This document shows, in pieces, positions 1 to 64,000 of a stretch of 64,000 nt of DNA (position 1 is its first letter; every line of letters begins with the position of its first letter). The notes below the pieces were generated by a model. The model worked only from the letters and a program-made list of their open reading frames with translations. It was not told where the DNA came from and did not search any database. The DNA lies in the NCBI GenBank assembly GCA_964628035.1, contig CAZVPI010000005.1, positions 83,048 through 147,047 of the forward strand, in the 5' to 3' direction. The translations under genes and the position numbers were made by a program. The DNA comes from an uncultured Clostridia bacterium (GTDB lineage Bacteria > Acidobacteriota > Aminicenantia > UBA2199).

Positions 1-42
1 GACGAGCCGCGCTTCGCGCGCAAGCCAAAAGGCGATGAGTAA
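1..42 (+). CDS. 3' end of an upstream CDS (partial, DEPRFARKPKGDE*)
   Basis: GC3-rich open frame from base 1 ending at TAA 40-42, followed by AT-richer intergenic DNA. Confidence 0.45.
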   Translation, partial: DEPRFARKPKGDE

Positions 43-271
43 AAGGCGAGAGTGAAAAAACGCACGGGGGTTGAGATCGCGAATTCCTAATCACCGGAGC
101 GAATTGTTTTCTTGCCTTTTCTCATCACTCATCACTTCAGTTCGTTGTGTTTCTTGCTGACAAGGACCCTGGCACTCCTACTCGCTTGTTTTCCGGCCGA
201 ACGCCGCACCCCCTGTGCCGTACGCCGAGTTGCGTCGGCTCCGGCCACGATTTCTGCCTGGCCCCGGCTTG

Positions 272-280
272 TGCTATAAT
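272..280 (+). promoter_or_regulatory. extended -10 promoter (TGcTATAAT) for metF-metH
   Basis: exact TGnTATAAT about 30 nt upstream of the metF ATG. Confidence 0.7.
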
Positions 281-309
281 CAAGCCACTTCGCATCCAGA
301 GGAACATCA

Positions 310-1272
310 ATGGCCAAGGTGATCGAATGGTTGCAGCATAACCGCAAGCTCCTGTTCTCGCTGGAGATCACCCCCCCCGACCGCGGCAAAAGCATGGAGG
401 ACATCCTCTCGGGCATCGAGCCGCTCATGCGCTACGAGCCGCAGTTCATCAACGTCACCTACCACCAGCCGCACATGGTCTACGACGAGAAGGACGGCGT
501 GATCAGCCGCAGGCCGCGGCGCAAGAAGCCGGGGACGGTCGGCATCTGCAGCGGCATCAAGAACCGCTTCCGGGTCGAGCCGGTGCCGCACCTGATCTGC
601 GGCAGCTTCAGCCGCTACGAGACCGAGGACACGCTGATCGACCTCCATTTCCTGGGCATCCAGAACCTCCTGGCCCTGCGCGGCGATCCGCCCCCGGGCC
701 AGGCCCAGTTCATCCCCGAGAAGGACGGACACCAGTACGCCTGCCAGCTGGTGGAACAGATCGCCCAGCTCAACCGCGGACAGTACCTGGACGATCTCGA
801 CGACCCGATCCCGACCAGCTTCTGCATCGGCGTGGCCGGCTACCCCGAGAAGCACTTCGAGTCGCCCAACCTGGAAAAGGACCTGCTCCATTTGAAGCGC
901 AAGGTCGACGCCGGGGCCGAGTACGTCATCACCCAGATGTTCTACGATTTCCGCCTCTACAAGGAGTTCGTGGAAAAGGCCCGCGCCGCCGGCATCCAGG
1001 CGCCGATCATCCCCGGCCTCAAGCCTCTGGTTTCCCGCAAGCAGATCGAGTCCATCCCCAGCGCCTTCCACGTCACCATCCCCGCCGAGCTCGTCGCCGC
1101 CATCGAGGACGCCCGCACCCGCGAGCAGGCCTTCGCGGGCGGCATCCGCTACATGGCGCGGCTGGTCGAAAAACTCCTGGAATACGGCGTGCCGGGCATC
1201 CACGTGTTCACCATGGGCAAGGGCAGCGCCGCCAGGGCCCTGCTGGAAGCGGTCTTCGCCGCCCGGAGCTGA
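310..1272 (+). CDS. metF: 5,10-methylenetetrahydrofolate reductase
   Basis: FSLEITPP, PHLIC, LALRGD, VAGYPEKH and ITQMFYD motifs; directly upstream of metH. Confidence 0.93.
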   Translation: MAKVIEWLQHNRKLLFSLEITPPDRGKSMEDILSGIEPLMRYEPQFINVTYHQPHMVYDEKDGVISRRPRRKKPGTVGICSGIKNRFRVEPVPHLICGSFSRYETEDTLIDLHFLGIQNLLALRGDPPPGQAQFIPEKDGHQYACQLVEQIAQLNRGQYLDDLDDPIPTSFCIGVAGYPEKHFESPNLEKDLLHLKRKVDAGAEYVITQMFYDFRLYKEFVEKARAAGIQAPIIPGLKPLVSRKQIESIPSAFHVTIPAELVAAIEDARTREQAFAGGIRYMARLVEKLLEYGVPGIHVFTMGKGSAARALLEAVFAARS

Positions 1273-1287
1273 ATCCGGAGGGCGCGG

Positions 1288-4200
1288 ATGGCCGTTGCAC
1301 GCAAGCCGGGGATCGCCGCGCTCGGGCGCGAGAAGGTCCTCGTCCTCGACGGCGCCATGGGAACGGCCATCATGGCCGCCGCCGCCCCCGAAGACTACCA
1401 CGGCCACGAGGGCTGCCACGACTACATCACCCTCTCCAGGCCCGACATCATCGCCGCCATCCACGCCGCCTACCTGGAGGCCGGCTGCGACATCGTCGAG
1501 ACCAACACCTTCGAGGCCCAGGCCACCGAGCTGGCCAAGCACGGCCTGGGCGAGCGCGCCTACGAGATCAACCGCCGCGCCGCCGAGCTGGCAGCAGGGG
1601 TGGCCGCCGACTTCAGCGGCAGCGGCCGGCCGCGCTACGTGGCCGGATCGATCGGCCCGGGCTCGCGCCTGCCCAGCCTGCAGCAGGTGGGCTTCCGGGA
1701 ACTGGAGGAGTCGTATTATGCCCAGGTGGCGGGACTTTTCGACGGCGGCGCCGACCTGTTCCAAATCGAGACCTGCCAGGACATGCTGCAGGCCAAGGCG
1801 GCGTTGAAGGCCCTGGGCCGCCTGTTCCGCGAGCGCCGCAGGCGGCGGCCGGTCAACCTGCTGGTCACACTGGACAAAAACCGCATGCTGCTGGGGACCG
1901 ATCCGCTGACGGCGCTGGCCACGTTCGCTCCCTTCCCCCTTTTCGCCTTCGGCGTCAACTGCGGCACCGGGCCCGAGGGGATGGCGGAGGCGGTACGCGG
2001 CCTGGCCGGCTCCTCTCCCTTCGCGCTGGCGGTGATGCCCAACGCCGGTTTGCCGCGCTTCCGGGACGGCCGCTATGCCTACGACCTGGAGCCCGAAGCC
2101 TTCGCCCGCCAGATGGAATCCTTCGTCCGCGTCCAGGGGGCGGTTGTCGTCGGCGGCTGCTGCGGATCCACGCCGGCCCACATACGCGCCCTGGCGGCCA
2201 AGGTGGGGGGATTGGCGCCTATGCGGCGCCCGCGCCGGCGCGCGCCGGCTTCCGCCACCTCGCTGTTCGCCAGCCAGGAGTTCCGCGTCGCGCCCAAGCC
2301 GCTGATCATCGGCGAGAGGACCAATGCCAGCGGCAGCAAGGCGTTCAAGCAGGCGCTGCTGGCCGGGGACCTGGAGGCCATGCTGGCGGTGGCCGCCGGC
2401 CAGGAGCGCGAGGGGGCGCATTTGCTCGACCTGAACGTGGCCTATGCCGGCCGCAACGAGGCCGAGGACATGGGGCGCATCGCCGCCCGGCTCAACTCGG
2501 GCTGCCGCCTGCCGCTCATGCTCGACTCGGCCAGCATCCCGGCGCTGCAAGCCGGGCTCGAGTCCTGCGCCGGCAGGGCGGTGATCAACTCGGTCAATCT
2601 CGAGGACGGGGGCGCCCGGGCCGAGGAGATCCTGACCCTGGCCCGGGACTTCGGCGCCGCCGTGGTCTGCCTGGCCATCGACGAGAAGGGGATGGCCAGG
2701 ACCCGCGCCAGGAAGGCCTCTGTGCTGGACCGCCTCCACGACTTGGCCCGGAGCCGTGGACTGCGCTCCCAGGACCTGTTCCTCGACCCGCTGACCTTCA
2801 CCCTGGCCTCCGGCGATCCCGGCCTCGCCGCCGCCGGGGTCGAGACCCTGGCCGCCCTGCCGCTGCTGAAAAAGCGCCTGCCCCGCTGCCATACCCTGCT
2901 GGGGGTCAGCAACGTCTCCTACGGGCTGCAGCCGGCGGCCCGGCGCCTGGTCAACGCCGTTTTCCTGTATCACGCCGTGCAGCGCGGGCTCGATGCCGCC
3001 ATCTTTCACGCCGGCCGCCTCGTGCCCCTGCACCGCATCGAGGCAAGCGAGATCGTCCTGGCGGAAAACCTGATCTTCAACCGCCGCCGCAACGGAGACC
3101 CGCTGCGGGCGCTCATCGGTCATTTTCAGGCCCTGGATGGCAAGCCGGCCGTTGCCCCGGCCAGTGCCCTGACCCCTGGAGAGCGGCTGCGCCAGGCCGT
3201 TCTCAGCGGCGTGGCCGCCGGGCTGGACAGGGACCTGGAGGTCCTGGCCGCCGCCCAGCCGGCGCTGGAGATCGTCAACGGCATCCTGCTGCCGGCCATG
3301 GCCGAGGTGGGGGAGCTGTTCGAGAAGGGGATCATGCAGCTTCCCTTTGTCCTGCAGGCGGCCGAGGTGGTCAAGGCGGCCCTGGACCTGCTCGAACCGC
3401 GCCTGCCCAAGGCCGGGACGGAGGCGCGCGGCTCGATGGTCCTGGCCACCGTCAGGGGCGATGTCCACGACATCGGCAAGAACCTGGTCGACATCATCCT
3501 GCGCAGCAACGGCTACCGCGTGTTCAACATCGGCACCAACCAGGGCGGGGAGGAAATCGCCGCCGCCGTCAGGCGCCACCGGCCCAGCCACGTGGGCCTG
3601 AGCGCGCTGCTGGTCCGCTCCACCCTGGAGATGGAAGGCATCCTGCGGCGGCTGGACCAGGAGGGGATCGGCGTGCCGGTGATCTGCGGCGGCGCCGCCC
3701 TCACCCCTTCGTTCGTCGCCTCGGTGCTGCGCCCGGTCTATCCGGGCGAGGTCGCCTACGCATCCGACGCCTTCTCGGCCATGAAGATCATGGCCGGAGG
3801 CGAAATCCCCATCCGGGATGCCGCCCCTGGGGCGCCGCCCCGGGCGGCGATGCCGGAACCCGTCCTGCCCGCTCCCGCACTGCGCCCGCCGTTCTTGGGC
3901 GCCCGCACGGCCAGCTGGACCCTGCAGGATCTCCTGCCGCGCATCGATCGCCGGGTGCTGGCGCGGGCGCGCTGGCGCATGGAGCCGGGGGAAAAGGCCG
4001 GGCAGTTTCTCGATGATACGCTGGCCTTGCTCGCGGAGAGGGGCATCGACGGGTTTTCCGCCGCCTACGGCTACTTCCCCTGTAGGCGCCATGGCGAGAA
4101 CGGCCTGGCGATCGCATGGGGCGGCGAGGAGTGCCTCCTGGAGTTCCCCAGGCGCCAGGGGCTGTCGCTGGCCGATTACTTCTCCCCGGAGGGCGACACG

Positions 4201-4557
4201 GCGCCCCTGTTGATCGCCAGCTGCGGCCAAGCGCTTACGGCGCTGGAGAAAGAGCTATTCGCCAGCGACCGCTACAGCCGCTACCTGATCCTGCACGGCT
4301 TCGGGGCCGAATTGGCCGAGGCGCTGGCCGCCGCGGCCCACGACCGCATCCGCCGGGAGCTGGGGATCGGCGAAAATCAGGGGAGGAGGTTCAGCCCTGG
4401 GTTCCCGGCCTGGCCCGGGCTGGCCGACCAGAAGGCCATCGCCAGGCTGCTTGATGCCGCCAGAATCGGCGTGAGCGTCAGCCAGGGCGACCAGCTCGTT
4501 CCCGAGCTGAGCGTCAGCGCCCTGGTCGTCTGCCACCCCCAGGCCGAGTATGTCTAG
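1288..4557 (+). CDS. metH: cobalamin-dependent methionine synthase
   Basis: LDGAMGT, GVNCG, GGCCG, IGERTNASGSK, DVHDIGKN B12-binding motif, C-terminal RFSPGFP reactivation domain. Confidence 0.95.
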   Translation: MAVARKPGIAALGREKVLVLDGAMGTAIMAAAAPEDYHGHEGCHDYITLSRPDIIAAIHAAYLEAGCDIVETNTFEAQATELAKHGLGERAYEINRRAAELAAGVAADFSGSGRPRYVAGSIGPGSRLPSLQQVGFRELEESYYAQVAGLFDGGADLFQIETCQDMLQAKAALKALGRLFRERRRRRPVNLLVTLDKNRMLLGTDPLTALATFAPFPLFAFGVNCGTGPEGMAEAVRGLAGSSPFALAVMPNAGLPRFRDGRYAYDLEPEAFARQMESFVRVQGAVVVGGCCGSTPAHIRALAAKVGGLAPMRRPRRRAPASATSLFASQEFRVAPKPLIIGERTNASGSKAFKQALLAGDLEAMLAVAAGQEREGAHLLDLNVAYAGRNEAEDMGRIAARLNSGCRLPLMLDSASIPALQAGLESCAGRAVINSVNLEDGGARAEEILTLARDFGAAVVCLAIDEKGMARTRARKASVLDRLHDLARSRGLRSQDLFLDPLTFTLASGDPGLAAAGVETLAALPLLKKRLPRCHTLLGVSNVSYGLQPAARRLVNAVFLYHAVQRGLDAAIFHAGRLVPLHRIEASEIVLAENLIFNRRRNGDPLRALIGHFQALDGKPAVAPASALTPGERLRQAVLSGVAAGLDRDLEVLAAAQPALEIVNGILLPAMAEVGELFEKGIMQLPFVLQAAEVVKAALDLLEPRLPKAGTEARGSMVLATVRGDVHDIGKNLVDIILRSNGYRVFNIGTNQGGEEIAAAVRRHRPSHVGLSALLVRSTLEMEGILRRLDQEGIGVPVICGGAALTPSFVASVLRPVYPGEVAYASDAFSAMKIMAGGEIPIRDAAPGAPPRAAMPEPVLPAPALRPPFLGARTASWTLQDLLPRIDRRVLARARWRMEPGEKAGQFLDDTLALLAERGIDGFSAAYGYFPCRRHGENGLAIAWGGEECLLEFPRRQGLSLADYFSPEGDTAPLLIASCGQALTALEKELFASDRYSRYLILHGFGAELAEALAAAAHDRIRRELGIGENQGRRFSPGFPAWPGLADQKAIARLLDAARIGVSVSQGDQLVPELSVSALVVCHPQAEYV

Positions 4558-4629
4558 GCCGGCAGCGGACCCTGGTGCCCGAAAAACAAGGCAACACAGG
4601 GCTGCGGCCGCAACCCGGGCAGCCTCCCG

Positions 4630-5025
4630 TTCCAGACCGGTCTGGCCGAGAGCTTCGGCCGCTGGCTCCTGGCCCTTTCCGGGGCCGAATCGCTCTGGGT
4701 CCCCAGCCTCGCCGCCGTGTTCATCGCCATCGTCGCCAGCGAGACGACCTCCAATACCGCGGCCGCCAACATGGTGGTGCCGGTGATCATTTCCCTGGCC
4801 CTGGCGGCGCGGCTGAACCCGGTGCCGCCGGCGCTGGGCGCCATCCTGGGCTGCAGCTGGGGCTTCATGCTGCCTGTCTCGACCCCGCCCAACGCCATCG
4901 TCTACGGCTCGGGCATGGTGCCCATCGTGCGCATGATCCGCGCCGGCTTCCTGTTCGACCTGGCCGGCGGCGTGGTGATCTGGGCCGGACTGCGCCTGCT
5001 GCTGCCGCCGGCGGGGCTGGCTTGA
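4630..5025 (+). pseudogene. C-terminal remnant of a DASS/SLC13 family anion transporter
   Basis: FQTGLA...SETTSNTAAAN...MLPVSTPPNAIVYGSG motif over about 130 aa; frame is closed upstream by TAG 4555-4557 with no start codon or N-terminal half. Confidence 0.75.
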
Positions 5026-5075
5026 GCCAAGTCCCGCTCCCCGGTCCCGGATCGACGCTGCAGGGCGGGTTGAGG

Positions 5076-5104
5076 TTGACTTTTCCCCCCCCGCTCCCTA
5101 TAAT
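5076..5104 (+). promoter_or_regulatory. sigma70-type promoter TTGACT-N17-TATAAT for the phoH operon
   Basis: near-consensus -35 and -10 with 17-bp spacer. Confidence 0.8.
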
Positions 5105-5140
5105 TCAGGCAATGAGAAGACCAAGGATGGGTTTCTTTTA

Positions 5141-6082
5141 ATGGAAGAGTTCATAGGCCCGGACAGGCTGGGCGACCACTTCCCCTTCCTGATCGAGAAA
5201 AACCTTGATGCGCTCGAGGCGGCCTTCGGGCTGGAGATCGCCCTGCGCGGCCACAAGGTCATGTTTTCGGGGGGGGGCGCCCAGGCCCGGAAATTCAGGA
5301 GATTCCTGGAGCACCTGGCCCGGCTGGGCGAAGAGAAGGGCCGGCTGCAGGAGCACGATCTCCAGTTCAGCCTGAACCTGGCTTCCGAGGGCAGGCTGGA
5401 CCAGGCCCCGGGCGACGCCTTCCAGAAAAACCTCATCCACGTCAACGGCAAGGAGGTCTTTCCCAAGACCCTCAACCAGCGCGCCTACGTCCAGGCCATC
5501 CTCGACCGCGACATGGTCTTCGGCATCGGCCCGGCGGGGACGGGCAAGACCTTCCTGGCCATCGCCTGCGCCCTGAACTTCCTGATCGAGCGCCGCGTCG
5601 AGCGCATCGTCCTGACCCGCCCGGTGGTCGAGGCCGGCGAGAAGCTGGGTTTCCTGCCCGGCGACATCCAGCAGAAGATCAACCCCTACCTGAGGCCGCT
5701 CTACGACGCCCTGTACTTCCTCATCGGCTTTGAGAGGACCTCGGAACTCATCGAGAAGGGGATCATCGAGATCGCGCCCCTGGCCTACATGCGCGGCCGC
5801 ACCATCAACGACGCCTTCATCATCCTCGACGAGGGTCAGAACACGGTCGACTCGCAGATGAAGATGTTCCTGACCCGCTTCGGGCTGAACTCGCGGGTGG
5901 TGGTCACGGCCGACATCACCCAGATCGACCTGGAGCATCCCAGGAAATCGGGGATTTTCAGGGCCATCCGCATCCTGAAGGACGTTCCGGGGATCGGCAT
6001 CACCCGCCTGACCAAAAAGGACATTGTGCGCCACCCCCTGATCCAGCGCATCATCGAGGCGTACGAAAAGGCGGAAAAATGA
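5141..6082 (+). CDS. phoH: PhoH-family ATPase
   Basis: GPAGTGKT Walker A, LTRPVVEAGEKLGFLPG, YMRGRT, LDEGQN, RHPL. Confidence 0.93.
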   Translation: MEEFIGPDRLGDHFPFLIEKNLDALEAAFGLEIALRGHKVMFSGGGAQARKFRRFLEHLARLGEEKGRLQEHDLQFSLNLASEGRLDQAPGDAFQKNLIHVNGKEVFPKTLNQRAYVQAILDRDMVFGIGPAGTGKTFLAIACALNFLIERRVERIVLTRPVVEAGEKLGFLPGDIQQKINPYLRPLYDALYFLIGFERTSELIEKGIIEIAPLAYMRGRTINDAFIILDEGQNTVDSQMKMFLTRFGLNSRVVVTADITQIDLEHPRKSGIFRAIRILKDVPGIGITRLTKKDIVRHPLIQRIIEAYEKAEK

Positions 6083-8355
6083 CCCTCGACCTGGAACGCA
6101 AGGCCAAGAAGCAGCGCCCCGATGCGCGCGGGCGCCCGGGTTCGCCATGGGGCAGGCTCCTGATCGGGGCTTTCTTCGTCACCGTCCTCTCCTACGTCAC
6201 CTACGCGCCGCCGGAGCGCTCCATCCGCGAGACGGAGCTGAAGGTCGGCGACATCGCCGGGGCCGACGTCGTCATCCGCAAGGACATGACGGTCGAGGAC
6301 AAGGAGATGACCGAGCAGAACCGCAAGCAGGCCCTGGCGGCGCTGATCCCGGTCTACGAATTCAACGCCCAGAAAATCGAGAGCGGCCAGATGCTGCTCA
6401 CCGAATGGTTCCGGGTGCTGCTCGACTCGCGCAAGGAGGTCCTGCAGCGGCGGCTGGGCCTGGAGGAACTGCGCGCCCGGCTGCGCGAGAACTTCGGCAT
6501 CGAGATGCCGCCGCAGGCCCTGCAGGCGCTGCTGCGGGCCAACACCTTCGCCAAGATCGACCTGCAGAGGCTTCTGGTCGAGATCCGGGCCTGGGGGGAG
6601 AAAGGGATCCTGCTGTCGCGCATCGGCGTCCCCCGCGGCGAGGGGGAGGCGATCACCGTCTACAATGAAAAGAAGGGCTACTCCCCGGCCCGCCTGGGCG
6701 ACTTCTACGATCTCAACGACATCGACGCCAGGCTGGCAACGCTGCTGGCCGGGTTCCGCCTGGAGAAATGGGAGCGCGAAGCGGTCAAGCCCCTGCTGCT
6801 CGAGTTCATCAGCCCCAACGTCACCTTTTCCAAGGTGCTGACCCGGCTGCAGGAGGAAAAGGCCCTGGCCCAGGTCAACCCGGTCTTCCTGCGCCTCAAG
6901 AAGGGCAAGATCATCCTGCGCAGCGGCGACGAGGTCAACCAGGACCACCTGCGCCTGATCGGGCTGATCGCCGCCGAGGAGAAGACCAGCACGCGGCGCA
7001 TTCCCGGCCTGCTCTTCATCCTGGCGACCCTGGGCCTGCTGTTCTTTTTCTTCTGGCGCCTGAACACGCTGTCCAAGACCGGCGGCATCAACCGCCCGCG
7101 CCTGAATTTCGTGTCGGGCGTGACCCTCATCGCCTCGGCCCTGCTCTACCGGCTGGCTCTTTTCATCTACCCGCTGGTCTTCCAGAACCTGGCCTTCACC
7201 GTGCCGGTGGACGGCAACGTGCTGGTCTACGCCATCCCCTTCGCCGTCGGGGCGCTGATCATCGCCTTCCTGTTCGACCTGCAGAGCGCCGTCATCTTCT
7301 CCTTCCTCAACGCCGTGGTCGGCGCCTTCGCCTGCGACTGGGACTTCCAGGTCCTGCTCTATGTTCTGGCCGGCAACCTGGCCGCCGCCTTCGGCATCGA
7401 GTTCTACCAGCGCTTGAAGCGCTCCTCCATCCTTAAGGCCTCCTTTTTCTGGCTGCTGCCGGTCAACATCCTGGCCACCCTGCTCTTCTCCCTCTCCCGC
7501 GAGGACGCCTCCTGGCTGGCCACGGCCTTCGCCGTGCTGATGGGCATCCTGGCGGCGCTGCTGTCGGCCTTCGTGGCCAACTTCATGATCCCGCTGTGGG
7601 AGGTGATCTTCAAGCTGGTCACCGACCTGAAGCTCGTCGAGATCACCAACCTCAACCTGCCCTGCTTCCGCGAGATGCTGGAAAAGGCGCCCGGCACCTA
7701 CCACCACTCGCAGATGGTGGCCTCGCTGGCCGAGGCCGCGGCCCAGGAGCTGGAGCTGTCGCCGCTGCTGGTGCGGGCCATGGCCCTGTACCACGACATC
7801 GGCAAGGTCGACAACCCGCAGTTCTTCACCGAGAACCAGTCGGTCTACGAGGACCCGCACGGGAAGCTGACGCCGCTGGAGAGCGCCAAGGTCATCATCT
7901 CGCACATTCCCCTCGGCCTGGAGAAGGCCGAGCGGCTGAAGCTGCCGGCCAAGGTCGCCCAGGCGATCTCCCAGCACCACGGCACCAAGCTGGTGCAGTT
8001 CTTCCACGCCCGGGCCAAGGAGCAGAGCGCCGGACGCATGGACGAGTTCGACGAGAACATGTTCCGCTACCCCGGCCGCAAGCCGCAGCAGGTGGAGGAG
8101 GCCGTCCTCATGATCGCCGACCAGGTGGAGGCGGCCACCAAGAGCCTCAGCGCCCCCAAGGACGAGGATATCCGCAACGTGGTGCAGAAGATCATCGCCG
8201 CCGACATCGCCGAGGGCCAGTTCGACGAATGCGACGGCCTGACCTTCAAGGCGCTCAACATCGTCGCCGGCAGCTTCTACTCCAAGCTGGCCTCCATCTA
8301 CCACCAGCGCATCTCCTACCCGGGCTTCGACTTCGGCCGCGAGGAGGCGAAATGA
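6079..8355 (+). CDS. 7TM-HD (HDIG) phosphohydrolase, PgpH-like cyclic-di-AMP phosphodiesterase family
   Basis: extracytoplasmic domain, multi-TM region, APGTYHHS, YHDIGK, QHHGT, IADQVEA; conserved position between phoH and ybeY. Confidence 0.85.
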   Translation: MTLDLERKAKKQRPDARGRPGSPWGRLLIGAFFVTVLSYVTYAPPERSIRETELKVGDIAGADVVIRKDMTVEDKEMTEQNRKQALAALIPVYEFNAQKIESGQMLLTEWFRVLLDSRKEVLQRRLGLEELRARLRENFGIEMPPQALQALLRANTFAKIDLQRLLVEIRAWGEKGILLSRIGVPRGEGEAITVYNEKKGYSPARLGDFYDLNDIDARLATLLAGFRLEKWEREAVKPLLLEFISPNVTFSKVLTRLQEEKALAQVNPVFLRLKKGKIILRSGDEVNQDHLRLIGLIAAEEKTSTRRIPGLLFILATLGLLFFFFWRLNTLSKTGGINRPRLNFVSGVTLIASALLYRLALFIYPLVFQNLAFTVPVDGNVLVYAIPFAVGALIIAFLFDLQSAVIFSFLNAVVGAFACDWDFQVLLYVLAGNLAAAFGIEFYQRLKRSSILKASFFWLLPVNILATLLFSLSREDASWLATAFAVLMGILAALLSAFVANFMIPLWEVIFKLVTDLKLVEITNLNLPCFREMLEKAPGTYHHSQMVASLAEAAAQELELSPLLVRAMALYHDIGKVDNPQFFTENQSVYEDPHGKLTPLESAKVIISHIPLGLEKAERLKLPAKVAQAISQHHGTKLVQFFHARAKEQSAGRMDEFDENMFRYPGRKPQQVEEAVLMIADQVEAATKSLSAPKDEDIRNVVQKIIAADIAEGQFDECDGLTFKALNIVAGSFYSKLASIYHQRISYPGFDFGREEAK

Positions 8356-8771
8356 TCGCCCTGCAGCGTCAGGGATTCGCCCGGCCGGCGCCGGGGTTTT
8401 CCGCCCTGCTGCGCCGCGTCGCCGCCCGCGCCGGGCTCGAGGGGCGGGCGACGGTGCGCCTGGCCGGCGAGGCGGAGATGCGCGCCCTGAACCGCGAGTA
8501 CCGCGGCCGCGACCGCGCCACCGACGTGCTCAGCTTCCCGCTGGGGGAGGCGCTGCCCGCGGGCGGCCTCTATGCCGGCGACGTGCTGATCTGCGTGCCG
8601 CTGGCCGAGGCCCAGGCGCGGCGCCAGGGCCACTCCCTGGCCCGCGAGCTGCTGCTGCTGTCCATCCACGGCCTGCTGCACCTGAAGGGCATGGACCACG
8701 AGACCGACGGCGGGCGCATGCTGCGCCTGCAGCAGCGGCTGTTCGCCGAGTTTGCCCGGGAGCTGAAATGA
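8352..8771 (+). CDS. ybeY: rRNA maturation endoribonuclease YbeY
   Basis: LNREYRG, TDVLSF, HGLLHLKGMDH; ATG overlaps the upstream stop. Confidence 0.93.
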   Translation: MIALQRQGFARPAPGFSALLRRVAARAGLEGRATVRLAGEAEMRALNREYRGRDRATDVLSFPLGEALPAGGLYAGDVLICVPLAEAQARRQGHSLARELLLLSIHGLLHLKGMDHETDGGRMLRLQQRLFAEFARELK

Positions 8772-9988
8772 GCGTCGCCGCCCTGCTGCTGCTGTTCCTG
8801 GCCGCCCTGCTGTTCCACCTGCTGGAGAGCGCCTTCGAGAGCTTTTCGCGCATCTCGCTGGCCCGCTTCCTGGCCGGCATGGAGGGGCGGCGGCTGCCGC
8901 GCTTCCCCTTCGTGGAAAAGTTCGACCTGGTCATCCATTCGCTGGAGACGGTGGTCTTCGTGCTGCAGATCGTGCTGATGCTCTGCACCTTCCGCCAGCT
9001 GCGCCAGGCCCTGCCCTCGCCGCTGCTGCGCATCCTGCTGATCGGCCTGTTCTACCTGGTCTTCTTCAACGTGGTCTTCTACGTTTTGGCCTACCGCAAC
9101 CGCGAGGCCGTGCTGCGGGCCCTGATCTTCCTCTTCCCCGTGGCCTGGTTCCTGTTCTACCCGCTGAACTACGTCTTCTCGCTGCTGCTCAAGGAGAACG
9201 CCGTGGATCCCAAGCAGGAGTCGGAGGACGGCGAGATCACCGACGAGCAGGTGGAGGTGTTCCTGGAAGAGGGGGCCAAGGAGGGGGTGATCGAGAAGGA
9301 GGACCAGGAGATGATCGAGAGCGTCCTCGAGTTCGGCGACACCCTGGCCAAGGAGATCATGACCCCGCGGGTCAACACCGTCTACGTGCACATCGACTCC
9401 AGCCTGGAGGAGATCGTGGCCGTCATCCGCGAGAAGAAAAAGTCGCGGCTGCCGGTCGCCGCCGACAAGCTGGACAACGTCGAGGGCATCATCCTGGCCA
9501 AGGACGTCCTCGACTCCTGGGGGCGGAGCGACTTCGACATCCGCCGCATCCTGCGCCCGCCCTTCTTCGTCCCCGAGACCATGCGCATCCTGGAGCTGAT
9601 GAAGGAGATGCAGCGCACGAACCAGAAGTTCGCCATCGTCAGCGACGAGTTCGGCGGCGTCTCCGGCGTGATCAGCATGGAGGACATCATCGAGGAGATC
9701 GTCGGCGACATCAAGGACGAGTACGACGACGAGCTGGAGCCGATCGCCCGCGACCGCGACGGCTGGACCGTGCGCGGCGACACCTCCATCTACGAGCTGA
9801 ACGAGTCGCTGGACATCGAGATCGACGACAGCGCCGACTACCAGACCGTGGCCGGCCTGATCAGCTGCCTGCTGGGGCGCATACCGGCCGCCGGCGACCG
9901 CGTGACGGCCGAGGGGCACGCCTTCGAGGTGCGCGAGATGGAGCGCAACCGCATCAAGTCGGTGCGCGTCACCCGTGAAAAAAAGTAG
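8768..9988 (+). CDS. hemolysin-like CNNM/CBS/CorC-domain membrane protein
   Basis: N-terminal TM segments, EIMTPR, SRLPV, DEFGGVSG, EDIIEEIVGDIKDEYD, CorC-type C-terminus. Confidence 0.88.
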   Translation: MSVAALLLLFLAALLFHLLESAFESFSRISLARFLAGMEGRRLPRFPFVEKFDLVIHSLETVVFVLQIVLMLCTFRQLRQALPSPLLRILLIGLFYLVFFNVVFYVLAYRNREAVLRALIFLFPVAWFLFYPLNYVFSLLLKENAVDPKQESEDGEITDEQVEVFLEEGAKEGVIEKEDQEMIESVLEFGDTLAKEIMTPRVNTVYVHIDSSLEEIVAVIREKKKSRLPVAADKLDNVEGIILAKDVLDSWGRSDFDIRRILRPPFFVPETMRILELMKEMQRTNQKFAIVSDEFGGVSGVISMEDIIEEIVGDIKDEYDDELEPIARDRDGWTVRGDTSIYELNESLDIEIDDSADYQTVAGLISCLLGRIPAAGDRVTAEGHAFEVREMERNRIKSVRVTREKK

Positions 9989-10862
9989 CCCGCCGCGGCG
10001 CTCGGGCTACGTGGCCTTGGTCGGCCGCACCAACGTCGGCAAGTCGACCTTCCTCAACGCCCTGCTGGAGGCCAAGATCGCCATTGTCTCGGCCAAGCCG
10101 CAGACCACGCGCCGCCGCATCCTGGGCATCAAGACCACCCCCCGCGGCCAGGCCGTCTTCTTCGACTGCCCGGGCGTGCACAAGCCCCACTTCAAGCTGA
10201 ACGAGCTGATGATGAAGGAGGTGCGCGACGCCCTGCACGACGCCGACCTGGTCCTCTATTTCGTGGCCCTGCGCGACCCCAGCCGCGACGAGTTCATCCA
10301 CTCGCTGCTGGCCGAGGCCAGGAAACCGGTGATCCTGGTGATCAACAAGATCGACCAGCAGGGCCGCGGCCGCGTCCTGGCGAAGATCCAGGAGTACAAG
10401 GACGCCTTCCCCTGGAAGGAGATCGTCCCCGTCTCGGCGCTGCGCGGCGACAACCTGGAGCTCCTCGAGGAGCTGATCTTCGGCTATCTCCCGCCCGGGG
10501 AGGACCTCTACCCGGCCGAGGAGAGCACCCTGCAGAGCCAGGCCTTCTACGTCGGCGAGCTCGTGCGCGAGAAGGCGCTGGGCCTGGTCGAGGACGAGCT
10601 GCCGTTCACCACCACGGTGAAGGTCGAGGAGATCAAGGACCGCGGCGACACGGTCTACGTGCGCGCCGAAGTCTACGTGGACAACCCGGCGCAGAAAAAG
10701 ATCGTCGTCGGCAAACAGGGCGGCCTGGTCAAGCGCATCGGCAGCGAGGGACGGGCGGCGTTGGAGGAGTACTTCGCCAAGAAGGTCTTCCTTGACCTGT
10801 TCGTCAAGGTCGTCCCCGGCTGGCGCAACTCGCCGCAGGTCATCCGCGGGATCTTCGACTGA
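9975..10862 (+). CDS. era: GTPase Era
   Basis: GRTNVGKST, KPQTTR, DCPG, NKID, SAL, KH domain with VGKQG; GTG start. Confidence 0.95.
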   Translation: MKKSSPPRRSGYVALVGRTNVGKSTFLNALLEAKIAIVSAKPQTTRRRILGIKTTPRGQAVFFDCPGVHKPHFKLNELMMKEVRDALHDADLVLYFVALRDPSRDEFIHSLLAEARKPVILVINKIDQQGRGRVLAKIQEYKDAFPWKEIVPVSALRGDNLELLEELIFGYLPPGEDLYPAEESTLQSQAFYVGELVREKALGLVEDELPFTTTVKVEEIKDRGDTVYVRAEVYVDNPAQKKIVVGKQGGLVKRIGSEGRAALEEYFAKKVFLDLFVKVVPGWRNSPQVIRGIFD

Positions 10863-10872
10863 AGGGGAGCGG

Positions 10873-10933
10873 GCCGGGGAATCCCCCGGCCGGGCTGGCC
10901 ACATCCCCGGCGCGGGCCCCGGGAAATCCCCGG
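10873..10933. repeat. tandem GC-rich hairpins (CCGGG(G/A)AATCCCC(C)GG twice, plus one partial copy)
   Basis: copies at 10874-10889 and 10919-10933; partial ATCCCCGG at 10903-10910. Confidence 0.55.
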
Positions 10934-10974
10934 TTGCTATTTATCGATACTTATAATAAAATACGCCTTGCAAC

Positions 10975-12534
10975 ATGCTGAAAACCAACACGCTGCGCTC
11001 CAAGTTCCTGTGGTCGTTCATCCTGCTGAGCCTGGCGTACATCGCGATCTCGGCGGTTTTCAGCCTGCGCATGGTCGACCGCGCCAACAGCCGCATGGCC
11101 TGGGCCAGCTTCGAGCGCTGGGCCCGCGACTTCGAGACCCTGGCCGAGCCGAACTTCATCTATTTCAATTACATGAACCTGAAGGGACAGGCCGAGGACG
11201 TCCTCAAGGACAACGAGCGCGACTTCATCGCCCTGTACGACGCCCAGGAGCGCGAGATCTTCTTCAAGGGCCCGGAGGCGGCGCGCCGGCGGCTGCAGAC
11301 CCTGCGCCGCGAATGCGGCGCCCAGGTGCGCCGGGCGCGCATCGGCGGCCGGCCCTACCTGCTGATACGCCTGCCGGTGCAGGTCGCCGCCGCCGACACG
11401 GTGTGGGGGCACATCCTCTTCGGGCACTCCGACGAGGACAACCAGGCCCTGCTGGGCAGGCTGCGCCTCACCGTGCTGGCCGCCTCCGCGGTGCTGCTGC
11501 TGGTCTTCGTGGGCGCGATCGCCTTCATCAACCGCCGGCTGACGCATCCCATCAGCCTGCTGAAAGACGGTCTGGACAAGATCAGCCACGGCGATTTCTC
11601 CCACCGCATCGAGATCCACTCCAACGACGAGTTCTCCTATTTGGGCAACCAGTTCAACGAGATGGCCGAGAAGATCGAGGGCATGCTGACCGAGATCGAG
11701 GCCACCCACCGCAACCTGGAGAAGCAGGTCGCCTCGCGCACCCGCGAACTGAACGAGTCCAACCAGAAGCTGCAGGTGGCCATGCAGGAGCTGCGCGACA
11801 CGCAGCGGCACATCATCCAGACCGAGAAGCAGAAGTCGCTGACCGCCATCGTCTCCGGCTTCGCCCACGAGATCAACAACCCGCTGACCGGCATCCTGGG
11901 CTATGTCGACCTGCTGTCCATCCGCGAGGACGCCAGCCCCTACCTGCGCGAGAAGCTGGGCAGCATCCAGAAGCAGGCCCTGCGCATCAAGAACATCATC
12001 GACCAGCTCAACCAGATGAACCCCGACATGGAGCAGGTGAAGATGGAGCTGAGCCTGACCAACCTGCTGGAGAAGCTGGTCAAGGTCATCGGCGGCCGGC
12101 CGGAGAACAGCGGGGTCGCCATCGCCCGCCACGGCATACGCCAGGATGTCATCATCCACGGCAACCATTTCGCCCTCTGGCAGGTGTTCGAGGGCATCGT
12201 GGAGAACGCCATCGAGGCGCTGCGCGAGAACCGCGTGGCCAACGGCCGGGTCGACATCGAGCTGAAGCGCTCGCTCGACGGCCGGCAGGCCGTGGTGGAG
12301 GTGCGCGACAACGGCGGCGGCTTCCAGAACATCGAAAAGGCCTTCGACCCCTTCTACACCACCAAGAGCCGCACCCAGAAGAAGGGCATCGGCCTGACCA
12401 TCGCCTACACCATCATCCAGGAGCACCAGGGCAACATCGTCATCCGCAACAACGAGGAGGGCGGGGCCACGGTGACGGTCTACCTGCAGGCGGCGGAACG
12501 CAACGGCAAAAACCAAGCGCAAGCGGAGGAATAA
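10975..12534 (+). CDS. membrane sensor histidine kinase (2TM-HAMP-HisKA-HATPase)
   Basis: two TM helices, HAMP (LTHPISLL...DEFSYL), FAHEINNPL H-box, ENAIEA, DNGGG, PFYTTK. Confidence 0.9.
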   Translation: MLKTNTLRSKFLWSFILLSLAYIAISAVFSLRMVDRANSRMAWASFERWARDFETLAEPNFIYFNYMNLKGQAEDVLKDNERDFIALYDAQEREIFFKGPEAARRRLQTLRRECGAQVRRARIGGRPYLLIRLPVQVAAADTVWGHILFGHSDEDNQALLGRLRLTVLAASAVLLLVFVGAIAFINRRLTHPISLLKDGLDKISHGDFSHRIEIHSNDEFSYLGNQFNEMAEKIEGMLTEIEATHRNLEKQVASRTRELNESNQKLQVAMQELRDTQRHIIQTEKQKSLTAIVSGFAHEINNPLTGILGYVDLLSIREDASPYLREKLGSIQKQALRIKNIIDQLNQMNPDMEQVKMELSLTNLLEKLVKVIGGRPENSGVAIARHGIRQDVIIHGNHFALWQVFEGIVENAIEALRENRVANGRVDIELKRSLDGRQAVVEVRDNGGGFQNIEKAFDPFYTTKSRTQKKGIGLTIAYTIIQEHQGNIVIRNNEEGGATVTVYLQAAERNGKNQAQAEE

Positions 12535-12536
12535 TC

Positions 12537-14462
12537 ATGCTCGGATCGATGAGAAAGAACCTGAAATCGCTTTCCTGGACCCTGTGGCTGGTCATCCTGG
12601 CCTTCGTCGGCTTCATCTTCGTGCAATGGGGGTCGGGCCGCTTCGACTCGGAGGGCCTCGACCTGGACGTGGCCGCCGTCGGCCGCTCCGCCATCAGCGG
12701 CGAGGAGTTCCAGAAGAACCTGGCCCGCTCGCTGGAGATGTACAAGCAGCAGTTCAAGGACGGCCTCAACCGCCAGGTCATCCAGCAGCTGGCCATTCCC
12801 GAGCAGGTTCTGCAGGGGATGATCAGCGGCCGCGTCGTCCAGGCCGAGGCGCGCAGGCTCGGGCTGCGCGTCAGCGACTCCGAGCTCGGCGACGCCATCC
12901 GCCGCAACCCCTCCTTCCAGCGCGACGGCGCGTTCATCGGCTCCGAGGAGTACGAGCGGCTGCTGGCCTACAACCACGTCACGGTCATCGAGTTCGAAGA
13001 GAGCCTGCGCCAGGACCTGCTGGCCGAGAAGCTCAAGGAGCTGGTGAGCGCGGGCCTCGTCCTCGACCCCGACCGGCTGCGCGAGGACTTCCGCCGCGAG
13101 AACGACCAGGCCGAGCTGGAGGCCGTCGTCCTGCGCCTGGACGCGGCCCAGGACGCGCCCGCCTTGGGCGAGGCCGAGCTGCTCGAATTCTACGGAAAGA
13201 ACCCGGCGCTCTTCCAGGGCGCCGAGAAGCGCTCGGGAGAGGTGCTGGCCCTGAGGTTCGCCGACCTCAAGAAGGAGGTCGGCCTCAAGGAAGAGGAGTT
13301 GTTCGCCTACTACCGCCAGAACGCGTCCCTGTTCCGCGTGCCGGGCAAGACCAAGGTCAGCCGCATCTTCCTGCCCTACGAGCCGGCGACGCGCGAGGAC
13401 GTCCTGAGGCGCTTGGAGGAGGCCGCCGCCGCGCTGAGCGCCGACGGCTTCGCCGCCAAAGCCCGCGAGATGTCGGCCGACGAGAAGGCCGGCGAGGGGG
13501 GCGACTGGGGCTACTGGGGCTGGCAGGCCTTCAGCGCCCAGGAGAAGACGATGATCGAGCGCCTGGCGCAGGGGGAGATCTCGTCGCCGGTGGACACCGG
13601 CAAGGGCTTCGCGCTGCTGCACGTGAGCGAGAAGGTCGAGGAGCAGCAGGAGAGCTTCGACGTGGTCAAGCCGCGCATCCGCGGCATCCTGGAGAACGAG
13701 CGCCTGCGCAAGCTGGCCGGCGAGCGCATGGCCCGGGCCCATGCGCGCATCAAGAAAGCCGGGAGCCTGGAGGCCGGCGCCGCCATGCTGGGAGCCAAGG
13801 TCGTCGCCAGCCAGCCGCTCACCCGCGGCCAGGCGCTTCCCGGCATCGACGACATGGGCTATGTTTCCCAGAAGCTGTTCGCCCTGGGCGAGGGGGAGAT
13901 CTCCGAGCCCCTGGAGTTCCCCGACGGCGTGGCCGTGGTGCGGCTGACCCGCGTGGACAAGGCGCAGACCGAGCCCTTTGCGGCCGTGCGCGAGAAGGTC
14001 GCGCAGGAAGCGGGCAAGGTTTGGAAGCTGGAGCGGCTGCAGGAGCGGGCCCGGCAGCTCGCCGCTGCATTGAACCGCCTGGGCGATGCCGCCAAGGCCG
14101 GGGAATTCCTGAAAAAGGAGGGGCTGAAGTCCGAAAAAGCGACCTACCGCCGCGGCGGAAACCTGCTCGACCTGGAGTCCGTTCAGGGGCTGGACGAGGC
14201 CGTGTTCGCCCTGGCCGAGAACGCCTATGCGCCGCTGGCCCTGAAGAACGGCGCCGCCGTCGTGCGCCTGACCAGCCGCAAGGTGGTCGGCGACGAGGGA
14301 TTCGCCAAGGAGCGCCAGGCCTATTACGCCAAGCGCCTGGAGGAGGCCAAGAGCGCGCGCTTCTCCTCTTTCCTGATGGGCCGCAAGGACGACTACCCGG
14401 TCCGCTTCAACGCCGAACTGTTCGAAAGGGTGAAGGAATCGGTCCTCTCCCGCTTCCGCTGA
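12537..14462 (+). CDS. ppiD: PpiD/SurA-like periplasmic chaperone, peptidyl-prolyl isomerase
   Basis: N-terminal TM anchor, SurA N-domain, parvulin-like GGDWGY, PpiD-type C-terminus; start after AGGA. Confidence 0.8.
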   Translation: MLGSMRKNLKSLSWTLWLVILAFVGFIFVQWGSGRFDSEGLDLDVAAVGRSAISGEEFQKNLARSLEMYKQQFKDGLNRQVIQQLAIPEQVLQGMISGRVVQAEARRLGLRVSDSELGDAIRRNPSFQRDGAFIGSEEYERLLAYNHVTVIEFEESLRQDLLAEKLKELVSAGLVLDPDRLREDFRRENDQAELEAVVLRLDAAQDAPALGEAELLEFYGKNPALFQGAEKRSGEVLALRFADLKKEVGLKEEELFAYYRQNASLFRVPGKTKVSRIFLPYEPATREDVLRRLEEAAAALSADGFAAKAREMSADEKAGEGGDWGYWGWQAFSAQEKTMIERLAQGEISSPVDTGKGFALLHVSEKVEEQQESFDVVKPRIRGILENERLRKLAGERMARAHARIKKAGSLEAGAAMLGAKVVASQPLTRGQALPGIDDMGYVSQKLFALGEGEISEPLEFPDGVAVVRLTRVDKAQTEPFAAVREKVAQEAGKVWKLERLQERARQLAAALNRLGDAAKAGEFLKKEGLKSEKATYRRGGNLLDLESVQGLDEAVFALAENAYAPLALKNGAAVVRLTSRKVVGDEGFAKERQAYYAKRLEEAKSARFSSFLMGRKDDYPVRFNAELFERVKESVLSRFR

Positions 14463-14476
14463 CAAGGAGGAACCCC

Positions 14477-16492
14477 ATGAGCCACGCCAACCCGACCCGG
14501 CCCCAGGGCATGCCCGAGGGGGCCTTCGAGGTCCTGCCCGCCGGAAAGGAATACGTCCCCTACGTGCGCGCCGACCAGGCCTTGCCCGAGGTGACGGCCC
14601 GCTCGCTCGTGCTCGGCCTGATCATGGCCATCGTCTTCTCGGCCGCCGCCGCCTTCCTGGGGCTGAAGATCGGCCAGGTGTTCGAGGCCGCCATCCCCAT
14701 CGCCATCATCGCCGTGGGCGTGGCGCCGCTTTTCCGGCGCAAGAGCACCATCCTGGAGAACGTCATCGTGCAGTCGGTCGGCGCCGCCTCGGGGCTGGTC
14801 GTCGCCGGCGCCATCTTCACCCTGCCGGCCCTCTTCATCCTGGGGCTCGACCGGGAGATCGGCTTCGACCTGTTCAAGATCTTCATGGTCTCCTTCCTGG
14901 GCGGGGCCCTGGGCGTCCTCTTCCTGATCCCGTTCCGCAAGTACTTCGTCAAGGAGATGCACGGCCACTTTCCGTTCCCCGAGGCCACGGCCACGGCCCA
15001 GGTGCTGGTGGCCGGCGAAAAGGGGGGCGCCCAGGCCAGGATCCTGGTCAAGAGCATGGTCATCGGCGGCCTGTTCGACTTCATGGTCCATTCCGTGGGG
15101 GCCTTCCCGGAGGTCTTCAGCAGCCGCATCCTGCCCGTCGGCCGGGCGCTGGCCGACAAGGCCAAGATCGTGCTCAAGTTCGACGTGCTGTCGGCCGTCC
15201 TGGGTCTGGGCTACATCATCGGCCTGAAGTACACCTCGATCATCGCCGCCGGCAGCCTGCTGTCCTGGCTGCTGCTGGTGCCGGTCATCCACTACTTCGG
15301 CCAGTTCATCCCGGCCGAAATCGTGGGCAACGCCCCCAAGCTGATCTCGGCCATGAGCGCCGAGGAGATCTTCGCCCACTACGTGCGCTTCATCGGCATC
15401 GGCGCCATCGCCATGGCCGGCATCATCGGCATCCTCAAGTCCTCGAAGATCATCGTCCAGGCCTTCGGCATGGGCTTCAAGCAGATCCTGCGCACGCCGG
15501 CCGCCGGCGAGGCCGCCGAGCCGCGCACGCAGACCGATCTGAACATGAAGTGGGTCATCCTGGGGCTGGGGCTGACCGTCCTGGTCGTCTGGGCCTTCTT
15601 CACCTTCTCGGTGCTGGCGCCGGTGGCCCAGCCGCTGAAGATCGGGCTGATCGCCACGCTGACCGTGTTCGTCATCAGCTTCCTGTTCACCTCGGTGGCG
15701 GCGCGGGCCATCGCCATCGTCGGCACCAACCCGGTTTCGGGCATGACCATGATGACCCTGATCCTGAGCAGCCTGGTGCTGGTCGCCGCCGGCCTCAGCG
15801 GCGAGTACGGCATGTACGCCGCCCTGCTCATCGGCGGCGTCGTCTGCACCGCCCTCTCCATGTCGGGCGGCTTCATCACCGACCTGAAGGTCGGCTACTG
15901 GCTGGGCTCGACGCCGCTCAAGCAGCAGACCTACAAGTTCCTGGGCATCTTCGTCTCCTCGCTCACCGTCGGCCTGGTCATCTTCCTGCTGCACAAGACC
16001 TACGGCTTCACCGGCGGCGATGCCCTGGCCGCGCCGCAGGCCAACGCCATGGCCGCCCTGATCCAGCCGCTGATGAACCCCGGCGCCCAGGTCCCCTGGC
16101 TGCTGTACGGCGTCGGCGTCCTCACCGCCCTGATCATGGAGTTCATCGGCGTGCCGCCGCTGGCCTTCGCCCTGGGCATGTACATCCCGCTGGAGCTCAA
16201 CACGCCGCTGGTGATCGGCGGCCTGATCGCCCACCTGGTCTCGCGCTCCAGCGCCGACAAGGACCTGGCCGCGAAGCGCTATGACCGCGGCATCCTCACC
16301 GCCTCCGGCTTCATCGCCGGCGGGGCCATCATCGGCGTGGTCAGCGCCATCCTGAAATGGCGGCTGCAGGACGGGCTGCCCTGGCTTTCCTGGGCCGGGG
16401 GGCGCCACGGCGAGACGATCGCCCTGGTCCTGTTCGTCCTGATCGCGGTCTACCTCTACGCCGACTCGCGCCGGGCCCGCAGGGAGGATTGA
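14477..16492 (+). CDS. OPT-family oligopeptide transporter
   Basis: FLGLKIGQ, EAAIPIAI, ENVIVQS, FPEATA, GTNPVSG, DLKVGYWLGSTP, APQANAM; GGAGG RBS. Confidence 0.9.
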   Translation: MSHANPTRPQGMPEGAFEVLPAGKEYVPYVRADQALPEVTARSLVLGLIMAIVFSAAAAFLGLKIGQVFEAAIPIAIIAVGVAPLFRRKSTILENVIVQSVGAASGLVVAGAIFTLPALFILGLDREIGFDLFKIFMVSFLGGALGVLFLIPFRKYFVKEMHGHFPFPEATATAQVLVAGEKGGAQARILVKSMVIGGLFDFMVHSVGAFPEVFSSRILPVGRALADKAKIVLKFDVLSAVLGLGYIIGLKYTSIIAAGSLLSWLLLVPVIHYFGQFIPAEIVGNAPKLISAMSAEEIFAHYVRFIGIGAIAMAGIIGILKSSKIIVQAFGMGFKQILRTPAAGEAAEPRTQTDLNMKWVILGLGLTVLVVWAFFTFSVLAPVAQPLKIGLIATLTVFVISFLFTSVAARAIAIVGTNPVSGMTMMTLILSSLVLVAAGLSGEYGMYAALLIGGVVCTALSMSGGFITDLKVGYWLGSTPLKQQTYKFLGIFVSSLTVGLVIFLLHKTYGFTGGDALAAPQANAMAALIQPLMNPGAQVPWLLYGVGVLTALIMEFIGVPPLAFALGMYIPLELNTPLVIGGLIAHLVSRSSADKDLAAKRYDRGILTASGFIAGGAIIGVVSAILKWRLQDGLPWLSWAGGRHGETIALVLFVLIAVYLYADSRRARRED

Positions 16493-17679
16493 TGGAAAAG
16501 GAGAAGATCGCCCAGGCCATCCAGATCCTGGGCGAGCTGGACCTCGACCTGTGGCTGGTCATCGACCGCGAGTCGGGGATCCTCAGCGACCCGGTCATGG
16601 ACTTCGTCGTCGGCCAGCACGCCACCTGGCTGTCGTTCTTCCTCTTCGCGCGCAACGGCGAGAAGCACGCCGTCGTCGGCAACCTGGACGTGGAGACGTT
16701 CCGCCGCTGCGGGCTGTTCGACACCGTGTCGGCCTACAAGGGCAGCCCCCAAGAGGACCTGCTGCGCCTGCTGGGGCGCCTGGCGCCGCGGCGCATCGCC
16801 ATCGACTACTCGCCCGACTGCGCCGCCGCCGACGGCCTGACCCACGGCAACTACCTCAAGCTGCAGGAACTGCTGCAGGGGAGCGACTTCGGCCGGCGCC
16901 TGGTCCCGGCCGAGGAGCTCATCTCCCGGCTGCGCGGCCGCAAGTCGGCCGAGGAGCTGCGCCGCCTGCGCCGCGCCTGCGAGATCACGAACGGCATCTA
17001 CGACCGGGTCGGCCGGGCGGTCAGGCCGGGGATGACCGAGAAGGACCTGGCGGCCTGGATCAGCGCCCGGCGGCGGAAGCTGGGCCTCGCTGCCGCCTGG
17101 CACGAGGACAGCTGCCCCGCCGTCTTCTCCGGCCCCCAGGAGGTCGGCGCCCACTCGGCCCCCACCGGCAACGAGCTGAAGCCGGGCCACATCTTCAACA
17201 TCGATTTCGGGGTCAAGGTCGAGAGGTACTGCTCGGACCTGCAGCGCACCTGGTACATCCTGCGCCCCGGGGAGAAGAAGGCGCCGCCCGAGGTGCAGCG
17301 CGGCTTCGCTGTCCTCCTGGAGGCCATCGCCAGGGCCTTTGCGGCGCTCAAGCCCGGCGCGCGCGGGATCGACGTCGACGCCGCGGCCCGAAGCCACATC
17401 GTCGCCCAGGGCTACGACGAGTATCCCCACGCCCTGGGCCACCAGGTGGGCCGCGACGCCCACGACGGCGGCGCCCTGCTGGCGCCGGCCTGGGAGCGCT
17501 ACGGCCAGCTGCCGTTCATGCCCCTCGAAAAGGACCAGGTGTTCACCATCGAGCCGCGCATCTATGTCAAGGACTTCGGCGTGGCCACGGTCGAGGAAAT
17601 GGTCGTCCTCACCGCCGCCGGAGCCGAGTACCTCTCGCGGCCGCAAACCGAGCTCTTCCTGGTGAAGCCCAGGAGGTGA
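16492..17679 (+). CDS. Xaa-Pro aminopeptidase (M24 family)
   Basis: DFGV...CSDLQRT, HALGHQVG, TIEP, VEE metal ligands. Confidence 0.88.
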   Translation: MEKEKIAQAIQILGELDLDLWLVIDRESGILSDPVMDFVVGQHATWLSFFLFARNGEKHAVVGNLDVETFRRCGLFDTVSAYKGSPQEDLLRLLGRLAPRRIAIDYSPDCAAADGLTHGNYLKLQELLQGSDFGRRLVPAEELISRLRGRKSAEELRRLRRACEITNGIYDRVGRAVRPGMTEKDLAAWISARRRKLGLAAAWHEDSCPAVFSGPQEVGAHSAPTGNELKPGHIFNIDFGVKVERYCSDLQRTWYILRPGEKKAPPEVQRGFAVLLEAIARAFAALKPGARGIDVDAAARSHIVAQGYDEYPHALGHQVGRDAHDGGALLAPAWERYGQLPFMPLEKDQVFTIEPRIYVKDFGVATVEEMVVLTAAGAEYLSRPQTELFLVKPRR

Positions 17680-17684
17680 AGCCC

Positions 17685-18578
17685 ATGGCCAGCGGCACGG
17701 CGGCAGGCGGCAGAAAGCCCGAGTGGCTCAAGACGCCCCTGCCCAGCGGCGACGCCTATTTCGCCCTCAAGCGGCGCCTGGAGCAGCGCGGGCTGCACAC
17801 CATCTGCCAGAGCGCCCGCTGCCCCAACGCCCACGAGTGCTGGAATGCGGGCAACGCCACCTTCCTGATCATGGGCGACGTGTGCAGCCGCGACTGCCGC
17901 TTCTGCGCCGTCACCCACGGCGTTCCCTCCCCCCTGGACCCCGGCGAGCCCGGCAGGCTGGCCGAGATGGCGGGTCTGATGGACCTGTCCTATGCCGTCA
18001 TCACCTCGGTGACCCGCGACGACCTGGACGACAAGGGCAGCGGCCACTTCGCCGCCGTCGTCTCGCGCCTCAAGTCGGCCCGGCCGCGGATGGGCGTCGA
18101 GGCGCTGGTCCCCGATTTCAGCGGCCGCAGCGACCTGCTCGACCGCGTCCTTGACGCCGGGCCCGACGTGCTGGCCCACAATGTGGAGGCGGTTCCCGCG
18201 CTGTACCCGGCGCTGGGGCGCCGCGCCGGCGCCTTCGCCGATTCCCTCCGTGTCCTGGCCCACGCCAAGGGCCGGGGCTGGGTCAGCAAGAGCGGCCTGA
18301 TGGTCGGGCTGGGGGAGAGCCGCGCCCAGCTGCGCGAGCTGCTGCGCCGCCTGCGCGATGCCGGCGTCGACGCCCTGACCATCGGCCAGTACCTGCGGCC
18401 CGACCGGCGCAGCCTGCCGGTCGCCCGGTATGTGCCCCCGCAGGAATTCGTGGAACTCAAGCAGGAGGCGCTGGCGCTGGGTTTCCTGGCCGTGGAGGCG
18501 GGGCCTTTCGTCCGCAGCTCCTATCACGCCGACGTCATGCAGCAAGCGGTGAACCGTGCGCTATCTCGTATTCAGTGA
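17685..18578 (+). CDS. lipA: lipoyl synthase
   Basis: CQSARCPNAHEC, CSRDCRFC, ITSVTRDDL, HNVE, GQYLRP, RSSY. Confidence 0.95.
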   Translation: MASGTAAGGRKPEWLKTPLPSGDAYFALKRRLEQRGLHTICQSARCPNAHECWNAGNATFLIMGDVCSRDCRFCAVTHGVPSPLDPGEPGRLAEMAGLMDLSYAVITSVTRDDLDDKGSGHFAAVVSRLKSARPRMGVEALVPDFSGRSDLLDRVLDAGPDVLAHNVEAVPALYPALGRRAGAFADSLRVLAHAKGRGWVSKSGLMVGLGESRAQLRELLRRLRDAGVDALTIGQYLRPDRRSLPVARYVPPQEFVELKQEALALGFLAVEAGPFVRSSYHADVMQQAVNRALSRIQ

Positions 18579-19293
18579 CATCCACAGCAACCTCGAGGCC
18601 TTCGAGAGGTTCCTGGCCCAGAAAAAGGTCAAGAGCGTCGACAAGATCCTTTTCCTGGGCGACCTGGTCGGCTATGGCCCCGATCCCGACGGCGTGATCA
18701 GCCAGTTCCGCCTGCTGCCGCACTTGCGGGCGGTGCGCGGCAACCACGACAAGGTGATCGCCGACCTGGAGTCGTCGGCGCTGTTCAATCCGGCCGCGGC
18801 CTTCTCCGCCGAGTGGAGCAAGCTGCATATTTCTCCGGCCAACTTCCTGTACCTGAAGAAGCTGCCCAAGGGGCCGCAGGTGATCGACCGCTTCATCACC
18901 CTCTGCCACGGCTCGACGTTCGACGAGGACTACTACGTGTTCTCGCAGTTCGAGGCCACCGAGTCCTTCCGCTTCATGACCACGTCCATCGGCTTCTTCG
19001 GCCACACCCATTTCCCCATCATTTATTACCTGCGCAACGAGAAACTCGACGTCGTGCCCCTGGTCGAGAATGCGCGCATCAAGCTCGACCGCAACACCCG
19101 CTACCTGATCAATCCCGGCTCCATCGGCCAGCCGCGCGACAAGAACCCGTCTTCGAGCTACATCGTCTTCGATTCCGTCAAGATGGAGATCAGCTTCAAC
19201 CGCTTCACCTACGAAGTGGGCAAGACCCAGAGAAAGATCCGCGACGCCGGCCTGCCCGAACTCCTGGCCAGCCGCCTGGAGGCGGGCGTGTAG
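18556..19293 (+). CDS. calcineurin-like metallophosphoesterase
   Basis: DIHSN, GDLVGYG, GNHD, CHGS, GHTH, NPGSIGQPRD; GTG start. Confidence 0.9.
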   Translation: MRYLVFSDIHSNLEAFERFLAQKKVKSVDKILFLGDLVGYGPDPDGVISQFRLLPHLRAVRGNHDKVIADLESSALFNPAAAFSAEWSKLHISPANFLYLKKLPKGPQVIDRFITLCHGSTFDEDYYVFSQFEATESFRFMTTSIGFFGHTHFPIIYYLRNEKLDVVPLVENARIKLDRNTRYLINPGSIGQPRDKNPSSSYIVFDSVKMEISFNRFTYEVGKTQRKIRDAGLPELLASRLEAGV

Positions 19294-19312
19294 CGCCGGC
19301 ATGGAGGACCCC

Positions 19313-20353
19313 ATGAAAAACGAGGAGATCCAACGGTTCGTCGAGAAGGTGATCAACGAAAAGATGCAGCTGCTGCTCAACCGCATCGACGCCTTCCAGA
19401 GCAGCGTCTTCCGCGACATCGAAAAGCTCAAGGACCTGGACGAGCTCACCCGGTTCACCCTGCCCCGCGAGCTCAGCGGCCGCGACGAGGACGCCGAGGC
19501 CGGGGCCGACATCGTTACCCTGAACGAATACGTCAGGAAGATCGCCGCCGCCGCCAACCAGCTGCTGCTCATCGGCGGCCTCATCGAGGGCATCAACCGC
19601 TTCTGCGACCGCGCCGCCTTGTTCCTGCTGCGCGACGACAAGCTGGTCGGCTGGCGCGGCAAGGGCTTCTCGGGAGAGAACGGCCAGATCAGCGACGAGG
19701 AGCTGAAGCGCATCTTCTTCTCCCTCTCGGCCAACACCGTGCTCAAGAGCGTCATCGAGGCCAAGAAGAGCTACAGCGGCGATCCGCTGGCCAAACCCGA
19801 CGACTTCCTGATCTACAACCGCCTCGGCGGCGGCAAGCCCAAGCGCATCTTCGTCCTGCCCTTCTTCGTCAAGGGCAAGCCCCAGGCGGTGATCTACGCC
19901 GACTCGCTCTCCGGCCGGGCGATCAAGAGCAAGCCGATCGAGATCCTGGCCACGGTGGGCGAGCTCAGCCTCGACATGCTGCCCATCCGCCAGAAGCTGC
20001 TGGCCAAGATCAAGACCCAGGAGTTCATCGAGGACACCGAGATCGAGCCCAGGTCGTACGAGCAGCACGCCGACGAGCTGGAGAAGACCTCGGCGCCGAC
20101 GCGCGAGAACGACCCCGAACGCTACGCGCGGGTGATCATCAACGACATCATCCTCTACAACAAGAAAGTGGTCGAGGACGGGATCAAGAACCGCAACCTG
20201 TACGATGCGCTCAAGGAGACCCTGCTGCAGGCCAAGGAGCTCTACCTGCGCCGCTCCAGCGACCTGCGCTACTTCGAGGAGCAGATGGTCAATGTCCTGG
20301 CCAAGGGCGACCGCGCGGCGTTGAAGGGCTACAAGTTTGAAGCTCTCAAGTAA
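19313..20353 (+). CDS. hypothetical protein with a GAF-like central region and conserved helical C-terminus
   Basis: strong GC3 coding bias; AALFLLRDDKLVGW and VLPFFVKGKPQAVIYAD resemble GAF strands; start could be 19301 or 19313. Confidence 0.7.
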   Translation: MKNEEIQRFVEKVINEKMQLLLNRIDAFQSSVFRDIEKLKDLDELTRFTLPRELSGRDEDAEAGADIVTLNEYVRKIAAAANQLLLIGGLIEGINRFCDRAALFLLRDDKLVGWRGKGFSGENGQISDEELKRIFFSLSANTVLKSVIEAKKSYSGDPLAKPDDFLIYNRLGGGKPKRIFVLPFFVKGKPQAVIYADSLSGRAIKSKPIEILATVGELSLDMLPIRQKLLAKIKTQEFIEDTEIEPRSYEQHADELEKTSAPTRENDPERYARVIINDIILYNKKVVEDGIKNRNLYDALKETLLQAKELYLRRSSDLRYFEEQMVNVLAKGDRAALKGYKFEALK

Positions 20354-22334
20354 GAGCGGCAGCACCCCCTATACGCTGCTATTCTGCCAACTGGCCGCGT
20401 TCTCCTTCGCCGCCGCCTATGCGGCCGCCTGGATCTGCCGGCCGCCGCTGGCCGCCGAGCCCGAGGCCGCGGTCGACCACCGGCAGCTTTTCGCCAACTA
20501 CCGCCTGTTGACCCCGTTCCTGCGGCCGCCCACGGCCGGAAGCGGGGAGGGCGGTGCGCTGGCGGCGGAACCGCTGCTGGCGGCGCTGGGCGCCCTGGAA
20601 GCGGCCGAGACGAGCCTCGCCGCCAACGACGCCGCCTCCGGCCTGGACGCTCTGGAGTCGGTCCCCGAGCGCCCCTCGTTCCTGGCCGCCCGCCGCGATT
20701 TTCTGCGCCTGCGCCTGCTCCGCGCCGCCCGCCGCTTTGCCGACGCCGCCGCCTTCACCGACGCCCGGCCGCCCGTTGACCTGGAAGGGCGCGTTCTGCG
20801 CCTGGACTGCCTGATGCAGACCGGCAGGGCCGAGGAGGCCGTTGCCGAGTTCAAGCCCCTGTTCGCCGGCGCACGCCTCGACGCCTTTTCCGGGGCGCTG
20901 CCCAGGCCGCGCCTGGCCGCGCTGCTGCAGCGGCTGGGGGAGGAGGACTGGCAGGCCAAGTTCGAATTCCTGCTGGCCGGCCGCGACGGGCGTGAGTTCC
21001 GCCGCGAGGCGTCCTTCTGCCCCTTCCGCGGGCTGGCCCGCCTGTTCCAGGCCGAATTCGACTTCCAGCGCCGGGCCTATGTCCGCGCGCGGCAGGCGCT
21101 GCGCCTGCCGCTCCCCGGGCCCTACGCCGGCGCCGGCGAGCGCCTGCGTCTCAAGATCGACATGCGCCTGGATTCCGCGCTTGATCTTGGCCCCCGCCTG
21201 CGCCTCCTCGAGGAATCCGGTTCGCTTACGCCGGGCCTGCTGCTCGACTTGGGGCAGATCGCCCTGGCGGGGGACGACCTGGCTCGGGCGCTGCCGCTGC
21301 TCGAGCGATTCCTGGAGGAAAGCCGGGACCGCAACGAGCCGTACTGGCGCACCGTCTGGCTGCTGGCCTGGCTCCGTTACCGCCTGCAGGACCGCCAGGG
21401 AGCGTTGAAATACTTCCGCCTGGGGAGCCAAGGCACCCTCACCGGGTACCGCATCGCCTCGCGCTACTGGCTGGCGCGGATGGAGAAACGGCAGCCTCCC
21501 GGCCTTTCCGCCTATCCTTTTTCGTATTATACGGTCAAGGCCCTGGGCAGCCGGGACGGCTTCCGCGCCCTGCACATCCCCTTCCTGGACATGCTGGACG
21601 ACCCGCCCAAACCCAGGCTGCTGGCGATCGTCGCCGATCTGAGGGCGCTGGCCGGCAGCGGGCTCTGGCAGGAAGCGGACGAGGCCGTGCGCTGGGCCAT
21701 CCGCGAGCCCGGACTCGGCGCGGGCGACCGCAACCTGCTCAAGGTGATCGAGTCGCTGCTGCACTACCGCCAGGGCCGATATTTTGAAGCCTACCGCCAG
21801 TTCCGGGCCAATTTCCCCGTTCCCGAGGGAGTGCGCCTGCCCAATTTCCTCAGCGGCCTCTTTTTCCCCCGGGCCTATGAAAGCCTGATCGAATCCGCCT
21901 GCCGCGAGCACGGCATCGATCGCTATCTGGTGCAGTCGCTGATCCGCGAGGAGTCCTTCTTCCGCAGGGAGGTTCGTTCCCCGGCCAACGCCCTCGGCCT
22001 GATGCAGCTGCTGCCCGCGACGGCGCGGCAGGTGGCCGCCCAGGCCGGCCTGCGCATCAAGGCCGCCGACCTGTTCGATCCCGGCCTCAACATCCGCCTG
22101 GGCCTGCGCTACCTGCAGGCGATGCTGCGGCGCTACGACGGGCGCGTGTACCTGGCCCTGGCCGCCTACAACGCCGGTCCGCACCGCGTCGACCGCTGGC
22201 TGAAGGATTTTCCCGCGGCCGGAGAGGAGGAGTTCATCGAGATGATCCCCTTCAGCGAAACGCGCAACTACGTCAAGAGCATCCTGCGCAACCGCTTCTT
22301 CTATCGCTACTACGACGGCGCCGCCGGGGCGTGA
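20337..22334 (+). CDS. Slt70-like soluble lytic transglycosylase with superhelical N-terminus
   Basis: IREESFF, SPANALGLMQL, AAYNAG, ETRNYV; TTG start uncertain. Confidence 0.88.
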   Translation: MKLSSKSGSTPYTLLFCQLAAFSFAAAYAAAWICRPPLAAEPEAAVDHRQLFANYRLLTPFLRPPTAGSGEGGALAAEPLLAALGALEAAETSLAANDAASGLDALESVPERPSFLAARRDFLRLRLLRAARRFADAAAFTDARPPVDLEGRVLRLDCLMQTGRAEEAVAEFKPLFAGARLDAFSGALPRPRLAALLQRLGEEDWQAKFEFLLAGRDGREFRREASFCPFRGLARLFQAEFDFQRRAYVRARQALRLPLPGPYAGAGERLRLKIDMRLDSALDLGPRLRLLEESGSLTPGLLLDLGQIALAGDDLARALPLLERFLEESRDRNEPYWRTVWLLAWLRYRLQDRQGALKYFRLGSQGTLTGYRIASRYWLARMEKRQPPGLSAYPFSYYTVKALGSRDGFRALHIPFLDMLDDPPKPRLLAIVADLRALAGSGLWQEADEAVRWAIREPGLGAGDRNLLKVIESLLHYRQGRYFEAYRQFRANFPVPEGVRLPNFLSGLFFPRAYESLIESACREHGIDRYLVQSLIREESFFRREVRSPANALGLMQLLPATARQVAAQAGLRIKAADLFDPGLNIRLGLRYLQAMLRRYDGRVYLALAAYNAGPHRVDRWLKDFPAAGEEEFIEMIPFSETRNYVKSILRNRFFYRYYDGAAGA

Positions 22335-22362
22335 CGCCCGGCCCGGGCCCCAGGGAGGGAAC

Positions 22363-23205
22363 ATGACCCGCGAGCGCAAGCTCCGCCGCATGGCGTCTCT
22401 GGCGGCAACGGCGTGCTGGATGGCCGCGGCCGCCCCCGCGGCCGACCCGCTGACGGTGCGCACCCACTTCTACCAGATCCCGCACGTGATGAGCTGCCGT
22501 GTCTACCTGCCCGCGGGCTACGACCCGGGCCGCCGCACCCCGCTGCTCATCGCCCTGCACGGCAGCGGCGGCAGTGCCGGCAGTTTCGCTTCCCTGTGGC
22601 GCCGCGACCCGCGCGCCCAGTGCATCTTCGCCGTTCCCGAGGGGCCCTACCCGTTCCCCAGCGACAGGCAGGGAGGGAGCTCCGGACGCTCCTGGTACCT
22701 GCTGGTGAAGGAAAAGCGTGTCTGGGAACTCGCCGATCCCCTGTCCGTACGGGCCATCATGGCGACGGTGGAGGAGCTTCAGGCCTGCTACCCGGCAGGT
22801 CCGGTGTATATCCTGGGCTTTTCCCAGGGGGCCTCGCTGGCCTACCAGGCCGCCCTGGGCCATGCGCATGCCTTCGCCGGCGTCATCGCGGTCGCCGGGC
22901 TCCTGCCCCAGCAGGCGCTGCCGGCCTCCGGCCTGGACAAGGCGGGGTCGCTGCGCGTGTTCATCGCCCACGGCAGCCGCGACGCCAGAGTGCCGCCGGC
23001 GCGCAGCGCAGAGGCGCGCGCGCGCCTCGAGGCGGCCGGGCTGCAGGTGACGATGCGCACCTTCCGCGGCGGGCACGACATCCCCCGCGAACTGTTCCAG
23101 GAGATCCTGGAGTGGATCGGCGCCTGGACGGAGGGGGCCGCACGCGAATTGACCGGCGCGGGGCGCAGTGGTACAATTCCCGGGGCGGCCCGCGCCGCCC
23201 GCTGA
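22363..23205 (+). CDS. exported phospholipase/carboxylesterase (alpha/beta hydrolase)
   Basis: signal-like N-terminus, LHGSG, GFSQG, HGSRD, GHDI catalytic triad. Confidence 0.82.
   Translation: MTRERKLRRMASLAATACWMAAAAPAADPLTVRTHFYQIPHVMSCRVYLPAGYDPGRRTPLLIALHGSGGSAGSFASLWRRDPRAQCIFAVPEGPYPFPSDRQGGSSGRSWYLLVKEKRVWELADPLSVRAIMATVEELQACYPAGPVYILGFSQGASLAYQAALGHAHAFAGVIAVAGLLPQQALPASGLDKAGSLRVFIAHGSRDARVPPARSAEARARLEAAGLQVTMRTFRGGHDIPRELFQEILEWIGAWTEGAARELTGAGRSGTIPGAARAAR
23149..23177 (+). promoter_or_regulatory. promoter TTGACC-N17-TACAAT (extended -10) for the ddl operon
   Basis: 17-bp spacer and TGg before -10; lies inside the esterase 3' tail. Confidence 0.6.
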
Positions 23206-23233
23206 CGGACGGATCCGGGCTTCAGGCAGGCGA

Positions 23234-24286
23234 ATGAAAAAAATTCGGGTCGGATTGATCTTCGGCGGCCGCTCGGCCGAGCATGCGGTTTCCCTGATGT
23301 CGGCCCGGGCCATTTGGGAGCGCCTGGACCGCTCCAAGTACGAGCCTTTCCTCCTTTACGTGAGCAGGGCAGGGGAGTGGTCGCTCACCGAAAACGCCAG
23401 CTTCCGCGAGGAGGAGCTGCGGGAGGCGGCCGGGCGCTCCTTCCTGCCCTGGGCGGCTCCGCTGCCCGGGGCCTGCGAAGGCGACATCTATTTCCCGGTG
23501 CTGCACGGCCCCAATGGCGAAGACGGGCGCATCCAGGGACTGTTCGAGCTGGCCGGCAAACCCTTTGTCGGCGCCGGCAGCCTCGCCGCCCAGCTGGCCA
23601 TGGACAAGGTCGTCGCCAAGATGCTGTTCGCCCAGGCCGGTCTGCGCCAGGCCCCTTTCCTGTATTTCCGCGAGAACCTCCCCGAGCAGGTGGTTGGGCT
23701 CGTCGAGAAGAAGCTCGGCTACCCGGTGTTCGTCAAACCCAGCTCGCTGGGCTCTTCGGTGGGCATCCGCAAGGCCGCCGGCCGCGCCGAGCTGCTGGCC
23801 GCCGTTGCGCTGGCGTTTTCCTACGACGCCAAGATCGTGATCGAGAAGGCCGTTTCCATGCGCGAAATCGAGGTCTCCGTCATGGGCAACGAGGAGATCC
23901 TGGTCTCACAGCCGGGCGAGCTCCTGCCCTCGCGGGAATTCTACGACTATGAGGACAAGTATGTGGAGGGCAAGACGCAGTTCCGCATCCCGGTGCAGCT
24001 TCCCGGGGCCGTCGCCGAGCGGGTGCGCAGGACGGTGCGGAAGGCCTACCGCGCCCTCTTCCTCGACGGCTACGCCCGCGTCGACCTCTTCCTGGTGAAC
24101 GGCAGCGACGAAATCTTGATCAACGAGATCAACGCCATTCCCGGCTTCACCGCCATCAGCATGTTCCCCAAGCTGTGGGAAGCGCAGGGCATCGGCTTTT
24201 CCGAGTTGCTCGACCGGCTGATCGCCCTCGGGTTCGAACGCCAGCGCCGCCGCCGCGAAAACGTCGATGAAGGTCTTGGCCGTTGA
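23234..24286 (+). CDS. ddl: D-alanine--D-alanine ligase
   Basis: GGRSAEHAVS, LHGPNGEDG, MDK, GSSVG, YDYEDKY, NEINAIPG. Confidence 0.95.
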   Translation: MKKIRVGLIFGGRSAEHAVSLMSARAIWERLDRSKYEPFLLYVSRAGEWSLTENASFREEELREAAGRSFLPWAAPLPGACEGDIYFPVLHGPNGEDGRIQGLFELAGKPFVGAGSLAAQLAMDKVVAKMLFAQAGLRQAPFLYFRENLPEQVVGLVEKKLGYPVFVKPSSLGSSVGIRKAAGRAELLAAVALAFSYDAKIVIEKAVSMREIEVSVMGNEEILVSQPGELLPSREFYDYEDKYVEGKTQFRIPVQLPGAVAERVRRTVRKAYRALFLDGYARVDLFLVNGSDEILINEINAIPGFTAISMFPKLWEAQGIGFSELLDRLIALGFERQRRRRENVDEGLGR

Positions 24287-24686
24287 TTTCGGCCGCCGTC
24301 GTGTTGGCCTGGCCGTGGGCGACAGCCGTACGCGCGTGGCCACGCCGCTGCCCCTGGTCGCGGCCGGAGACGGCCGCCGCCTCCTCGATGCCATCCTGGA
24401 GCGGGTGGGGGAGTTCGATGTGCAGCGCATCGTGGTCGGCCATCCCCTGAACATGGACGGCAGCCGCGGCCCGGCCTGCGCGGCGGCCGAGCGCTTCGCC
24501 GCCGCCCTGCGCCGCCGCAGCGGCCTGCCGGTCGACCTGGTCAACGAGCAGCTGACCAGCTTCGCCGCCGAGGAGCTGGCCAAGGAGATCGAGCGCGATT
24601 TCCGCAGGCGCAAGGCCTTTCTCGACAGCGTTGCGGCGCAGCTGATCTTGGAGACCTATTTCGAGCAAGTAGGAAAAAAGAAATGA
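24267..24686 (+). CDS. ruvX: YqgF/RuvX pre-16S rRNA nuclease
   Basis: LAVDFGRRRVGLA, VVGHP, NEQLTS, DSVAAQLIL. Confidence 0.92.
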   Translation: MKVLAVDFGRRRVGLAVGDSRTRVATPLPLVAAGDGRRLLDAILERVGEFDVQRIVVGHPLNMDGSRGPACAAAERFAAALRRRSGLPVDLVNEQLTSFAAEELAKEIERDFRRRKAFLDSVAAQLILETYFEQVGKKK

Positions 24687-24759
24687 GGAAGTACTGGGCA
24701 TACGGCGTACGCCAGCTGCGGGTTGCCTTGTGCCCCGCGCCGACGCCCGAGAGAACGGA

Positions 24760-25809
24760 ATGACCCGCAAAAAAAGGAATAAGCCCTGGCGCCGGGTGCT
24801 GGCCCTGTCGCTGGTCGCGGTCGCCGCCGTCCTGGCCTGGCTGGGCCATGGCGTCTATCGCCGGGTCTTCCGGCCCTTTGCGGGGAGCGCAGAACGCGTT
24901 GTGGTCGTGATCGAGAGCGGCATGACCGTCCCCCAGATCGCCCGGCTCCTGGAGAGACGGGGCGTCGTTTCCAGCGCCGCCGATTTCGTCCGTTATTACA
25001 GGCTTTTCCACCGCGGCCGCACGCTGAAGGCCGGGGAATACCTTTTTGACGCGCCGCTGACGCTGGGACAAGTCGTCGCCAAGCTGGCCGAGGGCAAGTC
25101 GCTCCTCTACCGGGTGACGGTGAAGGAGGGATTGTGGATCGGCGAAACCGCCGAGGTCTTCGAGGCCAGCGGACTGTTCGCCGCCGCCGAGTTCCTGCGC
25201 GTCGCCTCCGATCCCGCACTCGTGCGCGATCTCGATCCAGAGGCCGTCGACCTGGAGGGCTACCTTTTCCCCGACACCTACCAGGTCCGGCGCGACATCG
25301 GCGCCAACGAGATGGCGGCCCTCATGGTATCCCGTTTCCGGCAGAACTTCGGCCACCGCTTCGTCTGGCGCGCCCGCGACATCGGCCTCAGCATCCGCCA
25401 GGCCGTGATCCTGGCTTCGCTCATCGAGAAGGAGACCGCCAGCCGCGACGAGCGTTTCCTGATCTCGTCGGTTTTCCACAACCGTCTGCGCCGCGGCATG
25501 CTCCTCGACTGCGACTCGACCATCATCTACGCCCTGAAAAAGGCAGGCGTTTGGGACGGCGACCTGCGCTGGCGCGACCTGAAGGGGGACTCGCCTTACA
25601 ACACCCGGCGCCATCGCGGCCTGCCCCCAGGCCCCATCGCCAGCCCCGGCTACGACTCGCTGGAAGCGGCGCTTTACCCGGAAAGCAGCGAGTACCTTTA
25701 TTTCGTCGCCAAGGACGGCAGCAGCCACCATTTCTCCACGAGCCTGGCCGAGCACAACCGCGCCGTGCGCCGCTACATCCTGCAGAAAGGGGAGGCGGCC
25801 GGTGACTGA
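24760..25809 (+). CDS. mltG: endolytic transglycosylase MltG (YceG)
   Basis: TM anchor, KAGEY, EGYLFPDTY, LASLIEKE, SPYNT, GLPPGPI, LYFV. Confidence 0.93.
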   Translation: MTRKKRNKPWRRVLALSLVAVAAVLAWLGHGVYRRVFRPFAGSAERVVVVIESGMTVPQIARLLERRGVVSSAADFVRYYRLFHRGRTLKAGEYLFDAPLTLGQVVAKLAEGKSLLYRVTVKEGLWIGETAEVFEASGLFAAAEFLRVASDPALVRDLDPEAVDLEGYLFPDTYQVRRDIGANEMAALMVSRFRQNFGHRFVWRARDIGLSIRQAVILASLIEKETASRDERFLISSVFHNRLRRGMLLDCDSTIIYALKKAGVWDGDLRWRDLKGDSPYNTRRHRGLPPGPIASPGYDSLEAALYPESSEYLYFVAKDGSSHHFSTSLAEHNRAVRRYILQKGEAAGD

Positions 25810-26524
25810 ACCCGTTGCGCGGCAGGTTTCCGGCAAGCGTTTCTTCGTTCATGAAGAGGAAAACTTGATTTATGGCTATACAACGGTGGATTTCACTTCA
25901 ACCCGTCTCCAGGCCCTCTTTCCCGGCCAGCCCCTGCTGTTCCTCAAGCAGGTTCACGGCGTGCGCATCTTGGAGGAGGGGGAATGGCAACCGGCGAGCG
26001 AGGCGGACGGGCTTGTCGTGGAAAGGGGAGGTGGCGTGGCCGTGATCCAGACCGCCGACTGCCTGCCGCTCTTCTTCTTCGATGACGCGCGGAGGCGAGG
26101 CGGCGTCCTCCACGTCGGCTGGCGCGGGCTGAGGCGCGGCATCGAGGAGAGGCTCGCCGCCAGGCTGGGGCCCGCTCTGTCCACATATTTTTTTTTCCTG
26201 GGGCCGGGCATCGAGGGCGGCTGCTACGAAGTAGGGGAGGAGCTGCGGCAGCAGTTCTCGGAAAAGGCCTATGCCAAAGACATATTTTCCAAGAGCCGGC
26301 CCGGCAAGCTCCTCCTGGACCTCAAGGCCGGGCTGAAGGCCTCCCTGGGCGCGCTCGGCGTCCCCCGGGAGCGGATCGGTGATTGCGGCCTCTGCACCTC
26401 CTGCCTGCGCCTGTTCCCTTCCTACCGCCGCGACGGCGCCAGCGGCAGGCGCATCTTCAATTTCCTCGCCCTGGGGCCGAAGCGCCTGGCCGCGGCCGCG
26501 AACGAAACTTCTCCCGGCGCATAG
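25802..26524 (+). CDS. pgeF: PgeF/YfiH polyphenol-oxidase-like protein
   Basis: QVHG, ADGL, TADCLP, HVGWRG, GPGI, CYEV, PSYRR; GTG start. Confidence 0.88.
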   Translation: MTEPVARQVSGKRFFVHEEENLIYGYTTVDFTSTRLQALFPGQPLLFLKQVHGVRILEEGEWQPASEADGLVVERGGGVAVIQTADCLPLFFFDDARRRGGVLHVGWRGLRRGIEERLAARLGPALSTYFFFLGPGIEGGCYEVGEELRQQFSEKAYAKDIFSKSRPGKLLLDLKAGLKASLGALGVPRERIGDCGLCTSCLRLFPSYRRDGASGRRIFNFLALGPKRLAAAANETSPGA

Positions 26525-26538
26525 CCGTAACAGGGGTG

Positions 26539-27780
<1,242 letters not shown>

Positions 27781-27816
27781 GGCCCTGATGCGCGCCCAAG
27801 GGCAGGGGGGCAGGTC

Positions 27817-29064
27817 ATGAAGACGGGGCTGGTCCGCGAGGTGCTGGCCATGGCCCTGGATTCCATCCGCCAGAACAAGCTGCGCTCCTCGCTGACCATC
27901 CTGGGCATCGTCATCGGCGTGCTGACCATCGTGGCCATGGTGGCGGTCATCGAGGGGATCAACGCCAGCTTCGCCAGCCAGCTGGAAGCGATGGGCTCCA
28001 ACCTGCTGTTCGTCTACCGTTTCGAGCCTGGGATCCGCATCGGCCGCATGCCTGAAGAGCTGCGCCGCCGCAAGCCGATCACCTTCGCCGACGCCGAGGC
28101 CGTCGAGAGCTCCTGCCCAGCGGTGGCGGCCGCCAGCCCCGAGGTGAGTTTCTTCCGCTTTCTGCCGCCGGCGCGGGTGAAATACATGGCGAACGAAGTG
28201 GAAAATCCAGTCCTGAGCGGGGTGAACCACCGCTACCTGCAGATCTATGAGGAATACACCGTCGAAAGCGGCCGCTTCTTCACCGAGGCCGAGAACCTCA
28301 ACCGCCGCGAGGTGTGCGTCATCGGCGCCGAAATCGTCGACGCCCTGTTCCCCGGCCAGAGCCCGCTGAACAAGACGGTTGTTTTTGAAGGCAAAAAATT
28401 CATTGTCATCGGCACTTTAGGAAGAATCGGCAAGTTCATGGGCCAGAGCCGGGACAACCGCATGATCATCCCGGTCAACACTTTCCGCAAGTTCTTTCCC
28501 GGCGAGGACGACGTGACCGTGATCGTCAAGGTGCGCAGCAACGCCCGACTGGAGGCGGCCAAGGACGAGATCATCAATCTCATGCGGCTGCGCCGCAAGG
28601 TGAAGGCCAGCGAAAAGAACAATTTTTCGGTTTTCACCCAGGACACCATCGCCGGGCTGTACACGCAGCTGACCGGGGCCGCGTTCCTGGTCATGATCAT
28701 CATTTCCTCCATCGGACTGCTCGTCGGCGGCATCGGCGTCATGAACATCATGCTGGTCTCGGTGACGGAGCGCACCCGCGAGATCGGGCTGCGCAAGGCC
28801 ATCGGCGCCCGCGGCAGCGAGATCCGCAACCAGTTCCTGTACGAGGCCATCGTCCTGACCCTTGCAGGCGGGGGAGCCGGGGTCCTCTGCGGCGTCCTGC
28901 TCAGCCTGCTGATCAAGGCCCTCAGCGGCCTGCCCGTAAGCATCAATCCCTATTCCATTGTCGCCGCCCTGGCCGTGTCGACGTCGGTCGGGCTGTTCTT
29001 CGGCCTCTACCCGGCCAGCCAGGCGGCCAAGCTGGATCCGGTCACCGCGTTGCACTACGAATAG
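27817..29064 (+). CDS. MacB/FtsX-type ABC transporter permease
   Basis: NKLRSSLTILGIVIGV, GGIGVMNIMLVSVTERTREIGLRKAIGA, AAKLDPV. Confidence 0.9.
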   Translation: MKTGLVREVLAMALDSIRQNKLRSSLTILGIVIGVLTIVAMVAVIEGINASFASQLEAMGSNLLFVYRFEPGIRIGRMPEELRRRKPITFADAEAVESSCPAVAAASPEVSFFRFLPPARVKYMANEVENPVLSGVNHRYLQIYEEYTVESGRFFTEAENLNRREVCVIGAEIVDALFPGQSPLNKTVVFEGKKFIVIGTLGRIGKFMGQSRDNRMIIPVNTFRKFFPGEDDVTVIVKVRSNARLEAAKDEIINLMRLRRKVKASEKNNFSVFTQDTIAGLYTQLTGAAFLVMIIISSIGLLVGGIGVMNIMLVSVTERTREIGLRKAIGARGSEIRNQFLYEAIVLTLAGGGAGVLCGVLLSLLIKALSGLPVSINPYSIVAALAVSTSVGLFFGLYPASQAAKLDPVTALHYE

Positions 29065-29123
29065 AACCTGAACATCAAGTGAATCCCTCAGTTTTTGAAT
29101 GCCCTAATTTTACCGGCTTCTTT

Positions 29124-29151
29124 ATGTCGGATAAGATATATTATGTAAACC
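29124..29151 (+). other. dif-like XerCD recombination site ATGTCGGATAA-GATATA-TTATGTAAACC
   Basis: 11-6-11 architecture; hand alignment gives 21/28 identity to B. subtilis dif and 18/28 to E. coli dif; sits where gene orientation converges. Confidence 0.85.
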
Positions 29152-29163
29152 AATATCAGTTTT

Positions 29164-30000
29164 TCAAAAATCAGCGAGGTTTTTCAGCTTGTTTTCGCGT
29201 ATGTCGCGGATGAGTTTCTCCAGGACCTCGATCACCTTCTCCCTGTTCACCTTCTCCTGCTTGAACTGGAAATTGATCCTGACCTTCTTGTCGTCCGACT
29301 GAAAATTGAAGCGGAAGGTCTTTGCCGCTCCCTCGCCCTTGCGCTGCTCCTTGACGATCTCGCGCGAAACCGGCTTCTTGCCGTACTGGCTCAGAATCTC
29401 GTTCATCCTTTCCGGATCGGTCGTCTTGGTCAGCTCAAGAAGGAAAGACTTGGAGTCGATTCCTAACTGCAGGCACTTTTCGCGTATCTCCGCCGGCAGG
29501 TCGGTTATCCTGACCAGCTCGGTCACGGTCACCCGCGACTTGCCGATCTTCCTGGCGATCTCCTCGTGGGTGTAGCCATAGATCTCGGCCAGCGAACGCA
29601 CCGAATAGGCCTGCTCGAATACGTTCAGGTCCTTGCGCTGGATGTTCTCGACAATCGACATCTCCAGGGCCTCGTTGTCCGGGATGTCGTGCTCGATGCA
29701 TGGTATTTCCCGCATCCCGGCCTCCTTGGCGGCCCGGAAGCGCCTCTCGCCGGCGATGATCTCGAAATTGCCGTCCTTTGGCTTGACGATCACCGGCTCG
29801 ATGATGCCGTTCTCCTTGATGGAAAGGGTCAGTTCCTTCAGATCGCCCATGTCCCGTCTGGGCTGCATCTGGTTGGGCAGGATCTTCTCCACCGGGATGT
29901 TGCGGATGACCGGCGTCTTGGTCCGCAGGGATATCTCGTCCACCAGGTGGTGATCGTGCTTCATTTTGATGAAATCGGGCAAGCCTACTTTTTTAGCCAT
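29164..30000 (-). CDS. parB: ParB/Spo0J-family protein with divergent HTH
   Basis: NQMQPR, GIIEPVIV, IIAGERRFRAA CTPase motif, SIVENIQRKDL, HTH EEIARKIGKSRVTVTELVRI. Confidence 0.88.
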   Translation of the reverse strand: MAKKVGLPDFIKMKHDHHLVDEISLRTKTPVIRNIPVEKILPNQMQPRRDMGDLKELTLSIKENGIIEPVIVKPKDGNFEIIAGERRFRAAKEAGMREIPCIEHDIPDNEALEMSIVENIQRKDLNVFEQAYSVRSLAEIYGYTHEEIARKIGKSRVTVTELVRITDLPAEIREKCLQLGIDSKSFLLELTKTTDPERMNEILSQYGKKPVSREIVKEQRKGEGAAKTFRFNFQSDDKKVRINFQFKQEKVNREKVIEVLEKLIRDIRENKLKNLADF

Positions 30001-30754
30001 TTTTGATGATTTCCTTGGCCAGCTCCTGGTACTCGACCGCACCCCGGGAATTGGGGGCGAAGGTGAAGATCGATTCCTTGTAAGCCGGGCTCTCCTCCAG
30101 TCGGACATTCTTGGAGATGATGGTCTTGAAAACGCGTTCGGCGAACATCTTGCGGATGTGGGTCTCGCTGTCCTTGGCGATGACGATCCGCTTGTCGTAC
30201 ATGGTGATCAGGACGCCGAGCAGGCTGAGCTCGGGATTGCTGCGGGCGCGCACCTTCTCGAAGGTGTCGAGAAGGTCATCGGTCCCCTCCAGCGCGAAAT
30301 AGGAGGCCTGGATGGGGATGATCAGGTGGGTGGCGGCGACGAACGAATTGATGGTGATCAGCCCCAGCGTGGGAGGCGTGTCGATGAAGACGTAATCGAA
30401 CTTGTACTTGAAGGTGTCGAGCCTGTCCTTCAGGCGGTAATGCCCGTCGATCTCCCCTATCAGTTTCGATTCAAGCTTGGCCAGGGAGATCGAGGCCGGC
30501 AGCAGGGACAGGTTGATGATGCTGGTGGGCACGACCACGTCATCGAACGACATTTCGGTGTTTTCCAGAAGGTCGAAAGCCGAGCTTTTCTGCTGGCTGC
30601 GGTCCATGAAGGTGACGGTGGAATTGGCCTGGGGGTCCATGTCGATCAGCAACGTCTTGTGGCCCATGAGGGCAAATGCTGCCGCCAGGTTGATCGAGGT
30701 CGTGGTCTTGCCAACTCCCCCTTTCTGGTTCGCGATGGTGATGATCACGTTCAC
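29993..30754 (-). CDS. parA: ParA/Soj-family ATPase
   Basis: NQKGGVGKTT deviant Walker A, DMDPQANST, IDTPP, ESPAY; GTG start after AAGGA. Confidence 0.92.
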   Translation of the reverse strand: MNVIITIANQKGGVGKTTTSINLAAAFALMGHKTLLIDMDPQANSTVTFMDRSQQKSSAFDLLENTEMSFDDVVVPTSIINLSLLPASISLAKLESKLIGEIDGHYRLKDRLDTFKYKFDYVFIDTPPTLGLITINSFVAATHLIIPIQASYFALEGTDDLLDTFEKVRARSNPELSLLGVLITMYDKRIVIAKDSETHIRKMFAERVFKTIISKNVRLEESPAYKESIFTFAPNSRGAVEYQELAKEIIKNG

Positions 30755-30774
30755 TCCTTTATGTTCAGATTCGA

Positions 30775-30803
30775 TTTATAGTAAATGCAGGTTCGCTTGT
30801 CAA
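30775..30803 (-). promoter_or_regulatory. parAB promoter TTGACA-N17-TATAAA
   Basis: consensus -35 (30798-30803) and -10 (30775-30780) with 17-bp spacer. Confidence 0.75.
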
Positions 30804-30900
30804 TAGATAAAGTGAATAAGAATAGATGGAACGAACTCACAGTGTCGGTGTCAGTGCTGGAAACAGCAGTAGAACGAGCAACGGGCAAAATCACTTCATG

Positions 30901-30918
30901 ATGTCGGCATGCCGACAT
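30901..30918. promoter_or_regulatory. 18-bp perfect palindrome ATGTCGGCATGCCGACAT, candidate protein-binding site
   Basis: loopless palindrome in the der-parA intergenic region, about 100 bp upstream of the parAB -35. Confidence 0.55.
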
Positions 30919-31104
30919 TGGATTGATGATGGACCAAGAGGGCAAGGAGCTGGCATTCCCGGCAGAATAATTAAAAAAAATAATGAGGTATCATTTACAA
31001 AATCGTTGTTTTTTTGTGCGCTGACGTTAAAAACCCCTCTTAATAGCCGATATCTAATGATTTTTTAGTTCGTTGAGTGCTTTGGCCAACACGAACACTC
31101 CTCT

Positions 31105-32415
31105 CTATTTTTGAGATTGGATCTTGAAGAAAATCGGGATGCCCTCGAATCCCAGCTCCTGGATCAGCCGCTTCTTCAGGAACAGCTCGTCGGACGGGAG
31201 CAGCCTGGACCCTGATTTGGAGTGGAACTTGACGAAAAAAGGGCGCATCGATTCGATCGACACGAATTTCGGATTGAAAACGCGGTGGTCGGTGGTGGTT
31301 ATTTTCTTTTCGTGCAGGATGCGCTTGACCAGGTCGTTCAGGTGCGAGATCTTGATCTTCGCGTCCAGCTTGGCATTGATCGCCTGAGCCTTGTCGAGCA
31401 TGGAGAAGACGTTCTTGCCGCTCGCGGCCGAGACGGCGATCAAAGGGGCGAAATGCAAAGCGTGGAAGGGGGCTCGGACCCTCTCGAAGTACCTGTTGCC
31501 GGAGGTTCCCGCGTCCAGCAGGTCGGTCTTGTTTCCAACGATGAGCACCGGCTTGGCCGCCTTCGTCACCTTCTGGGCGATGAGCAGGTCGTTCTGGTCC
31601 ACTTTCTGCGTGATGTCGATGACAAAGAGGATGACGTCGGCGCGGCGCAGCTCGTTCTCGGCGCGGATGACGGCGGCGCATTCGGTGGTCTCCTTGACCT
31701 TCTGCATCTTGCGGATGCCGGCATTGTCCACCAGGATGAAGGTCTGGTTGTTGCGCCTGACCTCGAGGTCGACCGAGTCGCGGGTGGTCCCGGGCAGGGG
31801 GCTGACGATCACCTTGTCGTCGTTGAGAATGCGGTTGATCAGGGACGATTTGCCCACGTTGGGCTTGCCGATGATGCTGATGCGCGCCGCCGGCTCCTCC
31901 CCGCGCATGGGATCGGGGGCGTACTGCACGGCTTGATCGATCGCCGCGATCAGCGCTTCGACCCCCAGGTTGTGCTCGGCGGAGATGGGAACGAGGTCGG
32001 CGTTCAGTTCATAATAGGAAACGGGCAGCAGGAAGCGGTCGGGCGCATCGGCCTTGTTGACCACGGCGATGATCTTCTTGTGCAGCCTGCGGATGCTGAG
32101 GTAAAGGTCCTTTTCGTAGCCCAGCATCTCGCGCTTGCCGTCGAACAGGAAAACGATCAGGTCTGATTCCGATGCGGCCTGGAAGATCTTCCTGTTGATC
32201 TCCTCGGAGATGATCTCCTTGTCCGGGAAAAAGCCGCCGCTGTCCTGCAGGTCCAGCCATTTGTCACCCAGCCGCGTCTTTTGCCGGAACAGGTCGCGGG
32301 TCATCCCCGGCTGGTTGTGCACCAAGGCCTTGCGCTTGCCCAGCAGGCGGTTGAAGAGGGTCGACTTGCCCGTATTGGGCGCCCCGACGATGGTGACCAG
32401 CGGCAGCTTGCTCAT
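31105..32415 (-). CDS. der: ribosome biogenesis GTPase Der (EngA)
   Basis: two G-domains (GAPNTGKS, GKPNVGKSS, PGTTRD), NKAD and NKTD, KH-like C-terminus. Confidence 0.93.
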   Translation of the reverse strand: MSKLPLVTIVGAPNTGKSTLFNRLLGKRKALVHNQPGMTRDLFRQKTRLGDKWLDLQDSGGFFPDKEIISEEINRKIFQAASESDLIVFLFDGKREMLGYEKDLYLSIRRLHKKIIAVVNKADAPDRFLLPVSYYELNADLVPISAEHNLGVEALIAAIDQAVQYAPDPMRGEEPAARISIIGKPNVGKSSLINRILNDDKVIVSPLPGTTRDSVDLEVRRNNQTFILVDNAGIRKMQKVKETTECAAVIRAENELRRADVILFVIDITQKVDQNDLLIAQKVTKAAKPVLIVGNKTDLLDAGTSGNRYFERVRAPFHALHFAPLIAVSAASGKNVFSMLDKAQAINAKLDAKIKISHLNDLVKRILHEKKITTTDHRVFNPKFVSIESMRPFFVKFHSKSGSRLLPSDELFLKKRLIQELGFEGIPIFFKIQSQK

Positions 32416-32420
32416 CTCAT

Positions 32421-32575
32421 GGTGACAGTGACCGTGTCAGTGTCAGCAGGAAAATCGGGATCAAGAATTGTCGGAATCCTATTCTGAACTCGGGCACTGG
32501 CATGACGGTTCTGCTTCAGGATGGTCTCCAAGGGCATGGTTCAGGTCCTGCTGTCACTGTCAATGACACGGTCAC
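32421..32575. repeat. inverted pair of GTGAC/GTGTCA hexamer-repeat arms
   Basis: GTGACCGTGTCAGTGTCAGCAGGA (32428-32451) against TCCTGCTGTCACTGTCAATGACACGGTCAC (32546-32575). Confidence 0.6.
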
Positions 32576-33056
32576 CTGAAAAACGGATCATGGCGATGCT
32601 GAAGCACTCGATGGCCTCTCCCCTGCCGACCGCGTCCAGCTTTTCCTTCGTCTTGCCCTTGACGTTGATATCGCCCTGGGGAATGCCCAGGATCGAGGCC
32701 AGGCTGCCGGTGATCCGCTCCTTGAAGGGCGAGATCTTCGGCTCCTCGGCCACCACCACGCAGTCCAGGTTCATGATCTCGAAGCCTCCTTCGTCAAGGA
32801 GCGCCTTGACGCGCCGCAGCAGCTCGGCCCCGGCGATGCCCTTGCAGCGCGGGTCGCTGTCGGGGAAAAGCTCGCCGATGTCGGGACATCCCATGGCCCC
32901 GAGAAGGGCGTCGATCAGGGCGTGGATGAGCACGTCGCCGTCGGAATGGGCTTCGGCGCGGAGCGTGGGCGAGACCTTGACCCCGCCCAGCATCAGCCCC
33001 TCCCCCGGGACCAGGCGGTGAATGTCGTAGCCGACCCCGGAGCGGATCTTCATCAT
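32541..33056 (-). CDS. ispF: 2-C-methyl-D-erythritol 2,4-cyclodiphosphate synthase
   Basis: GVGYDIH, AHSDGDV, DIGELFPD, KTKEKL. Confidence 0.93.
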   Translation of the reverse strand: MMKIRSGVGYDIHRLVPGEGLMLGGVKVSPTLRAEAHSDGDVLIHALIDALLGAMGCPDIGELFPDSDPRCKGIAGAELLRRVKALLDEGGFEIMNLDCVVVAEEPKISPFKERITGSLASILGIPQGDINVKGKTKEKLDAVGRGEAIECFSIAMIRFSGDRVIDSDSRT

Positions 33057-34036
33057 GACGTCTTCCTGCCGAAGATGATCTTGCCCGAGGTCGACTGCAG
33101 CACCGAGGTCACCTCGATTTCGAGCTCGCGGCCGATGTCGCCCTTGGCCTCGTCGACCACCACCATGGTGCCGTCCTCCAGGTAAGCCAGGCCCTGCTTC
33201 TTTTCCTTGCCCTCCTTGGTGATGCGCACCTGCAGCTTCTCCCCCGGGTAGACGATGGGCTTGAGGGCGAAGGCGAGCTCGTTGACGTTCAGCACCTTGA
33301 CATCCTGAAGCTTGGCGATCTTGCTGAGGTTGACGTCGTTGGTGATGATCTTGAACTTGTGCTCCTGGGCCAGCAGGACGAGCTTCTGGTCGACCTCCTT
33401 GACGCCGGGAACGCTCTTGTTCAGGATGGTGACCGAGATCTCCTTGTTCTGCTGCAGCTGCTCGATGACGTCCAGACCCCGCTTGCCGCGCACTTTCTTG
33501 GTGGCATCGGAGGAATCGGCGATGAACTGCAGCTCGGCCAGCACGAACTGGGTGATGATCAGCTCGCCCTCGACGAACCCCGAGTTGGCGATGGCCACGA
33601 TGCGGCCGTCGATGATGGCCGAGGTGTCGAGCAGGTAGGACTGGGTGTAGGCGCTGCTGCCGCGGAAGAACTCGCGGATGTTCAGCGGCGAGAACATGTT
33701 GGGCTTGCTCAGCCCGATGAACAGGCCGGTGGCGGGGATGCCGAACAGGAACAGGGCCTTGAAGAACACGTAGGCCGAGAAGGAGATGGCGATCAGGTTG
33801 AACAGCTGGAACGTGACCCAGCCGATGAGGATGCCACCGAGCAGGCCCAGCGAGGCGCTCCAGATGTGCTTCAACTCGGCCTTGCGGATCTTGTAGACCA
33901 TCAGCGACAGGGCCAGGGCGAAGGCGGCGCCGAAGGCGGCGCCCAGCCCATGGGACGTGCCGGCGAACGGCGGGTGCGTGTAGCCGATGACGGCGAACAG
34001 GACGACGAAAATGAGCTCGTACAGGTAAATGATCAT
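33053..34036 (-). CDS. membrane PIN/TRAM-domain protein (YacL-like)
   Basis: TM region, LDTSAIIDGRI, RGKRGLD, VDQKL, TNDVNL, GKEKKQGLAYLEDGTMVVV. Confidence 0.9.
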   Translation of the reverse strand: MIIYLYELIFVVLFAVIGYTHPPFAGTSHGLGAAFGAAFALALSLMVYKIRKAELKHIWSASLGLLGGILIGWVTFQLFNLIAISFSAYVFFKALFLFGIPATGLFIGLSKPNMFSPLNIREFFRGSSAYTQSYLLDTSAIIDGRIVAIANSGFVEGELIITQFVLAELQFIADSSDATKKVRGKRGLDVIEQLQQNKEISVTILNKSVPGVKEVDQKLVLLAQEHKFKIITNDVNLSKIAKLQDVKVLNVNELAFALKPIVYPGEKLQVRITKEGKEKKQGLAYLEDGTMVVVDEAKGDIGRELEIEVTSVLQSTSGKIIFGRKTS

Positions 34037-34077
34037 GGCGTCTCCTTGGTTTCTGCCGGTGATTCCGCCTGATCCCG

Positions 34078-34106
34078 ATTGTACTCCATTTGCCCGGGCT
34101 TGGCAA
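34078..34106 (-). promoter_or_regulatory. promoter TTGCCA-N17-TACAAT for PIN/TRAM-ispF
   Basis: 17-bp spacer, near-consensus hexamers. Confidence 0.6.
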
Positions 34107-34160
34107 ATGGCGGAACGCTTGTCGCCATGCCGGCCTGTGCGCTTCGCTTGTGGCCTGGCG

Positions 34161-35522
34161 CTAGCTCTTGAACTGGGCCGGAAGGTCGCGGATGCTGTCG
34201 ATGGAGATAACCGATATTTCAGGATAATTTGACATCTTACTCTGGGCGGCTGGCAGCAGCAGCCTTGTAAAGCCTTGACGGTTCGCCTCCTTGATCCTGG
34301 TCTCAAGGAAACTGACCGGCCGAAGTTCGCCGGTGAGGCCGATCTCGCCCAGCGCTGCTGTATCAGGGGGCGGGGCCGCGTTCTTGGCGGAGGAGACCAG
34401 GGCCAGGCAGACGGCCAGGTCGGCGGCCGGCTCGCGGATGACCATGCCGCCGGTTACGTTCAGGAAAACGTCGGACTTGTAGAACGGCAGGCGCAGCTTC
34501 TTCTCGATGATGGAGATCAGCATGGCCAGCCGGTAGCCGTCGAAGCCGATGGCGATGCGCCGGGGGTTGCCGGCGAAGGGGCTCTCCCCCACCAGGGCCT
34601 GCACCTCGGTCAGCAGCGGCCGCGTCCCGTTCAGCGCCGGGAAGATGGCCGTCCCCGGCGCCCGCGACTGGCGGTTCTGGATCAGGACCCGGGAGGGGTC
34701 GCTGACCGAGGCCAGGCCGCGCTCCGACATCTGGAAGATGCCCACCTCGTTCAGGGGCCCGAAGCGGTTCTTCTCGGCGCGCAGCAGGCGCAGGTCGGCC
34801 TGGCTCTCGCCCTGGAAATAGAGGACGGCGTCCACCATGTGCTCCAAGGTCTTCGGCCCGGCCAACTGCCCCTCCTTGGTGATGTGGCCGATCAGGAAGA
34901 CGGTGACGCCGTCCCCCTTGGCCAGTTCGATCAGCCCGGCCGTGGCCTGGCGCAGCGCGGCCGGCGAGCCGCTGGGGGCTGTGCCGTTGCCGGACGCCAG
35001 GGTCTGGATGGAGTCGACGATCAGGAAGTCGGGCTTGGCCTCGCGGGTGCGGCGCAGCAGCTCCTCGAGGCTGCCGCTGATGAGAAGCAGGATGGCGCCG
35101 GCGCCGATTCCCAGGCGCTCGGCGCGCAGCTTGATCTGCTGGCCCGATTCCTCGCCCGAGTAGTACAGGACGCTCCGTCCCTGCCCGGCCAGGGCGGCGG
35201 CCACCTCCAGCAGCAGGGTCGACTTCCCCACCCCGGGTTCGCCGCCGATGAGCACGACCGACTGGCGGACGACGCCCCCGCCCAGGACGCGGTCGAACTC
35301 GGAGAGGCCGCTGAGCAGCCGCGGCGCCGCCAGGGCGTCGATGTCGCCCAGCCGCTGCAGCGTCCCCGCGGCGCCGACCGCGGCGGCCGCGGCCTCGCCC
35401 CCGCATTCGCTCAGGGTGTTCCAGCCCTGGCACTGCGGGCAGCGGCCGTAGTATTTCGGGGCCTGGAAGCCGCACTCGCTGCATTCGAACTGGGCGGCGG
35501 CTCTGCCGGGCTTGGCGGCCAT
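34161..35522 (-). CDS. radA: DNA repair protein RadA/Sms
   Basis: CSEC...CPQC zinc finger, GEPGVGKST, KNRFG, Lon-like C-terminus. Confidence 0.95.
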   Translation of the reverse strand: MAAKPGRAAAQFECSECGFQAPKYYGRCPQCQGWNTLSECGGEAAAAAVGAAGTLQRLGDIDALAAPRLLSGLSEFDRVLGGGVVRQSVVLIGGEPGVGKSTLLLEVAAALAGQGRSVLYYSGEESGQQIKLRAERLGIGAGAILLLISGSLEELLRRTREAKPDFLIVDSIQTLASGNGTAPSGSPAALRQATAGLIELAKGDGVTVFLIGHITKEGQLAGPKTLEHMVDAVLYFQGESQADLRLLRAEKNRFGPLNEVGIFQMSERGLASVSDPSRVLIQNRQSRAPGTAIFPALNGTRPLLTEVQALVGESPFAGNPRRIAIGFDGYRLAMLISIIEKKLRLPFYKSDVFLNVTGGMVIREPAADLAVCLALVSSAKNAAPPPDTAALGEIGLTGELRPVSFLETRIKEANRQGFTRLLLPAAQSKMSNYPEISVISIDSIRDLPAQFKS

Positions 35523-35563
35523 GGCGAAACCTCAGGCGAACGGCGCGGGGGCCATCGGCGCGG

Positions 35564-36931
35564 CTATTCCCTCTCGACGAATTCCATGTTGGCGAACTTG
35601 GTGAACTTGTCGAGGAAGGCCAGGGTGATCTTGCCGGTCGGGCCGTTGCGCTGCTTGGCGATGATCAGGTCGGCCTCGCCCTTTCTCTCGGAGTCCTTGT
35701 CGAACTGGTCGTCGCGGTGGATGAAGATGACCACGTCGGCGTCCTGCTCGATGGAGCCGCTCTCCTTGAGGTCCGACAGCTGGTACTTGGGCCCCTTCTC
35801 CCTCTTGCCGCCGCGGGTCTCGGGCGCGCGGTTGAGCTGGGCCAGGGCCACGACCGGGATCTGCAGCTCCTTGGCCAGCTCCTTGAGCGAGGCGGTGATG
35901 ATGGCCACCTCCTGGGCGCGCGTGTCGCTGCGGCGCAGGTGCTCGCCGGTGACCTTCATCAGCTGCAGGTAGTCGACAAAGACCACGTCCAGGTTCTTCT
36001 CGGCCTTCAGCTTGCGCGCCCGGGCCTTCATCTCGACGATGGACAGCGAGGCCGAATCGTCGATGTACAGCCGGGCCTTCTGCAGCTCGGAGGCGGCCAG
36101 CTCCAGGTCGCTCCACTCCTTTTTGGTCAGGTTGGGCCGGCCGGTGCGGATGGCGGCCATGCTCACCCGCGCCTGGATGGCCAGCATGCGCATCAGCACC
36201 TGCTGGCGCGACATCTCAATGGAGTAGAAGGCCACCGACTTCTCCTCCTTGACCGCCAGGTGCACGGCGATGTTCAGGGCCAGCGCCGTCTTGCCCATGG
36301 AGGGGCGGGCGGCGAAAACGATCAGGTCGCCCTTCTGGAAGCCCGAGGTGATGCCGTCCAGCTCGTAAAAGCCGGATTTCAGCCCCTGGCTCTCGCCCTT
36401 CTTCTGGATCTTCTCGATCAGGTCCATCGTCTCCGGGACCATGTCGGCGGTGGACTTGAAGCCGGCCTTCTCCCGCCACTCGGCGATGCGGATGAACTCC
36501 TCCTGCATCTCGTTGAGCAGGCCCACGGTGTCGGCGCCGGGCTCCACCCCCTTCTGGATGATCCCCCGCGAGGCCAGGATGATCTTGCGCAGCGTGGAGC
36601 GGTCCTTGACGATCTGGATGTATTCCTTGATGTCCAGGTTCTCGGGGATGTCGTCGACCAGGGCGGTGATGAAGGCGTGGCCGCCGACGAACTGCAGCTT
36701 CTTGCGCTTCTCTAGCAGGCTGGAGACGGTGATGATGTCGGCGGCCGAGCCGGCGTCGGCCAGCTGCAGCACGGCCTGGGCGATCAGCACGTGGCTGTCG
36801 CGGAAAAAGTCCTCGCTGACGAGCTCGGAGAAGACCTGGTTGATGTAGCGGTTGTCGACCAGCATCGCCCCCAACAGCGCCTTCTCGGCGATCTCGTCAT
36901 GGGGCAGGACCCCGTTGAGCTCCGGAGCCAT
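35564..36931 (-). CDS. dnaB: replicative DNA helicase
   Basis: AARPSMGKT, VDYLQL, AQLNR, LKESGSIEQDAD, KQRNGPTG. Confidence 0.96.
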   Translation of the reverse strand: MAPELNGVLPHDEIAEKALLGAMLVDNRYINQVFSELVSEDFFRDSHVLIAQAVLQLADAGSAADIITVSSLLEKRKKLQFVGGHAFITALVDDIPENLDIKEYIQIVKDRSTLRKIILASRGIIQKGVEPGADTVGLLNEMQEEFIRIAEWREKAGFKSTADMVPETMDLIEKIQKKGESQGLKSGFYELDGITSGFQKGDLIVFAARPSMGKTALALNIAVHLAVKEEKSVAFYSIEMSRQQVLMRMLAIQARVSMAAIRTGRPNLTKKEWSDLELAASELQKARLYIDDSASLSIVEMKARARKLKAEKNLDVVFVDYLQLMKVTGEHLRRSDTRAQEVAIITASLKELAKELQIPVVALAQLNRAPETRGGKREKGPKYQLSDLKESGSIEQDADVVIFIHRDDQFDKDSERKGEADLIIAKQRNGPTGKITLAFLDKFTKFANMEFVERE

Positions 36932-36938
36932 GGGCCGT

Positions 36939-37400
36939 TCAGGCCTGCGCTTCCTCTTCTTCCTTCAGGACCGTGACCGGGATCGCGGCTTCGACGCCCT
37001 GGAACAGCTTGATCCTGGCGGTGAATTCCCCCAGGCGCTTGATGGGCTCGTCGAGGTGGATCTTTTTCTTCTCCACGGCGACGCCCTGGTCGGCCAGCGC
37101 CTTCTCGATCTCGGCGGTCGTCACCGAGCCGAAGAGCACGTCGTTCTCACCGGCCTTCTTGCGCATGACCAGGCGCACGCCTTCCAGCTTGCGCTTCTGC
37201 TCGCCGGCGGCCAGCTTCTCCATCTCCAGCTTCTTCTGGTGCTTCTTCTTGCGGGCGGCCATCAGGGCCAGGTTGTGCTCGCTGACCTCGACGGCCAGAC
37301 GCCGCGGCATCAGGAAGTTGCGGGCGAAGCCCTTCTTGACCTCGACCACGTCGCCCAGCTGGCCCACCTTCTCCACGTCCGATGTCAGGATGACTTTCAT
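36939..37400 (-). CDS. rplI: 50S ribosomal protein L9
   Basis: [27 protein letters not shown]. Confidence 0.95.
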
Positions 37401-37672
37401 GACAGCCTCTTCTTTTCCTCGGTGAAGCGGATCAGCGCCATCTGCCGGGCGCGCTTGATGGCCTTGGACAGCTGCTTCTGGTGGTAGGCGCAGGTGCCGC
37501 TGACGCGGGCCGGGAAGATGCGCCCCGTCTCGGAGATGAAGTTCTCCAGCACCTTGTGGTTCTTGTAATCGATCAAATGCACGCGTTCCTTGCAGAAGGC
37601 GCAGAACTTCTTGCGCGCCGAATAATATTTCTTGGCGGGCTTGCCCTCGCCGGCGTTACTTCTCGGTTGCAT
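37397..37672 (-). CDS. rpsR: 30S ribosomal protein S18 (Zn-binding C+ form)
   Basis: [25 protein letters not shown]. Confidence 0.95.
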
Positions 37673-38087
37673 GGCTCTCCTCCTCGCTTTCGCCCGCGTC
37701 CCCGCCTTCCCTCTCCTCGCCGCGGTTCTCCAGGCTCTTCTTGCGGATGCGGTCGATCTTGGCCCAGCGCTTGGTCAGCTTGTTGGATTTCTTCAGCTTG
37801 TCGTCCAGGCGCAGGGTGATGAAGCGCAGCACCTTCTCCATCTGCTTCAGGCGCCGCTCCAGGGTGGCGACGACGCCGCCGTCCACCTGCGCCTGCACGA
37901 ACACGTAGTGCCCCTCCAGGTGCTTCTGGATGGGATAGGACAGCTTTTTCCGGCCCCACTCGTCCAGGCCCTCGATGACCCCCCCGGCCTTGGTGAGGAT
38001 CGAGGTGATGGCCTCGACGACCTTCTTGACTTCCTCGTCAGTCGCCTCGGGGGTGACGATGAAGCCGATCTCGTACCTGCTCGTCAT
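37656..38087 (-). CDS. rpsF: 30S ribosomal protein S6
   Basis: [21 protein letters not shown]. Confidence 0.95.
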
Positions 38088-38706
38088 GATTCCTCCTTGT
38101 GGATGGTTTAGCCTCTTCCTGAGGAAGAAGCAAGGAGTTGTTTCTCCTGTTGTATCGATTCATCACGTGATGAATGTCCTCTTGCAGGATGTCCTCGGCG
38201 GCGTCGGCGGCCCGCTCCGCCCCCGCACGCAGGGAGGCCAGCGGCCGGCCGCGCAGCGGCGTGAGCACGTAGCGCACCAGGTCGCCCACCTCGGGCCGCT
38301 CGGGGCGGATGCCGATGCGCAGGCGGGGGAACTCCTGGCTGCCCAGGTGCTGCAGGATCGAGCGCATCCCCTTGTGGCTGCCGGCGCTGCCGCGCTCGCG
38401 CAGGCGCACGCCGCCCAGCGGCAGGTCGATGTCGTCGTAGATGACGAGCAGCTCGCCGGCGTCCAGGTCGAACATGCGCCGCAGCTTGGCCACGGCCTGG
38501 CCCGATTCGTTCATGTAGGTCATGGGCTTGGCCAGGACCACGTCGCGACCGTGCAGCCGGGTCTTGCGGAAGCGCAGCAGGCCCCCCAGCGCGGCCAGCT
38601 CGACGCCATGGCGGCGGCACAGCTCGTCGATGCACAGGAAGCCCGCGTTGTGCGGGGTCTTCTCGTACTTCGCTTCGGGGTTGCCCAGTCCGATGAACGC
38701 AAAAAT
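38038..38706 (-). CDS. pth: peptidyl-tRNA hydrolase, apparent ATT start
   Basis: IGLGNP, TPHNAGF, KPMTYMNESG, YDDIDLP, GSHKG, RLRIGI; AGGAGG 5 nt before ATT at 38706. Confidence 0.9.
   Translation of the reverse strand: MFAFIGLGNPEAKYEKTPHNAGFLCIDELCRRHGVELAALGGLLRFRKTRLHGRDVVLAKPMTYMNESGQAVAKLRRMFDLDAGELLVIYDDIDLPLGGVRLRERGSAGSHKGMRSILQHLGSQEFPRLRIGIRPERPEVGDLVRYVLTPLRGRPLASLRAGAERAADAAEDILQEDIHHVMNRYNRRNNSLLLPQEEAKPSTRRNHDEQVRDRLHRHPRGD
38093..38137 (-). promoter_or_regulatory. structured rpsF leader, S6:S18 autoregulatory-type RNA
   Basis: CTCCTTG/CAAGGAG stem sequesters the SD; inner hairpin GCTTCTTCC/GGAAGAGGC; single-stranded CCA trinucleotides. Confidence 0.55.
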
Positions 38707-38715
38707 GGATCCCTC

Positions 38716-39456
38716 CTATTTCTTTTCCTTGCCCTTGTCGGCTTCCTTGCCGGGGGCGGACTTCTGGGCCGCGGCGCCCTTGCCGGCGGCTTCCTTGGCG
38801 GCCTCGCCTTCCTTGGCCTCGCCGGCGGCCGGGGCGGCGCCCTCGGCAGCGGCCTCGGGGGCGGCCTCGGGGGCGGCGACCTCTTCCTTGGCCTTGGCGG
38901 CCACCGAGCAGATGACGGTGTTGGCCGGCGAGATGTACTGGAAGGCGTCGTGCTTGGGCAGGTCGGCCACGCGGACGGCCTGGTTCAGGTGCAGGCCGGA
39001 GATATCCAGGCGGATCTCCTTGGGAATGCTGGTGGGCAGGCTGCGCACCAGCACCTCGCGGTGGATGAACTCCAGCAGCCCGTCCTCGGCCTTGACGCCG
39101 ACGGGCTCGCCCTCGAGCACCACCGGCACCTCGACGTCGACCGGCTTGTTCAGGTCGATGCGGATGAAGTCGACGTGGATGATGCGGTCGGAGAGGTAAT
39201 CGTACTGGATCTCCTTGATCATGGCGTCGAAGGTGGCCTTGTCGCCCTGGACGATGCGCAGGATCGAGTTGTCCTTGTTCTCCGAGCGGAGGATGCCCTT
39301 GACGTCGGCGAGCTGGACGGCGATGGGCACGCTCTCGGCGCTGATGCCGTAGACGACGGCCGGGACCTTGCCGGCGGCGCGCAGGTCCTTGCGGACGCGC
39401 TTGCTTATTTCGCTCCGGGGCTCGGCGTTGATGGTAATGATGTTCTCCATGTTCAC
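38716..39456 (-). CDS. rplY: 50S ribosomal protein L25/CTC
   Basis: VPAVVYG, IIHVDF, CTC-type C-terminal domain with Ala/Glu-rich tail. Confidence 0.93.
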   Translation of the reverse strand: MNMENIITINAEPRSEISKRVRKDLRAAGKVPAVVYGISAESVPIAVQLADVKGILRSENKDNSILRIVQGDKATFDAMIKEIQYDYLSDRIIHVDFIRIDLNKPVDVEVPVVLEGEPVGVKAEDGLLEFIHREVLVRSLPTSIPKEIRLDISGLHLNQAVRVADLPKHDAFQYISPANTVICSVAAKAKEEVAAPEAAPEAAAEGAAPAAGEAKEGEAAKEAAGKGAAAQKSAPGKEADKGKEKK

Positions 39457-39457
39457 C

Positions 39458-40411
39458 TCATTTTATCAGGAAAAGTTTGGATACGGAGGTCTCGCGGTGG
39501 ATGCTCTCGATGGCCTGGGCGAACAGCCGCCCCACCGACAGCACCTTGATCTTGGGGCACTCGCTGCGCGGGCAGCGGCGCGGGATGGTGTCGGTGACGA
39601 AGATCGTCTCCAGCGGCGCGGCGTTGATGCGGGCGATGGCCTGGCCGGAGAAGATGCCGTGGGTGCAGGCGGCGTAGATCTTGCGCGCGCCGCGCTCCTT
39701 CAGGGCGTTGATGGTGGCGCTCAGGGTGCCGGCGGTGTCGATGATGTCGTCGACGATGATGGCGTTCTTGCCGCGCACGTCGCCGATGATGTGCATCAGC
39801 TCGGCCACGTTGGGCTGGGTGCGCTTCTTGTCGGCGATGGCCAGGTCGGCGTTGAGCTTGCGGGCGAAGAGCCGCGCCCGCTCCACGCCGCCGGCGTCGG
39901 GGGCGACGATGACCACGTCCCTCAGGTTCATCTGCTTGAAGTGGGAGATGAACACCGGCAGGGCCATGAGGTTGTCCACCGGGATGTTGAAGAAGCCCTG
40001 GATCTGGGCGGCGTGCAGGTCGATGGTCAGCACGCGGGAGAAGCCCGCCGTCTCCAGCAGGTCGGCCAGGAGGCGCGCCGAGATGGCCACGCGCGGCCGG
40101 TCCTTGCGGTCCTGGCGGGCGTAGGCGTAATAGGTGATGACCGCGGTGATGCGCCGGGCCGAGGCGCGCTTGAAGGCGTCGGCCATCAGCAGCAGCTGCA
40201 TGATGTGGAAGTTGCTGTCGGCGCAGAGCGACTGCACGACGAAGACGTCGGCGCCGCGGACGTTCTCGTGGCTCTGGAAGCGGATCTCGCCGTCGGAAAA
40301 GACGTCGAGCACCGATTTCCCGAGGCGGCTGCGCAGGCGGCCGGCGATCTCGCCGGCCAGCTTCTCGTTCGAGGTGCCGGAAAAGATCAGGAACTTGTTG
40401 CCGTTGATCAT
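39458..40411 (-). CDS. prs: ribose-phosphate pyrophosphokinase
   Basis: FSDGEI, YYAYARQDRK, DLHAAQ, APDAGG, VDDIIDTAGT. Confidence 0.96.
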   Translation of the reverse strand: MINGNKFLIFSGTSNEKLAGEIAGRLRSRLGKSVLDVFSDGEIRFQSHENVRGADVFVVQSLCADSNFHIMQLLLMADAFKRASARRITAVITYYAYARQDRKDRPRVAISARLLADLLETAGFSRVLTIDLHAAQIQGFFNIPVDNLMALPVFISHFKQMNLRDVVIVAPDAGGVERARLFARKLNADLAIADKKRTQPNVAELMHIIGDVRGKNAIIVDDIIDTAGTLSATINALKERGARKIYAACTHGIFSGQAIARINAAPLETIFVTDTIPRRCPRSECPKIKVLSVGRLFAQAIESIHRETSVSKLFLIK

Positions 40412-41328
40412 GTGGTTTTCCTGGGGCGGGAGGATTCGAACCTCCGAATCTCGGCTCCAAAGGCCGATGCCTTACCGCTTGGCCACACCCCAATGCTCTC
40501 CTGGTATTGAATTGGGCCGATGAAGCGGGTGAGCAGCGTACCCGGCAGGCGCCGGGCCAGGGCGGACAGCCGCCTGCCGTGGCCGATGGCGAACACCGCC
40601 GCGCCGCTGCCTGTCATCTGCACGAACCCGCCTCCTGCTTGCGCCATTTTTTCCTTGATTTCCCTGATCCGCGGGAACAATTCAAAGGTAACTCGTTCCA
40701 GATCGTTTCGCAATATGGAGAAGTCGCCCTTTCTCAGGAAGAGTTGTATTTTACTGGGAAAAACGGCATTTGTCAAGCGCAGTCGGGAAAAGACCAGGGC
40801 CGTGGAAACGGCCGCCGCAGGCAGGTGCAGGGCGACAGCGCGCGGGCGCAGTGCGGGCAGCGGGGTCAGCTCGTCCCCGATCCCCTCCCCCAGCGCCGTG
40901 CCGCCGAGAAGGAAGAAGGGGACGTCGGCCCCCAGGACCGCGGCCAGGTCGTGCAGCTGCGCCAGGGGGATGCCCAGCCCGAAGTGGCGGTCCAGGAAGC
41001 GCAGCATCACGGCGGCGTTGCCGCTTCCCCCGCCCAGGCCCGCCCCGGGGGGGATGCGCTTGCGCACGCGCACGGTGAAGCCGCGGCGCAGCCGCCAGTT
41101 CTCGGCGAGCAGCCGGTAGGCGCGGGCCATGGTGTTGCGCCCGTCCCAGGGGACGCGCGGGTCGCTGCCGCTCAGGCGCAGCCGCGCCTGCGCGATCTCG
41201 CGCAGTTCGAGGTCGTCGTGCAGGGCCAGGGTCTGGAAGACGGTGCGCAGGGTGTGGTAGCCGTCCGGGCGGCGGCCGGTGATCTCCAGCCCCAGGTTGA
41301 TCTTGGCGTGGGAGCGGAGCCGGATCAC
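40408..41328 (-). CDS. ispE: 4-diphosphocytidyl-2-C-methyl-D-erythritol kinase; ORF extends through tRNA-Gln
   Basis: AKINLGL, GAGLGGGS, GADVPFF, NDLE, MTGSG; GTG start at 41328, first stop at 40408. Confidence 0.92.
   Translation of the reverse strand: MIRLRSHAKINLGLEITGRRPDGYHTLRTVFQTLALHDDLELREIAQARLRLSGSDPRVPWDGRNTMARAYRLLAENWRLRRGFTVRVRKRIPPGAGLGGGSGNAAVMLRFLDRHFGLGIPLAQLHDLAAVLGADVPFFLLGGTALGEGIGDELTPLPALRPRAVALHLPAAAVSTALVFSRLRLTNAVFPSKIQLFLRKGDFSILRNDLERVTFELFPRIREIKEKMAQAGGGFVQMTGSGAAVFAIGHGRRLSALARRLPGTLLTRFIGPIQYQESIGVWPSGKASAFGAEIRRFESSRPRKTT
40421..40492 (-). tRNA. tRNA-Gln(TTG), CCA not encoded
   Basis: TGGGGTG/CGCCCCA acceptor stem, anticodon loop CTTTGGA, GGTTCGAATCC T-arm. 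Confidence 0.93.
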
Positions 41329-41897
41329 GGGCCCAGGACCTCCTCCAGTTCGGCGGCCCGGTAGCGCCTTTCGTAGTCGACCCAGACGAGCCTTCCAGGC
41401 CTGGCCTCGATCTTGAGGAGGCGCAGGGACAGCTCGGCCTCCCCGCGCCGCAGGCGCACCTGCCGCGGCGCGGCCCCGGTCTCGCCCTCCAGCCAGGCCT
41501 CGATGCCGCTTTCGGCCAGGCGCTGCGGCACCCGCCCCTCCAGCAGCAGCGCTTTCAACTCGGCCAGCGGCAGGCCGATGCCCCACAGCCGTCCGAGCAG
41601 GAGGCTGAAATCGCCTTTCCAGTAGGTCCGGGACGAAAAATTGGCCAGCAGCGCTTCCTCGCCGGCCACGGCCAGCTCCAGGCCTGCCTGGTTGAGCGGG
41701 GTGAAAAAGACGAATTTCGATCGCTCGCCGCCGCAGCGCCAGAAGACCCTGCCGCTCTGGCGCTCCCTCCCCTCGCGGAAGGCGAAACGGGCGCTGATGG
41801 CGCGGAAAGAGGGCTCCTCCCCGGGTTCAAGGACCGGCCTGGCTGTCCGGCAGGAGGCGGCCAGAACGAGAAGGAGCAGAAGGAGGGCTGGCTTCAT
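41325..41897 (-). CDS. LolB-like outer-membrane lipoprotein
   Basis: lipobox LAASC; FTPLNQ and WGIGLPL resemble LolB-family segments; lolB-ispE-tRNA-Gln-prs synteny. Confidence 0.55.
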   Translation of the reverse strand: MKPALLLLLLVLAASCRTARPVLEPGEEPSFRAISARFAFREGRERQSGRVFWRCGGERSKFVFFTPLNQAGLELAVAGEEALLANFSSRTYWKGDFSLLLGRLWGIGLPLAELKALLLEGRVPQRLAESGIEAWLEGETGAAPRQVRLRRGEAELSLRLLKIEARPGRLVWVDYERRYRAAELEEVLGP

Positions 41898-42118
41898 GAC
41901 AAGCGCATTCTAGCACAACCCGACCTGGAAAATAACCGCTGCCCTAGATCTCAGTGATAGAGAAAGATAGGGCGGCAGAGAGGCGGAGCAAGAAAAGATG
42001 ACTGGCTACTGTTCTGATAGAGGTTGTTGCTTTCCCACTCTACCACTTTACCACTTAATCTCTGAATCCCGTTCCCGTTTGGAACTTCCGTCATCCTTGC
42101 GCCTGAAATCTTTGTCAT

Positions 42119-43480
42119 CTAGCTCCGGCGGCGGGCTTTCCACCTCCAGGCAAAATAGACCGGGACGCCGAGCAGGATCAGGGCCAGGCCCAGCGCGGAG
42201 TTGCGGAAATCGTGGACCAGGGAATTGCCGGTCAGGAACAGCGCCGACAGGACGAACAGCAGCGGCGTGACCGGGTAGCCCCAGGTGCGGTAGGGCCGCG
42301 GCGCGTCCGGGCGGCGGCGGCGGAGCACGAACACGCCGGCCACGGTCAGCCCCATGAAGATCCAGAAGCCGAAGATGACGTAGGAATAGAGCTGCTCGAA
42401 GGTGCCGCTCAGGCTGAGCACCGCCGCCCAGGCGCAGAGCAGGACGATCGACGCGTACGGCGTGCGGAAGCGCGGGTGCACCCGGCCCGCCGCCTTGAAG
42501 AACAGGCCGTCCCTGGCCATGGCGTAGAAGACCCGCGAGGAGGTCATGATGTGGCCGTTGGCGGTGCCGGTCATCGACAGCAGGATGATCAGGGCGATGG
42601 CCGCGGCGCCGCCTGGGCCGAAGACCGCGGCCATGACGTCGGCGGCGATGCGCGGCGAGGCGGCCATGCGTCCGGCCGGGAAAACGTACAGGTAGGCCAG
42701 GTTGGCCAGCACGTAGAGGCCGAGGACGGCCAGGGTGCCGATGAACAGCCCCAGGGGGAGCTTCCTCTGGGGATCGCGGATCTCGCCGGCGCTGTAACTT
42801 CCCGTCTCGAAGCCCTTGTAGGCCCAGAGCACGGCCACCAGGGCCAGGCCGAGGCTGCCCGCCAGGCCGCCGTCGCCGCTGCGGCAGGGGGCGGCGGCGC
42901 TGAAATGGGCGGCCGAGCCGTCGGCGAAGAGGAAGATCAGCGTGCAGACGGCGATCAGGGCCGCGAACTTGATCGAGGTCAGGAAATTCATCAGGGCGGC
43001 GCTTTTCCTGACGCCCAGGACGTTCACCAGCGCCAGGGCGGCGATCAGGGCCGCGGCCACGCCCTTCTGCCCGGCCTGCGGCAGGTCGACGAAGAACGGC
43101 AGGTATTTGGAGGAGAAGCCCACCGCCAGGGTGGCGACGGTCCCCGACTCGATGACCAGGAACAGGGTCCAGCCGAAAAGAAAGGCCGGCAGCGGCCCGT
43201 AGGCTTCGCGCAGGTAGACGTAGAGGCCGCCGGCGCGGGTGTGCATGGCGCCCAACTCGGCGACGGCCAGGGCGCCGAAAAAGCACAGCACCCCGCCCAG
43301 GATCCACACGGCCAGCATGAGGGTGGGAGAGCCGAGCTCGCGGGCCACGTTGGCCGGGTTGATGAAGATGCCCGAGCCGATCATGGTGCCGACGACGATG
43401 CCGACGAGGCTGAACAGGCCCAGGACGCGGGGCAGTTCCGGGCTCGCGGCGCCGGTTTCAGAATGACCGTGTTGGTTCAT
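42119..43480 (-). CDS. APC-superfamily amino acid permease (LAT-like)
   Basis: GTMIGSGIF, AELG, GGLYVYL, WAYKG, RVHPRFRTP, RPYRTWGYP. Confidence 0.92.
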   Translation of the reverse strand: MNQHGHSETGAASPELPRVLGLFSLVGIVVGTMIGSGIFINPANVARELGSPTLMLAVWILGGVLCFFGALAVAELGAMHTRAGGLYVYLREAYGPLPAFLFGWTLFLVIESGTVATLAVGFSSKYLPFFVDLPQAGQKGVAAALIAALALVNVLGVRKSAALMNFLTSIKFAALIAVCTLIFLFADGSAAHFSAAAPCRSGDGGLAGSLGLALVAVLWAYKGFETGSYSAGEIRDPQRKLPLGLFIGTLAVLGLYVLANLAYLYVFPAGRMAASPRIAADVMAAVFGPGGAAAIALIILLSMTGTANGHIMTSSRVFYAMARDGLFFKAAGRVHPRFRTPYASIVLLCAWAAVLSLSGTFEQLYSYVIFGFWIFMGLTVAGVFVLRRRRPDAPRPYRTWGYPVTPLLFVLSALFLTGNSLVHDFRNSALGLALILLGVPVYFAWRWKARRRS

Positions 43481-43488
43481 CGAGCTTG

Positions 43489-43517
43489 AAAGTACAACAG
43501 GCCTGGAAGTTTTTCAA
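43489..43517 (-). promoter_or_regulatory. promoter TTGAAA-N17-TACTTT, 8 nt before the permease ATG
   Basis: 17-bp spacer; no SD before the ATG. Confidence 0.5.
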
Positions 43518-43730
43518 TAGCCGCCTGGGCGCCGCGGCATAAAGTGAAAGCGTCCAAGAGAAGGGAAAAGTGAAAGAGACTTGCAGTCAAGAGAGAAAAA
43601 ACTTGCAGATACAATGAAATCAATGAATGCGATCCTGGTCCAACGGATCCCCGTTTTCCTTCTTTCTCACTCTTCAGACTCTTTCACTTTTCACTTGCCT
43701 GTTTCTGTGCTACCATCGGTCTATCTGGGC

Positions 43731-43814
43731 GCCGGAGTGGCGGAACTGGCAGACGCACGGGACTTAAAATCCCGGAAGGGCGACCTTGTGGGGGTTCGAT
43801 CCCCCCCTCCGGCA
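43731..43814 (+). tRNA. tRNA-Leu(TAA), CCA not encoded
   Basis: GCCGGAG/CTCCGGC acceptor stem, anticodon loop CTTAAAA, long variable arm, GGTTCGATCCC. Confidence 0.93.
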
Positions 43815-43957
43815 GTGGCGGAAGCCAATACTCCATGGAAAAGGATACGTGATTAGCAAAGGCCCTGAATCGGGGGGAAAAAGGGGGAAAAACATTTCTT
43901 TCCCTGCGCCTTTGTTCTTTCCCATTGCAAATCACCAATCCCGTGTCGCGTAGTTCG

Positions 43958-43994
43958 GGAAAAAGGGGCGGGGAACGCCCCGCCCCGTTTTTCC
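43958..43994 (-). terminator. bidirectional intrinsic terminator
   Basis: AAAAA-GGGGCGGGG-aacg-CCCCGCCCC-g-TTTTT immediately after the RND stop. Confidence 0.8.
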
Positions 43995-43999
43995 AAGGT

Positions 44000-46900
44000 C
44001 TACTTGGTCTTGATCTTGGCGAAATAGGTGTACAGCACGGGAATGAAGAACGTGGTCAGGACCGTTGAGGCCAGCAGGCCGCCGATGATGGCCACGGCCA
44101 TGGGCGAGTTCATCTCGCCGCCCTCCTTGGTGTTCAGGGCCATGGGGATCATGCCGACGATGGTGGTCAGCGAGGTGATCAGGATGGGGCGCAGCCGGGT
44201 GGCCGCCCCCTTGACCACCGCCTCCAGCCTGTCCATGCCCTCGCCGACGAGCTGGTTGATGTAGTCGACCATGACGATGCCGTTGTTGACGGCGATGCCG
44301 GCCAGGATGATGAAGCCCATGATCGAGCCCATGTTGATGGTCTTGCCGGTGATGGCCAGAAGCACCACCACGCCGATGAAGGCCAGGGGCAGGGTGAACA
44401 TGTTGATGAAGGGGAACTTCAGGTTCTCGTACAGCGAGGCCATGACGGCGAACACGAGAACCAGGGCGATCAGCAGGGCGAAGGCCAGGGTGGTGAAGGT
44501 CTCGGTCATGTTCTCGTACTGGCCGCCGATCTCGATGAAATAGCCCTCGGGCAGCTGCTGGTTGATCCCGTCGGTGCGCTTCCTGATCTCGTTGACGATG
44601 GCGCCGAGGTCGCTGCCCACGAAGTTGGCGCCCACCGTGACCTTGCGCACCATGTTCTCGCGGTCGATGCGCACCGGGCCGAAGAGGTGCTTGATCTCGG
44701 CCACCTCGGAGAGGTACACCTTGGCCCCGGTCGGCGTCTGGATCGGCAGCTTGCGCAGGTCCTCCAGCGAGGAGCGGTCGCTCTCCCTCAGCTGGACGCG
44801 GATCTCGCGGTCCTCGCCCTCGAGGAACATGCGCGAAACGACGGTGCCGATGGTGTAGGTCTGCACCTGGCTGGAGATGGCGTAGGGGGTGAGCCCCAGC
44901 TTGGAGGCCTCCTCCTTCTTGATGTGCAGCTGCAGCTCGGGCTTGCTCTTGTCCAGTGATATGCGGATGTCGCGCAGGCCCTCGATGCCGGCGATGCGCC
45001 CGCGGATGCCTTCGGCGATGCTCTCCAGCCGGCCCATGTCGCGGCCGAAGCAGTTGATCTCGATGGGGCTGGAGGAGGAGCCGAACATGGAGGCGCCGGC
45101 GATGTCGATGGCGGTGATGATGCTGTTTTCCAGGGTGGGGAACGAGCGCCGCCAGCGCTCCAGGATCTGCTTGTCCGACTCGCTTCTCTCGCTGCTGGGC
45201 TTGAGGTAGGCGTAGAGGATGGCCTCGTAGGAGCCGGCGGCGCCGGTGCCCTGGGCCGTGTCGGCGGCGCTCTGCTCGCTGGTGCCCACCTGCACGAAGG
45301 TGGTGATGACGTTGGGGTCCTTGAGCGACTGCTCCTCCAGGTACTTGACGATGCGGTCGGTCTGTTCGATGTTGGTGCCCACCGGCATGGTGAGCTTCAG
45401 GTAGAGCATGGCGTTGTCGGTGGCGGGCATGAACTCCTTGCCCAGGAAGGCCGAGGCGACCAGGCTCAGGACAAAGGCGGCGATGATCCCGATCAGAACC
45501 CTCTTCCTCCTGGCCAGGGCCTTGCGCAGCCAGCCCTCGTAGCGGTCGCGGAAGCGGGTGAAGCGGTCCTCGCCCAGGGCCACCACCCCCTCGGCGATCT
45601 GCTGCCCCTTGCGCCGGCGCAGGCGGAACATCCAGGCGGCCAGCATGGGCACGATGGTCAGGGCCACGAACAGCGAAGCCAGCAGGGCGATGATCACCGA
45701 AACGGCCAGGCTCTGCGCCAGGCGCCCGGCGATGCCGGTGGCGAACATCATGGGGAAGAACACGGAGATGGTGGTCAGCGTCGAGGCGGCGATGGCCATG
45801 CCCACCTCGGAGGTGCCCTTGCGCGCCGCCTCGACGGGGCTCATGCCTTCCTGCAGGTGGCGGTAGATGTTCTCGATGACCACCACGGCGTTGTCGACCA
45901 GCATGCCCACCCCCAAGGCCAGGCCTCCGAGGGTGATCAGGTTGAGGGTGTAGCCCATCATGTAGAAGGCGATGAAGGCGACCACGATCGACAGCGGGAT
46001 GGTGATGCCGATGGCCGTCGTGGGCTTGAGGTTGCGCAGGAAGAGGAAGATGATCAGCATGGCCAGGATGCCGCCCATGAAGATGTTCTTGGTGGCCTTG
46101 CTGGACATGCGCTCGATGATGCGCGACATGTCGAGCCAGAGGTGGAACTTGATCCCTTCCTTGAGGGTCGGCTCGACCTCGGCCAGCACGTTCTTGACCT
46201 GCCGCGCCACCAGGACGGAATTGGCGCCCGAGCTCTTGGTGACCATCATCATGATGCCCGGCTCGCCGTTCATGCGCAGCTTGAGCCGGGTCTCCTTGGG
46301 CGCCTCGCGCACGGCGCCGATATCGCGCAGGAAGATGGGGGCGCCGGAGCGGGAGAGGCCGACCAGGACACCCTCGATCTCGGCGATGGCCTTGAACTCG
46401 CCCATGCTGCGCAGCAGGAACTCCTGGTGGTTCTCGGTCATGTAGCCGGCGGGCAGGTTGATGTTGGAGGCCTGGATGGCCATCTCGACCTGGCCGATGT
46501 TCAGGCCGCGCGACTCGAGCTTGCCCTTGTCGACGCTGACCAGCACTTCGTTGATCTCCGGGGAGAAGACGGCGGCCGAGGCCACGCCCTCGATGCGCTC
46601 CAGGCGCGTGGCCACCTCGTCGTCGATGTAGTCGCGCAGCTGGCTGAGGTTCATGCCCTTGCCGGTCATGCCGTAGGCCAGGATCGGCATCTGCGAGAAA
46701 TTGAACTTCATGACGAAGGGCTTCTGGGCGCCCTTGGGCAGGTACTGGTCATAGAGGCCGATGGTGTCGCGCACGTCCTGGGCGGCGAAGTCGAGGTTGG
46801 TCCCCCACTCGAACTCCACCATGACCACCGACTGCCCCTCGAGCGAAATGGAATTGATCTTTTTGATCTTGGAAACCGTGGAGATCCACTGCTCGACGGG

Positions 46901-47095
46901 GCGGGTGATGTTCTGCTCGATGTCCTCCGAGGAGACGCCGGCGTAGGTGGTGACCACCGTGATCACCGGGTAGTCCAGGTCGGGCAGCATGTCCAGGCCC
47001 AGCTTGGTGAACGAGATCAGGCCCAGGATGACGATGACCAGGACGACCATGGACATCGTCACCCGCTTTTTGAGGGAGAAATCGACGATTTTCAT
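44000..47095 (-). CDS. RND efflux permease (AcrB/AcrD/AcrF family)
   Basis: 1031 aa; LPDLDYP, GMLVDNAVVVIENI, RLRPILITSL. Confidence 0.95.
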   Translation of the reverse strand: MKIVDFSLKKRVTMSMVVLVIVILGLISFTKLGLDMLPDLDYPVITVVTTYAGVSSEDIEQNITRPVEQWISTVSKIKKINSISLEGQSVVMVEFEWGTNLDFAAQDVRDTIGLYDQYLPKGAQKPFVMKFNFSQMPILAYGMTGKGMNLSQLRDYIDDEVATRLERIEGVASAAVFSPEINEVLVSVDKGKLESRGLNIGQVEMAIQASNINLPAGYMTENHQEFLLRSMGEFKAIAEIEGVLVGLSRSGAPIFLRDIGAVREAPKETRLKLRMNGEPGIMMMVTKSSGANSVLVARQVKNVLAEVEPTLKEGIKFHLWLDMSRIIERMSSKATKNIFMGGILAMLIIFLFLRNLKPTTAIGITIPLSIVVAFIAFYMMGYTLNLITLGGLALGVGMLVDNAVVVIENIYRHLQEGMSPVEAARKGTSEVGMAIAASTLTTISVFFPMMFATGIAGRLAQSLAVSVIIALLASLFVALTIVPMLAAWMFRLRRRKGQQIAEGVVALGEDRFTRFRDRYEGWLRKALARRKRVLIGIIAAFVLSLVASAFLGKEFMPATDNAMLYLKLTMPVGTNIEQTDRIVKYLEEQSLKDPNVITTFVQVGTSEQSAADTAQGTGAAGSYEAILYAYLKPSSERSESDKQILERWRRSFPTLENSIITAIDIAGASMFGSSSSPIEINCFGRDMGRLESIAEGIRGRIAGIEGLRDIRISLDKSKPELQLHIKKEEASKLGLTPYAISSQVQTYTIGTVVSRMFLEGEDREIRVQLRESDRSSLEDLRKLPIQTPTGAKVYLSEVAEIKHLFGPVRIDRENMVRKVTVGANFVGSDLGAIVNEIRKRTDGINQQLPEGYFIEIGGQYENMTETFTTLAFALLIALVLVFAVMASLYENLKFPFINMFTLPLAFIGVVVLLAITGKTINMGSIMGFIILAGIAVNNGIVMVDYINQLVGEGMDRLEAVVKGAATRLRPILITSLTTIVGMIPMALNTKEGGEMNSPMAVAIIGGLLASTVLTTFFIPVLYTYFAKIKTK

Positions 47096-47096
47096 C

Positions 47097-48179
47097 TTAC
47101 TTGTCTCCGGCGGCGACGACGGCGGTCCCTTCCTTCAGGTCGTAGTTGCCCTCGACGATGACCTGGTCCTGCGGCCCGACGCCGGCCAGCACCTCGAAGC
47201 GGGTGCCGTTGCGCTCGCCGACGGTCACGGCGCGCTTGCGGGCCGTGCCGTTCTCCACGACCATCACGTCCTTGTCCCCGGCCAGGAGCGCCGTCAGCGG
47301 CAGCAGCAGCGCATCCTCATGACGCAGGTACTCGATGGCGATGTCGGCGTAAACGCCGGCCTTGATCTTGGTCTCGCGGTTGTCGATGCGCACCTCGACC
47401 TTGAAGGTCTTGGACAGGGGGTCGGCGGCCAGGTTCTTGGAATAGACCTCGCCGCGGAAGGTCTCGCCGGGGAGCGAGGAGAGGGTGACCCGGCAGGGCT
47501 GGCCGATGCGGATCCTCTCGATCTCCTCGGCCGGCACGTCGACCGCCACCTTGACCTGGGAGAGGTCCATCAGCGTCAGGATGCTCTGGCCCATGCCCAT
47601 CATGGGGTTGATCATGTCGCCCTCCTCCATGTTCTTGGCGGCGATGACGCCGGCGAAGGGGGCGCGCATGTTCGAGCGGCTCACCATGAAGTCGGCCAGG
47701 TCGAGGTTGGCCTTGGCGCTCTTCAGCTGGGTGTCGGCGGCGTCGAGGGCCAGCTTGGCGTTCTCGTACTGCATGGACGAGACCGCCTTGTTCTCCAGCA
47801 TCGTCCTCATGCGCTCCTCGTTCAGGCGGGCGTTCTGGTAGGCGGTCTCGGCCACGGCCACGGCGGCGCGGGCCTGCTTCTGCTGCAGCTCCAGCGAGGT
47901 CAGGTCCAGGATGGCCAGCAGCTCGCCGGCAACGACCCGGTCGCCCTGCTTCTTCAGGATGCGGCCGACCCGGCCCGAGGTCTCGGGGGCGATGTTGGCC
48001 GTCTTCCAGGCGCTGACCGTGCCCTTGTAATCGAAGGACTTGGCCAGGGTCCCCTTCTGCGGAGCCTGGACCTTGACCTGCAGCGGCAGCTGCCGCGGGG
48101 CGTCGGCATCCTTTTTCCCGGCACAGAAGGACAAGGCCAGCGAGAGAACCAGCAACCATGCAAACGAGATCTTTTTCAT
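47097..48179 (-). CDS. RND periplasmic adaptor (membrane fusion protein)
   Basis: lipoyl GRVGRI...GDRV, hairpin, RAPFAGVI, beta-barrel. Confidence 0.92.
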   Translation of the reverse strand: MKKISFAWLLVLSLALSFCAGKKDADAPRQLPLQVKVQAPQKGTLAKSFDYKGTVSAWKTANIAPETSGRVGRILKKQGDRVVAGELLAILDLTSLELQQKQARAAVAVAETAYQNARLNEERMRTMLENKAVSSMQYENAKLALDAADTQLKSAKANLDLADFMVSRSNMRAPFAGVIAAKNMEEGDMINPMMGMGQSILTLMDLSQVKVAVDVPAEEIERIRIGQPCRVTLSSLPGETFRGEVYSKNLAADPLSKTFKVEVRIDNRETKIKAGVYADIAIEYLRHEDALLLPLTALLAGDKDVMVVENGTARKRAVTVGERNGTRFEVLAGVGPQDQVIVEGNYDLKEGTAVVAAGDK

Positions 48180-49498
48180 GCGACTCCTCCATTCAGGTCG
48201 ACGCCGGTCAGCTTTTCCAGCTCGGCGATGGCGATGTTATAGTTGTAGAGGGCCTGCAGGTAGTTCACCTTGGCCCGCGTCAGCTCGTTGTAGGAAGAAT
48301 TCAACTCCAGGATGGTGATCATCCCCTCCTTGTAGCTCAGCTCGGCGATGCGCACCCCTTCCTTGGCGCTCTCCACGTTCTTCAGGCCCATCTGGATGTT
48401 CTCGTATTCCTGGCGCACGGTGCGGAAGCCGCTCTCGGCCTGCAGGCGGGTGGCGTCCCCGAGCTGGCGCACGTTGAGGTCCATGATCCTGCGCAGCACG
48501 TTCATCTCCCCCACCTGGGCGCTGCGCTTCAGGCCGGTGAAGATGGGCCAGCTCATGCCCAGGGAGACGGAGTAATAATCCTCCCAGTTGTCCTTGCGCA
48601 GCTTGAAAGAGTCCGACTGGTAGCTGAAGTTGGCCACGATGGAGAAGTTCGGCACGTACTGGGCCCAGGTGATCTTCAGCAGATTGTCGATCTTCTGCCT
48701 CTCCATGCGCAGCTGCTTCAGCTCCGAGCGGTTGGCCAGCGAGTCCTGGAGCAGCTGGGCCAGGTCCAGCTGCAGCGGCCGGTAGCCCAGTTCGCCGCGC
48801 AGGACGAGCTCCTGCCCGGGAGGCAGGCCCAGCATCAGCTTCAGCCCCAGGCGCGATGTCTCCAGCAGGTTCTCCACGCGCAGCACATCGGGCTTGACGG
48901 CGCTGAGCGCCAGCTCGGCGCGCAGCAGATCGTACTGCGAGGCCATGCCCAGGTCGAAGCTGCTCTGGACGTTGCGGAAATTGCCCTCGGCCAGGGCCAG
49001 CGCCTCGCGGTGGGCCTGCAGCAGCTGCTCCAGGATCTGGATGTTGTAGAAGGACTTGCGGACGTTCAGGATGGTGTCGGCGCGCGAGTTCTTCTCCTTT
49101 TCCCTGGCCAGGCGCAGGTCGATCTGGGAGTTCTTGAAGTTCCAGAAGATCTTGCCCCCGGTGAACACCGGCTGGGTGACCTGGAAGGAAAAGGAATAGT
49201 CCAGCTGGAAGCGCAGCGAGGCCTTGGTCGGCTCGCCGCCGGGGATGAACGAGGGGATCTCGATGGTCATCAGCTTCTGGTCGAGGATCTTCGCGCCCGA
49301 CAGGGTGGCCTCGGGCAGGAAGCCGAAGGCCTGCAGCAACCGGTAGCGGTATTGGCGCACCTCCTGCTGGCTGGCCTGGTAGGCCGGGTTGTTGCCCAGG
49401 GCCATCTCGATGGCCTGGTCGACGGTCAGCTCCAGGGGCTCGCCGGCGGCGAAGCCCAGGGCGGCCGTCAGGAACAGTACAAGAAATGCCTTTTTCAT
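48176..49498 (-). CDS. TolC-family outer membrane protein
   Basis: signal peptide, two TolC repeats, QPVFTGG, YKEGMITILEL. Confidence 0.92.
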   Translation of the reverse strand: MKKAFLVLFLTAALGFAAGEPLELTVDQAIEMALGNNPAYQASQQEVRQYRYRLLQAFGFLPEATLSGAKILDQKLMTIEIPSFIPGGEPTKASLRFQLDYSFSFQVTQPVFTGGKIFWNFKNSQIDLRLAREKEKNSRADTILNVRKSFYNIQILEQLLQAHREALALAEGNFRNVQSSFDLGMASQYDLLRAELALSAVKPDVLRVENLLETSRLGLKLMLGLPPGQELVLRGELGYRPLQLDLAQLLQDSLANRSELKQLRMERQKIDNLLKITWAQYVPNFSIVANFSYQSDSFKLRKDNWEDYYSVSLGMSWPIFTGLKRSAQVGEMNVLRRIMDLNVRQLGDATRLQAESGFRTVRQEYENIQMGLKNVESAKEGVRIAELSYKEGMITILELNSSYNELTRAKVNYLQALYNYNIAIAELEKLTGVDLNGGVA

Positions 49499-49506
49499 CG
49501 TTCCTC

Positions 49507-50100
49507 CTACACGAGTATGCCGTTTCGCAGCAAATGCATGATCAGCCTCTTTTGCTTCTCATGGTTCTGGAAATCGCCGTTGATCGAGTCCCAGAACGCC
49601 CCCTCCAGGAGGGTGTTCAGGGCCATGCCGATCATCTCCGGGGTAAACTCCTTCAGGATCTCGGGGCGGACGATATCCTTCATGAATTCGCCGAGGGATT
49701 TGGCGATGTCCTGCCTTCTACGGAATTCCTGCTCGATCCGTTTTCCGATGTCGTCTTGATCGTGGACGACCATGTGATGGTCGCGCATCATCATCCTGAG
49801 GAAATCGCGCTTTTCCTGGATGTAGTCGAGCGAAAGGTCGATGATCTCCTCGATCACGGCGTGCTTGTCCTTGGCCTGCAGCATCAGGGCCCTGCCCTTT
49901 TCCTCGATGTCTTCCTGGAAACGCACGAAGAGCTCGAAAAAGAGCGAGGATTTGCTGTTGAAATATCTGTAAAGCGTGGGCTTGGAGATGTCGCAGGCAG
50001 CGGCGATCTTCTCCATGGAGGTGTTCCGGTAGCCGAACTGGGTGAAAAGCGCCTCGCTCCTGTCCAGGATAAAGTCGCGCATCAGGTCGGTTTTCTTCAT
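49507..50100 (-). CDS. TetR/AcrR-family transcriptional regulator
   Basis: FTQFGYRNTSMEKIA...SKPTLYRYFNSK HTH; first gene of the efflux operon. Confidence 0.93.
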   Translation of the reverse strand: MKKTDLMRDFILDRSEALFTQFGYRNTSMEKIAAACDISKPTLYRYFNSKSSLFFELFVRFQEDIEEKGRALMLQAKDKHAVIEEIIDLSLDYIQEKRDFLRMMMRDHHMVVHDQDDIGKRIEQEFRRRQDIAKSLGEFMKDIVRPEILKEFTPEMIGMALNTLLEGAFWDSINGDFQNHEKQKRLIMHLLRNGILV

Positions 50101-50152
50101 TTTTTCAACGCTCCTGACTTATTGAATACGTACCAGAGGTTAAAAATGTTTC

Positions 50153-50194
50153 CTTGGAGTTTATTATTTTAACTCAAAGTAATTTGTTTGTCAA
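50153..50194 (-). promoter_or_regulatory. promoter TTGACA-N17-TAAAAT with overlapping inverted-repeat operator
   Basis: -35 at 50189-50194, -10 at 50166-50171; CTTGGAGTT-N9-AACTCAAAG at 50153-50179. Confidence 0.7.
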
Positions 50195-50235
50195 TGAGGT
50201 TTCGGCATGTATCGAAATACGTCCGGCATAAGGGC

Positions 50236-50823
50236 TTATCCCTTGACGCTTGTGAGTTCCCCATGCCGGAAGCAGCCGATCAGGTGGTCGTTGACCATTC
50301 CGGTCGCCTGCATGTGGGCATAGACTATGGTCGAACCTACGAACTTGAAGCCGCGTTTTCGCAGGTCGGCGCTGATCCTGTCGGAAAGGGGCGTCCGCGC
50401 CGGGATCTCGCCGTCCCTTCTGCGGCGGTTCGCCAGGGGCCTGCCGCCGGTGAAGCGCCACATGTAGTCGTTGAAGCTGCCGAACTCCTCGCGGACCTTC
50501 AGGAACGCCCTGGCGTTGGTCACCGAGGCGGCGATCTTGGCCCGGTTGCGGATCAACCCCGGATCAAGCAGCAGGGAGGCGATCTTCTCTTCTCCGTAGC
50601 GCGCCACCTTGGCATAATCGAAATGGTCGTAGGCCCGACGGTAGTTTTCCCGCTTCTTCAGCACCAGCAGCCAGTTCAGCCCGGCCTGCGCCCCCTCCAG
50701 GACCAGGAACTCGAACCAGGTTCGGTCGTCGCGGACCGGGACGCCCCATTCCTTATCATGATAGTCGATATAAAGGGGATCGGACAAGCACCACGGGCAT
50801 CTGGAGATCTTGGACAGGCTCAT
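50236..50823 (-). CDS. tag: DNA-3-methyladenine glycosylase I
   Basis: RCPW, YHDKEWG, LEGAQAGL, IRNRAKI, FKFVG, VNDHLIGC. Confidence 0.95.
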   Translation of the reverse strand: MSLSKISRCPWCLSDPLYIDYHDKEWGVPVRDDRTWFEFLVLEGAQAGLNWLLVLKKRENYRRAYDHFDYAKVARYGEEKIASLLLDPGLIRNRAKIAASVTNARAFLKVREEFGSFNDYMWRFTGGRPLANRRRRDGEIPARTPLSDRISADLRKRGFKFVGSTIVYAHMQATGMVNDHLIGCFRHGELTSVKG

Positions 50824-50940
50824 AGGCAAGATTATCACAAAAAAACCGAGCCTTCAACGCCCTGTTCAGCGTCTTGAAGACACGACGTCCCCTCGGGGTT
50901 CAGCGAACTGCACACAAAAGAAGTGTGGCCAGCAGCTGGC

Positions 50941-50979
50941 AGATACGCCGGTCCATCGAGATCCCACGTTCCATGCACC
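50941..50979 (+). repeat. copy 1 of a roughly 39-bp dispersed repeat (20 bp identical)
   Basis: AGATACGCCGGTCCATCGAG followed by CCACGTT/CCATGCA heptamers. Confidence 0.8.
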
Positions 50980-51186
50980 AAGTTCCAAGCCCAATACCCT
51001 GGAAGCACCAGCGCTCGCAGACGTGGCACGTGGCACCCCACTTGGGGCTAATGCCTCTCGGTGAAACCGCCCCTGGCGGGGCCGGCAGCGTGGTGCCTTG
51101 ACGGACCGACGCTCCTTCATGGTGCTGAATTGGGCTTCAATAGCTCGCTGGCGACTTTTTCTTCAAGAAGCGATCGCTTGGGTTTC

Positions 51187-51215
51187 TTGACTTTCCCCGG
51201 CCTCCAGCGTACAGT
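51187..51215 (+). promoter_or_regulatory. promoter TTGACT-N17-TACAGT, 6 nt before ATG 51222
   Basis: 17-bp spacer, no SD; leaderless geometry. Confidence 0.65.
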
Positions 51216-51221
51216 GGCCTC

Positions 51222-53123
51222 ATGGTGGGCACCGCGAGCAATCTCGAGCAGATCCGCGCCATCCTGACGGAGAAGCGCCTGCGCATCTCCAGGCAGAGGA
51301 TCGCCGCCAGCCTGGCCCTGGTCGAGCAGTCGCAGGAGATCTTCCCCCAGCCCCAGCAGCAGGCACTGCTGGTGCACCTGCTGCATCTCCATGAAACAAG
51401 CAAGAAAAAGGTCCTGGTGCAGATGGAGGAACTGGGCGAGAAGCGCCTGCCGCTGACCGTGGTCATGGGCGTGCTGGCCGAGGACTGGAGCGGCATGGGC
51501 AACTCCATCCTGGGCATCATCCACCAGCGCCACGGCAACGTGTTGTTCATGAAGGGCTTCACCCTGACCCTGCGCGGCCGCAGCCTGGGCATCGTCATCC
51601 TCTCCTTCCGCATCGAAAGCGCCGAGGAATACGGCCGCTTCCTCAAGGACAAGCGCGCCCTGCTGGAGACGCTCAAGGACGCCTCGCAGGGCACGCTGGG
51701 CAAGACGCTGCTGCTGGAGGACGAGACCATCAAGTTCGAGCTCTACAACCAGGTGGTGCGCGCCATCCGCCGCACCTACCGCGGCCCCGACCTGGAGTCG
51801 ATCATCGGCGAGAACGGCGAGACGCTCAAGTTCTTCTCGTCGCGCTCCCGCGAATACCTGCAGGAGCGCAAGATCTCCGACCTGGCCGCGCTGATCATCG
51901 ACAACTACCGCTTCCAGAAGCAGGTGCGCGAGGGGCGCGCCGACAAGAAGATCAAGATCAAGAACTTCGAGACCCTCGACGAGCGCCTGACCGGCATCAC
52001 CTTCGTGTGCTGGGAGGAGAACTTCTCGGTCGAGAGCTTCCTCAAGACGCTGGACTTCATCGTCCCCGGTCACATCATCAAGCACCACAAGAGCTTCGTG
52101 TCGAGCGAGAAGCTCCTGGTCTACCGCATCGAGATCGTCGACCGCCAGGGGCAGCCGCTCAACCCCGAGGCCATCCGCTCCATCGAGGTCTCGCTGGAAA
52201 AGATGATCAGCGCCGCAGTCGACGAGACGTTCTCGCAGATCAAGTCGGTCGGCGGCTACGAGCACTACGCCCGGGCCATCATCCCCTTCCTGATGAACGA
52301 GCTGAAGACGACCGGCATCAGCCAGGTCTTCATGAGCGTGGAGAAGAAGACCGAGTTCCTGATGCAGCTCAAGCTGATCGTCGTCGCCAACCGCAGCCGG
52401 CGCAGGTGCCTGAATCCGCTGCTGCGGCTGCTGGAGGGCAGCCGCGGCATCGAGATCCTCTCGGTCGTGCCCCCGCGCCTCTACCAGAAGCAGACCGAGG
52501 TCAGCATCCTGAACCTCAAGGTCACCCTGGCCGAGTTCGCCTCCATCGCCGCCATTTTCCAGTCGATCAAGAACGTCCTGAAGAAGCTGTACGGCCAGGT
52601 GCGCGACTTCGACGAAGGGCTGCGCGACAGCGACATGCGCTCCCTGGCGGAGGTCAGCGCCGCGGCGCCCCGCCTGCACCCGCTGCTGATCAAGGAGATC
52701 TACTACAACCTCGACGAGATCTACCGCCTGGAGACGCCGCCCCGGGTCCTGGCCGAAATCATGAGCCTGGTCTGCTCCACCATCCGCGCCGCCGCCAAGG
52801 TGCGGCTGGACCGGGTGGTCGTCAAGTACCGCAGCATCCGCGAAGCGCATCGCAGCGAGCCGGTCAAGACCATCTTCGTGGTCTCCTACTCCCGGGAGAA
52901 GAAAGTCCTGAGCCGCTTCGTGAGGAACCTTCCCGGCCTGGACGTCTATTTCACCCGCATCGAATGGGAGCAGCGCTTCTACCTCATCCTGATCCTGAAA
53001 AAGGGCGGCCAGGGGCTGGGCGCCGACGAGATCGCCCGCATCCGCGCCTCGGTCCTGGACCGCTACTTCAAAAAGGCGCTGGTCATCGACGCCGCCTCCC
53101 AGGCGGCCGACGAGGAGTGCTGA
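51222..53123 (+). CDS. hypothetical 633-aa protein with probable repeated ACT-like domains
   Basis: strong coding bias; segments VLAEDWSGMGNSILGII and YRIEIVDRQGQPL resemble GlnD/large-GDH ACT repeats; no catalytic motif recognised. Confidence 0.65.
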   Translation: MVGTASNLEQIRAILTEKRLRISRQRIAASLALVEQSQEIFPQPQQQALLVHLLHLHETSKKKVLVQMEELGEKRLPLTVVMGVLAEDWSGMGNSILGIIHQRHGNVLFMKGFTLTLRGRSLGIVILSFRIESAEEYGRFLKDKRALLETLKDASQGTLGKTLLLEDETIKFELYNQVVRAIRRTYRGPDLESIIGENGETLKFFSSRSREYLQERKISDLAALIIDNYRFQKQVREGRADKKIKIKNFETLDERLTGITFVCWEENFSVESFLKTLDFIVPGHIIKHHKSFVSSEKLLVYRIEIVDRQGQPLNPEAIRSIEVSLEKMISAAVDETFSQIKSVGGYEHYARAIIPFLMNELKTTGISQVFMSVEKKTEFLMQLKLIVVANRSRRRCLNPLLRLLEGSRGIEILSVVPPRLYQKQTEVSILNLKVTLAEFASIAAIFQSIKNVLKKLYGQVRDFDEGLRDSDMRSLAEVSAAAPRLHPLLIKEIYYNLDEIYRLETPPRVLAEIMSLVCSTIRAAAKVRLDRVVVKYRSIREAHRSEPVKTIFVVSYSREKKVLSRFVRNLPGLDVYFTRIEWEQRFYLILILKKGGQGLGADEIARIRASVLDRYFKKALVIDAASQAADEEC

Positions 53124-53131
53124 CCCGGCGC

Positions 53132-55210
53132 ATGTTCGAGCTGCGCTCCCCCTATAACGTCACCCCGGCCCAGCAGGAGGCAGTCGATGCCGTCGTCGCC
53201 GGTTTCCGCGCCGGCCGCCGCCGCCAGGTGCTGCTGGGCGTGACCGGCTCGGGCAAGACCTACACCATGGCCCGCGTCATCGCGGCGCTCGACGCGCCCA
53301 CCCTGGTCCTGTCGCACAACAAGACCCTGGCCGCGCAGCTGTTCCAGGAGTTCCGCGGCTTCTTCCCCGGGGACCGCGTCGGCTATTTCATCAGCTACTA
53401 CGACTATTACCAGCCCGAGGCCTTCATCCCCCAGCGCAACCAGTACATCGCCAAGGAGGTCTCGATCAACCCCGAGCTGGAGCGCCTGCGCCTGGACGCC
53501 ACGCGCAACCTTCTGGAGTCGCGCCGGACCGTCGTCGTGGCCTCGGTGTCGGCCATCTACAGCATCGGCGCGCCCGACGACTTCCTGGAGCAGCGCCTGC
53601 AGCTGGAAAGCGGCGCCCGCTGGGGGCGCGAGGAGCTGCTGCGGCGCTTCGTCGACCTGGGCTACCGGCGCAGCCACGGCCTGCTGGCGGCCGGCGAGTT
53701 CCGCGCCCGCGGCGACGACGTGGAGATCTTCCCCACCAGCGAGGAGAACCCGCTGCGCGTCGCGCTGGACGGCGAGCGCATCGGGCGCATCGAGTTCTTC
53801 GACGCCCTGACCGCCGCCCCCCTGGCCACGCGGCCCCAGGCCTGGATCTACCCGGTGAACTATTTCTTCTACCGCCGCGAGCGGGTCCTGAAAGCCGCCG
53901 CCGCCATCCGCGCCGAGCTTCAGGAGCGCCTGGAGTGGTTCCGCCGCCAGGGCCAGGACGAGCGTGCGGAGCGGCTGCGCCAGCGCACCTTGTACGACCT
54001 GGAGATGCTGGAGCAGTTCGGCCACTGCCCGGGGATCGAGAACTACTCCCTGCACCTTTCCGGCCGCAAACCAGGAGAGGCGCCGTTCACCCTGCTCGAC
54101 TTCTTTCCCCGCGACTACCTGGCCATCATCGACGAGTCGCACGTCACCGTGCCCCAGCTGAACGCCATGCACGCCGGCGACCGCTCGCGCAAGGAGAAGC
54201 TCGTCGAGTTCGGATTCCGCCTGCCCTCGGCCCTGGACAACCGGCCGCTGAGCTTCGCCGAGATCGACCGCCGCCTGGGCAACGTGCTGTACGTCTCGGC
54301 CACGCCGGCGCCCTTCGAGATCGCCGACGCCGGCGGTGCCGTGACCTCGCTGCTGGTGCGCCCCACCGGCCTGGTCGACCCCGAGATCGTGGTCAAGACC
54401 GTTGCCGACCCGGTCCAGGACATGCTGGCCGAGATCCGCGCCGTCGTCGCCCCGCCGGCCTCGGCCGGAGGGACCCAGGAACGAACGCCGGCCGCCCGGA
54501 GGCGGAAAGCCCCGCAAGCCAGTGAGCGGCCGGATTCCGGGTCCTCACTGCCGGCTTCCCCGGGACGGGTCCTGGTCACGACGCTGACCAAGAAGATGGC
54601 CGAGAAACTGGCCGATTACCTGACTTTGCAGGGCATCCGCTGCGCCTACCTGCACGCCGAGGTCAAGGCCCTGGACCGGGTGAAGATCATCCACAAGCTG
54701 CGCCGCGGCGAGTTCGACGTCCTGATCGGCATCAACCTGCTGCGCGAGGGGCTCGACCTGCCCGAGGTGTCGCGGGTGATCATCCTCGACGCCGACAAGG
54801 AGGGCTTCCTGCGCTCCGAGACGTCGCTGATCCAGACCTTCGGCCGCGCCGCCCGCCACATCGACGGCAAGGTCATCCTCTATGTCGACGCCATGGTCGA
54901 CTCGGTGCGCCGGGCCGTCGCCGAGTCGGAGCGCCGGCGACGCTTCCAGCTGGACTACAACCGCGCCCACGGCATCCGACCGGCCTCGGTGAGCAGCCCG
55001 ATCAAGGGCTTCCATGACGACGACTACTGGCTGCGCAGGGGCGAGGAGGAGGCGGCGATGAAGTTCTCCAGCCGCGAGTCGCTGGAAAAGGAGATCGACC
55101 GCCTGAGCGCGTCCATGCGCCAGAAGGCCGATGCCCTCGATTTCAAGGGCGCGGCGGCGCTCAGGGACCGCGTCAAGGCGCTGAAGAACCTCATGCTGGA
55201 GATGTTCTGA
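53132..55210 (+). CDS. uvrB: excinuclease ABC subunit B with a roughly 35-aa insertion
   Basis: GVTGSGKT, SHNKTLAAQL, SYYDYYQPE, DESH, GINLLREGLD, UVR C-terminus. Confidence 0.96.
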   Translation: MFELRSPYNVTPAQQEAVDAVVAGFRAGRRRQVLLGVTGSGKTYTMARVIAALDAPTLVLSHNKTLAAQLFQEFRGFFPGDRVGYFISYYDYYQPEAFIPQRNQYIAKEVSINPELERLRLDATRNLLESRRTVVVASVSAIYSIGAPDDFLEQRLQLESGARWGREELLRRFVDLGYRRSHGLLAAGEFRARGDDVEIFPTSEENPLRVALDGERIGRIEFFDALTAAPLATRPQAWIYPVNYFFYRRERVLKAAAAIRAELQERLEWFRRQGQDERAERLRQRTLYDLEMLEQFGHCPGIENYSLHLSGRKPGEAPFTLLDFFPRDYLAIIDESHVTVPQLNAMHAGDRSRKEKLVEFGFRLPSALDNRPLSFAEIDRRLGNVLYVSATPAPFEIADAGGAVTSLLVRPTGLVDPEIVVKTVADPVQDMLAEIRAVVAPPASAGGTQERTPAARRRKAPQASERPDSGSSLPASPGRVLVTTLTKKMAEKLADYLTLQGIRCAYLHAEVKALDRVKIIHKLRRGEFDVLIGINLLREGLDLPEVSRVIILDADKEGFLRSETSLIQTFGRAARHIDGKVILYVDAMVDSVRRAVAESERRRRFQLDYNRAHGIRPASVSSPIKGFHDDDYWLRRGEEEAAMKFSSRESLEKEIDRLSASMRQKADALDFKGAAALRDRVKALKNLMLEMF

Positions 55211-55235
55211 AGACCAGAACGAGCCCGCAACGTGA

Positions 55236-55274
55236 AGATACGCCGGTCCATCGAGGTTCCACGTGCCATGTACC
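55236..55274 (+). repeat. copy 2 of the roughly 39-bp dispersed repeat
   Basis: AGATACGCCGGTCCATCGAG identical to 50941-50960, then GTTCCACGTGCCATGTACC. Confidence 0.8.
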
Positions 55275-55500
55275 TTGCTTAAGCCACAAAAAGGTTCGAT
55301 GTTTGAGGCCTGCGGCACTGGCAAGGGCGGCGTCCCCAAGGGGCGTTTGCCCCGAGTGGGATTCCACGTCAACGAGCATTCGATGCTTGGGTGCAGGTCG
55401 AGCTCCAAGCAGGTGCTTGGGCAGCAAAAAGACAAGAGTGAAGAAGACGGTCAACAGAAACAGGGCCTTTCCGAATCACTGATTACGAATCACCAGGGCT

Positions 55501-55543
55501 AGTTCGTCCGTTTGCCGTTTCTCATCACTCATCACTTATCACT
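55501..55543 (+). repeat. CTCATCA-heptamer dispersed element
   Basis: reverse complement of 57871-57911 with a few mismatches; similar to 111-137. Confidence 0.7.
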
Positions 55544-55580
55544 ATAGCTCGCATCTTTGCGGCTACCACCACTACCACTA

Positions 55581-57005
55581 TCACTTTGTCTTCTTCGTTT
55601 TCTCCACGATCCAACTGGAAAGGGTTTCCAGAAAGCCGGGCACGAACATCTTCTCCAATGCAGCGTACTCGGAGGGGCTGCCGGTCTCGGCCTTCTGGAA
55701 GAGGTGGTTCGCCTCCGGGAAGACTTTGAAGGTCACGTCCTGGTTCCCCCCGTTGCGGAACGCTCTCTCCATGACCGGCATGTTCTGCGCAGGGACCACC
55801 TGCGTGTCCTTGCCGCCGAAAAGGGCGAGCACCGGGCACGACAGCGCCGCCAGGGCCGGCGCCGGATCATAGTCCAGAAAATAGCGGAACCAGGGGGAGC
55901 GCAGGGTCACGAGTTGCGCCGCGGCCACCGTCTTCACGTAAGCCTCGGCGTCGCTGATCGCCTGCCGTTGCTCGGCCGGCATCTGTTCCAGCCCCCGGCG
56001 CGCCTGTTGGAGCAGGATCTTTTCGAGCTCGCTCTCCCCTTGCGGCACGGGCAGGAGGGCGAAGACGCGCCTCTGCAGCGCCAGGTCCTCGGCGATCGCC
56101 TCCTCGCCGGCGCCGTCGGCGCGGGAAATCCTCTGCAGCTGCTCGAGGATGACGTCGGCGCCCCTGACCGCCGTGCCGGCCATGAGCACCATGAAGGCGA
56201 ACGGGTGCCGGCGTCCGGCCATGGGCGCGATCAGCCCCCCCTCGCTGTGGCCCAGGAGGCCGATGCGCAAGGGGTCGATCTCGGCCCGGCCGGACAGAAA
56301 GCGGGCCTGGGCGACCGTGTCGCCTGCGAAGTCGGCCGATGTGGCTGCCCCCATCGTCCCCTGACCGCCGAAGCCGCGGTCGTCACAGCGCAGGACGGCG
56401 ATGCCGCGGCGGGTCAGGTGGTCGGCGATGACCCGGAACAGCCTGAAGCCGAAGATCTCCTCATCGCGGTTCTGGGTGCCGCTGCCGGTGATCAGGATCA
56501 CCGCCGGGAACGGGCCCTTGCCCTCGGGAAGGGTCAGGGTGCCGGCCAGGCGGACCTCGCCGCTGGCCACCGAGACCTCTTCCGCCTTGTAGGGAAGAAC
56601 TTCGGCCTGGGCCGGCTCCGTCGCGGAAGAATCCGATCCGCCGCGGGTCACCTGGAAGGTGCCCTTGATCCCGGCCTGGAGAAACTCGCCCTGGATGACG
56701 TCGGCGGCGACCTTGCCGTCGAAGACGGCCACGCCCGCCCCGGCCACCAGCTCGAAATGCACCCTGTCGCCCTCGCGCCTGACCTGGGTGAGCGGCAGGC
56801 CCATGGCCATCTGCTGGGGGATGTCCAGTTTCGCCTGCAGCGCTCCGCCTTCCTCGCTGAAATGGACGGCGAACTTCATTTCCCGGCCCATGATCGAGAT
56901 CGCCCCCGCCCAGGATCCGGCCAGTGCGGATGCCGGGGCTTCGCCCCCCTGCAGGGCGAGACAGGCGCAGGCGATGAGCAGGCAGGCGGTCAGGCGCTTC
57001 CTCAT
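55581..57005 (-). CDS. exported alpha/beta hydrolase (serine peptidase/esterase)
   Basis: signal peptide, TGSGTQNRD, DDRG, GHSEGG, DTQV, NHLF. Confidence 0.88.
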   Translation of the reverse strand: MRKRLTACLLIACACLALQGGEAPASALAGSWAGAISIMGREMKFAVHFSEEGGALQAKLDIPQQMAMGLPLTQVRREGDRVHFELVAGAGVAVFDGKVAADVIQGEFLQAGIKGTFQVTRGGSDSSATEPAQAEVLPYKAEEVSVASGEVRLAGTLTLPEGKGPFPAVILITGSGTQNRDEEIFGFRLFRVIADHLTRRGIAVLRCDDRGFGGQGTMGAATSADFAGDTVAQARFLSGRAEIDPLRIGLLGHSEGGLIAPMAGRRHPFAFMVLMAGTAVRGADVILEQLQRISRADGAGEEAIAEDLALQRRVFALLPVPQGESELEKILLQQARRGLEQMPAEQRQAISDAEAYVKTVAAAQLVTLRSPWFRYFLDYDPAPALAALSCPVLALFGGKDTQVVPAQNMPVMERAFRNGGNQDVTFKVFPEANHLFQKAETGSPSEYAALEKMFVPGFLETLSSWIVEKTKKTK

Positions 57006-57100
57006 GGATCCTCCTTGCAGGGCGCCGGGGGGCGCCGCAGGGCGATTATACGGCGTCTCACCAGTTTGGTTTGATTTTTCATTTTTTTTTCGCGAAAACC

Positions 57101-57129
57101 TTGCATTTCCGTTTTCATGCCCCTATACT
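57101..57129 (+). promoter_or_regulatory. promoter TTGCAT-N17-TATACT
   Basis: 17-bp spacer in the divergent intergenic region. Confidence 0.65.
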
Positions 57130-57154
57130 TTTCAGGCTTTTCGGAAGGTGCATC

Positions 57155-57817
57155 ATGTTCGCCAGCCATCCCGTGAAACGTTTCTCCGTCGTGCTGTCGC
57201 TCCTGGCCCTGGTCGCCCTGGCCGCGCTGCTGGCGCAGCTGGGAGAGACCAACCGCAACTACGAGCGGGCCCTGTCCCACGTGGGTTACCTCCAGGCCCG
57301 GCTGGCCGAGTCCCACGACCGGGTCGTGGCCCTCAACCAGGAGCAGCTGGCCCAGCAGGCGCGCGCCGAGCGCCTTGACCTGCTGGAGTTCAAGAACGCC
57401 ACGTTCCGCAAGAGATTCCCCGAGTTCTCGCGCATCACCGAGGTCGTTTTCCGCAAGGCGCAGCGCTACGGCTTCCATCCCAATCTGGTGCTGTCGGTGA
57501 TCCAGGTGGAGAGCGCCTTCAATCCCCTCGCCGTCTCGGCCGCAGGCGCCTGCGGCCTGATGCAGGTGCATTACGCCGTCTGGAAGGACGAGTTGGCGAT
57601 CGACAGAAGCCGGCTCTTCGACATCGAGTACAACATCGACCTGGGGCTGCGCATCCTGAAGCAATACTACGACGAGTCGGGCGGCAACCTGCGCCGCGCC
57701 CTGTTCCTGTACAACAACGGCTACCTGTACAACAACACCCGCTATGTCGCCCAGGTGGACGCCTCGCCCTTCAACCGGGAGCTGCCGGAGCCGGGCGGCA
57801 TAGGGGTCAGCCATTAG
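57155..57817 (+). CDS. membrane-anchored coiled-coil lytic transglycosylase (SLT domain)
   Basis: TM helix, IQVESAFN, GACGLMQV, YNNG. Confidence 0.85.
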   Translation: MFASHPVKRFSVVLSLLALVALAALLAQLGETNRNYERALSHVGYLQARLAESHDRVVALNQEQLAQQARAERLDLLEFKNATFRKRFPEFSRITEVVFRKAQRYGFHPNLVLSVIQVESAFNPLAVSAAGACGLMQVHYAVWKDELAIDRSRLFDIEYNIDLGLRILKQYYDESGGNLRRALFLYNNGYLYNNTRYVAQVDASPFNRELPEPGGIGVSH

Positions 57818-57870
57818 GGGGACGTTAGAGGGCAGGCGTCAGCCGCCAGCAAGGAACTCGGCGGACGAAC

Positions 57871-57911
57871 AGTGAGGCGTGATGCGTGATGAGAAAAGCC
57901 AAAGGGCGAAC
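57871..57911 (-). repeat. CTCATCA-heptamer dispersed element, inverted relative to 55501-55543
   Basis: AGTGAGGCGTGATGCGTGATGAGAAAAGCCAAAGGGCGAAC. Confidence 0.7.
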
Positions 57912-58001
57912 CAGCAAAAGGGATGGGTAATTGGCGATGGGAACGGCAAAGCTCGATCCAGGGCTGCTGCCGTACGCCGTAGGCCTTACGCCTAGCTCGA
58001 T

Positions 58002-58520
58002 TCAATCTCGCTTCATATGTCTTTCTCTGAGGCGCATGAAAAAATCGAGATAGCCCTGGCTCTTGAAGTCGGGATAGGTCCAGGGCAGGAAATGGAAGCG
58101 CCCTTTCTCGAAGACGAGCTCCAGCTGGGCATAAACGCCGTCGGCCAGGGGGACGCGATGGCAGTGGTTCTTGGCGGTGGCGATGATGACGCTGGCGGCC
58201 GTGAGGTAGCCCGGGTCCAGGTTCACCCTGCGGCGGCCGTTCTCCGCCATGTCCGTCTCCAGGCGCATGGCCGCCATTTTCAGCTGCGGCAGCCACTCGG
58301 GCGGGCGCTTGGGCGCGAAGGAGACGAAGCGCCGGAAGAGCGGCTCCCCCATCTCGTCGCGGTAGTAGGCGCTGGAGACGAAGGGAAAGGGGCCGCCGCC
58401 CAGATCGACCGCCGGCGCCAGCATTTGCAGGCGGGCGACAGCCTCCTCGGCGTCGTGCTGGCGGCCGTACAGCAGCCCGCAGAAGAACGACGCAGGCTGG
58501 AAGAGGCTGCGCGTCGACAC
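58002..58520 (-). CDS. DUF4416-like protein
   Basis: YYRDEMG, RRVNLDPGY, ATAKN, HRVPL, PWTYPDF; GTG start. Confidence 0.75.
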   Translation of the reverse strand: MSTRSLFQPASFFCGLLYGRQHDAEEAVARLQMLAPAVDLGGGPFPFVSSAYYRDEMGEPLFRRFVSFAPKRPPEWLPQLKMAAMRLETDMAENGRRRVNLDPGYLTAASVIIATAKNHCHRVPLADGVYAQLELVFEKGRFHFLPWTYPDFKSQGYLDFFMRLRERHMKRD

Positions 58521-58543
58521 CGGGCCTCCCTGCCCGCGGCGGG

Positions 58544-60802
58544 CTACTCCTGCCAGCCGAGGACGAAGAGGCGGCCGTTGAGGAAGGCCGCCGCCCTCTT
58601 CTTGTCGGGCGAGACCTGGTGCGGCGCGCCGGCCAGCGAGACCTGGCGGTTGGTGTAGTTCCCGTCCCCGTCCAGCTTCAGCATCTCGCCGGTGCAGGTC
58701 GTGACGGTGACGGCCTCGCGGTCGGAGATGTCGAGGATGGCGTCCAGGTCGCGGCGGGCGCTGATGCGCGTTCGGTGAAAAGGCGAGAACTGGACGATCT
58801 CCAGGATGGTTTCGCTGAAATAGAGCGACTTGTTCCTCTCGAGGAGCAGGTACAGGGCCCCGTGGTCGGGGCTGAGGACGGCGGCCAGCACTCCCGAGGC
58901 GAGCTTGCGGTACAGCAGGGAGCGGTAGTTGAACTGGAAGAGGTTGCGCTGCTTGTCGCGGGTGATGGCCAGGATCTCGTTCGTCTCGGGGAGAAAGGCG
59001 ACAAGTTCCAGCTCGGCGTAGTACTTTTCGCCGAGGAACATGGTCTCGTCGAAGCGGAACAGCTTCCGGCTGCGGGCATCGTAGGCCCAGGCCTGGAAGG
59101 CGTTCTTCAGGTCGGAAAGGACCAGCAGGAAGTGCTCGTCGCCCGCGGCGAAATGGATGCGCATCTCCTCCGAGGAGGTGATGTCGAGGCGCGTCCCCTT
59201 CTCCAGGATCTTGGCCACGTCCTCGTTGGCGCGGGCGGCGTCGGCGACGGCCACATAGCGGCGGACGAGGGGCAGCGGCACCCTGCGCAGCGCCTCGCGC
59301 CCGCGCAGCGGAACCCAGCGGTCGCCGGCGTAGGAGTAGCTGAACACGGCGAGGGCATGGTCGGGATAGATGGGCGTGCGGCGGCCCAGGCTGCCGGCGA
59401 CGGAAAACGGCGAACTGAAGGCCAGGTCGGCCAGGGCGGCGTCGGCGACGTAGGCCACGGCGCCGTTCTCGCTGAAGGCCACCTGCACCCGGGCCATGTC
59501 GAGCGCATAGCCGACCACCGGCTTCAGCCGCCAGCCGCCCCTTTCGCCGATCAGCGTGTACAGGTACACCTTCTCGTTCTCGAGGGCGGAGGTGGCCAGG
59601 ATGATCCTGTCCCGGCTCGGGGAGGCAAAGATCTCCTGGGCGCTGCCCTCATACTCGAAGGACTTGATCGGTTTCAGCGTGGCGGCGTCCAGGACGGTCA
59701 GCCTCTCCTTCTCCCCGCTTTGCAGCGGCCCGGCGACCGCCAGGCGGTCGTTGCCCAGCCACTGGATGCAGCGGGCGGCGAAGAGGGGGAACGATGCGGG
59801 TTCGATGAAGCGGAACTGGGTGGGGAATTCACGCTTCAGCTCCGCGGCGGGCACGCCGCTGAGCAGGGCGCGCTGGATCCAATTCTGGACGTTCGCCTGC
59901 TTGTCTCTCAGGTGGAACAGGCCGAGCAGCCGGTTGACAGCGGGATGCCAGCGGTCCTGGGCGAACACCTCGTACAGGTACTGTTCGGCGCCGCGGTCCT
60001 TCAGCCGCACCAGCGCCTCGGCGAAGGTGAGGCTGTATTCCAGGTTGTAGCCGGAAAATTTCAGCTTGGCCAGCAGCGACCGGGCCTTGCGCGGGTCGCC
60101 GGCGGCCAGCAGCACCTGGGCGCGCAGCAGCTGCGCCTCCTGGGAATCGGGGCGGACGGCCAGGGCCTGGTCAACGAAGCGGGAGGCGGGCTCCAGGTCG
60201 CGGGCGGCCAGGGCGGCGCGGGCGGCCAGGAAGGAGAACTGGAAATTCCTGGCCGCCGCTTCGGCCAGGGGGCGCATGAGCTCAAAGGCCTCGCCGGCCC
60301 TGCCGGTCCTGAGCAGCAGCCTGCCCAGCAGGACCTTGAATTCGGGCAGGTCGGCGAAGCGCAGGCTTTTCTGAAAATAGTCCTCGGCGACGGGATAATT
60401 GCCGCGCTGGAGATACTCCTGGCCCAGGCACAGGTAGGCGGGGGCGAACCCCGGGTCCATGCGCACGATCTTGTTCAGGTTGTCGATGGACAGCGAGTTC
60501 CTGACGTCGCTGTTGGCCAGGCTGATCCCGACCAGCGACTCCAGGGAACGATGGTTGCTTTCGAGATAGTCGCGGAACTTCTTCGTGGCCTCCCATTTGT
60601 CGCCCTGGAAAAGCAGGCTGAAGCCCAGCTTCACCGTCGCCTGGCGCACGCGGTTGAAATGGGCGTCCAGGTTCTGGCGGGCCAGGTCCAGGTCGCCGAT
60701 CAGGTAATAGGCGATGGCGCGGTTGAAGTCGTCGCTGGCCCGCGCCGGCAGCACGGCCAGCATCGTCAGCATCAGGACAGGAAACAGGCTCGCTTTCTTC
60801 AT
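58544..60802 (-). CDS. exported TPR-repeat protein with beta-rich C-terminal region
   Basis: signal peptide; TPR-like helices (AYLCLGQEYL, QEAQLLRAQVLL); beta-strand repeats afterwards. Confidence 0.75.
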   Translation of the reverse strand: MKKASLFPVLMLTMLAVLPARASDDFNRAIAYYLIGDLDLARQNLDAHFNRVRQATVKLGFSLLFQGDKWEATKKFRDYLESNHRSLESLVGISLANSDVRNSLSIDNLNKIVRMDPGFAPAYLCLGQEYLQRGNYPVAEDYFQKSLRFADLPEFKVLLGRLLLRTGRAGEAFELMRPLAEAAARNFQFSFLAARAALAARDLEPASRFVDQALAVRPDSQEAQLLRAQVLLAAGDPRKARSLLAKLKFSGYNLEYSLTFAEALVRLKDRGAEQYLYEVFAQDRWHPAVNRLLGLFHLRDKQANVQNWIQRALLSGVPAAELKREFPTQFRFIEPASFPLFAARCIQWLGNDRLAVAGPLQSGEKERLTVLDAATLKPIKSFEYEGSAQEIFASPSRDRIILATSALENEKVYLYTLIGERGGWRLKPVVGYALDMARVQVAFSENGAVAYVADAALADLAFSSPFSVAGSLGRRTPIYPDHALAVFSYSYAGDRWVPLRGREALRRVPLPLVRRYVAVADAARANEDVAKILEKGTRLDITSSEEMRIHFAAGDEHFLLVLSDLKNAFQAWAYDARSRKLFRFDETMFLGEKYYAELELVAFLPETNEILAITRDKQRNLFQFNYRSLLYRKLASGVLAAVLSPDHGALYLLLERNKSLYFSETILEIVQFSPFHRTRISARRDLDAILDISDREAVTVTTCTGEMLKLDGDGNYTNRQVSLAGAPHQVSPDKKRAAAFLNGRLFVLGWQE

Positions 60803-60840
60803 CGGCTACCACGCGTCGATTATAGCACAGGAGAGAGGTG

Positions 60841-60929
60841 CCACGTACCATGCACCACGTACCACGGACCGTGTTGAAAGCCGACTTTATCAAGAACAAG
60901 TTCTCGGTCACATGGTACTTGGAACATGG
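60841..60929. repeat. inverted CCACGTA/CCATGCA heptamer arms
   Basis: CCACGTA CCATGCA CCACGTA CCACGGA at 60841-60868 against CATGGTA CTTGGAA CATGG at 60911-60929. Confidence 0.6.
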
Positions 60930-60964
60930 CGCCTCGATGTTCTGCTAATTTCTGCTTCGCGTAG

Positions 60965-61810
60965 CTACAGCCCCCAGTTGAGCTTCTCGTTCAGCAGCCG
61001 GTAGTAATTCGTCCCCCGGGCGGCCAGCATGGGCAGCCGCTTGGGATAGACGCGCACGAGCACCTCTTCGCCGACGTCCAGCGGCATGGCCGTCTGGCCG
61101 TCGAGGGTCAGGCAGGTGTCCATGTGCGGCGTCAGCAGCCGCAGGCCGATGGCGGCGCCGTCGGGGACGACCAGGGGGCGGAAGGTCAGCGAATGCGGGC
61201 AGATGGGAGTGATCACGATGCCGTTCACGTCGGGGCTGACGATCGGGCCGCCGGCCGCCAGCGAATAGGCCGTGGAGCCGGTGGGGGTGGAGAGGATGAC
61301 GCCGTCGCCCTTCATCTCGGCCAGGGTGTCGCCATCGACGGTCAGCAGCAGCTTGACGATGCGGGCGATGGCGCCCTTGTTGATCACCACGTCGTTGAGG
61401 GCGGCGTAGGCCGCGCCCTGGAAGTCGACCTGCAGGAGCTTGCGCCAGGAAACGGCGGCGCCGCCGTCGAGGATGCGGCCCAGCTCCTCCGCCAGCGCCT
61501 CCTTCTTCATGGCGGTCAGGAAGCCCAGGGTGCCGAGGTTGAAGCCGGCGACCGGCACCTGGGCCTCCACCGCCTGGCGGGCGATGGAGAGGAAGGTCCC
61601 GTCTCCGCCCAGCACCACGATCAGGTCGGCGTGCCTGGCCACCTCGTCGCGGCGGCAGCCGCCGGAGCTGTCCAGCAGCCCGGCGGCGGTCTCCTCCAGC
61701 ACCACGGAGACGTTGCGCCCGGCGAGAACGTCCAGGGCCTGGCGCAAATAGTGGGCCACGTCGGGATGGGGCTTGGCGACCACGACGGCGCGCTTATACG
61801 GTTTCGGCAT
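60965..61810 (-). CDS. nadK: NAD kinase
   Basis: LGGDGTFL, NLGTLGFL, LNDVVI, DGVILSTPTGSTAYSLAAGG, DGQ. Confidence 0.95.
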   Translation of the reverse strand: MPKPYKRAVVVAKPHPDVAHYLRQALDVLAGRNVSVVLEETAAGLLDSSGGCRRDEVARHADLIVVLGGDGTFLSIARQAVEAQVPVAGFNLGTLGFLTAMKKEALAEELGRILDGGAAVSWRKLLQVDFQGAAYAALNDVVINKGAIARIVKLLLTVDGDTLAEMKGDGVILSTPTGSTAYSLAAGGPIVSPDVNGIVITPICPHSLTFRPLVVPDGAAIGLRLLTPHMDTCLTLDGQTAMPLDVGEEVLVRVYPKRLPMLAARGTNYYRLLNEKLNWGL

Positions 61811-62582
61811 CGGCGATCATTGTATCATCAATGGAGGAATTTTTCCCCAGGCCGAGGAGGAAAAAATACTCCTGGTTGCCCCGGCGCCCCCTGACCCCGG
61901 CCGGGCACCAGGCCAGGACGGCGAAATCGAGATCCTCGATGCGGCGCTTGAGGCGCAGCAGCACGTCCCGGCGGGCGTCCGCTTCGCGGATCACCCCTCC
62001 CCGTCCGACCCGACCCCGCGGCGCCTCGAACTGGGGCTTGACCAGGGCCAGGATGCGGGCGCGGGCGAAGGGGCGCAGCACAGGCAGGATGGCGGTGATG
62101 GAGATGAAGGAAAGGTCCATCACGACGAGGTCGGGCTCGAAGGGGACGTCCTCGCGGGCCAGGAAGCGGGCGTTCTTTTCCAGCAGCCGCAGGCGCGGCT
62201 CGCGGCGCAGCCTTTCATCGACCTGGGAGACGGTCACGTCGACGCCGAGGACCTGGGCGGCGCCGCGCTGCAGGAAGAAGTCGCTGAAGCCGCCGGTGGA
62301 GATGCCCAGGTCGAGGACCCTCAACCCGGGCACGGCGATGGCCATTTCCTCGACAGCCCGGGCGATCTTCAGCGCCCCCCGCGACACGAACGGGCTCCGC
62401 GCCGCGAGGGCCACGGCCTGTCCGGCCGCGACCTTCAGGTCCGCCTTGTCGGCCCTGCGGCCGTCGACCCGCACCTCGCCCGCCATGACCAGGGCCCGCG
62501 CCTGTTTCAGGTCGCGGGCCAGGCCCCGCCGCAGCAAGGCGTCGTCCAGCCTCTCCTTCTTGCCTTCGCCCTTGCTCCTCAC
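61794..62582 (-). CDS. tlyA: TlyA-family rRNA (cytidine-2'-O)-methyltransferase
   Basis: S4 domain ERLD, VSRGALK, DLGISTGGF, DLSFIS, VKPQFE, GNQEY; GTG start. Confidence 0.93.
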   Translation of the reverse strand: MRSKGEGKKERLDDALLRRGLARDLKQARALVMAGEVRVDGRRADKADLKVAAGQAVALAARSPFVSRGALKIARAVEEMAIAVPGLRVLDLGISTGGFSDFFLQRGAAQVLGVDVTVSQVDERLRREPRLRLLEKNARFLAREDVPFEPDLVVMDLSFISITAILPVLRPFARARILALVKPQFEAPRGRVGRGGVIREADARRDVLLRLKRRIEDLDFAVLAWCPAGVRGRRGNQEYFFLLGLGKNSSIDDTMIADAETV

Positions 62583-62629
62583 GGCGCCATCATAGTCGAA
62601 GGAATTCCGGCTGGCAAGCGGGCCCGCCC

Positions 62630-62658
62630 TTGACTCCCCATCGCGGCGGGGATACCAT
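62630..62658 (+). promoter_or_regulatory. promoter TTGACT-N17-TACCAT
   Basis: 17-bp spacer upstream of the AGGAGGAG RBS. Confidence 0.6.
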
Positions 62659-62700
62659 TTTCCCGGTTCCGGCCCGGCCCGGGAGCCCCAAGGAGGAGCG

Positions 62701-64000
62701 ATGCGCCTTTTCCCCGTCCTGCTGCTGTCCCTGGTGCTGCTGTCCCCGTTGCAACCGGCGTGGGCCGCGGCCAGAAAGATCGACCTGCTGGCGACGCTGG
62801 GGCTGAAGGTGAACGCCGCCGGGCCGCTGCTGGTGCGCCTGGACGAGGCGCGCAACCGGCTGGTGGTGGCCAACACCCTCAGCTCGTCGCTGACCCTGGT
62901 CGACTGCGCCGGTGCCGCCGTGCGCAACGTGCCCCTGGCCGCCCGCGTGCCGCAGCACCTGAAGTCGGAGGCGCTGGCCGTCGACCGGCGCACGGGCAAC
63001 GTCTATGTCCTCGGCGAGCGCACGCTGGAGGTGGTCTTCGCCGGCCAGGGGACGTCGCGCTCGTTCGCCACCGGCAAGCAGTTCGAGATGGTGGCCGTCG
63101 ACGAGGCGACCGGCAACGCCTTCCTGGTCGGCCGCGAGAGCCGCGACCTGGCCTGGGTGGAGCTGAAGACGGGGCGGACGCGGCTGGTCCGCTGGTGCGA
63201 GAGCGAGGAAAGCGCCGCCAACCTGAACCAGACGCCGCCGCCGCCCCTGCGCAAAGTGGTCTGCGACAGCGACGCGCGCCTGGTCGCGGCCGTCGACGGC
63301 TTCACGTCCACCCTGCACCTGTTCGCTGCCGACGGCCTGCGCTTGCTGCGCAAGAGGACGCTGGCCCTGGAGCCGGGCGGCCGCTGGCATTTCGCCGGCT
63401 ATGCGCGGCGGGGGAAATCGCTGCTGCTGGTGAAGGAGACTGCGGCGCGCAAGGTCGTCCAGGCGGCCAAGGTCCGCCTCGGCGCCGGGGACGATGTGCT
63501 GGTCCCCCTGCCGGGCCTGAGCGAGGGGGTGGGCATCGTGTACAGCGAGGAGCGGGACGAGCTCTACATCCCGTATGACAACCATCCCAGCCTGCACGTG
63601 GTTGATTTCGGCCGCGGCGGCGCCCTGCACGAGATCAAGCTGCCTGCCTACGGCAACGACGCCACGGCGCTGGCCGGGGACACGCTGTACGTCGCCAGCT
63701 GGGCCTGGGGCGAGATCGACCAGGTCGACCTGGCGTCGCGCCGGCTGCGGCAGCGCTTCCTCGAGGTCCCGGTCCTGCCGCACATGTTCAACATGGCCTT
63801 CAACCCGGTTGACAACAGGCTGTACATCCCCCTGGGCGCCACGGCGGTCAACGGCGCCTTCGGAGCGGCGGTCACGTTCTTCGATCCCGCCACCAGAGAG
63901 ATGGGAAAGATCCGCACCGGCTGGGCGGCGCGGGAGCTGATCCAGCTGCCGGGAGGCGATTTCCTGGCCTTCAGCAGCGAGGACCAGATGGCGCGCATCG
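62701..64000 (+). CDS. exported YncE-like beta-propeller protein (partial, runs off the window)
   Basis: AGGAGG RBS, signal peptide, repeated LAVD/VAVD/AFNP blades; frame open to the window end; missing from the ORF track because it has no stop. Confidence 0.75.
   Translation, partial: MRLFPVLLLSLVLLSPLQPAWAAARKIDLLATLGLKVNAAGPLLVRLDEARNRLVVANTLSSSLTLVDCAGAAVRNVPLAARVPQHLKSEALAVDRRTGNVYVLGERTLEVVFAGQGTSRSFATGKQFEMVAVDEATGNAFLVGRESRDLAWVELKTGRTRLVRWCESEESAANLNQTPPPPLRKVVCDSDARLVAAVDGFTSTLHLFAADGLRLLRKRTLALEPGGRWHFAGYARRGKSLLLVKETAARKVVQAAKVRLGAGDDVLVPLPGLSEGVGIVYSEERDELYIPYDNHPSLHVVDFGRGGALHEIKLPAYGNDATALAGDTLYVASWAWGEIDQVDLASRRLRQRFLEVPVLPHMFNMAFNPVDNRLYIPLGATAVNGAFGAAVTFFDPATREMGKIRTGWAARELIQLPGGDFLAFSSEDQMARI

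Follow-up and report, generated by a model that had tools for sequence, protein, structure and literature searches.

The window, by which the whole stretch of 64,000 nucleotides analysed here is meant, is core chromosomal DNA with ribosomal protein genes, dnaB, ddl and uvrB. Its called genes form two sets of opposite orientation. From 0.3 to 29.06 kb all of them are on the plus strand, save for an unannotated region at about 12.5-14.5 kb, and from 29.16 to 50.85 kb all are on the minus strand. The left set contains metF, metH, phoH, era and the genes of an HD-domain membrane protein and a CorC-type protein, as well as those of a histidine kinase, an OPT transporter, an M24 peptidase, a phosphoesterase, an SLT transglycosylase and an esterase, and it ends with ddl, ruvX, mltG, a Cu-oxidase_4 protein gene and two MacB-like permease genes. 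The right set is comprised of parB, parA, der, the gene of a PIN-TRAM protein, radA, dnaB, rplI, rpsR and rpsF and, further right, pth, rplY, prs, ispE, lolB, an amino-acid permease gene and an AcrB/HlyD/OEP efflux set; a TetR regulator gene and tag also belong to it. The two sets, which together span about 50 kb and include rpsF-rpsR-rplI, dnaB, der, era and ddl, converge on a 28-bp sequence, the 28-mer, which lies in the gap between them (Table 1). Two tRNA genes are the only RNA genes of the window, and xerC, xerD and ftsK are absent from its annotated genes.

Table 1. Coordinates of the 28-mer, its parts and the adjoining genes in the window
Feature	Position	Strand	Remarks
MacB/FtsX-type permease gene, second of the pair	27817-29064	+	Convergent with parB, left of the gap
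Intergenic gap holding the 28-mer	29065-29163		99 bp, 33 % GC
Proposed dif site, 28 bp	29124-29151	+	ATGTCGGATAAGATATATTATGTAAACC; 11-6-11 layout, ATGTCGGATAA-GATATA-TTATGTAAACC
Left arm, presumed XerC-binding	29124-29134	+	ATGTCGGATAA; assigned by position and by analogy with E. coli and B. subtilis dif
Central region, 6 bp, presumed strand exchange	29135-29140	+	GATATA
Right arm, presumed XerD-binding	29141-29151	+	TTATGTAAACC; faces the 3' end of parB
parB, 278 aa	29164-30000	-	Pfam ParB_N and HTH_ParB; NCBIfam parB_part above cut-off
parA, Soj-type ATPase	29993-30754	-	Pfam AAA_31/CbiA/ParA

The stop codon of parB (29164-29166) is 12 nt from the 28-mer. The call of this gene, the product of which is of the chromosomal TIGR00180 type, was taken from locus L001. 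The statement of the earlier note that parAB, dnaB and rpsF-rpsR-rplI are found within 10 kb of the site holds, as parB and parA abut the 28-mer, dnaB is 6.4 kb away and rplI-rpsR-rpsF are at 7.8-9 kb. The AT-rich gap of about 100 bp between convergent genes is also as described there; it separates the plus-strand permease gene from the minus-strand parB, and its GC content compares with 65.6 % for the window. No convincing terminator or hairpin was found in the gap and no Rfam family matches it. A weak sigma-70-like match on the minus strand overlaps the right arm of the 28-mer.

Several other features of the window were recorded. The parB-parA-der region (29000-33000) has a GC content of 0.54-0.59 compared to 0.65-0.72 in the rest of the window, and the GC3 of parB is 0.76 compared to about 0.9 elsewhere. 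Two plus-strand open reading frames, at 51144-53120 (659 aa) and 19301-20350 (350 aa), have a gene-like codon composition and no Pfam or NCBIfam match. The segment 12535-14500, between the histidine kinase and OPT transporter genes, is inside an open frame of 1302 aa, which has a family match in its C-terminal half only (about 14.6-16.4 kb). Two segments in the MacB pair (27335-27501 and 28671-28837) show 5- to 60-fold spikes of contig depth in all four public runs, which were examined as assembled contigs, and many short contigs map to them at 90-95 % identity. The spikes are probably due to conserved FtsX/MacB motifs in paralogues of other community members.

The dif site is the chromosome dimer resolution site of XerC/XerD-type recombinases. 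The 28-mer has the layout of such a site, with two 11-bp imperfectly palindromic arms flanking a 6-bp centre, and it agrees with the dif consensus both in the XerD arm (TTATGTnAAnn) and in the inner ATAA of the XerC arm. It is identical to B. subtilis dif, the site of RipX/CodV and SpoIIIE/SftA, at 21 of 28 positions; the right arms are alike (10/11), whereas the left arms are little alike (6/11). The 11-6-11 layout and the counts of 21/28 and 10/11, obtained by hand in the earlier note, are thus correct. Identity to the dif of E. coli, which is served by XerC-XerD and FtsK-KOPS, is 18/28, and the architecture and inner bases of the arms (ATAA...TTATGT) are shared. Dif predictions exist for three Acidobacteria (Kono et al. 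2011, PMC3025954), including Koribacter versatilis Ellin345 (ATGTCCGATAACAGATATTATGTTAACT at 2,622,908) and Solibacter usitatus (ACTTCCGATAACGAATATTATGTCAACT at 4,815,082), and the Acidobacteria sites were best modelled by the Firmicutes profile, which accounts for the B. subtilis-like right arm of the 28-mer. The Koribacter site, from the same phylum, has the same 11-6-11 layout and shares 23 of 28 bases with the 28-mer (left arm 10/11, right arm 9/11), but its centre is CAGATA and not GATATA.

When the 64-kb window was searched for other dif copies, as the earlier note had proposed, the relaxed dif core with up to three mismatches gave a single match, the 28-mer itself, and 0 of 100 shuffles gave any. 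The expectation by chance for the 19 fixed core bases, calculated from composition, is 2.5e-9 per window. A cross-species scan with the pattern CNNATAANNTATATTATGTAAAC, covering 8-kb stretches and one genome per species, found the 23-nt dif core in the genomes of at least 120 species with one match per stretch, compared to about four expected by chance. No assembly occurs twice among the 120 stretches listed, and the listed matches span Bacillota, Desulfobacterota, Acidobacteriota, Gemmatimonadota, Ignavibacteria and others. The unconstrained positions of the pattern are conserved as well (T at position 4 in 112 of the 120 listed), and the 28-mer agrees with them. Among the matches listed, convergent flanks were found at 39 of 90 dif-type sites, which is a 2.4-fold enrichment over a baseline of 18 %. 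On one Acidobacteriota chromosome (L050, OY761556.1) a full-length XerD homologue, 43 % identical to an E. coli probe, is encoded at 1615-2499 of the locus, about 2.5 kb from the dif of that chromosome. XerD-like genes are also near the dif-type site in L012, L024, L027 and L104.

The 28-mer is conserved in relatives of the window. Wherever a source name is given for ParB homologues of 70-97 % identity, it is Candidatus Aminicenantes, and the exact sequence is present in anaerobic digester, sludge and bioreactor metagenomes. Out of 34 metagenome loci encoding a ParB relative, 29 contain the 28-mer at 24-28 of 28 identical bases, 16-264 nt past parB; its TTATGTAAAC arm faces parB in every case. 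The five others are three contigs that end inside parB, a non-orthologous locus and L130. The identical geometry is found in five species-representative Acidobacteriota genomes, namely an Aminicenantes chromosome, a Thermoanaerobaculia MAG and three others. Overall, the spacing between parB and the 28-mer is 12-264 nt and the orientation is the same throughout, even at a ParB identity of 36-45 %. Contigs of four independent studies span the locus unchanged, and neither an alternative junction nor an integrated element was found in the four runs.

The contig of L130, the ParB of which is 81 % identical, stops 121 nt past parB in unrelated sequence without dif (8832-8952), and its final bases, CCATTCCATAATAAGT, loosely resemble a Xer arm. 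It could represent either an insertion at dif or an assembly break.

When 35 distinct loci are anchored on the 28-mer, the information content is 1.76 bits per column in the 28-mer, compared to 0.26 and 0.33 in the two 30-nt flanks. The 28-mer is therefore conserved as a discrete non-coding element, and it can be taken to be under purifying selection that is confined to exactly these 28 bases. In the right arm, 33 of the 35 loci share TTATGTAAAC without change, and L154 and L155 carry TTATGTCAAC instead. In the left arm the inner TCGGATAA is nearly fixed and the outer three bases vary, a combination that is usual for a XerC arm. The centre occurs as GATATA, GATAGA, TGTATA or GGTATA. Such base-for-base conservation between random flanks is the pattern of a protein-binding recombination site and excludes a chance sequence, a terminator and a promoter. 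The proposal of the earlier note that the 28-mer would be a XerCD-type dif site is strongly supported by this comparison.

The variation at position 16 of the 28-mer (29139 of the window) was followed in L124-L140. Most Aminicenantes relatives with a ParB identity of 71-90 % have the GATAGA centre; GATATA is found in the window, L125, L129 and more distant lineages.

On the parB side of the site the order of the genes is constant in Aminicenantes (PIN-TRAM, der, parA, parB), whereas three forms of the far side were found. The first is the MacB pair followed by Cu-oxidase_4, mltG, ruvX and ddl, the second is the same set of genes without the MacB pair, and the third consists of unrelated genes (M20 peptidase, YmdB-RNase Y, ABC auxiliary protein, S9 peptidase). 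The synteny breakpoints thus fall at the 28-mer. The MacB pair (26383-29064) is present in L125, L129 and L145 and absent from L132, L136, L137 and L139, an indel at dif; in the latter four the Cu-oxidase_4 gene faces dif directly. In the closed genome of Candidatus Aminicenantes bin34 (CP070750.1, 4,351,283 bp), which has the same parA-parB-dif order, the site is near 3,066,000. Upstream of parA, the bin34 chromosome has an SDR gene, and three other Acidobacteriota have a miaB/rimO-like gene and a BFN nuclease gene there and lptFG beyond dif. The block common to the deep Acidobacteriota lineages is parA-parB-dif alone (29124-30754 in the window; L007, L014, L023, L086, L118 and L124-L155). 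As this block is kept across Acidobacteriota classes, the arrangement is ancient and not the product of a recent rearrangement. Comparison of the genomes thus leads us to regard the position of dif after parA-parB as an old, conserved trait of Aminicenantes and other Acidobacteriota classes. Of the two explanations that the earlier note offered for the neighbours of the site, an unusual chromosome layout and a rearrangement, the former stands in comparison to model bacteria and the latter does not agree with the age of the block.

ParAB genes were found beside the site in 0 of about 115 other dif loci listed, including those of Terriglobia and Bryobacterales, and Acidobacteriota loci outside the parB-linked lineages (L050, L064, L067 and L123) have no adjacent parB, in contrast to the window, where parB abuts the site. 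In B. subtilis, about 180 degrees separate dif from parAB (soj-spo0J), which is located at the origin. A parS site (a 16-bp palindrome near TGTTTCACGTGAAACA, up to three mismatches allowed) was found neither in the 64-kb window nor in 360 kb of related parAB loci. The 28-mer itself is unrelated in sequence to parS and was rejected as a parS candidate. No description of a parB-dif linkage or of Aminicenantes replication features was found in the literature, and the adjacency of parAB and dif appears to be undescribed so far.

The location of the 28-mer relative to the replication terminus was assessed from gene orientation, skew, polar motifs and origin features. The location of dif in the terminus region is an established rule, and the predicted sites of Koribacter and Solibacter are at about 46 % and 48 % of the chromosome, respectively, given the sizes of these genomes. 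Ribosomal protein genes, dnaB, der, era and ddl are usually transcribed in the direction of replication. In model Firmicutes parAB, dnaB and rpsF-rpsR-rplI are origin-proximal, and a terminus location of these genes is atypical. The convergence of genes at the site recurs in five of six distant relatives, in which the far-side genes are unrelated. Taken together, the dif rule, the convergence of gene orientation over about 50 kb, its recurrence in five of the six relatives and the enrichment of convergent flanks at dif-type sites make it plausible that the 28-mer marks the replication terminus.

The GC skew of the window changes from about -0.05 to about +0.05 at 29 kb, where the cumulative skew has its minimum, which is the sign expected of an origin. 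Codon-position analysis gave a coding-strand GC3 skew of about -0.15 for almost all genes of the window, whichever strand they are on, and the flip therefore mirrors the convergence of the genes. The skew change at the orthologous site is from plus to minus in relatives of low GC (33-43 %), slight in mid-GC relatives and from minus to plus in high-GC relatives, as seen when L023, L145 and L149 are compared to L125, L129 and L132. The coding-strand GC3 skew itself is about -0.15 in high-GC members and about zero to positive in low-GC members. Since the skew follows the coding strand and its sign varies with genomic GC, it cannot decide between terminus and origin, and it was rejected as a test of the terminus. 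The skew switch that the earlier note had named as a check is thus present but of the opposite sign, and it is an effect of codon usage and gene orientation. Known KOPS/SRS-type motifs, which orient the translocase, show no polarity in the window, where GGGNAGGG is split 8:8 between the orientations, and its 36:15 ratio in the pooled relatives is confounded with the coding strand. Octamers found de novo to be skewed are derived from codons. Compared to the E. coli dif, the window has no skew switch of terminus sign and shows an even split of GGGNAGGG.

Origin features are absent from the window as well. Its annotated genes do not include dnaA, and there is no DnaA-box cluster; two single DnaA-box-like matches, compared to three expected, were found, neither of them near the 28-mer. 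The window locus was therefore rejected as oriC. An origin-type rsmG/mnmG/dnaA cluster was not found upstream of parA in the deep relatives examined. A dnaA motif probe had no match over 1.25 Mb of retrieved DNA, a result of little weight since the probe had no positive control. The earlier note's designation of the site as the probable terminus is accordingly plausible, being consistent with the convergence of the genes and the lack of origin features nearby; the skew flip, which has the sign of an origin, says nothing about replication.

The 28-mer could, in principle, be an accessory Xer site tied to parAB, the main terminus dif being elsewhere; it would then be either a relic of a plasmid- or chromid-like partition and multimer-resolution cassette or a docking site for Xer-integrating elements. 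The 28-mer does travel with parA-parB while all other neighbours change, the terminus position is plausible only, and the L130 contig, which runs into unrelated sequence, has no 28-mer past parB. On plasmids, par loci are often accompanied by Xer sites, and plasmid Xer sites such as cer, psi and mwr are used by the same recombinases, have a similar core and often lie beside partition genes. These sites and the dif-flanked modules, however, either depend on some 180 bp of accessory sequence or form pairs on both sides of a module, whereas the site of the window is conserved over 28 bp without cer/psi-like accessory sequences and is present in one copy in the 64 kb of core chromosomal DNA of the window. 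Moreover, the matches of L007, L014, L023, L086 and L118 are beside parB with no second match among the 120 listed, the ParB is of the chromosomal type, and the four runs contain neither an integrated element nor an alternative junction. An accessory site thus retains a slight probability. Whether a genuine dif could be near the replication origin, with replication laid out very asymmetrically or in some other unorthodox way, is a question raised by the skew minimum at 29 kb and by the neighbours of the site, since B. subtilis has parAB, dnaB and rpsF-rpsR-rplI near its origin. The skew, though, tracks the coding strand and has the opposite sign at the orthologous site of low-GC relatives; dnaA, a DnaA-box cluster and parS are missing from the window, parS from the 360 kb of related loci and rsmG/mnmG from the parA-flanking genes examined in relatives. 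Such a layout would also place essential and highly expressed genes head-on to replication, against a near-universal rule, and its probability is slighter still.

An AT-rich, palindrome-like sequence arising by chance, or a mere transcription terminator or promoter, might be suspected from the AT-richness of the gap and from the sigma-70-like match on the right arm. Against these readings are the expectation of 2.5e-9, the conservation of every base in 35 loci with random flanks, the occurrence of the same core in at least 120 species and, for a terminator or promoter, the lack of a hairpin and of an Rfam family in the gap. The conservation data refute all three, and their probability is negligible.

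The explanation that we favour, with good confidence, is that the 28-mer is the chromosomal dif of an uncultured high-GC Candidatus Aminicenantes bacterium (Acidobacteriota) of anaerobic digesters and sludge, that it most likely lies in the terminus region and that it has been linked to parA-parB since ancient times. Taken alone, the claim that the 28-mer is a predicted Xer target deserves higher confidence than this explanation as a whole, and the 28-mer is very probably a genuine site for untangling joined daughter chromosomes. By analogy with E. coli and B. subtilis, a XerC-type tyrosine recombinase would bind the variable left arm, ATGTCGGATAA, and a XerD-type recombinase the nearly invariant right arm, TTATGTAAACC. 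A translocase of the FtsK/SpoIIIE type would bring two dif copies together at the division septum, and the recombinases would then exchange strands across GATATA, by which a chromosome dimer would become monomers. The site would most likely be situated in the terminus region, where the two co-oriented gene sets meet.

As a dif site the 28-mer is ordinary in kind, and the interesting part is the linkage of parAB and dif without a nearby parS. That this linkage, which Aminicenantes share with at least three further lineages of Acidobacteriota, is functional is a rather doubtful proposition, and a frozen accident is the alternative. Possible functions are a terminus-timed dosage or expression of the partition proteins, handling of the terminus by ParA/ParB, or a coupling of segregation to dimer resolution by these proteins.

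For a candidate lineage known only from metagenomes, the dif site provides a fixed landmark, the probable terminus, which can be used for checking MAG assemblies, for orienting replichores and for estimating growth from coverage. Naive GC-skew tests may give the wrong sign in high-GC genomes with C-rich coding strands, and the reversal of the sign with genomic GC is a trap for skew-based origin and terminus calls in MAGs. The adjacency of parAB and dif contradicts the textbook view of parAB as a marker of the origin region. If the linkage is functional, it would hint at an unexplored tie between the partition proteins and the processing of the terminus.

Follow-up and report, generated by a model that had tools for sequence, protein, structure and literature searches.

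In the window (the whole stretch of DNA analyzed, 64 kb in length), the genes prs, rplY, pth, and rpsF follow each other on the minus strand, and rpsR, rplI, and dnaB (35564..37672), tightly packed downstream of pth, are presumed to be the rest of the operon. The genes and the elements of the rplY–pth junction, with the basis of each assignment, are as follows:

39458..40411, minus strand: prs, ribose-phosphate pyrophosphokinase (ORF list; Pfam labels of homologous genes in relatives)
38716..39450, minus strand: rplY (bL25/Ctc), coding sequence (ORF list; NCBIfam TIGR00731 bL25_bact_ctc)
38712..38717, minus strand: Shine–Dalgarno AGGAGG of pth (sequence; kept in relatives)
38711-38707, minus strand: spacer GATCC, 5 nt, between the Shine–Dalgarno and ATT (sequence)
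38706-38704, minus strand: ATT, proposed initiation codon of pth, to be read as fMet (conservation and homology)
38700..38703, minus strand: codon 2 (TTT) and the G of codon 3, the end of a conserved U-tract AUUUUUG (sequence)
38702-38700, minus strand: out-of-frame TTG, at +5 to +7, 9 nt from the Shine–Dalgarno site
38038..38706, minus strand: pth, coding sequence counted from ATT, 222 codons, stop at 38040-38038 (translation; TIGR00447; PDB matches)
38652-38650, minus strand: codon of the catalytic His19 of Pth (translation)
38539..38541, minus strand: GTG, codon 56, the first canonical in-frame start of pth (ORF list)
37656..38087, minus strand: rpsF (S6) (ORF list and sequence; gene calls in relatives)
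37397-37672, minus strand: rpsR (ORF list; same order in relatives)
36939-37400, minus strand: rplI (ORF list; same order in relatives)
35564-36931, minus strand: dnaB (ORF list; same order in relatives)

The end of prs lies just upstream of the rplY start, an ATG at 39450, to which the GTG at 39456 is an alternative. The rplY product scores 138.8 bits against TIGR00731 bL25_bact_ctc (cut-off 73.1), and the Lys-rich C-terminal tail of L25 ends with ...KGKEKK, followed by a TAG stop codon at 38718-38716, the last two bases of which are shared with the AGGAGG of pth. The junction reads, on the minus strand, ...GAA AAG AAA TAG GAG GGA TCC ATT TTT GCG TTC ATC GGA CTG GGC AAC CCC. At the other end of pth, the last 50 nt are shared with rpsF, which starts at an ATG 4 nt past an AGGAGG inside the pth 3′ end. 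A search with Rfam over the window returns two tRNAs only, and no known RNA element at the rplY–pth junction.

The pth frame and its first codon

The pth frame translates from ATT to IFAFIGLGNPEAKYEKTPHNAGF..., with the N-terminus IFAFIGLGNP; counted from the ATT position, the protein has a length of 208-222 aa among the genomes compared. The protein matches the NCBIfam equivalog TIGR00447 with 168.5 bits (cut-off 100; 1.2e-49), its residues 4-172 covering positions 3-171 of 172, and Pth structures in the PDB with values down to E = 2.5e-35. Residues 4-185 align to residues 4-185 of chain 8iu6_A and residues 4-187 to residues 4-187 of 4yly_A; since these alignments run residue for residue from position 4, ATT corresponds to Met1 of both chains, and the N-terminal strand of the pth frame has its counterpart in solved Pth structures. 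The motifs GLGNP (with Asn9), TPHNAGF (with His19), YMNESG (with Asn), and YDDIDLP (with Asp) align to those of the solved proteins. Asn9 and His19 are what we take to be Asn10 and His20 of E. coli Pth. In the E. coli enzyme, His20 is the catalytic base, and Asp93, Asn10, and Asn68 are the other residues of the site (PMC3488237).

One residue departs from this scheme: the Asn114 of the oxyanion hole (GHNG motif) is without a match in the window, where the motif is SHKG with Lys for Asn. That replacement is a property of the family (HKG in 110 of 111 proteins, HRG in the remaining one), and HNG is found in 8/9 outgroup proteins; it leaves membership in the Pth profile unaffected.

A reading of this DNA made from the sequence only had placed the pth start at an ATT five residues ahead of GLGNP and 5 nt past AGGAGG, with the frame closed three codons upstream by an in-frame TAG and no canonical start available. 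The minus-strand sequence bears this out. Between the in-frame TAG and GLGNP there is no ATG, GTG, or TTG, and the first alternative, the GTG of codon 56, would remove both the GLGNP strand and the catalytic His, as it lies past Asn9 and His19. In the relatives as well, no in-frame ATG, GTG, or TTG would keep the conserved N-terminus of Pth. Outgroup Pth proteins start mostly 3-5 codons ahead of GLGNP, and some 8-18 codons ahead.

The missing canonical start might suggest a sequencing or assembly error, a recent mutation, or a decaying pseudogene, and nothing else speaks for these. Four DNA runs, each from a different study, gave contigs (depth 16-56) identical to positions 38600-38820, and all sampled words of 38400-39000 are present in twenty runs, which point to anaerobic-digester or sludge samples as places where this organism lives; none of the independent assemblies has ATG at 38704, which settles a check that the sequence-only reading had asked for. 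Contigs from three metatranscriptome runs cross the junction unchanged, and an RNA-derived contig covers 37300-40450, although contigs running from rplY into pth give less firm support because DNA carry-over is possible in such libraries. The Pth domain is full length, scores higher than the curated cut-off requires, and has its His, Asp, and Asn residues, and the ATT is kept in relatives (see below). An error in the ATT is therefore rejected, and the chance that any of these explanations applies is close to nil.

Conservation of ATT among relatives

We pooled 58 distinct rplY–pth junctions of Aminicenantes-type relatives, with Pth identities of 38-87%. All of them have ATT at the homologous position, far more than chance would give, and ATG, one T-to-G change away, occurs in 0/58; the possibility that relatives all carry ATG, raised earlier as a refutation, is thus answered for every relative examined. 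The same codon is found in 15/15 species-level genome representatives and in 5/5 more distant loci. A metagenome scan that ignored the start codon returned ATT in 43/43 cases within the family, and GTG, ATG, or TTG in 25/25 unrelated Pth that show the same scan pattern outside it. The core GGAGG does not change on the tree and precedes ATT by 5 nt in 55 junctions and by 4 nt in the other three. Within the 64 kb of the window, pth is the sole long ORF opened by a Shine–Dalgarno and ATT without an upstream canonical start, so there is no sign there that the genome uses ATT starts in general.

The third base of ATT undergoes 0 parsimony changes, vs. 3-12 on the same tree for third bases in codons 3-12. 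At codon 2, 54/58 junctions have TTT (CTT in three, CTC in one, TTC in none), codon 4 (Phe) is TTC in 47 and TTT in 3, and codon 5 (Ile) is ATC in 45 and ATT in 10. Codons 2-5 (F-A/V-F-I) are kept as amino acids with synonymous variation, and so are translated. Judged by these comparisons, the strict nucleotide-level conservation across a deep clade shows selection acting on the ATT nucleotides and not on an Ile residue. Part of the conservation could reflect shared ancestry; the neighboring sites are, however, saturated.

Gene callers have mostly chosen otherwise. Among 111 database proteins of the family, 108 are N-terminally shortened, because the callers allow only ATG, GTG, and TTG: in 51 the call begins at the GLGNP Leu, and in 57 it begins past the catalytic His. 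The motif MF[AV]F is present at this position in 1/111 database protein clusters, and the DNA there is ATT, not a canonical codon. In one NCBI record (L081, JAFGST010000036.1), the annotated start is the homologous ATT. Taken at face value, these calls would have Pth begin at a downstream canonical codon (the TTG of the GLGNP Leu, or a GTG or ATG farther on, e.g. codon 56), with the ATT region as an untranslated spacer. We consider this very unlikely. The GLGNP Leu codon is CTG, CTC, or CTT in 25/58 junctions, that of the window included, and starts farther on remove Asn9 and His19, which correspond to Asn10 and His20 in E. coli (PMC3488237). Codons 2-5 are conserved at the protein level, the corresponding N-terminal strand is included in solved Pth structures, and the Shine–Dalgarno precedes ATT by 5 nt and the Leu codon by >20 nt. 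The possible near-starts farther downstream are replaced by non-start codons in some junctions (GTC at codon 5, CTC or CTT at codon 7). A possible substitute start, an in-frame GTG at codon 4, 14 nt from the Shine–Dalgarno site, occurs in one sub-lineage (L082/L083).

The rplY stop codon lies 0-10 nt ahead of ATT in 58/58 junctions. As noted in the sequence-only reading, pth is in frame with the rplY amber stop, which is true of the window; the TAG in frame 9 nt upstream of ATT is found there and in 19/58 junctions, and in about 35 a stop abuts ATT in frame. Such arrangements would allow a read-through of the stop, as that reading had proposed, giving an L25–Pth fusion in which ATT is an internal Ile codon. 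The frame relation is nevertheless incidental: among relatives the stop may be TAA, TAG, or TGA, it is out of frame with pth in four lineages (L003, L006, L090, and L085), and it is doubled in frame (TAG ... TAA or TAG ... TGA) in four others (L108, L127, L145, and L135). With stops so placed and so variable, the fusion is, on sequence grounds, effectively excluded as a conserved mechanism. Furthermore, if ATT were an internal Ile codon, changes to ATC would be expected as at codon 5, whereas ATT is unchanged, and a conserved Shine–Dalgarno at the spacing of a start would be purposeless in a fusion. Overall, read-through has a minimal likelihood.

Proposed initiation at the rplY–pth junction

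Our main reading, with a probability of roughly 0.8, is that pth of this Aminicenantes-type bacterium (Acidobacteriota) would be translated from a non-canonical AUU, decoded as fMet, right after the termination of rplY, the weak start being selected. The comparative evidence strongly supports the start at ATT first proposed for this locus. We infer that initiation takes place at AUU, that part of it is termination–reinitiation from rplY, and that the low output of Pth is a selected property. The protein would then begin with the peptide (f)MFAFIGLGNPEAK. The AUU would be presented 5 nt past a perfect AGGAGG embedded in the last rplY codons and the stop; because of that embedding, ribosomes or 30S subunits finishing L25 would be held on the spot and could restart on AUU. 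Free 30S subunits could also bind at the pth Shine–Dalgarno. As AUU is accepted far less readily than AUG, the output of Pth would be a small fraction of that of the flanking ribosomal proteins (L25, then S6, S18, and L9). The same AGGAGG is carried by rpsF but with an ATG start, so that the start codon is the only weak element of pth.

In coupled operon junctions, as in rplY–pth, stop and start are adjacent or overlapping and the Shine–Dalgarno is within the upstream gene. Here, the pth Shine–Dalgarno is encoded by the last rplY codons (K-E-G), and the pth 3′ end encodes that of rpsF. Ordinary coupled junctions restart on AUG, GUG, or UUG, whereas here the restart codon would be AUU. Tight rplY–pth junctions with TAG GTG do occur in other phyla (L026, L046, and L052), and gaps of 3-15 nt with canonical GTG or ATG starts are found as well (L028, L059, L067, and L080). 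In Terriglobia, the gene order is the same, with spacers of roughly 120-145 nt and ATG. Gaiellaceae-like actinobacterial loci were considered as a second lineage with a non-canonical pth start and rejected, as they have a GTG or ATG start 18 codons before GLGNP. Tight compaction of rplY and pth does not in general suffice to explain ATT, since other phyla are as tight with canonical starts.

Two points count against a settled purpose or a low-output reading. Compaction alone does not force a weak start, and there are simpler ways to reduce output than a strong Shine–Dalgarno beside a weak codon. A classical coupling hairpin over the Shine–Dalgarno and AUU was looked for and not found: the fold of the window junction has a z-score of -0.9, and, over 25 diverse junctions, RNAalifold predicts 0 pairs, with no conserved hairpin sequestering the Shine–Dalgarno or AUU.

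The out-of-frame TTG overlapping codon 2 is present in 57/58 junctions (not in L085), where it opens a +1 ORF of 31-63 codons. This UUG may be the main initiation site, a decoy into the short +1 ORF that helps set the output of Pth or, less plausibly, a start feeding the pth frame through a shift at initiation. Its spacing of 9 nt from the Shine–Dalgarno is within the usual range, and its presence depends on TTT or CTT at codon 2 and not on the otherwise preferred TTC or CTC. The signal rests, however, on one free nucleotide (+6), and the absence in L085 breaks it; the +1 ORF varies in length, its end being a by-product of conserved Pro-Met-Thr codons. Besides, E. coli pcnB has AUU UUU without UUG, which points to a U-rich context rather than to a second start. 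We know of no mechanism of frameshift at initiation, which counts against feeding of the pth frame. A main role for the UUG thus appears unlikely.

Known AUU starts and the possible meaning of that proposed for pth

AUU as the start of infC is widespread in bacteria; unlike it, the AUU of pth is found only in the Aminicenantes-type clade and, again unlike that of infC, is situated 0-10 nt past the stop of an upstream ribosomal-protein gene. In E. coli, the only confirmed AUU starts are those of infC and pcnB, according to a preprint on initiation at all 64 codons (bioRxiv 10.1101/063800). In one cited system, AUU has ~5% of the activity of AUG, and the infC AUU is the target of IF3 autoregulation (PMC5499595). 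There, AUU lowers initiation and makes it IF3-sensitive; like pth, infC is a gene of the translation apparatus with an AUU start kept by selection and not by drift (PMC5499595; bioRxiv 10.1101/063800). The infC product is, on the other hand, the discriminator itself, which closes an autoregulatory loop, whereas Pth is without a known role in the selection of start codons.

The gene pcnB (poly(A) polymerase I of E. coli) shares with pth its first two codons, AUU UUU (the E. coli start reads ATT TTT ACC), and is an enzyme gene held to low output by its AUU (bioRxiv 10.1101/063800). It differs in its position outside ribosomal-protein operons, while the ATT of pth, inside one, is invariant over a whole clade. 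In Listeria, mutations of the rsbW start from ATG to ATA or ATT lower translation, in the order ATG > ATA > ATT, and alter the stoichiometry of proteins of the operon (PMC13068326). Those are recent, laboratory-selected mutations in single strains, and the ATT of pth is an ancient state fixed through the clade. On the strength of conservation and homology, pth is a candidate for a further AUU-start gene of the infC/pcnB kind. Our search of the literature yielded neither a description of pth starting at AUU or ATT nor any of start-codon peculiarities in Aminicenantes.

The sequence-only reading had suggested that Pth synthesis might be tuned by IF3. This refines the AUU start and is not an exclusive rival to it: the AUU would be a sensor and not a fixed throttle, with Pth up when there is too little IF3 (or too little of its fidelity function) and down when IF3 is abundant, or with a response to ppGpp or temperature. 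By analogy with infC, gating of the pth AUU by IF3 is plausible, since IF3 discriminates against AUU and infC uses that codon for autoregulation (PMC5499595). In vitro, low temperature, nutrient limitation, and ppGpp have a particularly strong effect on mRNAs with AUU (PMC5499595). IF3 is also among the factors promoting the release of peptidyl-tRNA, the source of the Pth substrate (PMC3488237), and a maximal Shine–Dalgarno next to AUU would suggest strong 30S binding with gated acceptance of the codon. The sign is awkward, though, since a rise in IF3 would increase drop-off and yet lower Pth. With tblastn, no match to infC was found in the window or in any fetched locus. We consider the sensor possible, though less likely than not. 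A bolder version, in which the clade-wide AUU is a regulatory sensor, pth joins infC as a second translation-apparatus gene gated by IF3, and the downstream UUG might be a competing decoy, is more doubtful still. If it is true, the capacity for peptidyl-tRNA recycling would be linked, through the sensor, to the condition of the initiation machinery (ppGpp, temperature, and the level of IF3).

For the Aminicenantes genomes, the shortened Pth records distort functional calls, alignments, and the use of Pth as a marker gene; the NCBI record of L081 indicates that a correct ATT call is possible. Confirmed bacterial AUU starts are very few, and here an essential enzyme of translation quality control keeps AUU down to 38% Pth identity. 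As such, the AUU of pth would be a clear example from nature of a start codon selected for being weak or gated, and pth a comparison case for the low output of an enzyme gene wedged between ribosomal-protein genes.

The rplY–pth junction in the window

Read on the minus strand, the junction is ...GAA AAG AAA TAG GAG GGA TCC ATT TTT GCG TTC ATC GGA CTG GGC AAC CCC. The sequence-only reading was right in every element of it (TAG, AGGAGG, 5 nt, ATT, GLGNP). The features are:

39450–38716, minus strand: rplY, ribosomal protein bL25/Ctc (TIGR00731, 138.8 bits vs. a cut-off of 73.1)
38717–38712, minus strand: Shine–Dalgarno AGGAGG, overlapping the rplY stop TAG and ending 5 nt before ATT
38706–38704, minus strand: ATT opening the frame of pth, peptidyl-tRNA hydrolase (TIGR00447, 168.5 bits vs. 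a cut-off of 100)
about 38380–38372, minus strand: Pth motif GSAGSHKGMRS
40420–40493, minus strand: tRNA-Gln, anticodon TTG, between prs and the ORF 40408–41586 upstream of prs

The pth frame is shut by an in-frame TAG three codons 5′ of ATT, and its earliest in-frame ATG, GTG or TTG is the GTG at 38541 (codon 56), past both the strand with GLGNP and the TPHNAGF His; as had been stated, no canonical start lies near ATT. In E. coli Pth, the counterparts of the GLGNP Asn and of this His are Asn10 and His20, the catalytic base (PMC3488237). Residues 4–172 align to positions 3–171 of the TIGR00447 profile, and two solved Pth structures (PDB chains 8iu6_A and 4yly_A) match the window Pth with identical residue numbering from residue 4 onwards, so that ATT is the equivalent of their Met1.

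Every sampled 31-mer of 38400–39000 is present in twenty public runs. Contigs from four of these runs (depth 16–56), from four different studies of anaerobic digester, sludge, biogas fermenter and soil metagenomes, show zero differences over 38600–38820; none has ATG, and ATT as an artefact is thereby ruled out. The junction is also unchanged in metatranscriptome contigs, one covering 37300–40450 (rpsR to prs) and another 38680–38938. These are compatible with co-transcription across rplY–pth and speak against RNA editing at the junction, with DNA carry-over in the libraries possible in both respects.

The genes tRNA-Gln, prs, rplY, pth, rpsF, rpsR, rplI and dnaB lie close together, a few bases apart or overlapping by a few. 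Only 8 nt separate the end of the tRNA-Gln from the prs ATG, so that this tRNA may be co-transcribed with the prs–rplY–pth operon. The rplY start is ambiguous (39450–39456, minus strand): a GTG at 39456 lies 2 codons 5′ of the ATG at 39450, and is included in GAGGTG, a possible Shine–Dalgarno site for that ATG. The window Pth is 14 residues longer than usual (222 vs. 208 aa); it lacks the usual stop after ...STRRK(N/H)D (overlapping the rpsF ATG), hence a 50-nt pth/rpsF overlap (38038–38087, minus strand). In relatives, the AGG AGG of two Arg codons in the Pth tail is the rpsF Shine–Dalgarno site. The gene rpsR follows rpsF directly with a 17-nt overlap and no ssb between (36939–38087, minus strand), the order in many bacteria being rpsF–ssb–rpsR–rplI; dnaB starts 7 nt after rplI. 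In E. coli Pth, Asn114 (GHNG) lines the oxyanion hole, and its replacement by Ala lowers kcat about 100-fold. The equivalent residue of the family Pth is Lys (HKG) in 110 of 111 and Arg in one; HNG is retained in 8/9 outgroup Pth and in the Terriglobia Pth of locus L017.

Conservation of ATT in Aminicenantes-type Pth

A protein-guided scan, with one genome per species, gave 15 Aminicenantes-type genomes with Pth 61%–87% identical to that of the window. In all 15, the homologous position reads ATT TTT G, and AGGAGG(G) lies 4–5 nt upstream. In the same scan, Pth outside the family start with ATG, GTG or TTG, mostly 3–5 codons before GLGNP (some 8–18). Remoter members from the protein database (50%–57% identity) likewise have ATT, in the forms TAA ATT CTT GTC GTG..., TAG ATT TTT... 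and TAG + 10 nt + ATT. A pattern fixing GGAGG and FxFIGLGNP-type codons and leaving the start codon free was then run over 241 million metagenome records; it gave ATT in 43/43 junctions of the family and GTG, ATG or TTG in 25/25 unrelated Pth genes. Pooled and de-duplicated, the family junctions have ATT in 58/58 (Pth identity 38%–87%), and the ATT proposed as start is thus kept in relatives. The most distant locus, L153 (38%), retains the prs–rplY–pth order and reads ...AAG GAG GCC TGA ATT. Several bins with this Aminicenantes-type prs–rplY–pth locus (L001, L010, L013–L015) bear the labels Clostridia, Chrysiogenia/Chrysiogenales or Patescibacteria in their records, probably through mislabelling or contamination.

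Changes were counted on a neighbour-joining tree of 53 sequences, made from coding sequence 3′ of the columns under test: 0 for the three positions of ATT, vs. 3–12 for each third position of codons 3–12. The Ile codon placed two residues ahead of GLGNP reads ATC in 45 sequences and ATT in 10, so that ATT at codon 1 is not just the local Ile codon preference. Codons 2–5 (F, A/V, F, I) are kept as amino acids with synonymous variation and are thus translated. Downstream near-cognate codons are not kept as starts (the 58 junctions include GTC at codon 5, and CTC and CTT at codon 7). ATG, one transversion from ATT, is absent at codon 1 of the 58 junctions; behind such a strong Shine–Dalgarno site, gene callers would have picked a canonical codon. 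The conserved features of the junction are the Shine–Dalgarno site, its spacing and ATT. From these comparisons, ATT is very likely the start codon of pth (probability roughly 0.8).

Codon 2 (within 38700–38703, minus strand) is TTT in 54/58 junctions and TTC in none, a signal resting on one free nucleotide; the Phe at codon 4 has the opposite preference (TTC in 47, TTT in 3). With TTT and never TTC, an out-of-frame TTG is kept 9 nt from the Shine–Dalgarno site in 57/58 junctions, and opens a +1 ORF of 31–63 codons that ends at TGA inside conserved Pro-Met-Thr codons (CCN-ATG-ACN). This TTG may be a competing start, or the bias may be due only to a start context rich in A/U, like that of pcnB.

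Gene callers truncate the N terminus in 108 of the 111 family protein clusters of the protein database: the start is called at the Leu of GLGNP in 51 clusters and after the catalytic His in 57. Of the remaining three, one is called from a GTG that precedes GLGNP by two codons, one is extended artificially from an upstream GTG inside rplY (P0098, locus L085) and one is called correctly. The last, the one cluster with an MF[AV]F N terminus at the homologous position, has ATT in its DNA: the NCBI genome record JAFGST010000036.1 annotates the homologous ATT as start (MFAFIGLGNP...). Other NCBI and JGI entries for the family are N-terminally truncated. An ATT start thus exists in one annotation; the literature search found no report describing it, nor any that gives pth an AUU start or notes unusual start codons in Aminicenantes.

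The rplY stop and read-through

The rplY stop abuts ATT in about 35/58 junctions (mostly TAA, TAG in 2, TGA in 1). A TAG lies in frame 9 nt upstream of ATT in 19/58, four of them with a second in-frame stop abutting ATT, and the stop is out of frame, 8 or 10 nt before ATT, in four junctions (L003, L006, L090, L085). The rplY amber noted as in frame with pth is so in the window, as one among several arrangements, but not as a family rule. Amber read-through to an L25–Pth fusion, the alternative raised earlier, is contradicted as a conserved product by these out-of-frame, doubled and varied stops. In loci L026, L046 and L052 (unrelated Actinomycetes and Gaiellaceae), rplY and pth are joined without spacer (TAG GTG), with a canonical GTG start and an 18-residue N-terminal extension (VRLFRRGE...LDLLVAGLGNP).

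Probable initiation at AUU and its possible use

AUU initiation as such is already known, and pth would be a further case. By the count of a preprint on initiation from all 64 codons, the confirmed AUU starts in E. coli are only infC and pcnB (bioRxiv 10.1101/063800). The annotated MG1655 pcnB start reads ATT TTT ACC, sharing its first two codons with the window pth. The likeliest mechanism would be initiation with fMet-tRNA at AUU, with a perfect Shine–Dalgarno site 5 nt away. Because rplY terminates 0–10 nt before AUU, some initiations are probably termination–reinitiation events, in which that site retains ribosomes or 30S subunits. No conserved hairpin tying pth translation to melting by upstream ribosomes was found at the junction.

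AUU output is ∼5% of AUG in one system; AUU mRNAs compete poorly, above all in the cold, in nutrient limitation and with ppGpp, and infC is autoregulated by IF3 via its AUU (PMC5499595). In Listeria, the measured order is ATG > ATA > ATT (PMC13068326). IF3 is also among the factors promoting peptidyl-tRNA release (PMC3488237). By analogy, the IF3 gating of pth proposed earlier is plausible.

Tight rplY–pth junctions with GTG or ATG occur in some other phyla, so compaction alone does not demand AUU; Terriglobia share the gene order, but their pth starts with ATG and is flanked by spacers of 122 and 145 nt. We infer a selected benefit of AUU at pth. Beside the rpsF site (AGGAGG-AATC-ATG vs. AGGAGG-GATCC-ATT), the sole weak element of the pth site is the start codon. 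Most simply, it would serve to keep Pth synthesis far below that of the ribosomal proteins encoded by the same mRNA.

Follow-up and report, generated by a model that had tools for sequence, protein, structure and literature searches.

Nesting of a complete tRNA gene in a protein-coding frame has been described for selB and selC of Alphaproteobacteria, in which the gene for tRNA-Sec lies within the selB open reading frame (ORF) (Mukai 2021, Int J Mol Sci 22:4605; PMC8124441). This was the only precedent that our literature search found, and no published account of an ispE/tRNA-Gln nesting came up in it. The locus analysed here, in which a tRNA-Gln gene lies inside ispE, resembles selB-selC in many respects. 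In both, a whole same-strand tRNA occupies the 3' end of the host ORF, the protein gains a C-terminal extension that is translated tRNA, the stop of the host gene overlaps the start of the next ORF, and no CCA is encoded, as is often so in selC. Relatives with a partial overlap (stop inside the tRNA) or with a restored stop also occur in both; the trait is in each case conserved but not universal, and each is known from bioinformatics alone.

Unlike in selB-selC, the nested gene here encodes a housekeeping elongator tRNA, to which the essential metabolic enzymes encoded by the host genes have no functional tie. The partnership of host protein and tRNA, seen in the binding of tRNA-Sec by SelB, is absent; it is a trait of the selB case and not of the nested architecture. 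Further differences are that a sister clade stops ispE at the universal tRNA positions U8-A9-G10, that the downstream partner is always prs, that a promoter-like site conserved across phyla lies in the host ORF, and that the ispE trait spans a whole candidate-phylum-level lineage. Judged by sequence, the ispE locus is a second, independent case of same-strand nesting of a complete tRNA in a bacterial ORF, the first being selB-selC in 2021; with a housekeeping tRNA and two essential enzymes, the architecture would not be a selenocysteine oddity.

A mitochondrial example, tRNA-Lys inside cox1 of Armadillidium vulgare, is among the cases cited in PMC8124441. The ispE locus shares with mitochondrial tRNA punctuation a tRNA that lies inside or directly next to a coding region of a polycistronic transcript, and whose excision truncates the mRNA. 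In contrast to mitochondria, the genome is that of a free-living bacterium and is not extremely reduced.

Two further comparisons concern the neighbouring genes. For Escherichia coli, the Hove-Jensen and Switzer laboratories reportedly described the order lolB-ispE-prs, with a prs promoter inside ispE and a prs leader of ~302 nt. In ispE of E. coli MG1655 we found a promoter-like TTGATG, 18 nt, TAGAAT, 308 nt before the prs ATG. Gene order and a promoter-like site within ispE are common to both loci; unlike in the window, ispE and prs of E. coli are not separated by a tRNA, the gap is 150 nt and the ispE stop is normal. Positional homology of the two sites is not supported, since they lie at codon 222 in E. 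coli and at codon 185 here, and they are analogous only. Stop/start overlaps of the ATGA or GTGA type are associated with translational coupling in bacterial operons. The present locus shares with such operons the 4-nt overlap and a downstream gene without a Shine-Dalgarno (SD) sequence, and lolB and ispE are joined likewise (GTGA). It departs from ordinary ATGA coupling in that the ribosome must unwind and translate a complete tRNA just before the reinitiation site.

Results

Organization of the locus

The window, by which we mean the whole 64,000-nucleotide stretch of DNA analysed, carries the genes on its minus strand (Table 1). The ispE frame is open from the GTG at 41328-41326 to the TGA at 40410-40408, as read from the sequence and the ORF list. 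Residues 1-278 of the product form a canonical kinase and residues 279-306 are a tail encoded by the tRNA and the spacer behind it. Downstream of prs follow rplY (39456-38716) and then pth. Since the Pribosyltran_N match of prs begins at residue 8, the ATG at 40411-40409 is its sole possible start. The ispE start, GTG 41328, is given here as a correction to an earlier reading of the stretch made from the letters alone (below, the sequence-only reading).

Table 1 Features of the lolB-ispE-tRNA-Gln-prs locus, in window positions
Feature	Position	Strand	Evidence or remark
lolB (lipoprotein)	41325..41897	-	Pfam LolB, E 1.8e-10
lolB TGA stop, sharing bases with the ispE GTG start (GTGA)	41327-41325	-	sequence
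ispE ORF, 306 aa	40408..41328	-	Pfam GHMP_kinases_N and _C
Low-GC, low-GC3 island within ispE (codons ~171-235)	40624..40818	-	GC 45-47% vs 70-79% in flanks
Sigma-70 promoter-like site: TTGACA (codons Leu185-Thr186), 17 nt, TAAAAT	40748..40776	-	11/12 consensus matches
In-frame ATG of Met228, preceded by AAGGAAAAA; candidate internal start	40645..40647	-	sequence
Junction codon AUU (Ile279), third base = tRNA U1	40492..40494	-	sequence and Rfam alignment
tRNA-Gln(UUG), 72 nt, wholly within the ispE ORF	40421..40492	-	ARAGORN; Rfam 66.2 bits
tRNA U8-G9-G10 = ispE UGG (Trp282); sister-clade counterpart U8-A9-G10 = UAG stop	40483..40485	-	
Spacer GAAAACCAC, 9 nt, from tRNA discriminator to prs ATG	40412..40420	-	sequence
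ATGA: ispE stop TGA (40410-40408) overlapping prs start ATG (40411-40409)	40408..40411	-	sequence
prs (ribose-phosphate pyrophosphokinase)	39458..40411	-	Pfam Pribosyltran_N, E 3.7e-50, and others

The nested tRNA gene

The Rfam match of the tRNA far exceeds the gathering score of 29 (E 2.8e-13). It spans U1 to the discriminator G73, with the anticodon at 40460-40458, and has the marks of a functional bacterial tRNA-Gln: a cloverleaf with the canonical invariant bases, the anticodon UUG and stems in which orthologues show compensatory substitutions. Covariation among relatives was seen at pairs 27-43, 6-67 and 31-39. That ispE has no stop before the tRNA and reads through all 72 nt of it, as the sequence-only reading had it, is confirmed by the sequence, the ORF list, ARAGORN and Rfam.

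An artefact has an almost negligible probability, whether as an error in sequencing or assembly, as a pseudogene of the tRNA or as a wrongly called frame. Of the assembly blocks indexed, 56 contain the identical 306-aa IspE protein, and 24 contigs were read from them; the 5,001 bases at the locus show 0 differences in four run assemblies. The tRNA itself argues against a pseudogene with its 66 bits, full set of canonical features and compensatory changes in relatives, and against a mis-called frame stands the lack of a stop codon in any of the three frames between ~40530 and the tRNA. Checks of independent assemblies, tRNA scoring and upstream frames yielded nothing in favour of an artefact. 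A base error or frameshift near the tRNA, raised earlier as a way to restore a normal stop, is ruled out by the identical independent assemblies together with the lack of a nearby upstream stop.

The tRNA-derived tail of IspE

The tail reads IGVWPSGKASAFGAEIRRFESSRPRKTT, just as the sequence-only reading gave it, and adds 28 aa to a core of ~278 aa; solved IspE chains have 271-284 aa. In ispE proteins of ~306 aa with such a tail, its pattern is '…WPSGKAS.FGA.IRRFESSRP…'. The peptide is highly conserved, which would at first suit a functional C-terminal extension serving, for example, localisation, oligomerisation or as a degron. We consider this very improbable, for the conservation of the peptide is that of the tRNA, and its substitutions track base-pair covariation. 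At tRNA pair 27-43 (U-A or C-G), the encoded residues are Ser with Glu/Asp in 105 sequences and Pro with Gly in 9, and Pro with Glu/Asp in 0; at pair 6-67, C6 never occurs together with A67. Frame-shifted versions of the tail (…TTEVRILPPQ…) accompany a one-base difference in the variable loop, and the tail is absent from the sister clade and from all other IspE proteins. AlphaFold2, moreover, gives a pLDDT of ~90 for the IspE core and below 50 for residues 282-306, without secondary structure. Because it co-varies like tRNA stems and is predicted to be disordered, the tail is best described as a passenger peptide: the tRNA, and not IspE function, sets its sequence.

For annotation this means that ispE proteins of ~306 aa with a tRNA-derived tail are not miscalls, and that pipelines forbidding overlap of a CDS with a tRNA will truncate or drop ispE in genomes of the clade. 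Tryptic peptides of the protein include FIGPIQYQESIGVWPSGK, which crosses the junction of core and tail, and ASAFGAEIR.

Conservation and origin of the read-through

An open frame across one tRNA is not improbable by itself, since two of the three frames of the window's tRNA are free of stops (the genome has ~70% GC); what goes beyond chance is the conservation of the read-through, not the open frame as such. The tail is present in 117/120 top homologues, and the remaining three are partial or disrupted sequences. Bias of the search towards the tail was controlled with a tail-less query, an index-free representative search and loci taken from core-only patterns. With the tail-less query, full-length matches down to ~47% identity all read through, and the first sequences that stop at UAG (positions 8-10) appear at about rank 107.

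In an unbiased set across phyla, tRNA-Gln(UUG) lies downstream of ispE in 94/160 loci. The ispE stop precedes the tRNA in 70 of these 94, is a UAG at positions 8-10 in the same frame in 14 and a UAA in the D-loop in 4, and is passed over by read-through in 6. The comparison of orthologues, on which the sequence-only reading had made its claim depend, is therefore divided by distance: no close orthologue stops before the tRNA, but of the distant ones 70 do and 18 stop inside it. One of the latter kind is a cultured strain, Pyrinomonas methylaliphatogenes K22 (L061), whose ispE stop lies within the tRNA D-loop.

In a neighbour-joining (NJ) tree the 118 read-through leaves form a monophyletic clade, with the UAG(8-10) clade as its sister. 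Within the read-through clade, at least 21 changes were counted at tRNA position 9, all of them between G, C and U and none to A; the roughness of the NJ tree may inflate this count. The absence of A9 may partly reflect single ancestry.

A simple evolutionary route suggests itself. The 3' end of ispE enters tRNA-Gln(UUG) in one fixed frame, with U1 as the third base of a codon, and in this frame U8-A9-G10 (UAG) is the only stop that the tRNA can supply. In the sister clade, which has A9, ispE ends at this UAG three codons into the tRNA. The window's clade has G9, which makes the triplet UGG (Trp), and therefore the frame runs past positions 8-10; C9 or U9 in relatives likewise leaves no UAG, and the frame continues through the rest of the tRNA to the UGA on the prs AUG. 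A universal tRNA triplet would thus have served as a stop codon and then been lost, and G9 against A9 offers a natural single-base contrast. Taken together, the comparisons argue that this is a genuine nested gene, maintained by evolution in Candidatus Aminicenantes and allies, which form a monophyletic lineage; it is fixed across a deep uncultured lineage that is common in anaerobic sludge. An origin of the read-through by loss of a tRNA-internal UAG at positions 8-10 had not figured in the sequence-only reading.

Probable coupling of the ispE end to prs

We then considered why read-through has been kept. Among the 14 read-through loci with a located prs start, the spacer from tRNA to prs is 5-15 nt in 13 (median 9 nt) and lacks an SD in 9; further read-through loci have spacers of ~42 nt (L173) and ~23 nt (L174). 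In contrast, the stop-inside clade has a median spacer of 38 nt with an SD in 15/17 loci, and in stop-before loci the median is 69 nt. The ispE stop of the main read-through clade falls no more than 15 nt upstream of, or no more than 8 nt into, the prs start in all 14 loci. It forms an ATGA in eight of them and lies 2-15 nt upstream or 5 nt into prs in the others; two of the eight ATGA loci have spacers of 23 and 42 nt that are still open in frame.

In the window, stop and start overlap and the 9-nt spacer holds no SD. The overlap reported in the sequence-only reading is hence real, and it is conserved as well. Its statement that prs has no SD holds within the spacer but needs amending at the edge, where a weak AGGA resembling an SD (40422-40419) lies across the 3' end of the tRNA, 7 nt ahead of the prs ATG. 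In some clade members, L167, L171 and L173, the spacer does contain an SD, and coupling is therefore not a strict need in every member.

The explanation that we favour, at a probability of about 0.6, is a maintained nested tRNA whose read-through would be kept by selection for coupling to prs, together with a promoter embedded in ispE. Ribosomes terminating on ispE would be delivered to a prs start 5-15 nt behind the tRNA that usually has no SD of its own, and would reinitiate there. Coupling is supported because the spacers are short and SD-less, the stop lies near the prs AUG and position 9 is never A; the translational coupling proposed from the overlap earlier fits these comparative data on spacer length and SD. 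As the selected function, coupling is what we infer to be most likely from the comparisons, and the same grade applies to the activity of the embedded promoter and to the fate of the cleaved ispE mRNA.

Taken by themselves, short spacers might be a sign of compaction and not of function. Read-through might, in that case, be a neutral by-product of packing: the internal stop would have been lost by drift at a tRNA position that is free to vary, the tail tolerated without function, and prs would initiate by itself, for instance from an A-rich unstructured leader or a processed transcript. Several observations suit such a course. Gaps between ispE and the tRNA across phyla form a continuum from 574 nt to 0 and on into overlaps, and sporadic independent read-throughs without fixed geometry occur in other phyla, as in L034, where the stop lies 599 nt into prs, and L006, where the ispE frame is continuous with prs. 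Position 9 also varies across tRNA-Gln at large (C 48, G 10, A 9, U 3), and the tail is predicted to be disordered. Yet drift does not readily account for the absence of A9 in 118 clade members despite the at least 21 changes there, for a stop on or adjoining the prs start in 14/14 loci even with 23- or 42-nt spacers, or for the tight association of read-through with short SD-less spacers when the sister clade has an SD in 15/17. We therefore regard a purely neutral origin as possible, though on balance unlikely.

A promoter-like site within ispE

The second part of the favoured explanation concerns the promoter-like site in codons 185-194 of ispE. It is the only match in 4.5 kb, against 0.3 expected, and the start of transcription predicted from it lies at ~40741, ~250 nt upstream of the tRNA. 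At these codons a score of at least 10/12 is reached in 81 of the 102 ispE loci that have a tRNA-Gln downstream and in 26 of the 44 that have none; together these are 107 of the 146 loci with enough sequence to judge, compared with a background of 5/855 random windows (0.6%). The codons used, TTG, ACA, AGT and ATA, are rare in the window's genome, at 2-7% of their synonymous sets. By this comparison, the promoter hexamers are conserved at the nucleotide level beyond codon needs, and across phyla.

Because this conserved site lies inside ispE, the tRNA and prs need not derive from ispE mRNA. The embedded promoter probably transcribes both separately from the ispE mRNA, and the supply of tRNA would then be independent of cutting the full-length ispE mRNA. 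A promoter written into ispE codons would also give a reason why ispE and tRNA-Gln stay linked across phyla.

On transcripts from this promoter no ribosome comes from the ispE start, and coupling there needs an internal start. Met228 is a speculative candidate. The residue is Met in 115/122 read-through sequences, compared with 0/18 in the sister clade and 0/23 in the outgroup, and an ORF from it runs for 79 codons through the tRNA to the prs AUG. The last 79 ispE codons with the nested tRNA might then act as a translated leader for prs, a suggestion that we make tentatively and consider rather doubtful. Ribosomes would start at Met228, the first in-frame AUG of the transcript, cross the tRNA and terminate on the prs AUG, and excision of the tRNA would destroy the coupling. 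If true, the output of PRPP synthetase would be gated by whether the precursor is translated or processed first, a built-in switch between a tRNA and an enzyme feeding nucleotide synthesis.

GC3 in the island drops from ~1.0 to 0.5-0.65, and the island reaches from the embedded promoter as far as Met228. The sister clade has a similar low-GC3 island up to about codon 228; the island is not clearly specific to the read-through clade and does not discriminate for or against an internal start at Met228.

RNA processing and transcripts

RNase P cuts at the 5' end of a tRNA. Here the cut would fall within codon 279 and leave a non-stop ispE mRNA, a consequence drawn in the sequence-only reading that follows from this established chemistry. 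Mitochondria complete U or UA stops by polyadenylation. The ispE cleavage site differs: the cleaved mRNA ends in …AGC AU, an added A makes AUA, which is no stop, and completion of the stop in this way was rejected. Also rejected was an attenuation-like sensing through CAA (Gln) codons before the tRNA, as these codons are not conserved in GC-rich relatives.

A transcript might either be folded and cut by RNase P and RNase Z to release the tRNA or be translated into IspE and Prs, but not both. Selection might in this way have tied the output of IspE and Prs to tRNA processing, and IspE made from a cleaved mRNA would go to tmRNA tagging. The conflict is unavoidable on any full-length ispE transcript, given the cut inside codon 279. 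The competition put forward in the sequence-only reading, which would link tRNA processing to isoprenoid and PRPP synthesis or to tmRNA tagging, is weakened by the promoter inside ispE, a separate and conserved source of tRNA and prs transcript. We know of no function of IspE, a GHMP kinase of the MEP pathway, that involves tRNA-Gln, and a functional link such as that of SelB to tRNA-Sec is missing. The sister clade, with its UAG inside the tRNA, faces the same conflict and yet has an SD-driven prs; since it has the conflict without read-through, the conflict does not explain why read-through is kept. Although the same model has been proposed for the selB-selC precedent (PMC8124441), we judge selected competition to be improbable for ispE.

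Public runs labelled as RNA were available as contigs only, and these were DNA-like or of 2-15x depth. Four of them labelled metatranscriptomic (X1-X4) behave as DNA, with a flat 25x over 33-57 kb. Runs X10, X11 and X14 contain contigs of 150-220 nt across the ispE/tRNA and tRNA/prs junctions at 2-6x depth, which are compatible with co-transcription of ispE, tRNA and prs while proving nothing. In X11, a true RNA-seq run, contigs occur only downstream of 40673, at 2-4x depth; other runs cover the upstream part too.

The ispE frame runs through the whole of tRNA-Gln and ends on prs

The minus strand of the window carries a compact operon of lolB, ispE, tRNA-Gln(UUG) and prs, followed by rplY, pth and rpsF. 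By sequence, ORF, tRNA and Pfam analysis, the sequence-only reading had described the ispE/tRNA/prs layout accurately; we add the start of ispE at 41328 and a weak AGGA that overlaps the tRNA 3' end, 7 nt ahead of the prs ATG. The tRNA shows the canonical invariant bases, its discriminator is G73, and CCA is not encoded. No stop interrupts the ispE frame before the tRNA: the third base of codon 279 (AUU) is tRNA base U1, all 72 nt are then translated as GVWPSGKASAFGAEIRRFESSRP, and a 9-nt spacer follows before the TGA overlaps the prs ATG. The GTGA joining lolB and ispE at 41325-41328 has GGAGGAGG 11 nt upstream, and with this junction 4-nt overlaps link the lolB-ispE-(tRNA)-prs chain throughout. 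Further along, a sub-threshold Rfam match sits directly upstream of rpsF, a position that speaks for a genuine, though divergent, S6:S18 autoregulatory leader.

Features of the locus, in window positions
Feature	Position	Strand	Remarks
lolB	41897-41325	-	stop overlaps ispE start as GTGA
ispE	GTG 41328 to TGA 40408	-	306 aa; Pfam GHMP_kinases_N and _C
Low-GC island	40624-40818		45% GC, GC3 ~0.5; from embedded promoter-like site to ~codon 235
Sigma-70-like site (predicted)	40776-40748	-	TTGACA, 17 nt, TAAAAT; 11/12 matches
Met228 codon	40647-40645	-	preceded by AAGGAAAAA
tRNA-Gln(UUG)	40492-40421	-	72 nt; Rfam 66.2 bits (gathering score 29)
AGGA	40422-40419		weak
prs	ATG 40411 to 39458	-	start overlaps ispE TGA as ATGA
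RpsF leader (sub-threshold)	38082-38153	-	Rfam 22.4 bits (gathering score 37), E 0.22

A sequence error that hides a normal stop was considered and rejected: the identical 306-aa IspE occurs in 56 indexed blocks of public assemblies, and four run assemblies show no difference over the 5 kb around the site. Nor do close relatives stop before the tRNA. The same tail is present in 117 of the 120 best homologues (100% down to 47% identity), and the three tail-less entries are partial or disrupted sequences. Since this search was word-based and could favour the tail, we repeated it with the tail removed from the query; all full-length matches down to ~47% identity still read through, and proteins with an earlier stop were first seen at about rank 107. 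When representatives clustered at 50% identity were searched without an index, tails occurred in the nearest clusters only, so the trait is clade-specific. Named relatives were few, all of them Candidatus Aminicenantes or Acidobacteriota MAGs, and the runs containing the window sequence derive from sludge and bioreactor samples.

Read-through and a stop inside the tRNA are alternative states of one overlap

We fetched 160 ispE loci with kinase-core-only patterns, 80 loci coming from species genomes and 80 from metagenomes. In 94 of them tRNA-Gln(UUG) lies on the same strand, no more than 800 nt downstream, across Acidobacteriota, Desulfobacterota, Nitrospirota, Elusimicrobiota, KSB1 and Burkholderiales among others. 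Among these 94, ispE stops ahead of the tRNA in 70 (gaps of 0-574 nt), at a UAG formed by tRNA U8-A9-G10 in 14, in exactly the window's frame, and at a D-loop UAA in four, three in the window's frame and one in a different frame; six read through the tRNA completely. The different-frame case is Pyrinomonas methylaliphatogenes K22 (NZ_CBXV010000004.1; locus L061, 3425-3499), where the UAA occupies D-loop positions 19-21; this cultured acidobacterium offers a tractable organism for the ispE/tRNA overlap. In one Aminicenantes MAG (PFL34; locus L006, ~3361-4412) the frame crosses the tRNA (C9), continues over a 51-nt spacer and remains open to the prs stop, a single continuous ispE-tRNA-prs ORF in which prs has its own SD.

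U8-A9-G10 is the sole stop that tRNA-Gln can supply in the window's frame. In the window, G9 turns it into UGG (Trp282), and in relatives position 9 is C (Ser) or U (Leu). A neighbour-joining tree of kinase cores (278 columns) groups the read-through proteins, 118 leaves, in a single clade, with the UAG(8-10) clade as its sister; the two therefore represent alternative states of an overlap already present in their ancestor. A9 is found in 15/18 tRNAs whose U8-A9-G10 stops ispE versus 9/70 tRNA-Gln genes with an earlier ispE stop, in which C9 dominates. In the stop-inside loci the overlapping stop codon may be what keeps A9 in place, with shared ancestry as the alternative.

The ispE stop tracks the start of prs

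Where ispE stops goes hand in hand with the layout of the prs start, as judged by simple rules for SD and start-codon calls in distant loci. With read-through, the median tRNA-prs spacer is 9 nt (5-15 nt in 13/14) and an SD-like motif is absent in 9/14; with the stop inside the tRNA, as in the sister clade, the median is 38 nt and the motif is present in 15/17; with the stop ahead of the tRNA, the values are 69 nt and 16/55. The main read-through clade is represented by 14 DNA loci, and in each of them ispE terminates at or right beside the prs start (eight ATGA overlaps, three 8-nt overlaps, three stops 2-15 nt upstream); in two of the ATGA cases the frame stays open across spacers of 23 and 42 nt. 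Within this clade, parsimony on the neighbour-joining tree counts at least 21 changes at position 9 among G, C and U and none to A, while the sister clade, whose D-stem is the same, has a working A9; shared ancestry and the roughness of the tree weaken this argument. Together, the comparative data favour termination-reinitiation coupling, with selection for ribosomes to end translation of ispE at the prs AUG.

The sequence-only reading is partly supported: the coupling to prs that it proposed is likely on the comparison of loci, and its hypothetical regulatory competition between tRNA maturation and ispE/prs translation is softened by a putative internal promoter.

A predicted promoter is embedded in ispE codons

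A sigma-70-like site within ispE is the only match in 4.5 kb, versus 0.3 expected. It lies in an island of 45% GC inside a gene of 70-79% GC, and GC3 there drops from ~1.0 to 0.5, which suggests that the nucleotide sequence itself is constrained, in addition to the protein it encodes. The -35 hexamer encodes the invariant Leu185-Thr186 by codons that are rare in the genome (3% and 7% of their synonymous sets), and the -10 hexamer uses AGT, AAA and ATA (2%, 22% and 4%) for Ser-Lys-Ile. Conserved at nucleotide level across many phyla, the motif scores 10/12 or better at the same codons in 81/102 ispE loci that have tRNA-Gln downstream and in 26/44 that do not; only 5/855 random windows score as high (0.6%). 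The tRNA mostly begins 246-400 nt beyond the -10 hexamer. The site is probably a tRNA-Gln/prs promoter written into ispE codons, which would explain the long-lived ispE-tRNA-Gln linkage. With such a promoter the tRNA would not need to be excised from translating ispE mRNA, and the competition would be real only for full-length ispE transcripts. E. coli lacks a tRNA at this position, and its ispE has a promoter-like site at a different place, 308 nt ahead of prs, in agreement with a prs leader of ~302 nt.

Public RNA runs yielded contigs only, either DNA-like or of 2-15x depth. Contigs from three runs (X10, X11, X14) span the ispE/tRNA and tRNA/prs junctions, which is compatible with co-transcription but not proof. 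Four further runs labelled metatranscriptomic (X1-X4) gave 33-57 kb contigs with flat ~25x depth over the locus; they behave as DNA and are unfit as expression evidence.

A promoter-derived transcript could also have its own internal start. The first in-frame AUG after the predicted transcription start (~40741) is Met228, from which a 79-codon leader ORF would deliver ribosomes through the tRNA to prs. Residue 228 is Met in 115/122 read-through sequences and in 0/18 sister-clade and 0/23 outgroup sequences, all 41 of which have Phe, Ile or Leu. Given that the preceding SD-like motif is not kept in AT-rich relatives and that the low-GC3 island is found in the sister clade too, we consider this leader reading speculative and unlikely.

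The tail follows the tRNA

Tail substitutions track tRNA base pairing. At the 27-43 pair, where codon 27-29 gives Ser or Pro (U27/C27) and codon 42-44 Glu/Asp or Gly (A43/G43), Ser occurs with Glu/Asp in 105 sequences, Pro with Gly in nine and Pro with Glu/Asp in none; C6 (Ala) was never observed with A67 (His). A one-base difference in the variable loop changes the frame of the distal tail to …TTEVRILPPQ…. Five homologous proteins (P0280, P0284, P0286, P0288, P0298) and locus L175 have tails with …FGADTTEVRILPPQ…, the tRNA 3' half being read in another frame, apparently through such a difference, and the ORF still ends just before prs. AlphaFold2 (54-sequence alignment) gave pLDDT ~90 for residues 1-281 and <50, with no secondary structure, for residues 282-306; solved IspE chains have 271-284 residues. 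By the covariation and the model, the tail is a passenger whose sequence is set by the tRNA, not by IspE function.

Comparison with known nested tRNAs

In Alphaproteobacteria, tRNA-Sec is nested in selB, which was presented as the first case of a tRNA nested within a bacterial ORF, with processing and translation proposed as alternatives (Mukai 2021, PMC8124441). Our literature search for ispE/tRNA-Gln nesting found no report, and selB-selC was the only precedent found. The ispE locus has every structural feature of selB-selC-type nesting: the tRNA is a translated C-terminal extension, the stop overlaps the next start, and relatives have partial overlaps. Unlike selB-selC, IspE and tRNA-Gln have no known functional tie. 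Mitochondrial tRNA punctuation is analogous, but completion of the stop by added A residues cannot work at ispE. The ispE-tRNA-Gln arrangement is thus a member of a very small known kind with several features of its own, adding to selB-selC the U8-A9-G10 stop and its loss, a fixed prs partner and the predicted embedded promoter.
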